A stretch of 46,517 nt of DNA from Chloroflexota bacterium (GTDB taxonomy: Bacteria > Chloroflexota > Limnocylindria > QHBO01), in assembly GCA_039932235.1 (NCBI GenBank), contig JBDTQJ010000001.1, positions 1 through 46,517 of the forward strand. The letters run 5' to 3'. Every line of letters starts with the position of its first letter. The first letter of the stretch is position 1. The notes beneath the pieces were generated by a model. It saw only the letters and a list, made by a program, of their open reading frames with translations, was not told the DNA's origin and made no database searches. Below are positions 1 to 46,517 of the stretch, one piece after another. The translations under genes and the position numbers were made by a program.

Positions 1-59
1 CATCGGCCAGGAAGGACAAGAGCGCCTGACGTGAGCCGGCGACCCTCGCCGCTCCAGAG

Positions 60-302
60 TCAGTCGTGCGGCGCGCGCTTGAGCGGCCGATGCCAGCGCG
101 CGTACGCCGTGGCCGCATCGGTCTCGATGCGCAGCCCTCCGTCCTGCTCGCTCACCTCGTTGCGCGGCACGTACAGGTCCACGGGCAGGAGGCCGGCGGT
201 GCGGACCAGCAGGTAGTCGGCGAACACGGCGTCCACCGTGCCGATGCGCGCGTTGCGCGCTCCGAAGAGGCGGCTCCCGACCCGGGGATGGCTGGTGCTC
301 AC
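60..302 (-). CDS. small hypothetical protein, PRC-barrel/DUF2171-like (tentative)
   Basis: 80-codon ORF with a GTG start that overlaps the stop of the upstream lipid-kinase gene (GTGA). The segment ARIGTVDAVFADYLLV resembles PRC-barrel-like mini-proteins. Family call is from memory only. Confidence 0.45.
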   Translation of the reverse strand: MSTSHPRVGSRLFGARNARIGTVDAVFADYLLVRTAGLLPVDLYVPRNEVSEQDGGLRIETDAATAYARWHRPLKRAPHD

Positions 303-1216
303 GCGGTCACCGTACCCGATCCCGCGGGCCGCGCGACCAGCAGAGCGCCGCGCTCGACGGTGACCTCCAGCGGAAGGCTGCCGAACGGCTCGCCGTCGAG
401 ATGGAGCGGCGCCCGGTCGCCATCGATGCGCAGCGTCCGGAACTGGTGGAAGGCCACCCGCGGATGCCCGACATGGGCGCCGCGGTACAGGCCGGGCAGC
501 TGGCGCAGCGCCTCCAGCCGCGACAGGTCACCGACCAGGCACAGGTCGAGCTTGCCATCGTCCGGGCGGGCCGTCGGGCAGATCTGCATCCCGCCGCCGT
601 AGTAGGCGCCGTTGGCGAACGCCGCGAACAGGATCGGCCCGTTGAGCGCGAGCCGGATGCCGTCCACCACCACCTCGACCCGGGCATTGCGATGCCGTCG
701 CAGCTCGTCCAGGGTGGTGAGCAGATAGCCCGCCTGGCCGCGCTGCCACCAGCTCCGCCGGCCGGCCATGCGACCCGCCACCGCGGCGTCAAAGCCCACT
801 CCTCCCGCGGCCACAAAACGGCGCTCGCGTCCTCCCGCGCGCGCCCATCCGGTGTCGACGGGCAGCCCGGGAGCGTGGAGTGCGAGCGCCAGCGCTACGA
901 AGGGGTCTCGGGGCAGGCCCAGGGCGCGTGCCAGATCGTTGCCGTTGCCGCCCGGCACGATCCCGAGGACGGGAAGGGCGGCCGCCCCGTGCAGCCCATT
1001 GGCGATCTCCTGGATGGTGCCTTCGCCCCCGATCGCCACGATTCGCTCCGCGCCCGCCTGCGCCGCCTCGCGTGCCAGGCGCTCGATGTCGCCGGGCCCC
1101 GCGCTCGTCACCCGCTGTGCCCCGCTGGCGTCGATGGCTGCGTGCAGGGCGCTGGCGGCGCGCACCGCGCGACCGGAGCCGGCGGCGGGGTTGACGATCA
1201 CGATCACCTGGCGCAT
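299..1216 (-). CDS. diacylglycerol/lipid kinase family protein (DagK/YegS-like)
   Basis: Internal ATG at 1216 (MRQVIVIVNPAAGSG) within the 299..1711 ORF. Contains the typical IVAIGGEGT and GIVPGGNGNDLAR motifs. The upstream 165 codons are Arg/Pro-rich junk. Confidence 0.85.
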   Translation of the reverse strand: MRQVIVIVNPAAGSGRAVRAASALHAAIDASGAQRVTSAGPGDIERLAREAAQAGAERIVAIGGEGTIQEIANGLHGAAALPVLGIVPGGNGNDLARALGLPRDPFVALALALHAPGLPVDTGWARAGGRERRFVAAGGVGFDAAVAGRMAGRRSWWQRGQAGYLLTTLDELRRHRNARVEVVVDGIRLALNGPILFAAFANGAYYGGGMQICPTARPDDGKLDLCLVGDLSRLEALRQLPGLYRGAHVGHPRVAFHQFRTLRIDGDRAPLHLDGEPFGSLPLEVTVERGALLVARPAGSGTVTA

Positions 1217-1311
1217 TGCCGACCGATTCTGGGGCCCCGTGTCAACGCCGGTATCCTTGACCGGGACCGACGTGCCCAGGGTCGAACCACACCCACCGAG
1301 GAGGACTCCCG

Positions 1312-1872
1312 ATGCGCAGCGTGACCTATTCGATGAGCGTCTCGCTTGACGGCTACATCGTGGGGCCGGACGGGGGCTTCGACTGGGCGATGCCCGACGA
1401 GGTTTTTCGCTTCTGGATCGACGAGATACGAGAGGTCGGCGTCCACCTGATGGGCCGGCGGCTGTACGAGACGATGCTGTACTGGGAGACCGCCGACCAG
1501 GATCGCTCGCTCGACGAGGCGGAGCTCGAGTGGGCCGCGCTGTGGAAGCCGCTCCCAAAGGTGGTGTTCTCCACCACGCTGTCGGCGGTGGAGGGCAATG
1601 CCCGCCTCGCCTCGGGCACCCTGGCGGAGGAGATAGAGCGGTTGCGAGCCGAGCCGGAGGAGGGTGAGATCGCGATCGGCGGTGCGACGCTCGCCGCCGA
1701 GGTGGCCGCATTGGATCTGATCGACGAGTATCGGGCCATGGTCTATCCGGTGCTGGTTGGCGGTGGCATTCCGTTCTTTCCCCAGCGCGAACGCCGGGTG
1801 GATCTCGAGCTCGTCGAATCGCGCACCTTCAGCTCGCGGGTCGTCCTGCTCCGCCACCGCGTCGTGAAGTAG
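1312..1872 (+). CDS. dihydrofolate reductase family protein (RibD C-terminal domain-like)
   Basis: 186 aa. The N-terminus MSVSLDGYI..PDG..DW, GRRLYE and a C-terminal VLLRH-type strand are typical of the YwjB/RibD_C family. Confidence 0.8.
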   Translation: MRSVTYSMSVSLDGYIVGPDGGFDWAMPDEVFRFWIDEIREVGVHLMGRRLYETMLYWETADQDRSLDEAELEWAALWKPLPKVVFSTTLSAVEGNARLASGTLAEEIERLRAEPEEGEIAIGGATLAAEVAALDLIDEYRAMVYPVLVGGGIPFFPQRERRVDLELVESRTFSSRVVLLRHRVVK

Positions 1873-2721
1873 TTGCCACGCGTCATGGTCCGGATCGTCC
1901 AGGGCGCCGCCGCGGCCATCGCCGCGTTCGGGATGCTCGTCGCCGTCCAGGTGGTGCGCCTGCGGCGGCTGCGTCTCCTTCCTGGGCATCCGGGGTTCTG
2001 GATCTCGCATGTCGTGGCCCCATCCGGCGGCGACGCCTCCGGGGCGCGCCTCTTCCTCGTCGTCTTCGGCGACTCGACGACCGCGGGGGTCGGCGTCGAC
2101 GACGCGGAGGCGTCGCTGCCGTACCGCATTGCCCAGCTCGTGGCAGATGCCCGGGGGCGCCCCGTTCGCGTGCTCAGCTACGGCTGGGCGGGCGCGCGTG
2201 TCGCCGACGTGTCGCACGACCAGGTGGCGCATGCCCTTCGGCCGCGCCAGCGCGGCGAGGTGCCGCCGCTGCGCGCCGCGGACCTCGTGGCGGTGGTGGT
2301 GGGCGCCAACGACGCCACGCATCGGACACGGCCGACGCGCTTTCGGCGTGACCTGCGTCTTGCGCTCGATCGGATCGGTGACGCGGCGCCGGCTGCTGAG
2401 CTCGTGGTGGCCGGCGTTCCGCGGCTGCGCGGCGCGCTCCCCCACCTCGAGCCGCTGATCTCCCTCGCGCATGCCTATGCCGCGCCGCTGCGCCGCATCC
2501 AGCGCCAGGAGGCGGAACGCGCCGGTGCGGCGTACGCGGATCTCGCGCGCGATGTGCTGCCGCGCCTGCGAGGCCGGGTCGATCCGGCGACCGCGATGTC
2601 GGCGGATGGCTTCCACCCCGGCCCGCCGGTCTACGCGGCGTGGGCGGAGGTGATCGCCGAGGCGCTGGAGAAGGGTCCCGTGACCGAAACGCCGGCTACG
2701 CGCCCTCGAGCGGCGCGATGA
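1873..2721 (+). CDS. SGNH/GDSL-family hydrolase
   Basis: Block I VFGDSTTAG, block III GANDA and block V DGFHP. TTG start at 1873 directly after the preceding stop; an alternative ATG lies at 1885. The N-terminal hydrophobic helix suggests a membrane anchor or signal. Confidence 0.8.
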   Translation: MPRVMVRIVQGAAAAIAAFGMLVAVQVVRLRRLRLLPGHPGFWISHVVAPSGGDASGARLFLVVFGDSTTAGVGVDDAEASLPYRIAQLVADARGRPVRVLSYGWAGARVADVSHDQVAHALRPRQRGEVPPLRAADLVAVVVGANDATHRTRPTRFRRDLRLALDRIGDAAPAAELVVAGVPRLRGALPHLEPLISLAHAYAAPLRRIQRQEAERAGAAYADLARDVLPRLRGRVDPATAMSADGFHPGPPVYAAWAEVIAEALEKGPVTETPATRPRAAR

Positions 2722-4660
2722 GGATGGGCAGTGGCGATGCGCCGTGCTCCTGGCGCCGGAATCGGCGGCTGAGGTCGGCGAGGTCGGAGCGCAGCAGATC
2801 AGTGAGCCTGACGCGCTCGACGCCCGCGACCGGGTAGTCGCCGCCGAAGATGACCCGCGCCAGGTCGCCGGTGGCCGCATCCTGGCCCGCGGCGAACTCG
2901 AAGGCGTAGTGGAGCTCGCCGGACGGCGCCTCGCGGACGGATCGGACGATCGACCACAGCGAGATCGGTGCGTCCTCGGGACCGAACATGACCAGGTGGC
3001 GGTCGCGCTCGACGAGGCGCTCGCGGGTGGCGAGCAGCGCGCCGCCGACCGAGACATCCTGGACCCCCGCCGGCACGCCATCGATGGACCCCGGCGCATC
3101 GACCGCGAAGCGCACCCCTGCACGCCGCTCCCCGGCGAAGCGCAGCGAGCGGACGCGCTGGATCGCGAGATACACCAGGCCGGCATTGACGACGAGCCAT
3201 CCGAACGCACCCCAGGCGGCCCACGGCTCGCGGTAGTGGATCGGAAGCGCGCCGAGCAGCGAGAGGGCGAAGACCGTGAGCGCCACGAAGGACAGCGCCA
3301 GCACCGCGTTCAGCGGCGCGGGCGCGGGTGCGCGGCCGCGGTCGTCACCGGTCCTGCCCTTCGGCGTGACCATGAAGCGCGGCGCGCGCGACGTGACGAG
3401 GGTCAGCGTCGCGCGCAGGTTCGGTGTCATGCGCACCAGCTCGAAGAGGACCGACAGGATGGGCCGATACGCGCCACGGCCCAGCCGGTAGAGCGCCAGC
3501 TGCTGCAGGGCATAGGTGACCCCGAAGGCGGCTGCAAACGTGGGGCCATCGGCCAGGATCGGGATCTGGCCGGTCAGGAGGACGGCGGCGGGAAGGACCA
3601 GGAAGCCCAGCGTGCGCCAGCTGTCGAACCAGCCGAGCAGGGTCGAGGCATAGCCGAGCCGCTGGGCCAGCGTCAGGCCGGAGACGAGCATCGGGTTCTC
3701 GACCTTGAGGACCTGCATCGCGCCGGTCCCCCATCGGTTGCGCTGCAGCTGGTACTGGGCTGCGTCGTCGGCCGCCAGGCCGCGGGCAAGCACCTCGTTG
3801 TGATAGACGCTCTTCCAGCCCGCGCGGTGGAAGCGGATCGTCGTGTGGATGTCCTCGGTGATCGTCTCGACCGCGCACCCGCCGACCTCGCGCAGCGCAG
3901 CGGTTCGGACGACCGCGTTGGTGCCGCACCAGAAGGCGGCGTTCCAGCGGTTCTTGCCGGGCTGGATGAGGCGGTAGAAGAGCGTCTGCTCGTGAAACTG
4001 CTCACCGAAGGTCGTGCCGGTGCCATGCTCGAAGCTGGTGACGTTGTAGAACTCCTGCGGGGTCTGAACCACGGCGAGACGGGGGTCCCGGAAATAGCCG
4101 AGCGTGTTGCGCAGGAAGTCGCGCCTCGCAACGTGGTCCGCGTCCAGGATCGCCAGCAGGTCCGCCTTCACGACGCCGAGGGCGTGGTTCACGTTGCCCG
4201 CCTTGGCGTGCTCGTGGGTCGGACGGGTCAGGTAGCGCGCACCGAGCTCCTCGGCCATGCGCTGCACCTCGGGCCGGTCCCCATCGTCGAGGACCCAGGT
4301 CTCGTGGGCCGGCTCGAGCGCGATCGCGGCGGCCACCGTGGGAAGCAGAATCTCGCGCCCCTCGTTGAATGTCGGAATGAGGACCGCCACGCTGAGCCCC
4401 GGATCCGGCTCCAGCAGTGGGGGGCGACGGTCGATGTCCCACAGGCTGAATGTGAAGAGGCCAAGGCCCACGGCGGCATGCACCTCGAGCAGCAGCATCG
4501 GCACCGCGATGTACCAACCATCCCAGTTGACGGTGGCAGTGCCCCGCCAGACCAGGTACGCCGCCGTGGCGACGAGCGCGACGACAGCAAGCATCCGGGT
4601 CGTCCGGGTACGCGCCCCCGGCTCACGAGCCGGCAGACGCAGGGCGTGGGATTCGATCAC
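2696..4660 (-). CDS. bcsA: cellulose synthase catalytic subunit-like processive GT2 with C-terminal PilZ domain
   Basis: 654 aa. Motifs: LDADH, FWCGT, ITEDIH (TED), QRNRW (QxxRW) and FMVTPK (FxVTxK), with multiple TM helices. The C-terminal PilZ signature is RRAGVR (RxxxR) plus DVSVGG (DxSxxG). Confidence 0.8.
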   Translation of the reverse strand: MIESHALRLPAREPGARTRTTRMLAVVALVATAAYLVWRGTATVNWDGWYIAVPMLLLEVHAAVGLGLFTFSLWDIDRRPPLLEPDPGLSVAVLIPTFNEGREILLPTVAAAIALEPAHETWVLDDGDRPEVQRMAEELGARYLTRPTHEHAKAGNVNHALGVVKADLLAILDADHVARRDFLRNTLGYFRDPRLAVVQTPQEFYNVTSFEHGTGTTFGEQFHEQTLFYRLIQPGKNRWNAAFWCGTNAVVRTAALREVGGCAVETITEDIHTTIRFHRAGWKSVYHNEVLARGLAADDAAQYQLQRNRWGTGAMQVLKVENPMLVSGLTLAQRLGYASTLLGWFDSWRTLGFLVLPAAVLLTGQIPILADGPTFAAAFGVTYALQQLALYRLGRGAYRPILSVLFELVRMTPNLRATLTLVTSRAPRFMVTPKGRTGDDRGRAPAPAPLNAVLALSFVALTVFALSLLGALPIHYREPWAAWGAFGWLVVNAGLVYLAIQRVRSLRFAGERRAGVRFAVDAPGSIDGVPAGVQDVSVGGALLATRERLVERDRHLVMFGPEDAPISLWSIVRSVREAPSGELHYAFEFAAGQDAATGDLARVIFGGDYPVAGVERVRLTDLLRSDLADLSRRFRRQEHGASPLPILIAPLEGA

Positions 4661-4880
4661 GGGTGCATTGAGCCGTGCTTGGGGCCTATCGGGCGATGAC
4701 CCGATCTACCCATCGGACCCCCGTACTGCCGCACCCATGACCAAACGTGGTGCGCGACCGCACCAATGACGCGTCCGGGGGTTGCCCGCCGGACGAGCCT
4801 CTGGCATCCTGCGCACTCACGCGGGACGGCGTGCCCCTGCCTCCCAACGACCCACCGCGTGCCTTGTGTGGAGCGTGCTC

Positions 4881-5876
4881 GTGCGGCGACCGCTGACGGT
4901 CCTCGTTGCCCTGGCCCTGGCAATCGGCCTGGCCGGGCTTTCCAGTCCTGCCCGTGGGGCGGCCCCCGCGGTCAAGGTGGCCATCATCGTCGGCCCGGTC
5001 GGCGCCGAGCTGACACCCGTCTACATCCAGATCGCCGAGACTGCCGCTGCGACCGCCGAGTCGCACGGCGCCACCGTTGCCCGCGCCTACTCGCCGGAGG
5101 CGGACGCGGACCATGTCATCGCCGCCGTGCAGGACGCCAATATCGTGGTCTACCTGGGCCATGGTGTCGGGACGCCGAACCCGTACAGCTCACAGCCGAG
5201 CCCCGAGACGACGAACGGCTGGGGGCTGAACGGACCGAGCCGCCGCGGCGACCACAGCGACTCGTGGAAGGACGGCACGCTCCAGTACTACGGCGAGGCG
5301 TGGATCGTCGAGCATGCCCACCCCGCCCCCGGCTGGGCGATGATCTACTCCAACGCGTGCTACGCGGCGGGCGCTGCGGAGCCGCAGATGGCACCCGCGA
5401 CCGCCGAGGAAGCTGCCGCGCGGGTCGCCGCCTACAGCCGCACCCCCCTGACCGCGATGGGCGCCAGCGCCTATTTCGCCACCGATTTCTTCGAGGGCGC
5501 CGCCCATCTCATCGATCGCATGCTGGCGGACCCGACGGCGACCTACGGCGACGTTTTCGCCGGCGAGGCCGGATTCGATGCGGCGGCGCTCACCCGCCAG
5601 GCAGACCCCGACGGCGGAGCGGCCGAGGTGTGGCTGCATCGGTCCAGCTACTTCGAGGGCAAGATCGACTACTGGTACGCCTTCGCGGGTGACCCCACCG
5701 CCTCGCCGGCGGCGCACATGCTCGCCGAGACGGCGGCAGCAGCGGTGCAGAGCGTGGCGGTCGTGGCGCCCCCGCCAGGACCCGTGACGAGCGGCGTGCT
5801 GGTGGAGCGCGTACGGCCCGCTCTCGTCACCCCCCAGGCCAAGGGGCGTCCGGTGCCGGTGGGCGTCGCCCAGTAG
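4881..5876 (+). CDS. secreted hypothetical protein with a clan-CD-like His-Gly / Ala-Cys dyad (putative cysteine peptidase fold)
   Basis: GTG at 4881 is preceded by GGAG with a 7-nt spacer and gives a clean signal peptide, MRRPLTVLVALALAIGLAGLSSPARG. Hydrophobic strand + GHG (IVVYLGHG) and hydrophobic strand + AC (MIYSNACY) are present. In-frame alternative starts lie at 4866, 4875 and 4782. Confidence 0.6.
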   Translation: MRRPLTVLVALALAIGLAGLSSPARGAAPAVKVAIIVGPVGAELTPVYIQIAETAAATAESHGATVARAYSPEADADHVIAAVQDANIVVYLGHGVGTPNPYSSQPSPETTNGWGLNGPSRRGDHSDSWKDGTLQYYGEAWIVEHAHPAPGWAMIYSNACYAAGAAEPQMAPATAEEAAARVAAYSRTPLTAMGASAYFATDFFEGAAHLIDRMLADPTATYGDVFAGEAGFDAAALTRQADPDGGAAEVWLHRSSYFEGKIDYWYAFAGDPTASPAAHMLAETAAAAVQSVAVVAPPPGPVTSGVLVERVRPALVTPQAKGRPVPVGVAQ

Positions 5877-5897
5877 TCCCCGCCCCCACCGGACAGG

Positions 5898-7427
5898 TCA
5901 GGTGACGCTGACCTGCACGCTGTGGTAGCCCCGGGCGCCATCCGGCGCCGGCGGGGTCGAGCGCTCCTCCTGGAGGTTCCCGTCCCCATCCGTCGCGCGC
6001 ACACGAAGCCGATGGGCGCCCGGCATGGCCTCCCAGCGAAACACCCACTGGACCCACGTCTCGTCGCTGATTGCCGGCCCGAGACCGGCTGCCTGCCAGG
6101 CGCCGTCGTCGACCTGGACTTCGACTGCCGACACGCCCCGTGTCGGCGCCCACGCGACGCCCGCGACGGCGACCTGCCCGCTCGCCACCGATCCACCGCC
6201 CGGCACGTCGATGCGTGACTGGAGCAGGATCGGTCCATCCTTGGCCCACCCCAGCGGGATCCAATAGCCGTCGAAGGCATCGAGGGTGGTGAGGTTGATG
6301 TTGGCCAGCCATTTGGTCGCCGAGACGTAGCCGTACAACCCGGGGATGATGAGTCGCGCAGGAAAGCCGTGGGCCGGCGTCAGCGGAGCATCGTTCATGC
6401 CCACCGCCAGCAGCGCCCCCGCGCCCGGTCCATCGAGCCAGCGCGTCGGAAAGCCGGCAGTCCAACCGTCGAACGCGCGACCCACCACCTGGCTGGCGCC
6501 GTCGGCAACGCCGGCCTCGTCGAGCAGGTCGCGCAACGGCACGCCGCTCCATTTGGCATTGCCGACGAGGTCGCCCCCGACCTCGTTACTGACGCAGGCG
6601 ATCGTCACGTAGCGCTCCACCTGCGGCCGCGCCAGCAGATCGGCGTAGGTGAGGGTCATGGGGCGCTCGACCATGCCGTCGATGGTCATCGACCACGACG
6701 ACGCATCGAGCCGCGGCACGAGCAGCTTGGTGTCGATCCGATAGAAGTCGGCGGTCGGCACCACCAGCGGTGACACGCCATCAACCGCGATCGCAGCGGC
6801 GGGAAGCGAAGGCGCCGGCTCGGCGACCGATGGCAACGCCCTCGGGACCGCTGCTCCGCTGCCCGGCGGACGGCGCTCGAGCAGGTATCGGCCGAGACCG
6901 CCGCCGGCGATCGCGAGCCCACCGATGGCGACCGCCGACCCGAGGAAGCGGCGGCGTTCCCAGGCCGGCATCTCGGCGCTCGCCGGGTCGGCGGAGAGCG
7001 GCCCCAGCAAGCGTCGCAGGACCAGCGCGCCGGTGCCAGCCGCCAGCAGGACGGCGAGGCCGGCGAGGATCGGGTCGACCAGCGGGTCCCGCAGGCTGGC
7101 CAGCGCGGCGCCGGCCGCCACCAGCGCGAATCCCCAGGCTGCGATTCGCCAGTCCCGCCGTCCCGCGGCCCCGAGCGCCGCGGCGATGGCCAGCGCCACG
7201 AGCGTCACCAGGAGGTTGAGCGCCAGCTTGTCGGCCTCGCCCACCAGGTCGACCACGAGCTGCTTGGCGCCGGGCGGCTGCAGGTCGATGATCAGCGCGC
7301 CGATGGACGTGACGAGCGACGGAGCCCCGTCGAGGAGACCGGCGAGCAGCTCGCTGGCCGCCAGCCCAGCGCCCCCGGCGACAAGGCCCGCGAGAGCCGC
7401 ACGAACCCACGACCGATCCATGCGCAC
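5898..7427 (-). CDS. molybdopterin-dependent oxidoreductase (sulfite oxidase family) with N-terminal multi-TM region
   Basis: 509 aa. N-terminal hydrophobic helices are followed by a Moco-binding domain (FYRIDT, YVTIACVSNEVGG, GFPARLIIPGLYGYVSATKW) and a C-terminal Ig-like dimerisation domain. GTG start at 7427 or ATG at 7421. Confidence 0.85.
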   Translation of the reverse strand: MRMDRSWVRAALAGLVAGGAGLAASELLAGLLDGAPSLVTSIGALIIDLQPPGAKQLVVDLVGEADKLALNLLVTLVALAIAAALGAAGRRDWRIAAWGFALVAAGAALASLRDPLVDPILAGLAVLLAAGTGALVLRRLLGPLSADPASAEMPAWERRRFLGSAVAIGGLAIAGGGLGRYLLERRPPGSGAAVPRALPSVAEPAPSLPAAAIAVDGVSPLVVPTADFYRIDTKLLVPRLDASSWSMTIDGMVERPMTLTYADLLARPQVERYVTIACVSNEVGGDLVGNAKWSGVPLRDLLDEAGVADGASQVVGRAFDGWTAGFPTRWLDGPGAGALLAVGMNDAPLTPAHGFPARLIIPGLYGYVSATKWLANINLTTLDAFDGYWIPLGWAKDGPILLQSRIDVPGGGSVASGQVAVAGVAWAPTRGVSAVEVQVDDGAWQAAGLGPAISDETWVQWVFRWEAMPGAHRLRVRATDGDGNLQEERSTPPAPDGARGYHSVQVSVT

Positions 7428-7528
7428 AGTCTGGACCGGATCGCCTCGACCCGCTTGCTCGGTAGGCGGTGCGTGGCGGGCCGGGCATGCCCGATACTCG
7501 GGGTCACATCCCCCATCGGAGTCTCGGC

Positions 7529-8899
7529 ATGCCAGCCCGCATCGATCCGGGACGAATCACGGCCCTCATGGCCGACGAGGTGGCGACGTTCGTCGCCGCG
7601 CACCCCGTCTCCGAGGCGCTGTTCGAACGCGCGCGTGGCTCCCTCCCGGGGGGCGTGCCGATGAACTGGATGACCAAGTGGCCCGGCCCGTTTCCGCCGT
7701 TCGTCGCCGCTGCCGGAGGCGCGCACTTCGCATGCGTCGACGGCCACGACTATGTCGACCTCTGCCTCGGCGACACGGGGGCGATGACGGGCCATGCGCC
7801 CGAGGCCACGATGCGCGCCATTCGCGACCAGCTGACTCGCGGGCTGACCTTCATGCTGCCCACCGAGGATGGTGCGGTGGTCGGCGAGGAGCTCAGTCGA
7901 CGCTTCGGGCTGCCGTTCTGGCAGTTCACCCTCTCCGCGACCGATGCCAATCGGTTCGCGATCCGCATCGCACGGCAGGTCACGCGGCGCCCGAAGGTCC
8001 TGGTCTTCAACTGGTGCTATCACGGGTCGGTCGACGAGGCGTTCGCCGCGCTGAACGAGCGGGGCGAGGTCGTGGCACGCGACGGCAACATCGGTCCGCC
8101 GGTGGCGCTGGCCGAGACGACGCGGGTCGTGGAGTGGAACGACGTGGCGGGACTCGAGGCCGCCCTGGCGCACGGCGACGTGGCCGCCGTGCTCACCGAG
8201 CCGGCGCTCACCAACATAGGCATCGTGCACCCCGATCCCGGCTTCCATGACGCCCTGCGAAGCCTCACCCGTCGCTCCGGGACGCTGCTCATCCTCGACG
8301 AGACGCACACCCTCTGCGCCGGGCCGAGTGGCATGACCGCCGCGGAGGGGCTCGATCCGGACATGCTGGTGGTCGGCAAGCCGATCGCCGGCGGCCTGCC
8401 CGCCGGGGCCTATGGCATGAGCGCGGACGTCGCGGCGCGCATCGGCAGGGAGATCGAGCTCGAGCAGTGCGACGTCGGCGGCATCGGCGGCACCCTGGCC
8501 GGCAATGCGCTGAGCCTCGCCGCCATGCGTGCCACCCTGCTCGAGGTGCTGACCGAGGATGCCTACCGGCGCAGCGTGCCGCTGGCGGAACGCTGGGCCG
8601 CCGGCGTGGACGGCGTCATTCGTGCTTCCCGCCTGCCGTGGCACGTGACCCGACTCGGCAACCGCGCGGAGTACCTGTTCGGGCCGAACCGCCCACGCAA
8701 CGGAACCGAGGCAGCCCTGATGGACGATTTCACGCTCCAGCGTCTCACACACCTGTTTGCCCTCAACCGCGGCGTGCTGCTGACGCCGTTCCACAACATG
8801 GCGCTGATCGCCCCCCAGACCACGGAGGCGGACGTGGACCGCCACACTGCGTTGTTCGCGGAGATGGCCGAGCGTCTCACCGAGAAACCGGACCGATAG
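7529..8899 (+). CDS. class III PLP-dependent aminotransferase (glutamate-1-semialdehyde aminomutase-like)
   Basis: ATG at 7529 with GGAG about 8 nt upstream. Contains ILDETHT and VVGKPIAGGLP (PLP-lysine context). Confidence 0.85.
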   Translation: MPARIDPGRITALMADEVATFVAAHPVSEALFERARGSLPGGVPMNWMTKWPGPFPPFVAAAGGAHFACVDGHDYVDLCLGDTGAMTGHAPEATMRAIRDQLTRGLTFMLPTEDGAVVGEELSRRFGLPFWQFTLSATDANRFAIRIARQVTRRPKVLVFNWCYHGSVDEAFAALNERGEVVARDGNIGPPVALAETTRVVEWNDVAGLEAALAHGDVAAVLTEPALTNIGIVHPDPGFHDALRSLTRRSGTLLILDETHTLCAGPSGMTAAEGLDPDMLVVGKPIAGGLPAGAYGMSADVAARIGREIELEQCDVGGIGGTLAGNALSLAAMRATLLEVLTEDAYRRSVPLAERWAAGVDGVIRASRLPWHVTRLGNRAEYLFGPNRPRNGTEAALMDDFTLQRLTHLFALNRGVLLTPFHNMALIAPQTTEADVDRHTALFAEMAERLTEKPDR

Positions 8900-8981
8900 T
8901 CGCCGTCTACGTCATTCGTCGCATGTGGACTCGGCCTCGTGTCGGTGGGCGCGACGACCGGCGACGGCGAGCATCGCGGTC

Positions 8982-9409
8982 ATGAACGCCATCGCCCTCC
9001 CCACGACCCGGACCACCCCGCGCCGCGGCCTGACCGCCCGTCGCTGGCTCATCGTGCTCCTCGCTTTCGAAGGCGTCGTCGCACTGTGCGCCGCGGTGGC
9101 CTTCGCGCTCAGCGCGCCGACCGCCGAGAACATGTTGGGAGGCAGCCTGGGGAGCCAGTCGGCGGCCGCCGCCCTCCTCCTGGCCGGGCTCTCGGGGGTG
9201 CTCGCCTTCGCGGCCTTCCACGTGACCGGCGCGCTGCTCCGTGACCGCCAGATGGCCGAGGCCAGCGCCGCCGGCGTCCAGGCCACGATCCTGGGTGGCG
9301 CCACCATCGGCCTCGTCGGCGCGGGCATGCTGCCGGCGCTGGCGGCCACCGCCGGGTTGGCGGCGGTCGGCTTGCTGCTCGTCCTCCTGAGCCTGGGTTC
9401 GGCGCGCCG

Positions 9410-9413
<4 letters not shown>
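8982..9413 (+). CDS. hypothetical integral membrane protein
   Basis: ATG at 8982. About 143 aa with 4 predicted hydrophobic helices and high GC3. No family recognised. Confidence 0.5.
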
Positions 9414-9829
<416 letters not shown>

Positions 9830-9884
9830 GCCATCACGGTACGCCAGCCACGTGAAGGGGTGATGCGCCTCTCGTGATGTTCTC

Positions 9885-9914
9885 TTGACGTCAAACGAAA
9901 TGACGTGCCACAAT
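9885..9914 (+). promoter_or_regulatory. msrB-marR divergent control region: palindrome TTGACGTCAA, second TGACGT half-site, -10-like CACAAT
   Basis: TTGACG (9885-9890) is part of the perfect 10-bp palindrome 9885-9894. TGACGT recurs at 9901-9906. CACAAT at 9909-9914 lies 18 nt from TTGACG and 6 nt before the marR ATG, a leaderless geometry. Confidence 0.4.
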
Positions 9915-9920
9915 CGGGGC

Positions 9921-10454
9921 ATGAAGAGGCGCGCCACCGCGGCCGATGAGCAGGATTGGATCGACGCCCGACTCCTGATCTGGGCCGCCGAGCTCCCGGA
10001 GCTCGATCTCGCGACCGAGGGCATCGTCGAGCGCATCCAGAAGCTCGCCGCCCGTTTCAACCATGAGATGGACCTCACGCTGCGCGAGTTCGAGCTCAAG
10101 CGCGGCGAGTGGCACCTCCTGGCCGCGCTGCGCAAGAGCGGACCACCGTATCGGCGGTCGCCGGGACAGCTCTCGGAGGACCTGGGCCTGTCGTCGGGGG
10201 CGATGACCCATCGTCTCGACCGGATGGAGACCGCCGGGCTCATCCACCGCCTCCCCGACCCCGACGACCGACGCTCGCTGCAGATCGAGCTGACCGATGC
10301 GGGCTGGCAGCTCTGGCAGGACTCCACCGGCACCCAGGCGCGCAAGGAGGCGCTCATCGCCGAGGCGCTCACCGACGATGAGAAGCAGCAGCTCAACGTC
10401 CTCCTGCGGCGCCTGATGCTGGCGTTCGAGCGAGACGCGCCGGCAGCGACCTAG
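9921..10454 (+). CDS. MarR family transcriptional regulator
   Basis: ATG at 9921. Winged-helix region [36 protein letters not shown] is typical of MarR. Confidence 0.9.
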
Positions 10455-10999
10455 GTCTGGGCCGCACGCCCGCGCTGCGCGTAGGCCCGCACAAAGGCCT
10501 CCTGGGCGGGTGTCTCCACGGCCGCCGGGTTCCGCACCCGCCGCACCATGTCGATCGCTGCCTCGGAATCATGGCCACGCGCCACGAGCGCGCACGCTGC
10601 CACCGTCCCGGTGCGGCCGATGCCGCCCATGCACGCCACCGCCACGTTGCCGGCCCCGCGGGCCGATTCGATCGCCTCCAGGATCTCGTCCATCGCCGCG
10701 AGCCCGGCCGGCGGCGAGCCGTCGGGCATGGGGAAGCGCGTCACCGAGGGCTGCCAGGTTGCCGGGGGCCGGCCCGGCGTCCCGTAGCGCTCGAGCTCGC
10801 TGTCTTCGACGAGAAGCACCAGCCGCACCACGCCAGCCGCGCGCAGCGCGGCAAGGTCCGCGTCGAGATCACGGTCGTAGACGCGCCCCGGGTAGCGGAA
10901 GGAGGGCCCGCGCTTGCCCGGCAGAAACGTGAGCCCGATGTCGCCCCCGCCCGCGTCCGCGACACCCAGCCAATCCACGCGCAGCCGCTGCTCCCCCAT
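10451..10999 (-). CDS. Cys-based protein tyrosine/dual-specificity phosphatase-like protein
   Basis: 182 aa from the ATG at 10999. P-loop VACMGGIGRTG (CX5R). Start is 2 nt after the stop of the upstream DUF3090 gene. Confidence 0.75.
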   Translation of the reverse strand: MGEQRLRVDWLGVADAGGGDIGLTFLPGKRGPSFRYPGRVYDRDLDADLAALRAAGVVRLVLLVEDSELERYGTPGRPPATWQPSVTRFPMPDGSPPAGLAAMDEILEAIESARGAGNVAVACMGGIGRTGTVAACALVARGHDSEAAIDMVRRVRNPAAVETPAQEAFVRAYAQRGRAAQT

Positions 11000-11001
11000 C
11001 G

Positions 11002-11535
11002 TCAGTTCAGGTGGCTGTTGGCCCGCGGGCAGAGGTGGCCGCGCTCGTCGATCGGCTGGCCGCAGAACGGGCAGGTGGGTCGTCCGGCCGAGACGAGATC
11101 CGCGGCGCGGCGGACGAAGGCGCGGGCCGGTGCGAGCGGCAAGCTGACGCGGAACAGGTCGGGCGCATCGGGGTCCTCGTCGGTTGCCTCGACGTAGTCG
11201 CCCTCGTCCGATATCGGCTGCGCCTCGAGCACGACACGCTCGCTCCCCGGGTCCCATGCCAGCGCAAGGACCCCCACCCGGAAGGCTTCGACCAGTGGCT
11301 CGTCGAGTGGCGCGTCATCCAGCACCTCCGCGGGCGCCGACGGCGCCTCCTCGATGGCATCGATGAGATCCGCCATGCGGTTCGCGAGGATGGCGACCTG
11401 CGACTTCTCGACGATCACGCTCACCACCGCAGGGCCCTGCCGCGCCTGGAGGTAGAAGGTGCGATCGCCGGGAACACCGATCGTTCCGGCGATGAATCGG
11501 TCGGGATCTGTGAATCGGAACAGTCGGCGAGGCAT
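11002..11535 (-). CDS. DUF3090 family protein (actinobacterial conserved hypothetical, TIGR03847-like)
   Basis: ATG at 11535 (MPRRLFRF). Contains FIAGTIGVPGDRTFYLQA and a C-terminal CPFCGQPID..GHLCPR zinc-ribbon-like motif. Confidence 0.7.
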   Translation of the reverse strand: MPRRLFRFTDPDRFIAGTIGVPGDRTFYLQARQGPAVVSVIVEKSQVAILANRMADLIDAIEEAPSAPAEVLDDAPLDEPLVEAFRVGVLALAWDPGSERVVLEAQPISDEGDYVEATDEDPDAPDLFRVSLPLAPARAFVRRAADLVSAGRPTCPFCGQPIDERGHLCPRANSHLN

Positions 11536-11731
11536 GTGTCCATCGTACCGACTCATCGAGGCCCGGACACGGGACGGGATCGGAGACGTGCCCAATCCCC
11601 GATCCCGCTGCCCGATCTTCGAGTCGAGCTTCGCCGTCCTTGCTACGGCGATGTGCCCGCCCGACTCGATCCCTGGCAGCCTACGTCCGGGCGGGGCTCC
11701 CTGTCAACGCCAATTTGACCGAGCCGCGGGG

Positions 11732-13030
11732 TCAGGAGATTGTGAGCGCCTGGCTGGTGAGCTCATAGGCGCCGCGGTGGTCGCCGCCCGCGGCGCGCAG
11801 ATCCGCCCATTCACGGAGCACGTCACGCAGCCGGCCATCCAGCCGCCCGATGCGAGCCACCTCGGCGGCGCTCGCAAAGCGCTGCTCGGCCTCCGAGGCA
11901 TCCCCCGCCTCGCGCATGACTCGCGCCTCGGTGAGGAGCGCCGCCAGCTCGGCGAGGCGATTGCCGCTCGTGCGCGCCTTGGCCATCGCCTCTGCGGCCA
12001 GCGCCCGCGCCTGGGCAGCATCGCCCGCCCGGAGCGCGACCTGCGCCTGCGTTTCGAGGATGGCGGCCATGACGCGCTCGTCGCCGGTCTTCTCTGCCTG
12101 GTGGTGCGCGGCATTGGCGTACTCGCGCGCTCGGTCCACGTTCCCGCCGGCGAGGTACGCGAGCGCCAGGTCATTCTCGATGGAGGCGGACTCGAGCTCG
12201 GTCCCCGCGGCCCGGAACAGCCCCAGGGCCTGGGTCCCGCTGCGGATGGCAGCCTCGACGTCCCCGGTCTCGCGGTAGCTGATGGCGAGGTTGAAGAGGT
12301 ACGTGGCACGGCGCCGGTCGTCGAGGTCGCCGGCGAAGCCACGCGCCTCCTCCAGGTAGCGCAGCGCCCGCTCGTGCTCGCCGGTGCGCGATTCGACCGC
12401 CGCCAGCGACATCAGGAGCCGCATCTCGAACTCCGGTTCGACGAGCATCCCGCTCCGCACCCGCTCCAGCAGGCTGGTGAGCATGGTGCGCGCCTCTGCC
12501 TCGGCATCCGACTCGTAGAGTCCGTAGGCGAGCCAGTAGCGTGCAAGCGCCGCGTCATCCGACCGCCCGAGCTCCTCGTACAGGCGCGCCGCCTCCGATG
12601 CGCGGATCACGGCCTCGCGGCCTCTGCCCAGGCGTGCCTCTGCCTCGGCGATGCCTCGCAGCAGGCCTGCGCGGCTGGCGTCATCAGCCGCGTGGTCGAG
12701 CAGCTCCGCGTAGCCGTCCGCCGCGGACTGCCAGTCACCCGCGGCGAGCTGGAGATCCACCTCCAGGCGCGTCCAGGCCGGGTGCTGCTCGTCGATGAAA
12801 TGGCTTGCCGGCAGCCCCAGCCGCTCCGACAGGAAGCGCAGGGCGACCATGCTCGGCCGGGCGATGCCGGTCTCGAGGGCACTGACATACGCCTTGGTAT
12901 ATCGATCCCCAGCGAGCGCCTGCTGCGTGAGGCCCGATCGATGGCGGGCCTCACGGATGCGAGCGCCGATGCGCTTGGCGAGTGCGACGTCCTGCTCCGT
13001 CGCCCGCGCGATGGTCTTTGTTCTCGGCAT
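11732..13030 (-). CDS. XRE-family HTH transcriptional regulator with long TPR-like C-terminal domain
   Basis: ATG at 13030. HTH segment IREARHRSGLTQQALAGDRYTKAYVSALETGIARPS. The remaining ~350 aa are Ala/Leu/Glu-rich helical repeats (LGR..EA.., ARYWLAYGLYE, ALRYLEEA, YLFNLAISYRETGD, LALAYLAGGN). Confidence 0.85.
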   Translation of the reverse strand: MPRTKTIARATEQDVALAKRIGARIREARHRSGLTQQALAGDRYTKAYVSALETGIARPSMVALRFLSERLGLPASHFIDEQHPAWTRLEVDLQLAAGDWQSAADGYAELLDHAADDASRAGLLRGIAEAEARLGRGREAVIRASEAARLYEELGRSDDAALARYWLAYGLYESDAEAEARTMLTSLLERVRSGMLVEPEFEMRLLMSLAAVESRTGEHERALRYLEEARGFAGDLDDRRRATYLFNLAISYRETGDVEAAIRSGTQALGLFRAAGTELESASIENDLALAYLAGGNVDRAREYANAAHHQAEKTGDERVMAAILETQAQVALRAGDAAQARALAAEAMAKARTSGNRLAELAALLTEARVMREAGDASEAEQRFASAAEVARIGRLDGRLRDVLREWADLRAAGGDHRGAYELTSQALTIS

Positions 13031-13161
13031 TGCCGGAGTGTACAACCCCGTGGCAAGTGTGGATTGACGAGACCCACCGCCGAAAGTACGGGGATCCGCG
13101 CAGCGCCTTGGTACCGGTGGGCCATTGTTCGCGCGCACCAACCGGGCGAGCGTGTAGCCAG

Positions 13162-13180
13162 GTCACCCGCCGTGGGTGAC
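13162..13180. promoter_or_regulatory. inverted repeat GTCACCC-N5-GGGTGAC (candidate operator)
   Basis: Perfect 7-bp arms at 13162-13168 and 13174-13180, 8 nt upstream of the AGGAG of the small ORF, in the regulator/peptide intergenic region. Confidence 0.3.
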
Positions 13181-13199
13181 GCACACCAGGAGATCCCTT

Positions 13200-13319
13200 A
13201 TGCGCGCACCCCGGATCGTTCGATCCATTCTGCTCGCAGGCATGGTCGCCGCGGTGAGCCTCATGTCCATCGCCACGACCGTCCTCGGCGTCACCACCGG
13301 AGGCGGATTCCCTCACTGA
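13200..13319 (+). CDS. unlisted 39-aa ORF, signal-peptide-like pre-peptide (MRAPRIVRSILLAGMVAAVSLMSIATTVLGVTTGGGFPH)
   Basis: ATG at 13200 is preceded by AGGAG (13188-13192) with a 7-nt spacer; TGA at 13317-13319. A strong stem-loop lies 26 nt downstream. Basic N-terminus, hydrophobic core, short polar tail. Below the 60-aa cut-off of the ORF track. Confidence 0.5.
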   Translation: MRAPRIVRSILLAGMVAAVSLMSIATTVLGVTTGGGFPH

Positions 13320-13345
13320 GGCCCCCAGCCCATCCCTGATCGCTT

Positions 13346-13373
13346 GAAGCCACGCCCTCCGGGGCGTGGCTTC
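13346..13373. terminator. GC-rich stem-loop (12-bp perfect stem, 4-nt loop) between the small ORF and the ligD 3' end
   Basis: GAAGCCACGCCC tccg GGGCGTGGCTTC, followed by TTC. Sits between convergent 3' ends, so it could act bidirectionally. Confidence 0.6.
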
Positions 13374-13381
13374 TTCGATGC

Positions 13382-16030
13382 CTAGAGTGGCGGCAGCGCC
13401 TGCTCGGTGGCCAGCGCCCCGGCAAAGAGGTCGCCGACCTCTGCGAGGCGCGCCGGCAGGGAGCGGATCGTCCAGCGGTCGGGTGCGAGATCCGGGTCTT
13501 CCAGCTCCTCCCAGCGGATGGGGGCCGAGACCGGGGCACCGGCGGCCGGACGGGGCGAATAGGGCGCCACCAGGGTCTTGTTGATCGCGTTCTGGGTGTA
13601 GTCGAGGCGCGCGCGGCCGCGACGTGCACGCTTGGCCCACTCCCAGCTGACGAGCTCGGGCACGGTCTGCCCGACGACCCGGCTGACACCTTCGACCCAG
13701 TCGCGGGTCTCGGCGAAGGAGTAGCCCTGCCGGACGGGCACCCACACCTGGATGCCACGCTTGCCGGTCACCTTCGGCAGGCCGATGACACCGAGGTGCT
13801 GCAACGCGGTCCGGTAGAGCCGCGCCAGCACGAGCACCTCCTGCCAGGTGGTCTGCTCCCCCGGGTCGATGTCGATGAGCGCATACGTCGGCATGTCCGG
13901 CGCATCGGTCCGGCTGGTCCACGGGTGCAGCTCGATCGCCGCCTCCTGGGCGAGCCACGCCAGCGTCGCCGGCTCCTGCACCACGATGTAGTCCTTCTTC
14001 CCCTCCTCGCCATGGTCGTAGGTCCAGCGCCCGATCCAATCCGGCGTGTGTCCCGGCAGGTCCTTCTGCCAGAAGCCCTTGGCGTCCACCCCGCTCGGAA
14101 ATCGCTGCACCGTGGTGCCCCGTCCGGCGAGGTACGGGACGATCGTCGTACCGATGCGCGCGTAGTAACGGAAGAGGTCGCGCTTGGTGACCGGTGGCTC
14201 GTCGCCGCGGCCGGGGAACAGGACCTTGTCGAGATTGGTCACCCGCACCTCGCGCCCCGCGATGCGCCAGCTGCCCTCCTTCGCCATTGCCTCGAGGGCG
14301 GCGACCGCCTCGGCCTCGTCGCCCGCGGAGGGGCCCGGTGAGCGCTTCGAACGCCCCGGGCTACGCGGTGCCGCGCGCTCCGCGGCGTCGGCGGCCTGTC
14401 GCGTATCGACCGGCTTCTCCTGGCGAACCGATCGAGCCGCCTTCCCGATCTCGAAGCCCTTGAACGCCGCCTGCCGCAGCAGGCCATCGGTCGTCCATTC
14501 GGCGAACTCGACGCGCACCACGATGCGCGGCTCGACCCAGTGGGCGCCGCGCAACCGTGGGACCGGATCGAGGGGGCTGTCTTCGCGGGCCAGCGCGTCG
14601 AGCTGGGCGCGCAGCTCGCGGCGCGTCCGCGTATCGAGCCCTGAGCCGACCTGCCCCGCGTGCCGCAGCCGGTCGCCCTCGTGGACTGCCACGATCAACG
14701 ACCCCAGGTCGGCGTGGCTGCCCTTGCCGGCGAGCCACCCCGCGACCACCACCTCCTGCTCGCGCCGCAGCTTGATCTTCAGCCACGACCTCGAGCGCCG
14801 GCCGGGCTCGTAGCGCGAGCGGCGCAGCTTGGCCACGACGCCCTCCAGCTCCTGCTCGCGGGCCGCCTCCACGAATGCCTCGCCGTCGCCAACCACGTGG
14901 GAGCCGTAGCGGACCATGGGGTGGTCGCGGAGCACCGATCGCAGCAGCCGCTTGCGCTGCTCGAGCGGCACGTCGACCAGCGACCGGCCGTCGAGATGCA
15001 GCAGGTCGAAGGCCTGGTAGACGATCGGGATTGCGGCGCGTTCTTCGCTCGAGGCACGTGACCGGTCGCCCATCGAACCCTGGCCGTGCAGGCCTCGAAG
15101 CCCGCTCACATCCTGGAGAAGGCTGAAGTCCGGGCGGCCGCGATCGTCGACCGCGATGACCTCCCCGTCCACCACCGCCTCGCGGGCATCGATCCAGCCG
15201 CGCGCCTCAGCGAGGGCCGGGAAATAGCGCGCCGCGTCCTGGCGGTTGCGGGTCCAGAGGTGGACCTCGCTGCCGCTGACCACGGCCTCCACCCGGTACC
15301 CGTCCCATTTGACCTCGTAGAGCCATTCCGGGTCGCTGAAGGCGCCGCTGCCGAGGGTCGCCTTCATGGGCGGGACGAATTCGGGGAGTGCCGCGTCGGC
15401 TGCGGCCGAGAGGTCGATCTCAGCCTCCGCCGCCGGTGCCGATCCGTCCCAGCGGGCAGGCGCATCGGCCTTCACCTCGTCGTTGGTGCGGCCCGACTTC
15501 ACCGAGGTGGGGTGGTCCTCCGCGTCCCAGCCGGCCACGGCGGCCTCGTCCTTCTTGTGCATCAGCAGCCACTTCTCGCGGTCATCGGTGTCGCCGTGGC
15601 GGCCGCTGGTACGCACGATCGTGAAGCGCCCGCTCAGCCGCTCCCCGTGGAGGCGAAACTTGACCTCGCCCTTGCGCAGGGCGGCGGCCGGGTCGCGCGT
15701 CTCCTCCGGCTCCCAGGTCCCCCAGTCCCACACGATCACGTCGCCGCCGCCGTACTCCCTGGCCGGGATGACCCCCTCGAAGTCGAGGTAGTCGATGGGA
15801 TGGTCCTCGGTGCGCATCGCCAGCCGCTTCTCCCCCGGGTCGAGGGTCGGGCCCTTGGGCACCGCCCAGCTCACGAGCACACCGTCGATCTCGAGCCGGA
15901 AGTCGTAGTGCAGCGCCGTCGCGCGATGGCGCTGGACGGTGAATCGCCGTCCGTCGCCGATCGGTCCGTCTCCGGAAGGCTCGGGGGTCCGGGCAAAGTC
16001 GCGCTTGGACCGATACGCCTCGAGGGGCAT
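13382..16030 (-). CDS. ligD: ATP-dependent DNA ligase D, three-domain (phosphoesterase-ligase-polymerase)
   Basis: 882 aa. N-terminal PE domain (FTVQRHRATALHYDFRLE, WAVPKGP), ligase KxDG motif (EVKWDGYR) and C-terminal primase-polymerase domain (LDKVLFP...TKRDL..YY, QRFPSG, FWQK). Confidence 0.95.
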   Translation of the reverse strand: MPLEAYRSKRDFARTPEPSGDGPIGDGRRFTVQRHRATALHYDFRLEIDGVLVSWAVPKGPTLDPGEKRLAMRTEDHPIDYLDFEGVIPAREYGGGDVIVWDWGTWEPEETRDPAAALRKGEVKFRLHGERLSGRFTIVRTSGRHGDTDDREKWLLMHKKDEAAVAGWDAEDHPTSVKSGRTNDEVKADAPARWDGSAPAAEAEIDLSAAADAALPEFVPPMKATLGSGAFSDPEWLYEVKWDGYRVEAVVSGSEVHLWTRNRQDAARYFPALAEARGWIDAREAVVDGEVIAVDDRGRPDFSLLQDVSGLRGLHGQGSMGDRSRASSEERAAIPIVYQAFDLLHLDGRSLVDVPLEQRKRLLRSVLRDHPMVRYGSHVVGDGEAFVEAAREQELEGVVAKLRRSRYEPGRRSRSWLKIKLRREQEVVVAGWLAGKGSHADLGSLIVAVHEGDRLRHAGQVGSGLDTRTRRELRAQLDALAREDSPLDPVPRLRGAHWVEPRIVVRVEFAEWTTDGLLRQAAFKGFEIGKAARSVRQEKPVDTRQAADAAERAAPRSPGRSKRSPGPSAGDEAEAVAALEAMAKEGSWRIAGREVRVTNLDKVLFPGRGDEPPVTKRDLFRYYARIGTTIVPYLAGRGTTVQRFPSGVDAKGFWQKDLPGHTPDWIGRWTYDHGEEGKKDYIVVQEPATLAWLAQEAAIELHPWTSRTDAPDMPTYALIDIDPGEQTTWQEVLVLARLYRTALQHLGVIGLPKVTGKRGIQVWVPVRQGYSFAETRDWVEGVSRVVGQTVPELVSWEWAKRARRGRARLDYTQNAINKTLVAPYSPRPAAGAPVSAPIRWEELEDPDLAPDRWTIRSLPARLAEVGDLFAGALATEQALPPL

Positions 16031-16033
16031 CGG

Positions 16034-16702
16034 TCAGTCCGGGAGGTGGACGGAGAGCTCGTCGAGCGTCCCCAGCACGATCCGTGCGCCCGCCGCCTCG
16101 AGCATCGACCGCTCGACCGCCGCACCGGCGAGCACGGCAATCGGCAGCATCCCGGCCGCGACGCTCGCCTCCATGTCCCACGTCGAGTCGCCGACGTACC
16201 AGCAGTGCTCGGGCGCCACATCGAGCTCGCGGGCGGCCAGCAGCAGCAGGTCCGGCGCGGGCTTGGCGTGCTCGACGTGGCTGCCGTCGACGATGGTCGG
16301 CTCGCGCTCAAGCCCGAGGGCCGCGACCGACGTCTCGACCTGCTCGCGGCGGCTGGATGTGCCGATGGCCCACGGGATCTCGCGGGCATCGAGCATGGCG
16401 AGCGCCTCGACCACGCCGCCCAGCGGCCGGGGATCCGTGTTGAGCTCCGAATAGATCTCCCCGCTGCGCGCGTCGAGCGCCTCTGCCGCTGCCTCGTCAA
16501 GCTCCACCCCGGCCTCGCCAGCCACTCGGCGCGCGAGCATCCGGCCGTCGGCGCCGATCAGCGGGGCGACCTGCGCCGCCGTCGCGGCGAGGCCGCGCTC
16601 GTCGAAGGCGCGCGTCCAGGCCGCGATGCGGGTGGGGACGGTGTCAACCAGCGTGCCGTCGAGGTCGAAGATGACGGCGCCCGGGCGGTCGGATCGGTCC
16701 AT
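16034..16702 (-). CDS. HAD-superfamily hydrolase (phosphoglycolate phosphatase / beta-phosphoglucomutase-like)
   Basis: Motif I FDLDGTLVDT, motif II GTSS, motif III/IV K...YVGDSTWDMEA. Stop is 3 nt before the ligD start. Candidate ATGs at 16702, 16714 and 16726; 16702 is chosen to avoid overlap with the divergent gene. Confidence 0.8.
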   Translation of the reverse strand: MDRSDRPGAVIFDLDGTLVDTVPTRIAAWTRAFDERGLAATAAQVAPLIGADGRMLARRVAGEAGVELDEAAAEALDARSGEIYSELNTDPRPLGGVVEALAMLDAREIPWAIGTSSRREQVETSVAALGLEREPTIVDGSHVEHAKPAPDLLLLAARELDVAPEHCWYVGDSTWDMEASVAAGMLPIAVLAGAAVERSMLEAAGARIVLGTLDELSVHLPD

Positions 16703-16724
16703 GCCGCCTACCATAGCGTCGCGC

Positions 16725-17939
16725 ATGCCATCCCCGTTCGCCCACCACTGGCTGCTCGATCCGGAGATCGCGCTGCTCAACCACGGCTCGTTCGGCGCCA
16801 CCCCGCGGGCGGTGCTCGAGGTGCAGACGGCATGGCGCGACCGAATGGAGCGCGAGCCGATCGCCTTCTTCGTGCGCGACCTGGAGCCGGCGCTCGACGC
16901 GGCACGCGCGGAGCTGGGGGCATTCCTGCATGCCGATCCGGACGACCTGGCCTTCGTGCCGAACGCCACGACCGCGTTCAACACCGTGCTCGCCTCGTTG
17001 CACCTCGAGCCAGGGGACGAGCTGCTCGTCACCGACCACGGGTACAACGCGGCAAAGAACGCGCTGCAGCACCTTGCCGAGCGGGATGGCGGCCGGGTGG
17101 TGATCGCGCCGCTTCCGTTCCCCATCCGGGACCCGCACGAGGCGGTCGCCGCGATCCTGGCGTGCGTCACGCCGCGCACCCGGGTGGCGGTGATCGACCA
17201 CGTCACCAGCCCGACCGCCCTCATCCTGCCCATCGCGGAGATCGTCGCGGCGCTGGCGGATCGGGGCGTCGACACGCTCGTGGACGGCGCGCACGCCCCG
17301 GGAATGCTCGACCTCGACGTGCCGGCCATCGGGGCGGCGTGGTATGCCGGCAACCTCCACAAGTGGGTCCACGCGCCGAAGGGCAGCGCCTTCCTGTGGG
17401 TGGCAGCCGGTCGCCAGGCCGCCATCCGACCCCTCGTCATCAGCCATGGCGCCAACTCCCCGCGCACGGACCGGTCGCGGTTCCGGCTGGAGTTCGACTG
17501 GACCGGCACTGACGACCAGACCGCCTATCTCGCGGTGCCGGCGGCGCTGCGCTTCGGCGCGTCGCTCCTGGCCGGCGGCTGGCCCGCGCTCCGGCGCCGC
17601 AACCACGACCTGGCAATTGCGGCACGCGACCTCGTATTGCTCGCGCTCGACCAGGCAGCCCCGGCGCCCGACTCGATGATCGGCTCAATGGTCACCCTCC
17701 AACTGCCGCCCACCATGGCCGCCGGCGGACGAGTGCAGGGGGTGGACCTGTACGGCGATTCGGTCCACGACGCGCTCCTCGAGGTCGGGCTGCAGACGAT
17801 GATCACCCCGTGGCCGCAACGCCCCGACGGCGGGCCATGGCGACGCCTGCTGCGCGTCAGCGCCGCCGCCCACAACGATCTCGGGCAGATGGAGCGCCTG
17901 GCCGCGGCCCTGCCGGCCATCCTGGCGGGGCTGCGGTGA
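16725..17939 (+). CDS. class V-fold PLP-dependent aminotransferase (isopenicillin-N epimerase / cysteine desulfurase-like)
   Basis: ATG at 16725 (MPSPFAHHWLLDPE). LNHGSFG and GNLHKWVHAPKGSAFL (PLP-lysine context). Confidence 0.85.
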   Translation: MPSPFAHHWLLDPEIALLNHGSFGATPRAVLEVQTAWRDRMEREPIAFFVRDLEPALDAARAELGAFLHADPDDLAFVPNATTAFNTVLASLHLEPGDELLVTDHGYNAAKNALQHLAERDGGRVVIAPLPFPIRDPHEAVAAILACVTPRTRVAVIDHVTSPTALILPIAEIVAALADRGVDTLVDGAHAPGMLDLDVPAIGAAWYAGNLHKWVHAPKGSAFLWVAAGRQAAIRPLVISHGANSPRTDRSRFRLEFDWTGTDDQTAYLAVPAALRFGASLLAGGWPALRRRNHDLAIAARDLVLLALDQAAPAPDSMIGSMVTLQLPPTMAAGGRVQGVDLYGDSVHDALLEVGLQTMITPWPQRPDGGPWRRLLRVSAAAHNDLGQMERLAAALPAILAGLR

Positions 17940-26476: not shown

Positions 26477-26767
26477 TCAGTACTCCGTCGAGCGGAGCGG
26501 GGAGCCCAGGACCCGGCCGATCTCGGCTCGGAAGCGGGCGCCGGACGGGTGGCGGGCCAGCCAATGCAGGTAGTCGGGATCCGAGCGGGCGAGCTCTGCG
26601 ATCGTGATGCCGGCGTGGTGGCCGAAGTCGAGGCGCAGCGCATCCGCCCGCTCCGTGCCCGGACCCATGGGTACCGATCCGTCGCCGATCGAAAACGCGA
26701 CCCGGTCCTCGTCCTGCTCGCGCACACCGTTCCTCCGCTGCCCGTCGCTTGCCCACCCGGCGAGCAT
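26477..26767 (-). CDS. small hypothetical protein with DUF3820/ExoX-C-terminal-like motif (tentative)
   Basis: LDFGHHAGITIAELARSDPDYLHWLARH resembles the FGK.KG..L.E....YL.WL motif. Start taken at the internal M (26767) of the 26477..26797 ORF. Confidence 0.4.
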   Translation of the reverse strand: MLAGWASDGQRRNGVREQDEDRVAFSIGDGSVPMGPGTERADALRLDFGHHAGITIAELARSDPDYLHWLARHPSGARFRAEIGRVLGSPLRSTEY

Positions 26768-26806
26768 GCTATCGCTCGCGGTGACACCTGGCAACACGCG
26801 GGTCGT

Positions 26807-28423
26807 TCACGACCGATGCACCTCGCGTCCGTCGACGACGGTGAGCACGGCACGCACCCCGGCGAGGCCCTCGCCGGCAGCCAGCAGGGCGGGCAGGTCG
26901 CACGACAGGACGGCCAGGTCGGCCCGGGCACCGATGGCCAGGTGACCCTCGTCCGCCCGGCCCATGCCCATCGCCGGTCCCAGCGTCGCGGCACGCAGTG
27001 CAGCCGGCAGCGAGAGGCACTCGTCCGTCCGCCAGCCGTCGCGCCGCACCGCCGCCAGCAGGTTCAGCCACGGGTTGGCGGACTCGATCGGCGCATCGGT
27101 CCCAAGCGCCAGGCGCGCACCCGCATCGGCGAGCGATCGGTACGCGTAGGCGTGCGCCAGGCGGCCCTGCCAGCAGCGCTCGGCGGTCTCGCGGTCCGAG
27201 ACGAGATGAATCGGCTGCACGCTGGCCGTGACGTCCAGCTCTCCGAAGCGTGGCCGCTCCAGCGGTCGCACGAGCTGCGCGTGCTCCAGCCGGTCGGGCG
27301 GGACGCCGGACGCCCGTGGCGCGGCCCGCGCGATGGCCTCCAGCACGGTGGCCGCCGCCCGATCGCCGATGGCGTGCGCCGCGATCCCGATCCCCGCCGC
27401 CCGGCCGGTGGCCAGGATCGCATCCAGCTCAGCGGGATCGAGGCGCAGGATCCCCAGGTCGTCGTCCGCGGCGCCGTCGCACGATCGGGGGGCGAACAGC
27501 GCCGCGGTCCCCGAGCCCAACGTCCCGTCCGCGTACAGCTTGGCCCAGCCCATGCGCAACGTTCGCGCCTCGAGGGCCGCCCCGGTGACGAGGCCGAGCT
27601 CGGTCGCCGCCGCGAGCGCTGCGGCCGGGATGTCCATCGTCAGGCGCAGGCGCCCGTCGATGCGGTCGCGCGCCTCCCACGCGCGCGAGAAGCTCTCGCC
27701 GAGGGCCGCGAAGGGACCGATGCCGCGGTCCGCGTCATAGTCGCCGGCATCGGTGGCACCGGTGACTCCCCACGCCAGCAGCTCGTCGACGGTCTCGGCG
27801 ATCGCCTCCGCCAGCGCCTCGCCCTCCAGCCGATCCGCCGCGTGCAGCAGCGGCAGCATCGCCCGCTCGCGGACGACGCCGCTGAGGGCGCCGCTCGGGT
27901 CCCGCTCGAGGCGCCCGCCCGGGATGGCCTCGGCGCGCTCATCGATGCCCGCCGCACGACGTGCCGCCGCGGATGCCCACGCCGAGTGGCCGTCGTGCGC
28001 GGTGAGCAGCACGGGACGGTCTCCGGCCGCAGCCTCCAGCGGCGACAGGTCGCCGCCGAGCGCGCCTTCCTCCCAGCGGCCGCCGATCAGCCAGCCCGCG
28101 CCCGGCTGCCGTCCGACGGCCGCGTGGATGCGCGCCGCGATGCCCGCGACATCGACGGCATCGGTCAGGTCGACCTCGCGACGGCGGCGTGCCATGCCGG
28201 TCAGGTGCAGGTGGAAGTCGTGGATGCCGGGAATCACCGCCGACGCACCCGCGTCCACGACCCGTGCTCCTGGCGCGGCCGCCTCGAGGACCTCGCGCCG
28301 CTCCCCGACGCTCACCACGCGGTCCTCGGCGAGGCCGATGGCCTCGGCGGTCACCACCCGATCCGGCCGGGCCGCGACCACCACCTGGCCGGTCACCACG
28401 AAGGTGGCCCGCGGCCCGGTCAT
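26807..28423 (-). CDS. amidohydrolase family 3 protein (YtcJ-like metal-dependent hydrolase)
   Basis: ATG at 28423 (ATGA overlap with the GT2 stop). GIHDFHLHL metal-binding motif, AHAIGD, GTDAP and the C-terminal ADL.VL segment. Confidence 0.85.
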   Translation of the reverse strand: MTGPRATFVVTGQVVVAARPDRVVTAEAIGLAEDRVVSVGERREVLEAAAPGARVVDAGASAVIPGIHDFHLHLTGMARRRREVDLTDAVDVAGIAARIHAAVGRQPGAGWLIGGRWEEGALGGDLSPLEAAAGDRPVLLTAHDGHSAWASAAARRAAGIDERAEAIPGGRLERDPSGALSGVVRERAMLPLLHAADRLEGEALAEAIAETVDELLAWGVTGATDAGDYDADRGIGPFAALGESFSRAWEARDRIDGRLRLTMDIPAAALAAATELGLVTGAALEARTLRMGWAKLYADGTLGSGTAALFAPRSCDGAADDDLGILRLDPAELDAILATGRAAGIGIAAHAIGDRAAATVLEAIARAAPRASGVPPDRLEHAQLVRPLERPRFGELDVTASVQPIHLVSDRETAERCWQGRLAHAYAYRSLADAGARLALGTDAPIESANPWLNLLAAVRRDGWRTDECLSLPAALRAATLGPAMGMGRADEGHLAIGARADLAVLSCDLPALLAAGEGLAGVRAVLTVVDGREVHRS

Positions 28424-29730
28424 CGGTCCATGCGCGGCGTCTTGACGAAGCCGCTCGTCGGCTGGCCGAAGGCGATGCGCAGCAGCGCTGCCGGAACCAC
28501 GAGCAGCCAGTGGGAGAGGAAGAGCGAGCCCCGGATGGATCTCCCGAGCAGCGGCAGTCCGCGCACCCCGTGCGCTGAGAGCCCCGCCGCCGCCAGGAGG
28601 AACGTGCCGAGCCCGTAGCCGATGAACAGCGAGATGGGCACCGTCCAGTCGGCGGCGATGGGCATCGGGATGGTCAGGATGCTGGCCATCACCGCCGCCA
28701 CGAAGAGCGGCGGGAGGAAGAACTCGGCGGCGAATGAGATGAAGTCCAGCTTGCGGATGATGGGCAGCGAACCGCCGACCAGCTGCGGGCCGAGCTCCAT
28801 CAGGCGGCGCATGCTCCCCTCCGCCCAACGCATGCGCTGGCGCCACAGGTCGCTCGGCCGCAGCACCGCCTCCTCCCGCACCGCGACCTCCGGGGCAAGG
28901 GTCACGTGACCGCCACGGATGCCGAGGCGCGTGGAGAGGTCGAGGTCCTCGGTGAGGGCAGCAGTCGGCCAGCCGCCGCTGGCCTCCAGCTCGGCGCGAC
29001 GCACGAACATCCCGTTGCCGCGCAGCTCGGCGGTCCCGTCCGTCGCCCAGCGGCCGCACTGGCTGGCCATGTCCATCAGCTGCTCCTCGTCCTGCGCGGC
29101 CGTCAGCCACGAACGGCCTGCGTTGAGCGCGCGCCGCTGGACCTGCAGGGCAGCGGCGCCTGGATCCCGGTGCCAGGCTGCCATCGCGCGGGCCAGGAAC
29201 TCGGGGGCCACGCGGGCGTCGGCATCCAGCGCCACCAGCACGTCGCCACGCAGGTACTCCTGGGCGAAGGCAAGCACCGCGCCCTTGGTGGGTGGGCCGC
29301 TGCCACGCTTGCGCCGCACGATCCGCAGGTTCGGCGTCGATCCGGCCGCCGCCCTGACCACCTCGGCCGTGCCATCGGTCGAGGCGTCGTCGACGACCAG
29401 GATGTCGAACCGCGGCTCGTCGCCGTGGTGGTAGCGCTGTGCCGTCAGGTCGGCGATCAGATCGCCGATCACCGCCGCTTCGTCGCGCGCGGCGACCACC
29501 ACGCTGATGCGCGGCAGGTCCCCGGCCGGCAGCAGGTCGCGCTCGGGTCCGGCGAGCGCGAGCGCGTGGCCCATCGTCCGCCCGCCGCGCCAGCCCAGGT
29601 AGGCCACGTAGATCATCGAGAGGCCGATGGTCAGCTGCAGGAGCCGCGCGACGGTGACGCTGGCGACCGCTGCGATGGCGATCGCCGCCGAGCTGAGAAG
29701 CAGGCCGACGGCGAGGAGCCTAGTCCCCAT
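28420..29730 (-). CDS. membrane-embedded processive family-2 glycosyltransferase
   Basis: ATG at 29730. ISVVVAARDE, VVDDASTDGT, LDADAR, LTEDLDLS (TED) and QRMRWAEG (QxxRW). N- and C-terminal TM helices. Confidence 0.85.
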   Translation of the reverse strand: MGTRLLAVGLLLSSAAIAIAAVASVTVARLLQLTIGLSMIYVAYLGWRGGRTMGHALALAGPERDLLPAGDLPRISVVVAARDEAAVIGDLIADLTAQRYHHGDEPRFDILVVDDASTDGTAEVVRAAAGSTPNLRIVRRKRGSGPPTKGAVLAFAQEYLRGDVLVALDADARVAPEFLARAMAAWHRDPGAAALQVQRRALNAGRSWLTAAQDEEQLMDMASQCGRWATDGTAELRGNGMFVRRAELEASGGWPTAALTEDLDLSTRLGIRGGHVTLAPEVAVREEAVLRPSDLWRQRMRWAEGSMRRLMELGPQLVGGSLPIIRKLDFISFAAEFFLPPLFVAAVMASILTIPMPIAADWTVPISLFIGYGLGTFLLAAAGLSAHGVRGLPLLGRSIRGSLFLSHWLLVVPAALLRIAFGQPTSGFVKTPRMDR

Positions 29731-31258
29731 CCGTCGCGACCGGCGGCCGTCGGCGGCGCCGGTGCCCGCCACTGGCCGACGCCGTCGTCGGCTCCGCCCC
29801 GGGCGCCGGGTCGCCCGGCACGCCGGGGGCGGGGTCGCTGGCGCCGTGGACGGCGGGCGCGTCGAGCCCGAGGTCGTGGTGGTGCAGGCCCTCGGCACGG
29901 TTGCGGCGCCACGAGAAGATGCCGGCGATCAAGGTCCCGAGGCCCAGCAGCCCCATCACCACCGGGATCCCGGAGCCGGGGAATGCGATGTTGATCACGT
30001 CCGCCACCGCCGGCGCCGCGATCACCGGCAGGAAGGAGGCGACGCTGAGGAGCGTGTTGAGGATGCCGAAGATGCGACCGCGGACGTCGGCGGGCAGCTC
30101 CTCCTGGAGGGCAGTCTGGGAGGGGATGGCCACGAAGGCGTACTCCACGCCGGCCGTGATGGCGATCACCACCACCACCGCGATGAGCGAGATGACCGGC
30201 GCCAGGAGAGCAGGCAGGTTCGCTTCGATCGGCTCGACGGCCGGGCCCAGGAGGATGGTCAGCGGCTTGACGATGGCCAGCGCAATGAGGGTCGTTCCCA
30301 TCGCAACGAGCCCGATGTCGATCACCAGCCGCCGTGGCAGCCCCTTGCCGTAGGCGTTCAGGAAGAGGATCCCCATCACCGCGCCCAGGCCGGCCGGGCC
30401 CATGATGAAGAAGAAGTCCTCCTCGCTGAGGCGCAGGATCTCCTTCGTGAAGCCCGGGCCGATGGCGCCCATGACCCCGATCAGGCTCGCGGCGACGCCG
30501 AGGTAGGTCAGGCTCCAGGCGATGCGCGGCGTGCGGCGCACGAACGCCACTCCCTCGGCCAGCTGCTCGCCGAACTCGCGCAGCGCGCGCCCCGCAGCAC
30601 CGCCGGCCGGCGGACGAACGCCCTCCCGCGGCACGGCGGCCAGCGGCACGATGGCCGCTGCCGCGAGGCCGAACATGACCGCCACCACCAGGTAGACGGC
30701 GACGGCGTTGCCCGTCGTCGTGAGCAGCAGCGGGCCGAGGAAGCCGAAGCCGATGGCAAAGGTCGCGTTGATGGTCAACACGAAGATCGAGTTGGCCGCC
30801 ATCAGATGCCGCTTCTCGACCAGCCGCGGCAGGGCGGTCAGCTCGGCGGGTGCGAAGAAGGCGGTGACGCTTGCCAGCACCAGGTTGATGCCCAGGATGA
30901 GCGGCACGTTGGCGCTCGCCTTGTCGGCACCGACGAAGATGAAGGCGATGGTCCCGACGGCGCGCAGGACGTTGCTGCCGAGCATGATGAGCCGCGCATC
31001 GGCGCGCTCGACGATCACCCCGGCGATGGCGCTGAAGATGACCGCCGGGACGAGGAACGTCAGGATCAGGAGCGCGTTGGCGGTGTTCGAGCCCGTTGCG
31101 CCGTACACGATGGACATCAGCGCGGCCAGCACCATGTTGCTCGCCAGCTGGCTCAGGACCTGGGCCGACCACAGGAGCAGGAAGGCCCGGTTGCGCAGCA
31201 CGCCACCCGCGCCGGAGAGGTCCTGGCTTCCCATGTCGGTGGGGATTTCGTGTGCCAT
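29720..31258 (-). CDS. MFS transporter
   Basis: 512 aa, about 12 hydrophobic helices. N-terminus NRAFLLLWSAQVLSQLA is typical of the MFS_3/enterobactin-exporter-like group. The 3' end overlaps the GT2 start by 11 nt. Confidence 0.85.
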   Translation of the reverse strand: MAHEIPTDMGSQDLSGAGGVLRNRAFLLLWSAQVLSQLASNMVLAALMSIVYGATGSNTANALLILTFLVPAVIFSAIAGVIVERADARLIMLGSNVLRAVGTIAFIFVGADKASANVPLILGINLVLASVTAFFAPAELTALPRLVEKRHLMAANSIFVLTINATFAIGFGFLGPLLLTTTGNAVAVYLVVAVMFGLAAAAIVPLAAVPREGVRPPAGGAAGRALREFGEQLAEGVAFVRRTPRIAWSLTYLGVAASLIGVMGAIGPGFTKEILRLSEEDFFFIMGPAGLGAVMGILFLNAYGKGLPRRLVIDIGLVAMGTTLIALAIVKPLTILLGPAVEPIEANLPALLAPVISLIAVVVVIAITAGVEYAFVAIPSQTALQEELPADVRGRIFGILNTLLSVASFLPVIAAPAVADVINIAFPGSGIPVVMGLLGLGTLIAGIFSWRRNRAEGLHHHDLGLDAPAVHGASDPAPGVPGDPAPGAEPTTASASGGHRRRRRPPVATDGD

Positions 31259-31264
31259 TGCCGT

Positions 31265-31498
31265 CTAGGGTGCCCGTTCCGCGTCCGCCGCGTCGGCGTC
31301 AGCCGGCGTGCCGCGCGAGACGTGGTCCATGAAGCGCCGCTCCACGTCCAGGCGATCCATCAGGATGCGGTGCCCGCAGCCGGCGCAGACCAGGCCGATG
31401 TCGGCGCCCAGCCGCACCACTCCCCAGTCGCGGCTGCCGCACGGGTGCGGCTTGCGCAGCCGGAGCACGTCACCGATCGCCAGCTCGACGGCCGCCAC
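31265..31498 (-). CDS. DUF951 family small zinc-ribbon-like protein
   Basis: 77 aa. GDVLRLRKPHPCGS..W.VVRLGADIGLVCAGCGHRI matches my recollection of the YyzM/DUF951 consensus. Confidence 0.7.
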   Translation of the reverse strand: MAAVELAIGDVLRLRKPHPCGSRDWGVVRLGADIGLVCAGCGHRILMDRLDVERRFMDHVSRGTPADADAADAERAP

Positions 31499-31501
31499 GG
31501 G

Positions 31502-32884
31502 TCAGGCGGGCTCCTCGGCCGCCGTGGCACCGGTGAAGGTGAAGCCGCGAATCCGGACGGCCGGCACGCGGCAATGCACGCCGGTGTAGTCCGCACCGAC
31601 GAGCCGCGTCGCCGTGCCGATGGCGTCGATACGGCTGAAGGCCTCCGGCACCGACTGGGTGAAGCGCAGGTTGCGTACCGGACCCACCACCTCGCCGTTC
31701 TCGATCAGGAAGGTGCCGTCCTTGGTCATCCCGGTCAGGATCCCCTTCTTGGGATGCACGATGTTCACGTAGTGGAAGCGCGTCACCCACAGGCCGCGCT
31801 TGATGCCGGCCAGCAGCGTGCCCGGCGTGGCCGAGCCGGGTGCCATGAACAGGTTCCAGGCGATGGGGCCCGAGGTGTTGGGCTGCGGCAGGGCGTGGCC
31901 CGTCGACTCGGTCCCGGCACGCCGCGCGGTCGCGCTGTCGTGGACGAGCCCGGTCGCGATGCCACCGCTGATGATGTCCACGCGACGCTTGGCGACGCCC
32001 TCGAAATCGATGGGCGACGGAATGCCGGACGGGTCCTGACCGTCGTCCCAGATGGTCACGTTGTCGCCCATCACCCGCTCGCCGAGGCTCATGAACGATC
32101 GGCCCTCCTCGACGGCCAGCGCCCCGAAGCTGACCAGCGAGGCGTACTCGAGGAGGTTGGCGACCGCGTATTCGTCGAGCACCACGTCGTAGTCGCCCGC
32201 CGGCAGGTCGATGCCGTTGGCGGTGCTACGCCCGCGAGCGGCAGCCTCCTCGCCGACCGCCGCCGGGTCGATCTCGCGGACATCGGTCCCGAAGGCGTGC
32301 GCGTAGCCGGATGCGCCGTTGTCGCCCATCATCACCGTCAGCAGACGAGCCTGGGTGACCATCTGGCGGCTGCGCACGCCCGCGCTGTTGGCGACCGCCA
32401 GCGTCCCGACCTCGGTGGTGAAAGCGCCCGATGCCTCCAGGTTCGCATCGTCCGCGGCGGCGATCACCGCGCTCGCACCGGCGGCCCGCAGCTCGGGATC
32501 GGCAGCCGCCGTGGCCGCCACGTACCCGATCTCCGGGCGCGTGGCCCCATCCGGCAGCGCCAGCGGCGCTCCGTCGGGGTTGGCCGCCGAACGCGCGGCG
32601 ATCTCAATGGCGCGGGTGGCCGCGGCCCGGATCCCCTCCTCGTCGAGGCGGTTGGTACCCGCCACACCGGTGCGCCCGTCGCGGATCACGCGCAGGCGCA
32701 GCGTGGCGTCGTGCTCCGCCACGTTCTGGTGAATGCGCGAGTTGGCAAAGCGCGTGAGCGCCGCATCGGTCGCGTGATACGTCGCCTCGACTTCGCCACC
32801 TTCGCCCGTGGCCGCCTCGATGGCACGGGTCAGCAAATCGTCGATGCGCTGCGGGTCGTGCAGGCTGGCGCGGTCGCTCACCAC
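31502..32884 (-). CDS. TldD/PmbA family metallopeptidase, PmbA(TldE)-like subunit
   Basis: GTG at 32884 with GGGAG 7 nt upstream; a second GTG at 32881 gives a GTGA overlap with the tldD stop. Family-typical LTRFANS.IHQN and C-terminal GGI..GL.. segments. Lacks an HExxxH motif. Confidence 0.85.
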   Translation of the reverse strand: MVSDRASLHDPQRIDDLLTRAIEAATGEGGEVEATYHATDAALTRFANSRIHQNVAEHDATLRLRVIRDGRTGVAGTNRLDEEGIRAAATRAIEIAARSAANPDGAPLALPDGATRPEIGYVAATAAADPELRAAGASAVIAAADDANLEASGAFTTEVGTLAVANSAGVRSRQMVTQARLLTVMMGDNGASGYAHAFGTDVREIDPAAVGEEAAARGRSTANGIDLPAGDYDVVLDEYAVANLLEYASLVSFGALAVEEGRSFMSLGERVMGDNVTIWDDGQDPSGIPSPIDFEGVAKRRVDIISGGIATGLVHDSATARRAGTESTGHALPQPNTSGPIAWNLFMAPGSATPGTLLAGIKRGLWVTRFHYVNIVHPKKGILTGMTKDGTFLIENGEVVGPVRNLRFTQSVPEAFSRIDAIGTATRLVGADYTGVHCRVPAVRIRGFTFTGATAAEEPA

Positions 32885-34326
32885 GATCCCACTCCCACCT
32901 GGACGTTGCGGAAGCGGGCCGGCGCGGCACCGTGGCCGACATGGCCGGTCTGCATCGGTTCGCCCTTCCCGCAGTTGGGGATGCCCCACAGTGTCCATTC
33001 GTCAGGCCCGCAGATGGCGTCGCAGCTGCCCCAGAAGCGCGGCGTGATGCCGGTATAGGTCGGGTTCTTGACCATCTCGGTCAGCTTGCCGTTCTTGATG
33101 AGCCACCCCACCTGCGTCCCAAACTGGAAGTTGAGGCGGCGGTCGTCGATGCTCCAGCTCTTGTTGGTGTCGAGGTAGATGCCGTCATCCGTGTCGGCGA
33201 TCAGGTCGTCGAGCGAGCCGGCCGCACCGGGCCGCAGGTTGATGTTGGTCATCCGGATGATGGGGATGCGGTTCCAGGCCCAGGCCCGGCTGGAGCCCAT
33301 GGAGCGGCGGCCCACGATGGGCGCCGTCTCCCGACTGGTGAGGTAGCCCACGAACTGGCCGGCGCTGACGATCGGCACGTTCTGGGCGGCGACCCCCTCG
33401 TCGTCGTAGCCGAAGGTGCCGAGCCCGCCGGGGGCGGTGGCATCTGCATCGATGTTCACGATCTCGCTCCCGTAGCGCAGCGTGTCGAGCTTGTCCAGGG
33501 TCAGGAACGAGGTGCCGGCGAAGCTCGCCTCCATGCCCAGCACGCGGTCCAGCTCGATGGGATGGCCGCACGACTCGTGGACCTGGAGTCCCAGCTGACT
33601 TGCGCCGATGATGACGGTCATCTCGCCGCTCGGGCACTGCGGCGCGTCGAGCAGCGCCACCGCCTCCTCGGCGATCCGCTCACCGTGGGCCGCCAGGTCC
33701 ATGGCCCGCACGATCTCAAAGCCACCGGTCATCACCTGCCCGCCGGCCGAGTTGGGGTATGACCGCGACTGGGAGTCACTGTCGTTGAACGCCGTTGCCT
33801 CGATCCCGGCGCCGGCCTCGACGATCTCCTGCTCGATCCGCGCACCCTCGGTCGAGGCGAACGTCTTGCGCTCGCGTCCCGACTCGATCGTGCCCTCGCG
33901 CACGGCAACGCCGGGGACCCTGCCCATGGCCGCATCGGCCTCGAAGAGGATCCGCAGCTTGTCGTCGATCGACACGGCCAGCGGATCCTCCGTGAACGGC
34001 GTCGCGTAGTGATCCACCAGCGGAGGGCTGTCGTCGAGGCGCACGGGGTCGCGCATCGCCAGGCCCGACGCGGCGGCGATTGCCAGCGCCTCGCGCGCGA
34101 CGCGCTCGATCTCCTCCGGCTCGACCCGCGCGCTCGACGAGAAGCCCCACGCGCCGTTGCGCAGGACGCGGATCCCGAAGCCGGCGGACTGCGTCGCGCT
34201 GGCGCTCTCCAGGACGCCGTTCTTGACGGTCAGGGTCTCCGACTCGCGATCCACCATGCGCACGTCGGCGTACGAGGCGCCACCCCGCTGGGCGGCATCC
34301 AGGGCTCGGTTCAGCAGCTCATCCAC
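32878..34326 (-). CDS. tldD: metalloprotease TldD
   Basis: GTG start at 34326. GASYADVR N-terminus, HESCGH (HExxxH) motif, and the C-terminal NCGKG..M..GHG segment typical of TldD. Confidence 0.9.
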   Translation of the reverse strand: MDELLNRALDAAQRGGASYADVRMVDRESETLTVKNGVLESASATQSAGFGIRVLRNGAWGFSSSARVEPEEIERVAREALAIAAASGLAMRDPVRLDDSPPLVDHYATPFTEDPLAVSIDDKLRILFEADAAMGRVPGVAVREGTIESGRERKTFASTEGARIEQEIVEAGAGIEATAFNDSDSQSRSYPNSAGGQVMTGGFEIVRAMDLAAHGERIAEEAVALLDAPQCPSGEMTVIIGASQLGLQVHESCGHPIELDRVLGMEASFAGTSFLTLDKLDTLRYGSEIVNIDADATAPGGLGTFGYDDEGVAAQNVPIVSAGQFVGYLTSRETAPIVGRRSMGSSRAWAWNRIPIIRMTNINLRPGAAGSLDDLIADTDDGIYLDTNKSWSIDDRRLNFQFGTQVGWLIKNGKLTEMVKNPTYTGITPRFWGSCDAICGPDEWTLWGIPNCGKGEPMQTGHVGHGAAPARFRNVQVGVGSW

Positions 34327-34338
34327 GGTCGTTTCGGT

Positions 34339-35013
34339 TCACTCCACTGGTTGTCCAACGCTGAAGGTGAGCTCGCGCTCGGTGGCGGGCACGACGATCG
34401 AATCGGCCTCCCGCAGGCTGAGCGTCACCGCAGCCACCTGCTCCAGCTGGTTCTTGATGCCCCCCGGACCGGTGATGGCCGCATACAGCTCCCCCGGATC
34501 GCCGATGGCCCGCACCTGGAACGTGCTGCCGACGGACGTCCCGTCGATCACCACGTCGCCCTCGACACCTGGCACCGCGACGCTGCGCCCGGTGATCCGG
34601 ATGCCGTCGATGGTGATTGCCTCGGCTCGTGAGTTTCGCAGTTCGTTGAGCAGGTCGTTGACCGCGATCCAATCGAGGAAGCCATCGACGTCGATGACCA
34701 CGCCGCGGCCGCGGACCGCGCCAAGGCCGGCGAACGCGTTGACCTGGACGACCTCCTCTTCCCCGAGCTCGAGCTGACTGATGCCGGCCGCCTCCGCCTC
34801 CTGGTAGCCGACCAGCTGCTCGCGCTGCGCGGCGAGCCCTGCCTGCAGCTCGCGGTTGCGCAGGCTGAGGCTCTGCACCAGGCCCGACAGCTCCTGCGGG
34901 CTGAGGGTCCGCAGCTCGACGGGGCGCTGCTGGCTGCGAAGCTGGCCCACCAGCAGCAGGCCGATGAGCAGCGCCACGCCGAAAAGGCTCAGCTGCGCGA
35001 TGCGATTGCGCAT
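34339..35013 (-). CDS. DUF881 domain-containing membrane protein (paralog B)
   Basis: ATG at 35013 overlaps the stop of paralog A by 1 nt. N-terminal TM, coiled region, then LRNSRAEAITIDGIRI (DUF881 core). Confidence 0.8.
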   Translation of the reverse strand: MRNRIAQLSLFGVALLIGLLLVGQLRSQQRPVELRTLSPQELSGLVQSLSLRNRELQAGLAAQREQLVGYQEAEAAGISQLELGEEEVVQVNAFAGLGAVRGRGVVIDVDGFLDWIAVNDLLNELRNSRAEAITIDGIRITGRSVAVPGVEGDVVIDGTSVGSTFQVRAIGDPGELYAAITGPGGIKNQLEQVAAVTLSLREADSIVVPATERELTFSVGQPVE

Positions 35014-35798
35014 CAGCCCGGATCCTCGGCACGCACCGGCACGCCCTCGCGGAAGCGAGTACCGCCGACGAACTCGGCGATCTGGACGTCGTCCATCGGT
35101 GCCCAGGCGTACTCCAGCCCGAACGACTCGACGCGCGCGCGGACGGTCGACAGGAACGACGGGTGGGTTTCGAAGCCGGCGAGCTGGTCGCGCGGACCGA
35201 CCGCCTGGATCACGAACGGCGGCTGCAGGTAGCTGTCGTTGACGAGCACCGGGTTGCCGACTGCGCGGATGGACGTCGTGGAGACGATCCGCTCGCCGTT
35301 GATGCTGATCGCCTCCGCGCCGGATGCCCACAGCGCGACCACGATCGCGCGCAGGTCCTCGGCCAGCACGAGGTAGTTGGCCACCGACTCGCCCGGCGGC
35401 ACTTCGCGCTGGGAATCGGAAATCTCGATCTGCACCCCCGGGCCGTGGACGGCGGTCAGACCGGCCGCGGCACGCGCCGCCGCCAGTCGAGCGTTCAGAT
35501 CCGCGAGGTCGGCCTCCGAGCCGGGTGCCGAGGCCTGGAACGCCTCGATCTGCTGGTTGACGGTCGCCAGCGACGCCTGCAGGCCCTGCTGCTCCTGCTC
35601 CAGGGCGCGAACCTGGTCGGCAAGCACCTGCTGCGCGGAGGTGGTGAAGGCGTTGCGCACCGCCGACGAGTTGAACTGGGCGGCGCCTACGAAGCCGATG
35701 GTCGCCAGCGCCATCGCGACGCTGACCACCCATTGCGCACGGCTCGACATCCGACGTCGTGGCGGCGGTGCACCATGGCCGAGGGTGCGGCTGCTCAT
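35013..35798 (-). CDS. DUF881 domain-containing membrane protein (paralog A)
   Basis: ATG at 35798 in an ATGA overlap with the upstream peptidase gene. TM, coiled-coil, VHGPGVQIEISD and LWASGAEAISINGERI. Confidence 0.8.
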   Translation of the reverse strand: MSSRTLGHGAPPPRRRMSSRAQWVVSVAMALATIGFVGAAQFNSSAVRNAFTTSAQQVLADQVRALEQEQQGLQASLATVNQQIEAFQASAPGSEADLADLNARLAAARAAAGLTAVHGPGVQIEISDSQREVPPGESVANYLVLAEDLRAIVVALWASGAEAISINGERIVSTTSIRAVGNPVLVNDSYLQPPFVIQAVGPRDQLAGFETHPSFLSTVRARVESFGLEYAWAPMDDVQIAEFVGGTRFREGVPVRAEDPG

Positions 35799-37102
35799 GG
35801 CCGGCTCGCTCGCCGGTTGCGACGGCCGATCCAGGCGGCGGTCACCACCCCGCCAAGGACGACCAGACCGATGGCCCCGGGGATCAGCGCTCCCCCATCC
35901 GTGCCGTTGTCACCGACGGGTGCCGGCAGCGGCGCGCCGCTCGCCCGTGGGGCGCCGCCGGAGGAGCCTGGGACGGTCACGTCGGACGGCGGGATCGGGC
36001 GCGGCGAGACCGGTTGCGGGGCCGCGACGCCGAATGTGTCGAAGAAGGCTGCGTACAGCTGCTCGGCCGGCATGCCCGCCGCCGCCTGGAGCGCCTCGTC
36101 GTCGGTCGCGCCCTCCCGGTACGCGGCTGCCAGGCTCGCCATCGCCTCCGGGCCATGGTCGGCGATGAGCCGGTCGACCATCACGGCGCCCTGGGCGTAG
36201 GCGAGGCGCGCACCGCGATCGCCGATCGGGAACTGCTGCGTGATGGCGGGGAATGCGAACAGGCCGTCACCAGCCTCGAACGCGACCAGTGAGCGCTCGA
36301 CGTCGGCGTTCTGCTGCTCGGACCAGCTGGCAAAGCCCTCGTTCAGCCAGCGGGCGGGGTCGTGGAACGCGTTTGCGGTGGCGTCCCGGAATACCACGTG
36401 GGTGACCTCGTGGACGATGGTCGTCTCCAGGTAGTCGGCCGGGCCGCCGCGAAGCCACATGAAGATCGTCCGCAGCTCTGGATAGGTGGCGGCGCCGGTC
36501 CATTCGCGCGCGCCCGGGCCGAGGGCGCCGAAGAACTCGTCCTGGGTGTCGTACACGAAGATGTCGATGGGGCCGGCCAGCTCGTGGCCCAGCGTGGCCT
36601 CGGCACGCGCCGCGCCGTCGGCGGTCAGCTCCCCGAATTTCCGCGCCTGACCCTCGGCGTCGCCATACCAGTGCACCGTGGCCTGCCCGATGGTGGCGGT
36701 CTGCCAGTCGAGCCCGGCTCGGTCGTCGTCATACAGCAGCTCTCCGGCTGCGCTGAGCGTCTGCGTATCGCCAACGGTCGCCCGCCATCGGTAGGTGATG
36801 TGCGTGTTGGGGGTCACGTGGTCGCGATCCGCGTCCCAGCGGTAGGTGGCCGCCTCGCCCTGCGCCGCCACCGGCGCCACGAACACCGAATCGTCGCCGG
36901 CAAAGTCGAGCAGCAGCTCCAGCCGATCGGGAGGGCCGCCGGGCAGGCCGATCGTGAAGGTCATCTCGATACCGTACGTCGCATCGGCGGTCGCCGTGCC
37001 AAATCCGCTGAACGCACTGACCGGGCGGGCGGGCAGCAGCGCCAGGGTGGCGGCCAGCAGCACGACCGCGAGCACCGGTCGCCATCGGCTCAGCCGTCCC
37101 AT
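35795..37102 (-). CDS. secreted, C-terminally membrane-anchored MA-clan zinc metallopeptidase (Peptidase_MA_2-like)
   Basis: ATG at 37102. Signal peptide ...LLPARPVSA, HEVTH (HExxH) plus a downstream NEGFASW glutamate, a Pro-rich linker and a C-terminal TM helix. Start overlaps the SBP gene by 13 nt. Confidence 0.75.
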   Translation of the reverse strand: MGRLSRWRPVLAVVLLAATLALLPARPVSAFSGFGTATADATYGIEMTFTIGLPGGPPDRLELLLDFAGDDSVFVAPVAAQGEAATYRWDADRDHVTPNTHITYRWRATVGDTQTLSAAGELLYDDDRAGLDWQTATIGQATVHWYGDAEGQARKFGELTADGAARAEATLGHELAGPIDIFVYDTQDEFFGALGPGAREWTGAATYPELRTIFMWLRGGPADYLETTIVHEVTHVVFRDATANAFHDPARWLNEGFASWSEQQNADVERSLVAFEAGDGLFAFPAITQQFPIGDRGARLAYAQGAVMVDRLIADHGPEAMASLAAAYREGATDDEALQAAAGMPAEQLYAAFFDTFGVAAPQPVSPRPIPPSDVTVPGSSGGAPRASGAPLPAPVGDNGTDGGALIPGAIGLVVLGGVVTAAWIGRRNRRASRP

Positions 37103-38646
37103 GACAGCCTCCCGAAGTCGAGCAGGCCGATGGTCAGCTGTCCTGTCCCGCGCAGCCCGTCGCGCACCAGCCACCAGTTCTCGTCGTACGACCACGGGAC
37201 GAGCGGCGCCTCCTCGCGCACCCGGGCATCGACCGCGCGGTACGCGGCGGCCTGTGCAGCGGGCTCCTCCTGCTCGGCAGCCGCCTGGAGGAGCTCGGCG
37301 AAGCCCTCGTCGACCCAGCGGCCGTTGTTGTCCGGCGCATCCGGTTGCAGGAGCAGGCCGTAGAGCGCATGCGGTGACGGGTAGTCCGCGATCCAGTTGA
37401 TGGTGTAGACCTGCGGCGGGTCTGTGCGCAGGACGCCGACGTAGTCGTTGAAATCCATCACCTCGATGTCGATCGTCACGCCCAGCGCCGCTTCCCAGAT
37501 GGCCACCGCCGGCGACACGTCGAGGCCGGTGCCGTTGACGGTGATGGTGCCCAGCGCCGATCCGCTGGCGTAGCCGGCCTCGGCCAGCAGCGCGCGCGCG
37601 GCGTCGAGGTCGGCCGGATCCGGCTCGCCGAACGTGTCGCCCGGCCACAGCGCGGGCGGCACCACGCTGCCCGCGGGACGGGCGTCGGTTCCGGCGGACA
37701 GCTCCACCAGCCGCGTCCGGTCAAGGGCGAGGGCGAAGGCGCGCCGCACGCGGGCGTCGTCGAATGGCGGCCGGGTGGTGTCGAACGCGAAGTACTGGAC
37801 CGACAGCGCCGCCCCGCGCTGCAGGCTTGGGCCGAGGTCGCGGTCGTAGCTGATCCACGACGCGTCGGACGAGGCAATCCCGGTGAGATCGATCCGGCCG
37901 TCGGCGAAGGCAGTCGCCACGTCGTCGTCGAGTCGGCCGACCCATCGCACCTCGTCGATGGGCGGCGCGCCGCCGACGTACCGATCGCTGGCGCGCAGCA
38001 CGACATCGTCGCCCTCCATGCGCTCGACGACGTACGGGCCGGACCCGACGAAGCGCTCCGCGGTCTGCCAGGTGTCATCAGTCCCGGCCGCGGGGGGCAC
38101 CACGAACGTCGCCGGCGTGGCAGTGATGGAGGTGAAATAGCCTGCCGCGTGCTCCAGCTCGACGACGAGGGTCCGGGCATCCGGCGCCGTGATCCCGACG
38201 CCATCCTCCGCGCCGCCCGCCAGGCGCGCACTCGCGCCGCGCACGACCGTCAGCATGCCCGGCGCGAAGGCGCCGACCGCCGGATCGAGGAGGCGGAGCC
38301 ACGAGCGGCGGATGTCGGCGGCGCGCAGCTCGCTGCCGTCGGAGAAGGTGAGCCCCTCGCGCAGGGTGAAGGTGTAGGTCAGCCCGTCGTCGCTGACCGT
38401 CCACGAGTCGGCGAGCGACGGGTAGACGGTGCCCTCCTCGTCGAGACGGGTGAGGCCGGCGTACAGCTGCAGCAGCAGCTGCACGTCGGCGGCATCGGAG
38501 ATGAAGGCGGGGTCCAACGTCCCGATCTGCCCGCCCAGGTAGCGCAGCGGCTCCCCCGCCGCACGTGCGTCCTGGCGCACTCCCAGCGTGGTGACGACCA
38601 GCACGAGCGCCCCCAGGACCGCCAGGCTGGCGGTCAGCCGGCGCAT
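37090..38646 (-). CDS. ABC transporter substrate-binding protein, family 5 (peptide/nickel type)
   Basis: 518 aa with a signal peptide. LDPA......LL.QLY.GL..LD and PSLA.SW..S.DG..YTF.LR.G..FSDG are typical of SBP_bac_5. No cognate permease or ATPase genes are adjacent. Confidence 0.85.
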   Translation of the reverse strand: MRRLTASLAVLGALVLVVTTLGVRQDARAAGEPLRYLGGQIGTLDPAFISDAADVQLLLQLYAGLTRLDEEGTVYPSLADSWTVSDDGLTYTFTLREGLTFSDGSELRAADIRRSWLRLLDPAVGAFAPGMLTVVRGASARLAGGAEDGVGITAPDARTLVVELEHAAGYFTSITATPATFVVPPAAGTDDTWQTAERFVGSGPYVVERMEGDDVVLRASDRYVGGAPPIDEVRWVGRLDDDVATAFADGRIDLTGIASSDASWISYDRDLGPSLQRGAALSVQYFAFDTTRPPFDDARVRRAFALALDRTRLVELSAGTDARPAGSVVPPALWPGDTFGEPDPADLDAARALLAEAGYASGSALGTITVNGTGLDVSPAVAIWEAALGVTIDIEVMDFNDYVGVLRTDPPQVYTINWIADYPSPHALYGLLLQPDAPDNNGRWVDEGFAELLQAAAEQEEPAAQAAAYRAVDARVREEAPLVPWSYDENWWLVRDGLRGTGQLTIGLLDFGRLSWDG

Positions 38647-38773
38647 GAAATCAGCCGACGCATGCGGTCAGCGGTCGGAGGCAGGGCGCAGCGGCAGGGC
38701 GGGTATCGTGGACGTGTGCCGGCACGGGGCATCCGGCGTGGCTGGGGCGCACGGCCGGTAGTATAGGCGCCCT

Positions 38774-39310
38774 GTGCAGCACGTCCACGAGCACCGATTC
38801 GAGCCGCAGGCGGCCGGGTCGCTCACCCTTCGCCAGTTCGTCGAGTCGCTCCGTCGCTGGACGCCGGAGATGCGGCACATCGTCCAGATTGCGCTGACCC
38901 GAACGGAGGCGGAACGAACCCAGTACCTCCAGCAGTTCCACGCCAACCACCACGAGCGGGAGCCCGGCAAGCTGGACAGCTTCGTGCGCTGGGCCTACTC
39001 CGACCCGCGCCTCGACCATATCCCCGCGCTCCTTGCCGAGATCGAGCGTCCCGATGCGGAGTACGCGGGCGGCATGGAGCACGAGGCAGAGGTGCTTGTC
39101 CGCATGCGCGGCGAAGGCAAGAGCGCCGCGCGCCGCGTCACCGACTACCTGTCCCTGCTCGGCATCGAGGGGGCGGAGCCGGTGCGCGAGGCGATCACCC
39201 GGCTCCTGCCGGCCGGCACGCCGCCGGCGGCGGTGCTGGCGACCATTCGCCTCATGCGACGCCGCTGGCTCGACATCTATGGCGACGATCCCTTCTTTGC
39301 CGAGGACTAG
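38774..39310 (+). CDS. hypothetical protein (178 aa), no family recognised
   Basis: GTG start, consistently high GC3, not low-complexity. An AT-rich TAGTATAGG element lies immediately upstream. Confidence 0.55.
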   Translation: MQHVHEHRFEPQAAGSLTLRQFVESLRRWTPEMRHIVQIALTRTEAERTQYLQQFHANHHEREPGKLDSFVRWAYSDPRLDHIPALLAEIERPDAEYAGGMEHEAEVLVRMRGEGKSAARRVTDYLSLLGIEGAEPVREAITRLLPAGTPPAAVLATIRLMRRRWLDIYGDDPFFAED

Positions 39311-39314
39311 CCCG

Positions 39315-39932
39315 ATGCCGCTCCATACCCTCGCCCGTCTCGTCCAGGCGGCCGGCCTGGCCGGCCTGGTGGCCGCCGCCGCCTTCGCGCTGCTCGGGAT
39401 GCCGGCCCTGGCCGGCATCGATACCCTGATCGGGCGAACCGATGCGACCCTCACCACCGCCGCTGCCGCGGCGCGCAGTGCCGCCGACGCCTTCGACGGC
39501 TTCGACGCATCGCTGACCGAAGCCACCCGCGCCACGGACGACGCCGCGCTTCTCGCCGCGCGAACCGCCGAGACCGCCCGCAACCTCGCCTCGGCGATGA
39601 GCATCAGCGTCTTCGGCACCCAGCCTTTCGTGGGGCTGGCCGTCGAGTTCGGAGCGAGCGCCGAGGACCTCGATGCGCTGGCCGGCACATTGAGCACCAT
39701 GCGTGGCGCGCTGGACGGTAACGGCGACGACCTGGCGGCGCTCCAGGTGCAGCTCAGCCTGCTGGCCGACGACATCGAGCGCCTCGCCGCACCAAGCCGC
39801 ATGCCGCCGCTCGTCCCGGTCGGCATCGGGCTGCTGATCCTCCTGGCCATCCAGTCCGGCGGCCTGCTCGCGGCGGGAACCGCGCTCAGTCGACTCGATG
39901 CATCAGCCGTCGCAGGCGAACCAGGGCGATGA
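39315..39932 (+). CDS. hypothetical membrane protein with N- and C-terminal TM helices and an Ala-rich helical ectodomain
   Basis: ATG at 39315, 4 nt after the preceding stop. High GC3. The 3' end overlaps the convergent ABC-2 permease gene by 47 nt. Confidence 0.55.
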   Translation: MPLHTLARLVQAAGLAGLVAAAAFALLGMPALAGIDTLIGRTDATLTTAAAAARSAADAFDGFDASLTEATRATDDAALLAARTAETARNLASAMSISVFGTQPFVGLAVEFGASAEDLDALAGTLSTMRGALDGNGDDLAALQVQLSLLADDIERLAAPSRMPPLVPVGIGLLILLAIQSGGLLAAGTALSRLDASAVAGEPGR

Positions 39933-41079
39933 TGTAGAGCAGGATCCCGATCCCTGCCAGCGCGCCGAGCATCCACACCGAGCTGACCTCGCCACGCAGC
40001 ATCGCCTCCTGGAGGGTGGCGATGCCGTGCGTCACCGGCAGCGCGTACGCGACCGGTCGGACGGCAGGGATGAAGTCGTCCACGGGGAGGACGAAGCCGG
40101 AGAAGAAGACGCTCGCCAGCAGCACCAGCATGGACAGCTGGACGGCCTGTCGCTCCGAGTCGGCAATGAGCGAGATGAGGATCCCCAGGCCCAGCGAGGC
40201 GAACGTGAGCAGGAGGACGATCCCCACCAGGATCGGCCAGCCGCCTAAGTTGGGCACCCCGAGCCAGCCCACCATGGCACCGCCCACCAGGGCGCTGACC
40301 GCCAGGCTGAAGAGGGCGTAGGCCACGTACTTCCCAATCAGCAGCTCGGCGGAGTTGAGCGGCGAGACACGGTACCGATCCATCTGTCCGGTGAGCCGCT
40401 CGCGCACGAGCGAGAGCGCGGTGAGGGTGATCGCGAGGTGCTGTAGCACGAGCGCGAAGACCGCCGGCCCGAAGAAGGCGATGGTCGCGGGCGCGGTTGG
40501 CGCCACGTTGGTCTCCTTCGCCGTCGTCGGCTCCGCGATCACGTTGGGATCCAGGGTCACCGGCTCGCCGAGCTCGGCGTTGGCGACGGTGATCCCCTCC
40601 GCAGCCGCGCGCCGGATGATCTCCTGGTTCAGCTCCCCCACCATGATCTGCATGGCCAGGCGCGCGAGGCCGTCGTCGAGCGGGTCCACCTCGTTCCAGT
40701 ACACCTCGATGGTCGACTGCTCGCCGGCACGCATGCGCGCCTCGGCGTCGGCCGGCGCGACCACGACGACCGCGACGTCCTGCGCCCGCAGTCGCGCGAG
40801 CGCCGCCTCCTTGTCCGTGCCGACTTCCTGGATCGACATGCGGTCCTCGGTCATGTCCTGGTAGAAGGCCGGGTCGGTCGGCATGCTGCTGCCCTCGGGG
40901 AGGACGATATCGGCGGTGAACGGGCGCCGCTGGCCCTCGTAGCCGATGCCGAACAGGAGCATCACGAGGAGCGGCCCCAGCACGAGGGTGGCGATGACAC
41001 CGGGCCGCCGCCTGAGCTCCCGCAGCTCCTTGCCGACGAACGAGGTGACGCGGATCAGGCTCTTCAGGACGCCGGTCAT
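39886..41079 (-). CDS. ABC-2 type transporter permease
   Basis: 397 aa. N-terminal TM, a large extracytoplasmic loop, then 5 C-terminal TM helices (YhaP/YhgE-like topology). ATGA overlap with the ATPase gene. Confidence 0.85.
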   Translation of the reverse strand: MTGVLKSLIRVTSFVGKELRELRRRPGVIATLVLGPLLVMLLFGIGYEGQRRPFTADIVLPEGSSMPTDPAFYQDMTEDRMSIQEVGTDKEAALARLRAQDVAVVVVAPADAEARMRAGEQSTIEVYWNEVDPLDDGLARLAMQIMVGELNQEIIRRAAAEGITVANAELGEPVTLDPNVIAEPTTAKETNVAPTAPATIAFFGPAVFALVLQHLAITLTALSLVRERLTGQMDRYRVSPLNSAELLIGKYVAYALFSLAVSALVGGAMVGWLGVPNLGGWPILVGIVLLLTFASLGLGILISLIADSERQAVQLSMLVLLASVFFSGFVLPVDDFIPAVRPVAYALPVTHGIATLQEAMLRGEVSSVWMLGALAGIGILLYIIALVRLRRLMHRVD

Positions 41080-42110
41080 GCCACCGCCTCACGTGCCGCG
41101 ATCTCTTCGTCAGTGGTCTGCCGCGCCTCGCGGTGGCGAGTCACGAGAGTCGTGAACATGTCGTCGAAGCTCGCCTGGTACTCCTCGATCTCGCGCACCT
41201 CGACGTTCGCGGCTCGAAGCGCATCCATGATCCGGGGCGAGGTGGTCCCGGCGTCGTCGGTGACCGCGATCAGCTGGCGACCCGTTACCTGACGCACCTC
41301 CCGAACGCCGTCCACGCGCTTCAGGACCTCGGCATCGACCACGCTCAGGGTGTTGATCTCGAGCACCTCTCCGCCGAATGCTGAACGACGCAGTGCCTCC
41401 GGCTCGTCCAGCCCGATGAGCTCGCCCTCGGCGAGCAGCGCGACCCGATCGCAATAGATCGCCTCGCCCACGTACTGGGTCGTAACCAGCAGGGTGGCGC
41501 CTTCGTCCCGCAGGCGCCGAAGCTCGTCCCAGATCGACTCGCGGAGCAGCGGATCGATCCCCGCCGTCGGCTCGTCGATGAAGAGGACGCGTGGGTTGTG
41601 CACCAGCGCGCAGGCCAGCTCGAGGCGGCGCTGCATTCCGCCGGACAGGTCGCGTGCCGGCCGATGCCGTGCATCCCACAGGTCGACCACACCCAGGCCG
41701 CGCTTGATCAGCTTCGAGCGCTCCCACCACGGCACCCCGAACAGCGCAGCCACGAAGTTCATGTTCTCCGCGGCGGTCAGGTCCGGATACAGGCTGAACA
41801 GCTGCGGCATGTAGGCGATTCGCTCGCGTGCCTGGCGGGTGAACTCCAGCGGGACCTGGCCGAGCACGCTCAACCGCCCCTCCGTCGGCCCGAGCGTGCC
41901 GGTCAACATGCGGATGATGGTGGTCTTGCCGGATCCGGAAGGGCCGATCATGCCCAGCACGGTGCCCTCCGGCACGGTGAGGCTGACGTCCTGGACGGCA
42001 CGCACGTCACCGAAGCGGCGTGAGACCGAGTCCATCTGGATGACCGTCGGGGCGCCGGCGGGCGGTGCGGATGGCGCTGGCCTGGCCATCGAAGGGGGAA
42101 GGGCTTGCAT
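41076..42110 (-). CDS. ABC transporter ATP-binding protein
   Basis: Walker A GPSGSGKTT, signature LSGGMQRR, Walker B LFIDEPT, plus a C-terminal accessory domain. Start uncertain (ATG at 42110 preferred; 42089 and 42128 possible). Confidence 0.9.
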   Translation of the reverse strand: MQALPPSMARPAPSAPPAGAPTVIQMDSVSRRFGDVRAVQDVSLTVPEGTVLGMIGPSGSGKTTIIRMLTGTLGPTEGRLSVLGQVPLEFTRQARERIAYMPQLFSLYPDLTAAENMNFVAALFGVPWWERSKLIKRGLGVVDLWDARHRPARDLSGGMQRRLELACALVHNPRVLFIDEPTAGIDPLLRESIWDELRRLRDEGATLLVTTQYVGEAIYCDRVALLAEGELIGLDEPEALRRSAFGGEVLEINTLSVVDAEVLKRVDGVREVRQVTGRQLIAVTDDAGTTSPRIMDALRAANVEVREIEEYQASFDDMFTTLVTRHREARQTTDEEIAAREAVA

Positions 42111-42193
42111 GCTCGCCCCAGTACGCAAGCGTCATGCCGGTTCCGGCACGCGCCATGCGAGCCCCGGGGAAGACACCACAGAGGAGCGAACCC

Positions 42194-42445
42194 ATGGCAG
42201 AGCTCGACACCCAGGACCGCAACGATCTGCGCAAGGACCAGTTCGCCTACGTCGACAGCGACGGTGGCGAGCATCTCCCCATCAATGACGAGAGCCACGT
42301 GCGCAACGCCATCGCGCGGTTCAACCAGACCGATTTCGAATCGAAGGCGGCCAGGGAGCGCGCCCGCAAGAAGATCCTCGCGGCGGCCGAGCGCCACGGC
42401 ATCGAGGTGAGCGACGACAGCGACGTTGCCCACCCCGCAGCCTGA
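42194..42445 (+). CDS. DUF6582-like small protein
   Basis: ATG at 42194 with GAGGAG 8 nt upstream. LPINDESHVRNAIARFNQT motif as I recall for DUF6582. Confidence 0.6.
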   Translation: MAELDTQDRNDLRKDQFAYVDSDGGEHLPINDESHVRNAIARFNQTDFESKAARERARKKILAAAERHGIEVSDDSDVAHPAA

Positions 42446-42467
42446 CCGATGCGCGCCATCTGGACCG

Positions 42468-42498
42468 GGGCCATCAGTCTTCGGGATGGCCACCATCC
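42468..42498. terminator. overlapping alternative hairpins between convergent genes
   Basis: GGCCATC-N9-GATGGCC (42468-42490) and GGGATGG-cca-CCATCCC (42482-42498). Confidence 0.35.
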
Positions 42499-42525
42499 CG
42501 GTGAGGGCTCAGCCGCCTGAACGGC

Positions 42526-42750
42526 TCAGTAGCGGTCGTCCTGCGGGTCGACCTGCACGTCGGTCGCGCCAGGCTGCTCGCTGGGTGTGGCGCCGGGCAA
42601 CGAGGGCTCCTCGCTCGCGTCTGACGTGTCGCGTGGAGTGTCCTGCTCCATGAGGCGCCGCTCGGCGGGAACGAACGCCTCGTCGAGCTCGTCGGGCGAG
42701 AGGTCGCCCGTGGCGCCGGTCAGGGCGGCGGGTCGCCGGTCATCGGTCAT
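42526..42750 (-). CDS. small acidic, probably disordered hypothetical protein (74 aa)
   Basis: ATG at 42750 with GGGAG about 8 nt upstream. Asp/Glu/Pro/Thr-rich. No family recognised. Confidence 0.4.
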   Translation of the reverse strand: MTDDRRPAALTGATGDLSPDELDEAFVPAERRLMEQDTPRDTSDASEEPSLPGATPSEQPGATDVQVDPQDDRY

Positions 42751-42808
42751 GGTCGAGCTCCCTCTGCGAGTTGTACGGCCGGCGGGATGACCCGCCGGCC
42801 GCATCGGT

Positions 42809-43273
42809 CTAGCGCTGGGCAGCCGCTTCGACTTCGCCGCGCCAGGCACCTGTCTCGGTACCACGGCTCTCGATGAACTCCTTGAAGCGCTCGAGGTCGC
42901 CCTTGACCCGCCGCTCCAGGAACCCGAGGGCGGTGCCGACGTTCTCGACGAGCCCCTCCGGATCCACGTCCATCTGCAGGGTGACGCGCGTCGTCTCGTC
43001 GTCGATGCGGTGGAACGTCACCACGCCGGCATTCTCCGCGCCGGAGGTCGAGTTCCAGGCAACGCGCTCATCGGCGTGCTGCTCGGTGATCTCGGCATCC
43101 CACTCCTTGTCCTTGCCGGCGACTTCCGCGACCCAGTGGAGATGGGTGTCATCGGTCTGGGTGACCGACTTCACGCCCTCCATGAACTTGGGGAAGTCCT
43201 CGAACTGGGTCCACTGGTTGTAGGCGGTGCCGACAGGCACCTTGACATCGATGTGTTCGACCACGTTGGCCAT
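42809..43273 (-). CDS. SRPBCC family protein (polyketide cyclase/dehydrase-like)
   Basis: ATG at 43273 with GAGGAGG upstream. I.V.VP....Y.QWTQFE.FP.FM.GV..V is typical of the cyclase/dehydrase START-like fold. Confidence 0.85.
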   Translation of the reverse strand: MANVVEHIDVKVPVGTAYNQWTQFEDFPKFMEGVKSVTQTDDTHLHWVAEVAGKDKEWDAEITEQHADERVAWNSTSGAENAGVVTFHRIDDETTRVTLQMDVDPEGLVENVGTALGFLERRVKGDLERFKEFIESRGTETGAWRGEVEAAAQR

Positions 43274-43458
43274 GTATTGATTCCTCCTCGTTCGGCACGG
43301 CCAATACTTTGATCGGTCCGTATCACACCCCCCGTACGGAGCAGGACGCATGCCGGACTCCCGGAGCGACCGGCGATAGCCAGTACGAGCGAGGACGGCG
43401 AAACGAAGGAGCAGCGCTCGCGCGACTGCCGGATGCGCCAATCCGCTAGGCTCGGAGC

Positions 43459-43863
43459 GTGCAGCACCCACCACCAGCGCCGAGTCGGCGCCTTCTCCCC
43501 CTCGTCATCGCTTCCGCAGTCGTCCTGCTGGGCGCCTGCGTCAGCCCCATCGAGCGGCCTGCCGATTGCGACGCGCCGGCCGTGGTGCGTGACGCCACCC
43601 TGACGAGCGCGCACCAGCTCGAGCCAGAGACCATCACCGTCTGCCGCGACCAGGCGGTGACCCTGGCGGTCGATATCCAGACGGATGGCGTCCTGCACCT
43701 CCACGGCTACGACGACCAGGCATCCGCCCTCGAGGTGACGGCCGGCACCCCGATCACCCTCGCCTTCGACGCGGTCCATCCCGGCCAATTCGTGATCGAG
43801 CTGCACACCTCCGATGGTCCGGCGGGGCTGGGGGTCGGCATCCTCACCGTCGATGAGCCGTAA
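43459..43863 (+). CDS. lipoprotein with cupredoxin-like beta-sandwich domain (putative)
   Basis: Lipobox LLGAC. LEPETITVCRDQAVTLAVDIQTDGVLHLHGYD...VTAGTPITLAFDAVHPGQFVIELH matches the strand pattern of small cupredoxin-like domains. GTG start. Confidence 0.65.
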   Translation: MQHPPPAPSRRLLPLVIASAVVLLGACVSPIERPADCDAPAVVRDATLTSAHQLEPETITVCRDQAVTLAVDIQTDGVLHLHGYDDQASALEVTAGTPITLAFDAVHPGQFVIELHTSDGPAGLGVGILTVDEP

Positions 43864-45385
43864 CCGCGCGCGGGCGCTCGCCGTCCCGCTCGCCCTCCTC
43901 GCGACCGCAGCGGCTCCCGGGCTGGCGCTGGGTCACGCCATCGACGCCACGTTCCGCCTCCCCGTACCGCTGGCCCTGTACCTCGCCGCAGCGGGAATCG
44001 CGGTGGCCGCGTCGTTCGTCGTCTCGATCGTCATCGTGCGTCCCGCGACCGCCAACCCGGCCTATGCCCGACGGATCCCGCCGGCACTCCCGGCGCGGAT
44101 GCTCTCAGTCCTGCTGGCGCTCCTGGGCCTTGCGTGGTGGTTCGGCGCCATCTGGGTCGCGTACACGGTGGGCGATATCACCCAGCTCCCGGGCGTGCTG
44201 TTCTGGGTCGGCGTGTGGGTGGCGCTGCCGATGACGGCCGTCCTCCTCGGCAATCCGTGGCCATCCATGTCGCCGTTCCGCACCGTGCATGGCGCGCTGG
44301 AGTTCCTCGCGCGGCGGGTGGGAGTGAAGCGCCTCGACCTGGGCCTCCCCTACCCGCCGCGGGCGGCGCGCTGGCCGGCCGTCTTCCTGCTCGGCGCCAC
44401 GGTCTGGAGCGAGCTCGTGCTGCCGTCGGCAACCGCCCCTGACCGGGTCGGGCCACTCATGGTCGGCTATACCATCCTGGCCCTGCTCGGGATGCTGGCC
44501 TTCGGCCGCGTGGCATGGCTGCGCAACGGGGAGCTCTTCGAGGTCCTGCTCGGCTGGTTCGGGCGCATCGGGCCGATTGGGCGCCGTGTGATCGATCCGG
44601 TGGTCTGCGAGGGCTGCGAGCTGCGCTGCGACCCAGCGCGTTGCGTGGACTGCCCCGAATGCGCGGCGGCCGCGGAGCCCGGCGAGCGGCGCGCCGAGCT
44701 CCGCCCCTGGCTGGCCGGCCTGACCGAGGTGCGCCGCGCCGGCTGGTCGGACGCGGCCTTCATCGTCCTGGCCCTGGCCGGCGTCACGTACGACGGCATG
44801 CGCGAGACGTCGCTGTGGGGCAACGCGCTCAACGCGGCGCTGCCCGGTGCCACGTCGATGGTGGGGCCGTACTACGGCGTGATCAGCATCGACACCCTCG
44901 GGCTCATCGGTCTGTGGTCCGCCTTCTTCCTTGCCTTCGTGGTCGCCGCCTACCTGAGCCGGCTGCTCAACGCCCGGGATACCGGCCGTCTCCCGCTCGG
45001 CGGGGTGACCGGCGAGTACGCGGCGACGCTGCTGCCCATTGCTGCCGGCTACCTGCTGGCGCATTACGCGACGCTCATCATCCAGAACGTGCTGTACCTG
45101 CCGGACCTGCTGCGCGACCCGCTCACCAGCGTGGCACCCACCATCAACTTCATCCCCGTCGCGGTGGTCTGGTACGGCTCCGTGGCTGCCATCGTCATCG
45201 GGCACATCGCGGCGGTCGTGCTGGCGCACCGCATCGCGCTCCGCGATGCCCCCGGGCACCCGATCGTCGCCGGCCTGCCGATCGTGCTCCTGATGATCGG
45301 CTACACCGTGCTGAGCCTCTGGATCATCGCTCAGCCGATTGCGCTGGAGCCCAACGCGGCGCCGGTCAGCTTCCTCTGGCGGTGA
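43853..45385 (+). CDS. polytopic (~10 TM) membrane protein with hexacysteine loop, unknown family
   Basis: ATG at 43853 overlaps the lipoprotein gene by 11 nt. N-terminal signal-like segment ends ALGHA. Central loop VCEGCELRCDPARCVDCPEC. Conserved-looking His residues in late TMs (LLAHYA, VIGHIAAVVLAH). Confidence 0.65.
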   Translation: MSRNRARALAVPLALLATAAAPGLALGHAIDATFRLPVPLALYLAAAGIAVAASFVVSIVIVRPATANPAYARRIPPALPARMLSVLLALLGLAWWFGAIWVAYTVGDITQLPGVLFWVGVWVALPMTAVLLGNPWPSMSPFRTVHGALEFLARRVGVKRLDLGLPYPPRAARWPAVFLLGATVWSELVLPSATAPDRVGPLMVGYTILALLGMLAFGRVAWLRNGELFEVLLGWFGRIGPIGRRVIDPVVCEGCELRCDPARCVDCPECAAAAEPGERRAELRPWLAGLTEVRRAGWSDAAFIVLALAGVTYDGMRETSLWGNALNAALPGATSMVGPYYGVISIDTLGLIGLWSAFFLAFVVAAYLSRLLNARDTGRLPLGGVTGEYAATLLPIAAGYLLAHYATLIIQNVLYLPDLLRDPLTSVAPTINFIPVAVVWYGSVAAIVIGHIAAVVLAHRIALRDAPGHPIVAGLPIVLLMIGYTVLSLWIIAQPIALEPNAAPVSFLWR

Positions 45386-46110
45386 ATGGCGAGCCGCTGA
45401 CCCTCGCACTCGCGCTGGTGGCTGGCCTGGTGAGCTTCGTCTCGCCATGCGTCCTGGCGCTCATTCCGGTGTACCTGGCCTTCCTGTCGGAGGCGGCTGC
45501 CGCGCCCCTGGCGCGAGGAGGCCCCGACGGCGCCGGTGCGCCGCCGCCCACCCGTTCTGTCCTCGTCCAGGCGCTGCTGTTCGTCGCCGGGTTCGGCGCG
45601 GTGTTCGTGCTGCTCGGCATCTCGGCCGGGCTCATCGGCGCGCGGCTCTTCGCGGTTCCCGGGGTGCGGGAGGTCGCCGGCGTGCTGGTGGTCATCCTTG
45701 GGCTGGCCACCATGGCCGCGTGGGGGCCGCTCGCCACCACCGGCGCGCTGCCGGTCACCGCACAGCGGCTCCCGGTCGGGCGCTTCCTGAGGTCGGCGGC
45801 GCTGGGCGCGCTGGTCGGGATCGGCTGGACGCCGTGCATCGGGGCGGTCCTCGGCTCGATCCTGATGCTCGCCGGCTCCGCCCAGCAGGTTGGCCCAGCC
45901 GCGCTCCTCCTGACCGCCTACTCCATCGGCCTGGCCCTCCCGTTCCTGGCCGTCGCGGTGGCGCTCCCGCGCCTCCGGCCGCTGCTGACCTTCCTGCGCC
46001 GGCACCACCGTGGGGTCGAGCTCGTGTCGGGCGCCTTCATCGTCATGGTCGGGGTGATGATCCTGACCAACACGTTCACGGTGCTGGCCGGGCTCTTCAC
46101 GACGCTCTAG
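45382..46110 (+). CDS. ccdA: cytochrome c biogenesis protein CcdA / DsbD-family thiol-disulfide electron transporter
   Basis: GTG at 45382 in a GTGA overlap with the upstream gene. Paired Cys motifs SPCVLALIPVY and TPCIGAVLG in TM helices. Confidence 0.9.
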   Translation: MNGEPLTLALALVAGLVSFVSPCVLALIPVYLAFLSEAAAAPLARGGPDGAGAPPPTRSVLVQALLFVAGFGAVFVLLGISAGLIGARLFAVPGVREVAGVLVVILGLATMAAWGPLATTGALPVTAQRLPVGRFLRSAALGALVGIGWTPCIGAVLGSILMLAGSAQQVGPAALLLTAYSIGLALPFLAVAVALPRLRPLLTFLRRHHRGVELVSGAFIVMVGVMILTNTFTVLAGLFTTL

Positions 46111-46209
46111 GTCGTGCCCTCCTTCGGCGCAACACGCCCACGAGGAGAGGGCCGCACGCCCGAGCGCGTCCGACCCTCACCTCCGAAGCATGCAGACGGC
46201 GTGCCGTAT

Positions 46210-46449
46210 CTAGCGAGCCCGCTCGTGCCCAGCCTCGTCAGCCAGGAAGAGCCGCACCAGACCGCGCAGTCCGGCTTCCTGCGCCATGCGCGCCTCCAGG
46301 CGGACGGTGCGCTGGACCGCGCGTCGCTTGACGAGCTCGCAGTACTCGATTGTCGCAGCGAGCAGGGCTGCGTAGGCAAGGAGCTGCGCGAGCAGGTTCG
46401 AATCAACCATGACGGCGGGATCGTGATCTCGGAGGGCCTCGCTTGCCAT
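46210..46449 (-). CDS. hypothetical small protein (79 aa)
   Basis: ATG start, good GC3, helical composition. No family recognised. Confidence 0.35.
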   Translation of the reverse strand: MASEALRDHDPAVMVDSNLLAQLLAYAALLAATIEYCELVKRRAVQRTVRLEARMAQEAGLRGLVRLFLADEAGHERAR

Positions 46450-46517
46450 AGGCCGATCGTCCGGACACTTCCGGGGAGATCACCCAGCGCAATTGCGTTC
46501 GCCCGCGTGATGGGACA

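What the first reader, a model, noticed from the sequence alone, without database searches (positions are those of the whole stretch)
11732..13373. Candidate peptide-signalling pair: HTH+TPR regulator with a divergent, unlisted 39-codon pre-peptide ORF
The regulator (11732-13030, minus strand) joins an XRE-type HTH to about 350 aa of TPR-like repeats. That is the receptor architecture of RRNPP (Rap/NprR/PlcR/PrgX) and Rgg quorum-sensing regulators.

169 bp away, on the opposite strand, lies a small ORF (13200-13319) that the 60-aa ORF track cannot show: MRAPRIVRSILLAGMVAAVSLMSIATTVLGVTTGGGFPH.
- It has a canonical AGGAG 7 nt before the ATG.
- It has a basic N-terminus, a hydrophobic export-like core and a short polar tail.
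- It has its own 12-bp GC stem-loop 26 nt after the stop.
- A perfect GTCACCC-N5-GGGTGAC inverted repeat sits just upstream of its SD, so it is a possible operator.

A divergent receptor/pro-peptide arrangement is known for Rgg/SHP and PrgX/PrgQ in Firmicutes. To my knowledge such pairs are not characterised in high-GC Actinomycetota-like genomes.
Basis: partly seen in the sequence, partly recalled or inferred. Interest (0 to 1): 0.7.

Follow-up and report, generated by a model that had tools for sequence, protein, structure and literature searches.

The report
Peptide-and-receptor signalling pair in Chloroflexota
A tiny gene for a short exported peptide sits back-to-back with the gene for a DNA-binding receptor that seems to recognise it; this signalling design has so far been described only in Firmicutes, and here it is conserved across a whole class of soil Chloroflexota.

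Summary
All evidence is computational.

- **Regulator.** 11732-13030 (-) encodes a 432-aa XRE-type HTH followed by nine TPR-like helix pairs.
- **Small ORF.** The 39-codon ORF at 13200-13319 (+) is a genuine gene. It occurs divergently, about 160-190 nt from the regulator start, in all 90 assessable related loci. These include 48-54%-identical regulators in a different gene neighbourhood. Substitutions follow a coding pattern.
- **Two forms.** The pre-peptide form has a basic N-terminus, a hydrophobic core, a conserved V-x-[AG] cleavage-type site and a tail [VAS][TS]xGG[GA](D)[FW]Px. The leaderless form is always 12 codons: Met, two residues, then exactly that tail.
- **Covariation.** Regulator residue 283 is Arg exactly when the peptide has Asp/Glu before the aromatic residue (38/0/1/48). 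Three correlated changes map on the tree. This points to direct peptide-TPR contact.

Two corrections. The host is Chloroflexota (Candidatus Limnocylindria), not Actinomycetota. The GTCACCC-N5-GGGTGAC repeat is not a conserved operator; it is more likely a stem-loop near the 5' end of the peptide mRNA.

The pair meets most of the RRNPP operational signature, but homology to known RRNPPA subfamilies is unproven. Export, re-import, binding and the regulon are inferred.

The parts
11732..13030 (-). Receptor/regulator gene, 432 aa: N-terminal XRE-type HTH plus nine TPR-like helix pairs
   Evidence: Pfam TPR_12 E 1.4e-17 and HTH_3 at 22.8 bits. AF2 model pLDDT 88.5, pTM 0.83, with 9 helix pairs from residue 84 to 430. 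Homologues listed are 67-96% identical, and nearly all are 426-437 aa.
12803..12958 (-). HTH DNA-binding domain (aa 25-76)
   Evidence: Pfam HTH_3/HTH_19. The best PDB sequence match for this region is the PlcR HTH, E 3.1e-6. The stretch R43-G55 is invariant, apart from V49 (at least 90% conserved), in 60 homologues.
11741..12781 (-). TPR-like superhelix (aa 84-430), the predicted peptide-binding domain
   Evidence: AF2 secondary structure. Foldseek finds peptide-binding TPRs (LGN/Pins) and Rap-Phr complexes.
12182..12184 (-). Codon 283 (Ser in this window), first helix of the sixth TPR-like pair, next to invariant I284-E285-N286-D287. This position covaries with the peptide.
   Evidence: Arg here goes with Asp/Glu before the peptide's F/W: 38/0/1/48. 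It is the best predictor among all regulator columns, with three correlated changes on the tree.
13037..13042 (-). TACACT, 6 nt before the regulator ATG, with no SD: candidate -10 box of a leaderless regulator mRNA (inferred)
   Evidence: The block AGT.TAC is at least 85% conserved across the 20 aligned intergenic regions, at a fixed distance from the ATG.
13052..13068 (+). GGCAAG-N6-TTGAC, an imperfect dyad: best candidate operator/promoter element of the regulator (inferred)
   Evidence: It occurs once in the window (0.03 expected). It occurs exactly once, always near the regulator start, in 87 of 101 loci.
13083..13127 (+). Further conserved intergenic blocks AAAGTAC (13083-13089), GGTAC (13110-13114) and GGCCATTG (13120-13127); roles undetermined
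   Evidence: Conserved columns in the intergenic alignment.
13125..13153 (+). Promoter-like element of the peptide gene, TTGTTC-N17-GAGCGT (inferred from conservation only)
   Evidence: TTGnnn-N17(18)-[GC]AnnGT is present in 66 of 79 distinct intergenic sequences. It is not a canonical sigma-70 match.
13162..13180 (+). GTCACCC-N5-GGGTGAC: probable stem-loop near the 5' end of the peptide mRNA, not an operator
   Evidence: A hairpin of unrelated sequence sits at the same place in most loci. L004 has a compensatory change and L002/3/5 a G.U pair. On its own it is not significant.
13188..13192 (+). Shine-Dalgarno AGGAG, 7 nt before the ATG
   Evidence: A GGAG-type SD precedes nearly every orthologous small ORF.
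13200..13319 (+). Pre-peptide gene, 39 codons plus stop
   Evidence: Conserved in frame in 90 of 90 assessable loci. Coding substitution pattern. 227 database clusters, all unnamed.
13200..13289 (+). Predicted export signal (aa 1-30): MRAPRIVRS, hydrophobic core, V28-L29-G30 cleavage-type site
   Evidence: R2, R5 and R8 are conserved. Position -3 is V in 47/48 and position -1 is A or G in 48/48. The leaderless relatives lack exactly this part.
13290..13316 (+). Predicted mature peptide VTTGGGFPH (aa 31-39)
   Evidence: Conserved tail motif in both classes. The leaderless ORFs are M-x-x plus this 9-mer, for example MQH-VTNGSGFPA.
13346..13373 (.). 12-bp GC stem-loop between the peptide gene and convergent ligD: terminator-like and usable from both strands
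   Evidence: z = -4.8 on the + strand and -2.2 on the - strand. Across 76 distinct downstream sequences the 80 nt after the stop fold with mean z -1.8.

Best explanation
This is a two-gene peptide-signalling module that works like an RRNPP system.

Proposed mechanism:
1. The 39-aa product of 13200-13319 is a pre-peptide.
2. Its basic N-terminus and hydrophobic core take it through the Sec pathway.
3. Signal peptidase cuts after V28-L29-G30.
4. The C-terminal nonapeptide VTTGGGFPH is released.
5. The peptide re-enters the cell, or in leaderless relatives never leaves it.
6. It binds the concave face of the TPR superhelix of the 432-aa regulator, with the residue before the Phe/Trp lying near regulator residue 283.
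7. Binding changes how the N-terminal HTH acts on conserved sites in the shared 169-bp intergenic region, and so on transcription of the peptide gene and/or the regulator itself.

Shown by computation: both genes are real, their pairing and arrangement are conserved, the peptide is under amino-acid-level selection, the regulator has an HTH plus 9-TPR architecture, and one receptor residue covaries with one peptide residue.

Inferred: export, the cleavage site, re-import, physical binding, the sign of regulation, density dependence and the target regulon.
For: **Pairing**
- A small ORF sits 160-199 nt divergent from the regulator ATG in all assessable main-clade loci. Together with the distant clade this makes 90 of 90 assessable loci from GTDB genomes and JGI metagenomes.
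- The distant clade (48-54% identity) has lost the ligD/DUF3090 synteny and gained an extra XRE gene, yet keeps the small ORF.
- The reverse search agrees. The exact window peptide and a 54%-identical relative are always next to a 432-aa HTH/TPR_12 gene.

**Translation**
- Summed entropies at codon positions 1/2/3 are 28.5/20.3/40.8.
- Invariant Pro uses 3-4 codons.
- Four MQHVTNGSGFPA loci differ only synonymously.
- Pooled dN/dS is about 0.5.

**Peptide anatomy**
- The n-region is conserved and carries about +3 charge.
- V-x-[AG] lies directly before the conserved tail in 48 of 48 main-clade sequences and in all 5 distant ones.
- The leaderless 12-codon forms keep exactly the predicted mature part. 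They fall in 5 separate all-leaderless clades on the NJ tree.

**Receptor**
- The AF2 model has pLDDT 88.5 and shows an HTH plus 9 TPR-like pairs.
- Foldseek hits are peptide-in-groove TPRs and Rap-pheromone complexes, E 1e-6 to 1e-9.
- The HTH is closest to that of PlcR.

**Contact**
- Residue 283 is Arg if and only if the peptide has D/E before F/W, with 1 exception in 87. It is the best of all columns.
- Gains at L093 and at the base of a 40-tip clade fall on the same branches for both traits. The losses are nested.

**Standalone gene**
- The peptide gene is monocistronic. It has an SD and a terminator-like hairpin, and is followed by a convergent gene, ligD or nifU-like.

**Signature**
- Four of the five RRNPP signature criteria of PMC10075063 are met. 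The fifth, secretion, was judged by hand only.
Against: - There is no experimental or expression data.
- SignalP was not available. The 21-residue hydrophobic stretch could be a membrane anchor.
- The leaderless forms have no export signal, so extracellular (quorum) signalling is not guaranteed.
- No RRNPPA subfamily-specific model hits the regulator. Generic TPR proteins outrank Rap in fold searches, and no named AimR appears among the 50 listed viral hits.
- The locus is a vertically inherited, syntenic core locus with a rather conserved peptide. Many RRNPP systems are instead mobile and diversified into pherotypes.
- An OppA-type binding protein is in the window, but no permease lies next to it.
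- No canonical promoter was found.
- The covariation rests on about three evolutionary events on an NJ tree.
Confidence: 0.62

Rival explanations
1. The partners are the same, but there is no cell-to-cell signalling. The peptide acts only inside, or at the membrane of, the producing cell, as a private co-factor or anti-regulator of the TPR protein in an autoregulatory loop. In the pre-peptide form the hydrophobic segment is a membrane anchor or a degradation/titration handle rather than a cleaved signal.
For: The leaderless 12-codon forms have no export signal, arise repeatedly and are under selection. The hydrophobic stretch is TM-length. The locus is a conserved core locus with little peptide diversification. 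The covariation fits any direct binding mode.
Against: The positive-inside rule puts the conserved tail outside the cell in the long form. The V-x-[AG] site is conserved at -3/-1 in all long forms, which an anchor would not need. Leaderless peptides that are nevertheless secreted and re-imported exist (RopB/SIP, PMC10518010).
Confidence: 0.2
2. The adjacency is inherited synteny without functional coupling. The small ORF encodes a small secreted or membrane protein with an unrelated role, and the regulator senses something else.
For: In the main clade the whole block ligD - small ORF - regulator - DUF3090 - phosphatase - MarR is syntenic, so adjacency alone is weak evidence there.
Against: The pair persists in the distant clade, which shares none of the other neighbours. 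The divergent spacing is fixed. Residue 283 covaries with the peptide in about three events. The leaderless forms rule out a role that depends on the membrane segment.
Confidence: 0.08
3. The small ORF is a precursor of a modified peptide or cofactor (RiPP-like, in the manner of PqqA or MftA with a conserved C-terminal core). The regulator controls or senses the product.
For: The peptide is very short with a conserved C-terminal G-G-G-aromatic-Pro core. There is a weak NCBIfam hit of the TPR region to a RiPP-associated TPR protein, 26.9 bits against a cut-off of 1125.
Against: No modifying enzyme is conserved next to the pair. The neighbours are LigD, a NifU-like protein, DUF3090 and a phosphatase in the main clade, and unrelated ORFs with no recognisable modifying enzyme in the distant clade (not Pfam-scanned). 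The leaderless forms have no leader for an enzyme to recognise.
Confidence: 0.06
4. The small ORF acts in cis. It is a regulatory leader or arrest peptide whose translation, for example stalling at G-G-G-[FW]-P, controls transcription through the region.
For: The aromatic-Pro motif lies close to the stop codon. A hairpin follows 26 nt later.
Against: No gene lies downstream on the same strand in any locus, and the next gene is convergent. The number of residues after Pro varies from 0 to 3. Covariation with a residue of the regulator is not expected for a cis element.
Confidence: 0.03

Closest known systems
NprR-NprX (Bacillus cereus group; RRNPP family)
   Same: The receptor has about 420-430 aa with an N-terminal XRE-type HTH and nine TPRs. 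The cognate pro-peptide is about 40 aa, is Sec-exported, and its active part is a short peptide from the C-terminal region. The two genes are adjacent.
   Different: The nprX gene lies downstream on the same strand, not divergent. No sequence-level family link was found here. Fold similarity is no better than to generic TPR proteins. The host phylum is Bacillota rather than Chloroflexota.
Rgg-SHP and PrgX-PrgQ (streptococci, enterococci)
   Same: The receptor and short-peptide genes are divergent and share a regulatory intergenic region. The C-terminal part of the peptide is the signal.
   Different: Rgg/PrgX have about 285-320 aa with five degenerate TPR-like repeats (Rgg_C/TIGR01716), which do not match here. 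SHPs are exported by PptAB and cut by Eep rather than by Sec and signal peptidase (own knowledge and PMC10075063).
[quoted passage not shown]
   Same: An ultrashort ORF encodes the signal without a leader or processing sites, and is transcribed divergently from its cytosolic HTH-TPR receptor. This is the design of the 12-codon relatives such as MQHVTNGSGFPA and MRSAHTGGGWPS.
   Different: The window's own peptide has a leader. LCPs are 8-aa hydrophobic peptides of Firmicutes with Rgg-like receptors. Here the leaderless forms derive repeatedly from a leader-bearing ancestor within one orthologous family.
PlcR-PapR (Bacillus cereus)
   Same: The HTH of the regulator is the closest solved-structure sequence match, E 3e-6. 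PapR is a 48-aa Sec pro-peptide whose C-terminal heptapeptide is the ligand.
   Different: PlcR has only five TPRs and 285 aa. The match is confined to the HTH. The papR gene lies downstream on the same strand.
Rap-Phr (Bacillus, plasmid pLS20, phage phi3T)
   Same: These are the best bacterial fold matches to the TPR domain, including pheromone-bound structures: 6t46, 8rsv and 8rst, TM (target-normalised) 0.6-0.7.
   Different: Rap proteins have a 3-helix N-terminal domain instead of an HTH. They act on proteins rather than DNA. Sequence identity is 11-14%.

Membership tests
RRNPP-type quorum-sensing system (operational signature of PMC10075063) | Small pro-peptide gene (10-100 aa) | tested here: met
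   39 aa. Orthologues have 37-41 aa or 12 aa.
RRNPP-type quorum-sensing system (operational signature of PMC10075063) | Pro-peptide carries a secretion signal (Sec/SPase I by SignalP, or SHP-type export) | tested here: inconclusive
   SignalP was not available. By hand: net +3 n-region, 21-residue hydrophobic core, and V-x-[AG] at -3/-1 conserved in all long forms. The 12-codon relatives have no signal at all.
RRNPP-type quorum-sensing system (operational signature of PMC10075063) | Receptor of 250-500 aa | tested here: met
   432 aa.
RRNPP-type quorum-sensing system (operational signature of PMC10075063) | Receptor contains TPRs | tested here: met
   Pfam TPR_12 E 1.4e-17, three stretches. 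Nine helix pairs in the AF2 model.
RRNPP-type quorum-sensing system (operational signature of PMC10075063) | Receptor and pro-peptide genes are direct neighbours | tested here: met
   169 bp apart and divergent. Conserved in 90 of 90 assessable loci.
RRNPPA protein family (homology) | Receptor is homologous to a known subfamily (Rap, Rgg, NprR, PlcR, PrgX, AimR and others) | tested here: inconclusive
   No subfamily-specific Pfam or NCBIfam model hits at E <= 0.1-1. PDB profile search: PlcR HTH at 3e-6 and RapH TPR at 0.004, but kinesin light chain TPR scores better. Foldseek ranks Rap complexes at 1e-6 to 1e-7, behind LGN and designed TPRs. No named AimR appears among the 50 listed viral hits.
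RRNPPA protein family (homology) | Mature peptide binds in the TPR groove of its cognate receptor | not testable with these tools
Indirect support comes from the covariation of Arg283 with peptide Asp/Glu: 38/0/1/48, about three events.
RRNPPA protein family (homology) | Peptide is re-imported by an oligopeptide permease (Opp) | not tested
   An OppA/DppA-type SBP_bac_5 protein is encoded at 37090-38646, but no permease was seen beside it and no link to the peptide can be drawn.
RRNPPA protein family (homology) | Known range: Bacillota and their plasmids and phages | tested here: not met
   Seventeen of the 21 genome relatives are labelled Chloroflexota, mostly Candidatus Limnocylindria. The other four carry other phylum labels, probably from mis-binning. 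The literature describes RRNPP(A) as Firmicutes/Bacillota systems (PMC10075063, PMC9765709, PMC12700828).
Leaderless communication peptide (LCP)/RopB class | Ultrashort ORF encoding the mature signal without leader, divergent from the receptor | tested here: not met
   The window's peptide has a 30-residue leader. The feature is met by 31 orthologous loci with 12-codon ORFs, so it applies to relatives and not to this window.
Rgg/SHP | Receptor matches the Rgg C-terminal domain (TIGR01716 / Rgg_C) | tested here: not met
   No such hit in Pfam or NCBIfam.

The most novel reading that the evidence does not exclude
Cytoplasmic-receptor peptide signalling of the RRNPP type is not confined to Bacillota. 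A chromosomal, vertically inherited HTH-9TPR receptor with its own peptide is a core feature of a whole class of Chloroflexota. It could be an ancient relative, and a usable outgroup, of the RRNPPA family. Within it, evolution has repeatedly turned a secreted pro-peptide into a leaderless 12-residue peptide. That may be a switch between public and private signalling.
Probability: 0.35. Interest if true: 0.85.

Novelty: new variant of a known kind. Interest (0 to 1): 0.75.

Why it matters
- **Phylogenetic range.** Peptide quorum sensing with cytosolic TPR receptors is described in the literature searched here as a Firmicutes/Bacillota trait (PMC10075063, PMC9765709, PMC12700828). A conserved, testable receptor-peptide pair in uncultured soil and freshwater Chloroflexota would widen that range.
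- **Rooting the family.** PMC12700828 says an outgroup is needed to root the RRNPPA tree and decide whether nine or five TPRs is ancestral. This HTH-9TPR receptor is a candidate.
- **Natural series.** The family offers leader-bearing and leaderless peptides within one orthologous group.
- **Ready experiment.** The predicted specificity contact, receptor residue 283 against the peptide residue before the aromatic, is directly testable with synthetic nonapeptides and a recombinant protein.
- **Annotation.** The peptide family (227 database clusters) is currently labelled only 'hypothetical protein', and the 12-codon forms fall below normal gene-calling limits.

Tried and rejected
- **Rfam.** A search of 12900-13500 at E <= 10 gave only chance-level hits, so no known RNA family explains the conserved intergenic blocks.
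- **Consensus promoter scan.** No canonical sigma-70 promoter was found in 12900-13500, and the one terminator-like hit lies inside the regulator gene. Promoter assignments therefore rest on conservation only.
- **The inverted repeat as operator.** Rejected. It is not sequence-conserved between orthologues, is not significant alone, and sits a few nt after the conserved promoter-like element.
- **Viral fold library.** Only generic TPR/Sel1 proteins of giant viruses were found, and no named AimR.
- **Peptide profile search.** The first attempt failed because the first sequence was under 40 aa. It was repeated successfully.
- **F versus W covariation.** Columns 312, 320 and 385 associate with the peptide's F/W. 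They are confounded by phylogeny and inconsistent across independent switches; only 385 tracks L097 against L077. Not used as evidence.
- **Regulon search.** GGCAAG-N5-8-TTGAC occurs nowhere else in the window, so no further target was found.
- **Naive parsimony on leader presence.** With midpoint rooting it makes the leaderless state ancestral with four gains. Rejected because the leaders of separate clades are clearly homologous; Dollo reasoning gives up to five losses.
- **Cis-acting leader peptide.** Rejected because there is no downstream gene on the same strand.
Full report
**1. What is in the sequence**

The region reads as the first-stage reader described.

- **Regulator.** It runs 11732-13030 (-) and starts at the ATG at 13030. 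The ORF table also lists a TTG-started version reaching 13141. The homologues listed are 67-96% identical and nearly all are 426-437 aa.
- **Domains.** Pfam finds TPR_12 at E 1.4e-17 in three stretches. HTH_3 scores 22.8 bits, a hair under its 23-bit cut-off.
- **HTH support.** HTH_3/HTH_31 hits are recorded for homologues. A profile search of PDB sequences gives the PlcR HTH as best match for residues 18-79, E 3e-6.
- **Structure.** The AF2 model has mean pLDDT 88.5 and pTM 0.83. It shows an N-terminal helical domain followed by nine helix pairs from residue 84 to 430.
- **Small ORF.** 169 bp away on the other strand lies 13200-13319, encoding MRAPRIVRSILLAGMVAAVSLMSIATTVLGVTTGGGFPH. AGGAG sits 7 nt upstream.
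- **Other features.** The inverted repeat is at 13162-13180. A 12-bp GC hairpin is at 13346-13373, followed at once by the end of the convergent ligD gene at 13382-16030.

**2. Is it more than chance?**

- Of the 17 SD-preceded ATG ORFs of 30-61 aa in the window, this is the only one with a basic N-terminus plus a hydrophobic core. It is also the only reading frame in the window that ends in G-[GS]-x-[FW]-P.
- The downstream hairpin is far more stable than shuffled sequence: z = -4.8, 0 of 200.
- The 7-bp inverted repeat is not remarkable alone. The 71%-GC window holds 77 such perfect repeats, and its fold has z = -1.1.

**3. Whose genome**

All 21 relatives found in one-genome-per-species GTDB contigs are metagenome-assembled genomes. 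Most are labelled Candidatus Limnocylindria, Chloroflexia or Chloroflexota. Four carry other labels, probably through mis-binning. The closest is 96% identical. The host is therefore Chloroflexota, not Actinomycetota.

**4. The small ORF is a conserved gene**

I collected 21 genome loci and 80 metagenome loci and read the DNA upstream of each regulator.

- **Coverage.** Eleven loci have too little upstream DNA. All 90 others carry the small ORF on the opposite strand: 86 complete and 4 cut by the contig end.
- **Position.** In the main clade its ATG lies 160-199 nt from the regulator ATG. Nearly all have a GGAG-type SD.
- **Coding pattern.** In 48 distinct main-clade sequences, summed entropies at codon positions 1/2/3 are 28.5/20.3/40.8. 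Invariant Ala, Gly and Pro vary only at the third position, and Pro uses 3-4 codons. Pooled dN/dS is about 0.5.
- **Synonymous-only differences.** Four loci encoding MQHVTNGSGFPA differ from each other only synonymously and in the stop codon.
- **Database status.** A profile of the peptides finds 227 clusters. All are 'hypothetical protein' with no Pfam domain, and the named ones are from Limnocylindria.
- **Reverse test.** The exact window peptide is called in four assemblies, each time beside a 432-aa TPR_12 gene. A 54%-identical peptide shows the same arrangement.

**5. Two forms of the peptide**

*Class A* (54 sequences including the window, 37-41 aa) has three parts:
- an n-region M-R-x-x-R-I-x-R-S;
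- about 21 hydrophobic residues ending in V-x-[AG], with V in 47/48 and A or G in 48/48;
- a tail [VAS]-[TS]-x-G-G-[GA]-(D)-[FW]-P followed by 0-3 residues.

*Class B* (31 sequences) has no hydrophobic part. All 27 unambiguous ORFs are exactly 12 codons, and the other four contain the same 12-codon unit from an internal ATG. The form is Met, two variable residues, then the nine residues that correspond to the predicted mature peptide of the nearest class A relatives. For example, MQH-VTNGSGFPA compares with ...VLG|VTTGGGFPH, and MRS-ASCGGGWPF with ...VLG|ASTGGNWP.

The leaders of different clades are plainly homologous, so the leader is ancestral. On a neighbour-joining tree of the regulators the leaderless form occupies five separate clades. 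I take at least two independent losses as safe. These natural deletions mark where the functional peptide begins. The boundary coincides with the signal-peptidase-type site.

**6. Pairing beyond synteny**

In the main clade the whole block ligD - small ORF - regulator - DUF3090 - phosphatase - MarR is syntenic. Some lineages have a NifU-like gene inserted between the small ORF and ligD. Adjacency there could be inheritance alone.

Five metagenome loci with regulators only 48-54% identical share none of those neighbours. They have an extra 104-aa XRE gene. They still carry a divergent 38-41-aa ORF of the same design, for example ...VFA|GGGGTIFPR...VLA|DGGGTTFPH and ...VLA|GGGGPPLPH.

In no locus examined is there a downstream gene on the peptide's strand. 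The next gene is convergent, and a GC hairpin usually follows the stop. This excludes a leader-peptide role for a downstream gene.

**7. A receptor residue tracks a peptide residue**

I scanned every column of the regulator alignment for the best single-residue predictor of an acidic residue directly before the peptide's aromatic residue.

- **Result.** Position 283 stands out, with 1 misclassification in 87. The next best column has 4.
- **Contingency table.** Acidic with Arg283: 38. Acidic without Arg: 0. Non-acidic with Arg: 1. Non-acidic without Arg: 48.
- **Parsimony on the tree.**
  - Both traits are gained on the same branch at L093. Its peptide is ...GGDWP with Arg283, whereas its relative L068 has ...GGNWP with Gln283.
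  - Both traits are gained on the same branch at the base of a 40-tip clade.
  - Both traits are lost on nested branches within that clade.
- **Location.** Position 283 lies in helix 278-294, the first helix of the sixth pair, beside invariant I284-E285-N286-D287. In TPR superhelices the first helix of each repeat lines the concave, ligand-binding face (established knowledge).

An Arg/Asp pairing is what a direct contact would produce. The window itself has Ser283 and Gly before Phe. This is the strongest indication of physical recognition, but it rests on about three events and an NJ tree.

**8. The intergenic region**

Alignment of the regulator-to-peptide spacers shows conserved blocks.

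- **TACACT.** AGTGTAC(A), read as TACACT on the regulator strand, sits 6-7 nt before the regulator ATG with no SD. This suggests a leaderless mRNA (inference).
- **GGCAAG-N6-7-TTGAC.** It occurs exactly once per locus in 87 of 101 loci and once in the window, against 0.03 expected. It is the best operator or promoter candidate for the regulator.
- **Other blocks.** AAAGTAC, GGTAC and GGGYCATTG are conserved, with roles undetermined.
- **TTGnnn-N17-[GC]AnnGT.** This element is present in 66 of 79 distinct spacers.
- **Hairpin.** A few nucleotides after that element, most loci have a hairpin whose sequence differs completely between clades. Examples are GTCACCC/GGGTGAC here, GCCACCC/GGGTGGC in L004, a G.U pair in L002/3/5, and GCGGCCG-type stems elsewhere.

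The HTH recognition region is almost invariant across these proteins. A site that changes sequence freely while keeping its pairing is therefore unlikely to be its operator. It looks like a stem-loop at or near the 5' end of the peptide mRNA. No canonical sigma-70 promoter is detectable, and no Rfam family matches.

**9. Comparison with known systems**

The pair meets four of the five criteria that PMC10075063 uses to define an RRNPP system: a small peptide, a 250-500-aa receptor, TPRs and direct adjacency. The secretion criterion was judged by hand only.

- The architecture (HTH plus nine TPRs, about 430 aa, about 40-aa Sec-type pro-peptide) is closest to NprR-NprX.
- The divergent layout recalls Rgg-SHP and PrgX-PrgQ.
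- The 12-codon relatives recall the leaderless RopB-SIP class (PMC10518010).

Membership by homology is not established.
- No subfamily-specific model hits the regulator.
- In the PDB fold search, eukaryotic LGN/Pins and designed TPRs (E about 1e-8) rank ahead of Rap-pheromone complexes (E 1e-6 to 1e-7, TM 0.6-0.7).
- The viral library gives only generic TPRs.

I therefore file it as working like an RRNPP system, with family membership open.

The literature held here describes RRNPP(A) as a Firmicutes/Bacillota feature. One paper holds both 'RRNPP' and 'Chloroflexi', each once in passing, and none holds both 'Limnocylindria' and 'quorum sensing'.

**10. Verdict**

The finding is real. The gene pair is conserved and co-evolving. 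The best mechanism is peptide-ligand control of an HTH-TPR regulator, probably through export, cleavage and re-import in the leader-bearing form (confidence about 0.6).

The main alternative is the same binding without extracellular signalling (about 0.2). The leaderless forms and the core-genome, low-diversity character of the locus keep it alive.

Novelty: a new variant of a known kind, in a new phylum, with an unusual leader-to-leaderless series. All functional steps remain to be tested.

Noticed in passing
L024, L027, L071, L086, L099 (upstream of the HTH-TPR gene): The distant clade of the family (48-54% identity) has an extra XRE-type HTH ORF between the peptide gene and the HTH-TPR gene. 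It is resolved as about 104 aa in L086 and L099. Two of these loci (L024, L086) have ORFs beside the regulator whose sequence looks PAS-domain-like by eye; they were not scanned.
   Followed up: partly
L009:1-182: The conserved intergenic blocks stop about 40 nt upstream of the regulator. Lower-GC DNA follows, with an ORF starting MSGKEQRRAWILTKLLVGEL. This is probably an insertion that displaced or removed the peptide gene. The contig ends there.
   Followed up: no
window 31502-34326 (-): Two adjacent TldD/PmbA-family metallopeptidase genes. In other bacteria this pair processes small peptides. No link to the peptide studied here was tested.
   Followed up: no
window 37090-38646 (-): An OppA/DppA-type solute-binding protein (SBP_bac_5, E 2e-72) with a signal-like N-terminus. 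My rough gene call found no ABC permease genes beside it.
   Followed up: partly
window 13382-16030 (-): A three-domain LigD (phosphoesterase, ligase, primase-polymerase) is convergent with the peptide gene and shares the 13346-13373 hairpin. It stays next to the pair throughout the main clade. In many lineages a NifU-like gene is inserted between them (L013:2931-3644, L102:6178-6771).
   Followed up: partly
L006, L013, L017, L018: These contigs carry the same syntenic Limnocylindria-type locus but belong to MAGs labelled Steroidobacteraceae, Binatia or Zixiibacteriota. This looks like mis-binning.
   Followed up: no
window 13031-13042 and all aligned loci: The regulator has no Shine-Dalgarno sequence and has a conserved TACACT 6-7 nt before its ATG. 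This suggests translation from a leaderless mRNA.
   Followed up: partly
window 39886-42128 (-): An ABC-2 type exporter pair: a membrane protein plus a DrrA-like ATPase. It is a conceivable exporter for small molecules or peptides, but is 26 kb from the pair and not examined further.
   Followed up: no
regulator columns 385 and 320 against peptide F/W (83 pairs): Regulators paired with Trp-peptides mostly have Tyr385, and those paired with Phe-peptides have Phe385. This includes one within-clade switch (L097 against L077). Several Trp-peptide loci break the rule, so it is suggestive only.
   Followed up: partly
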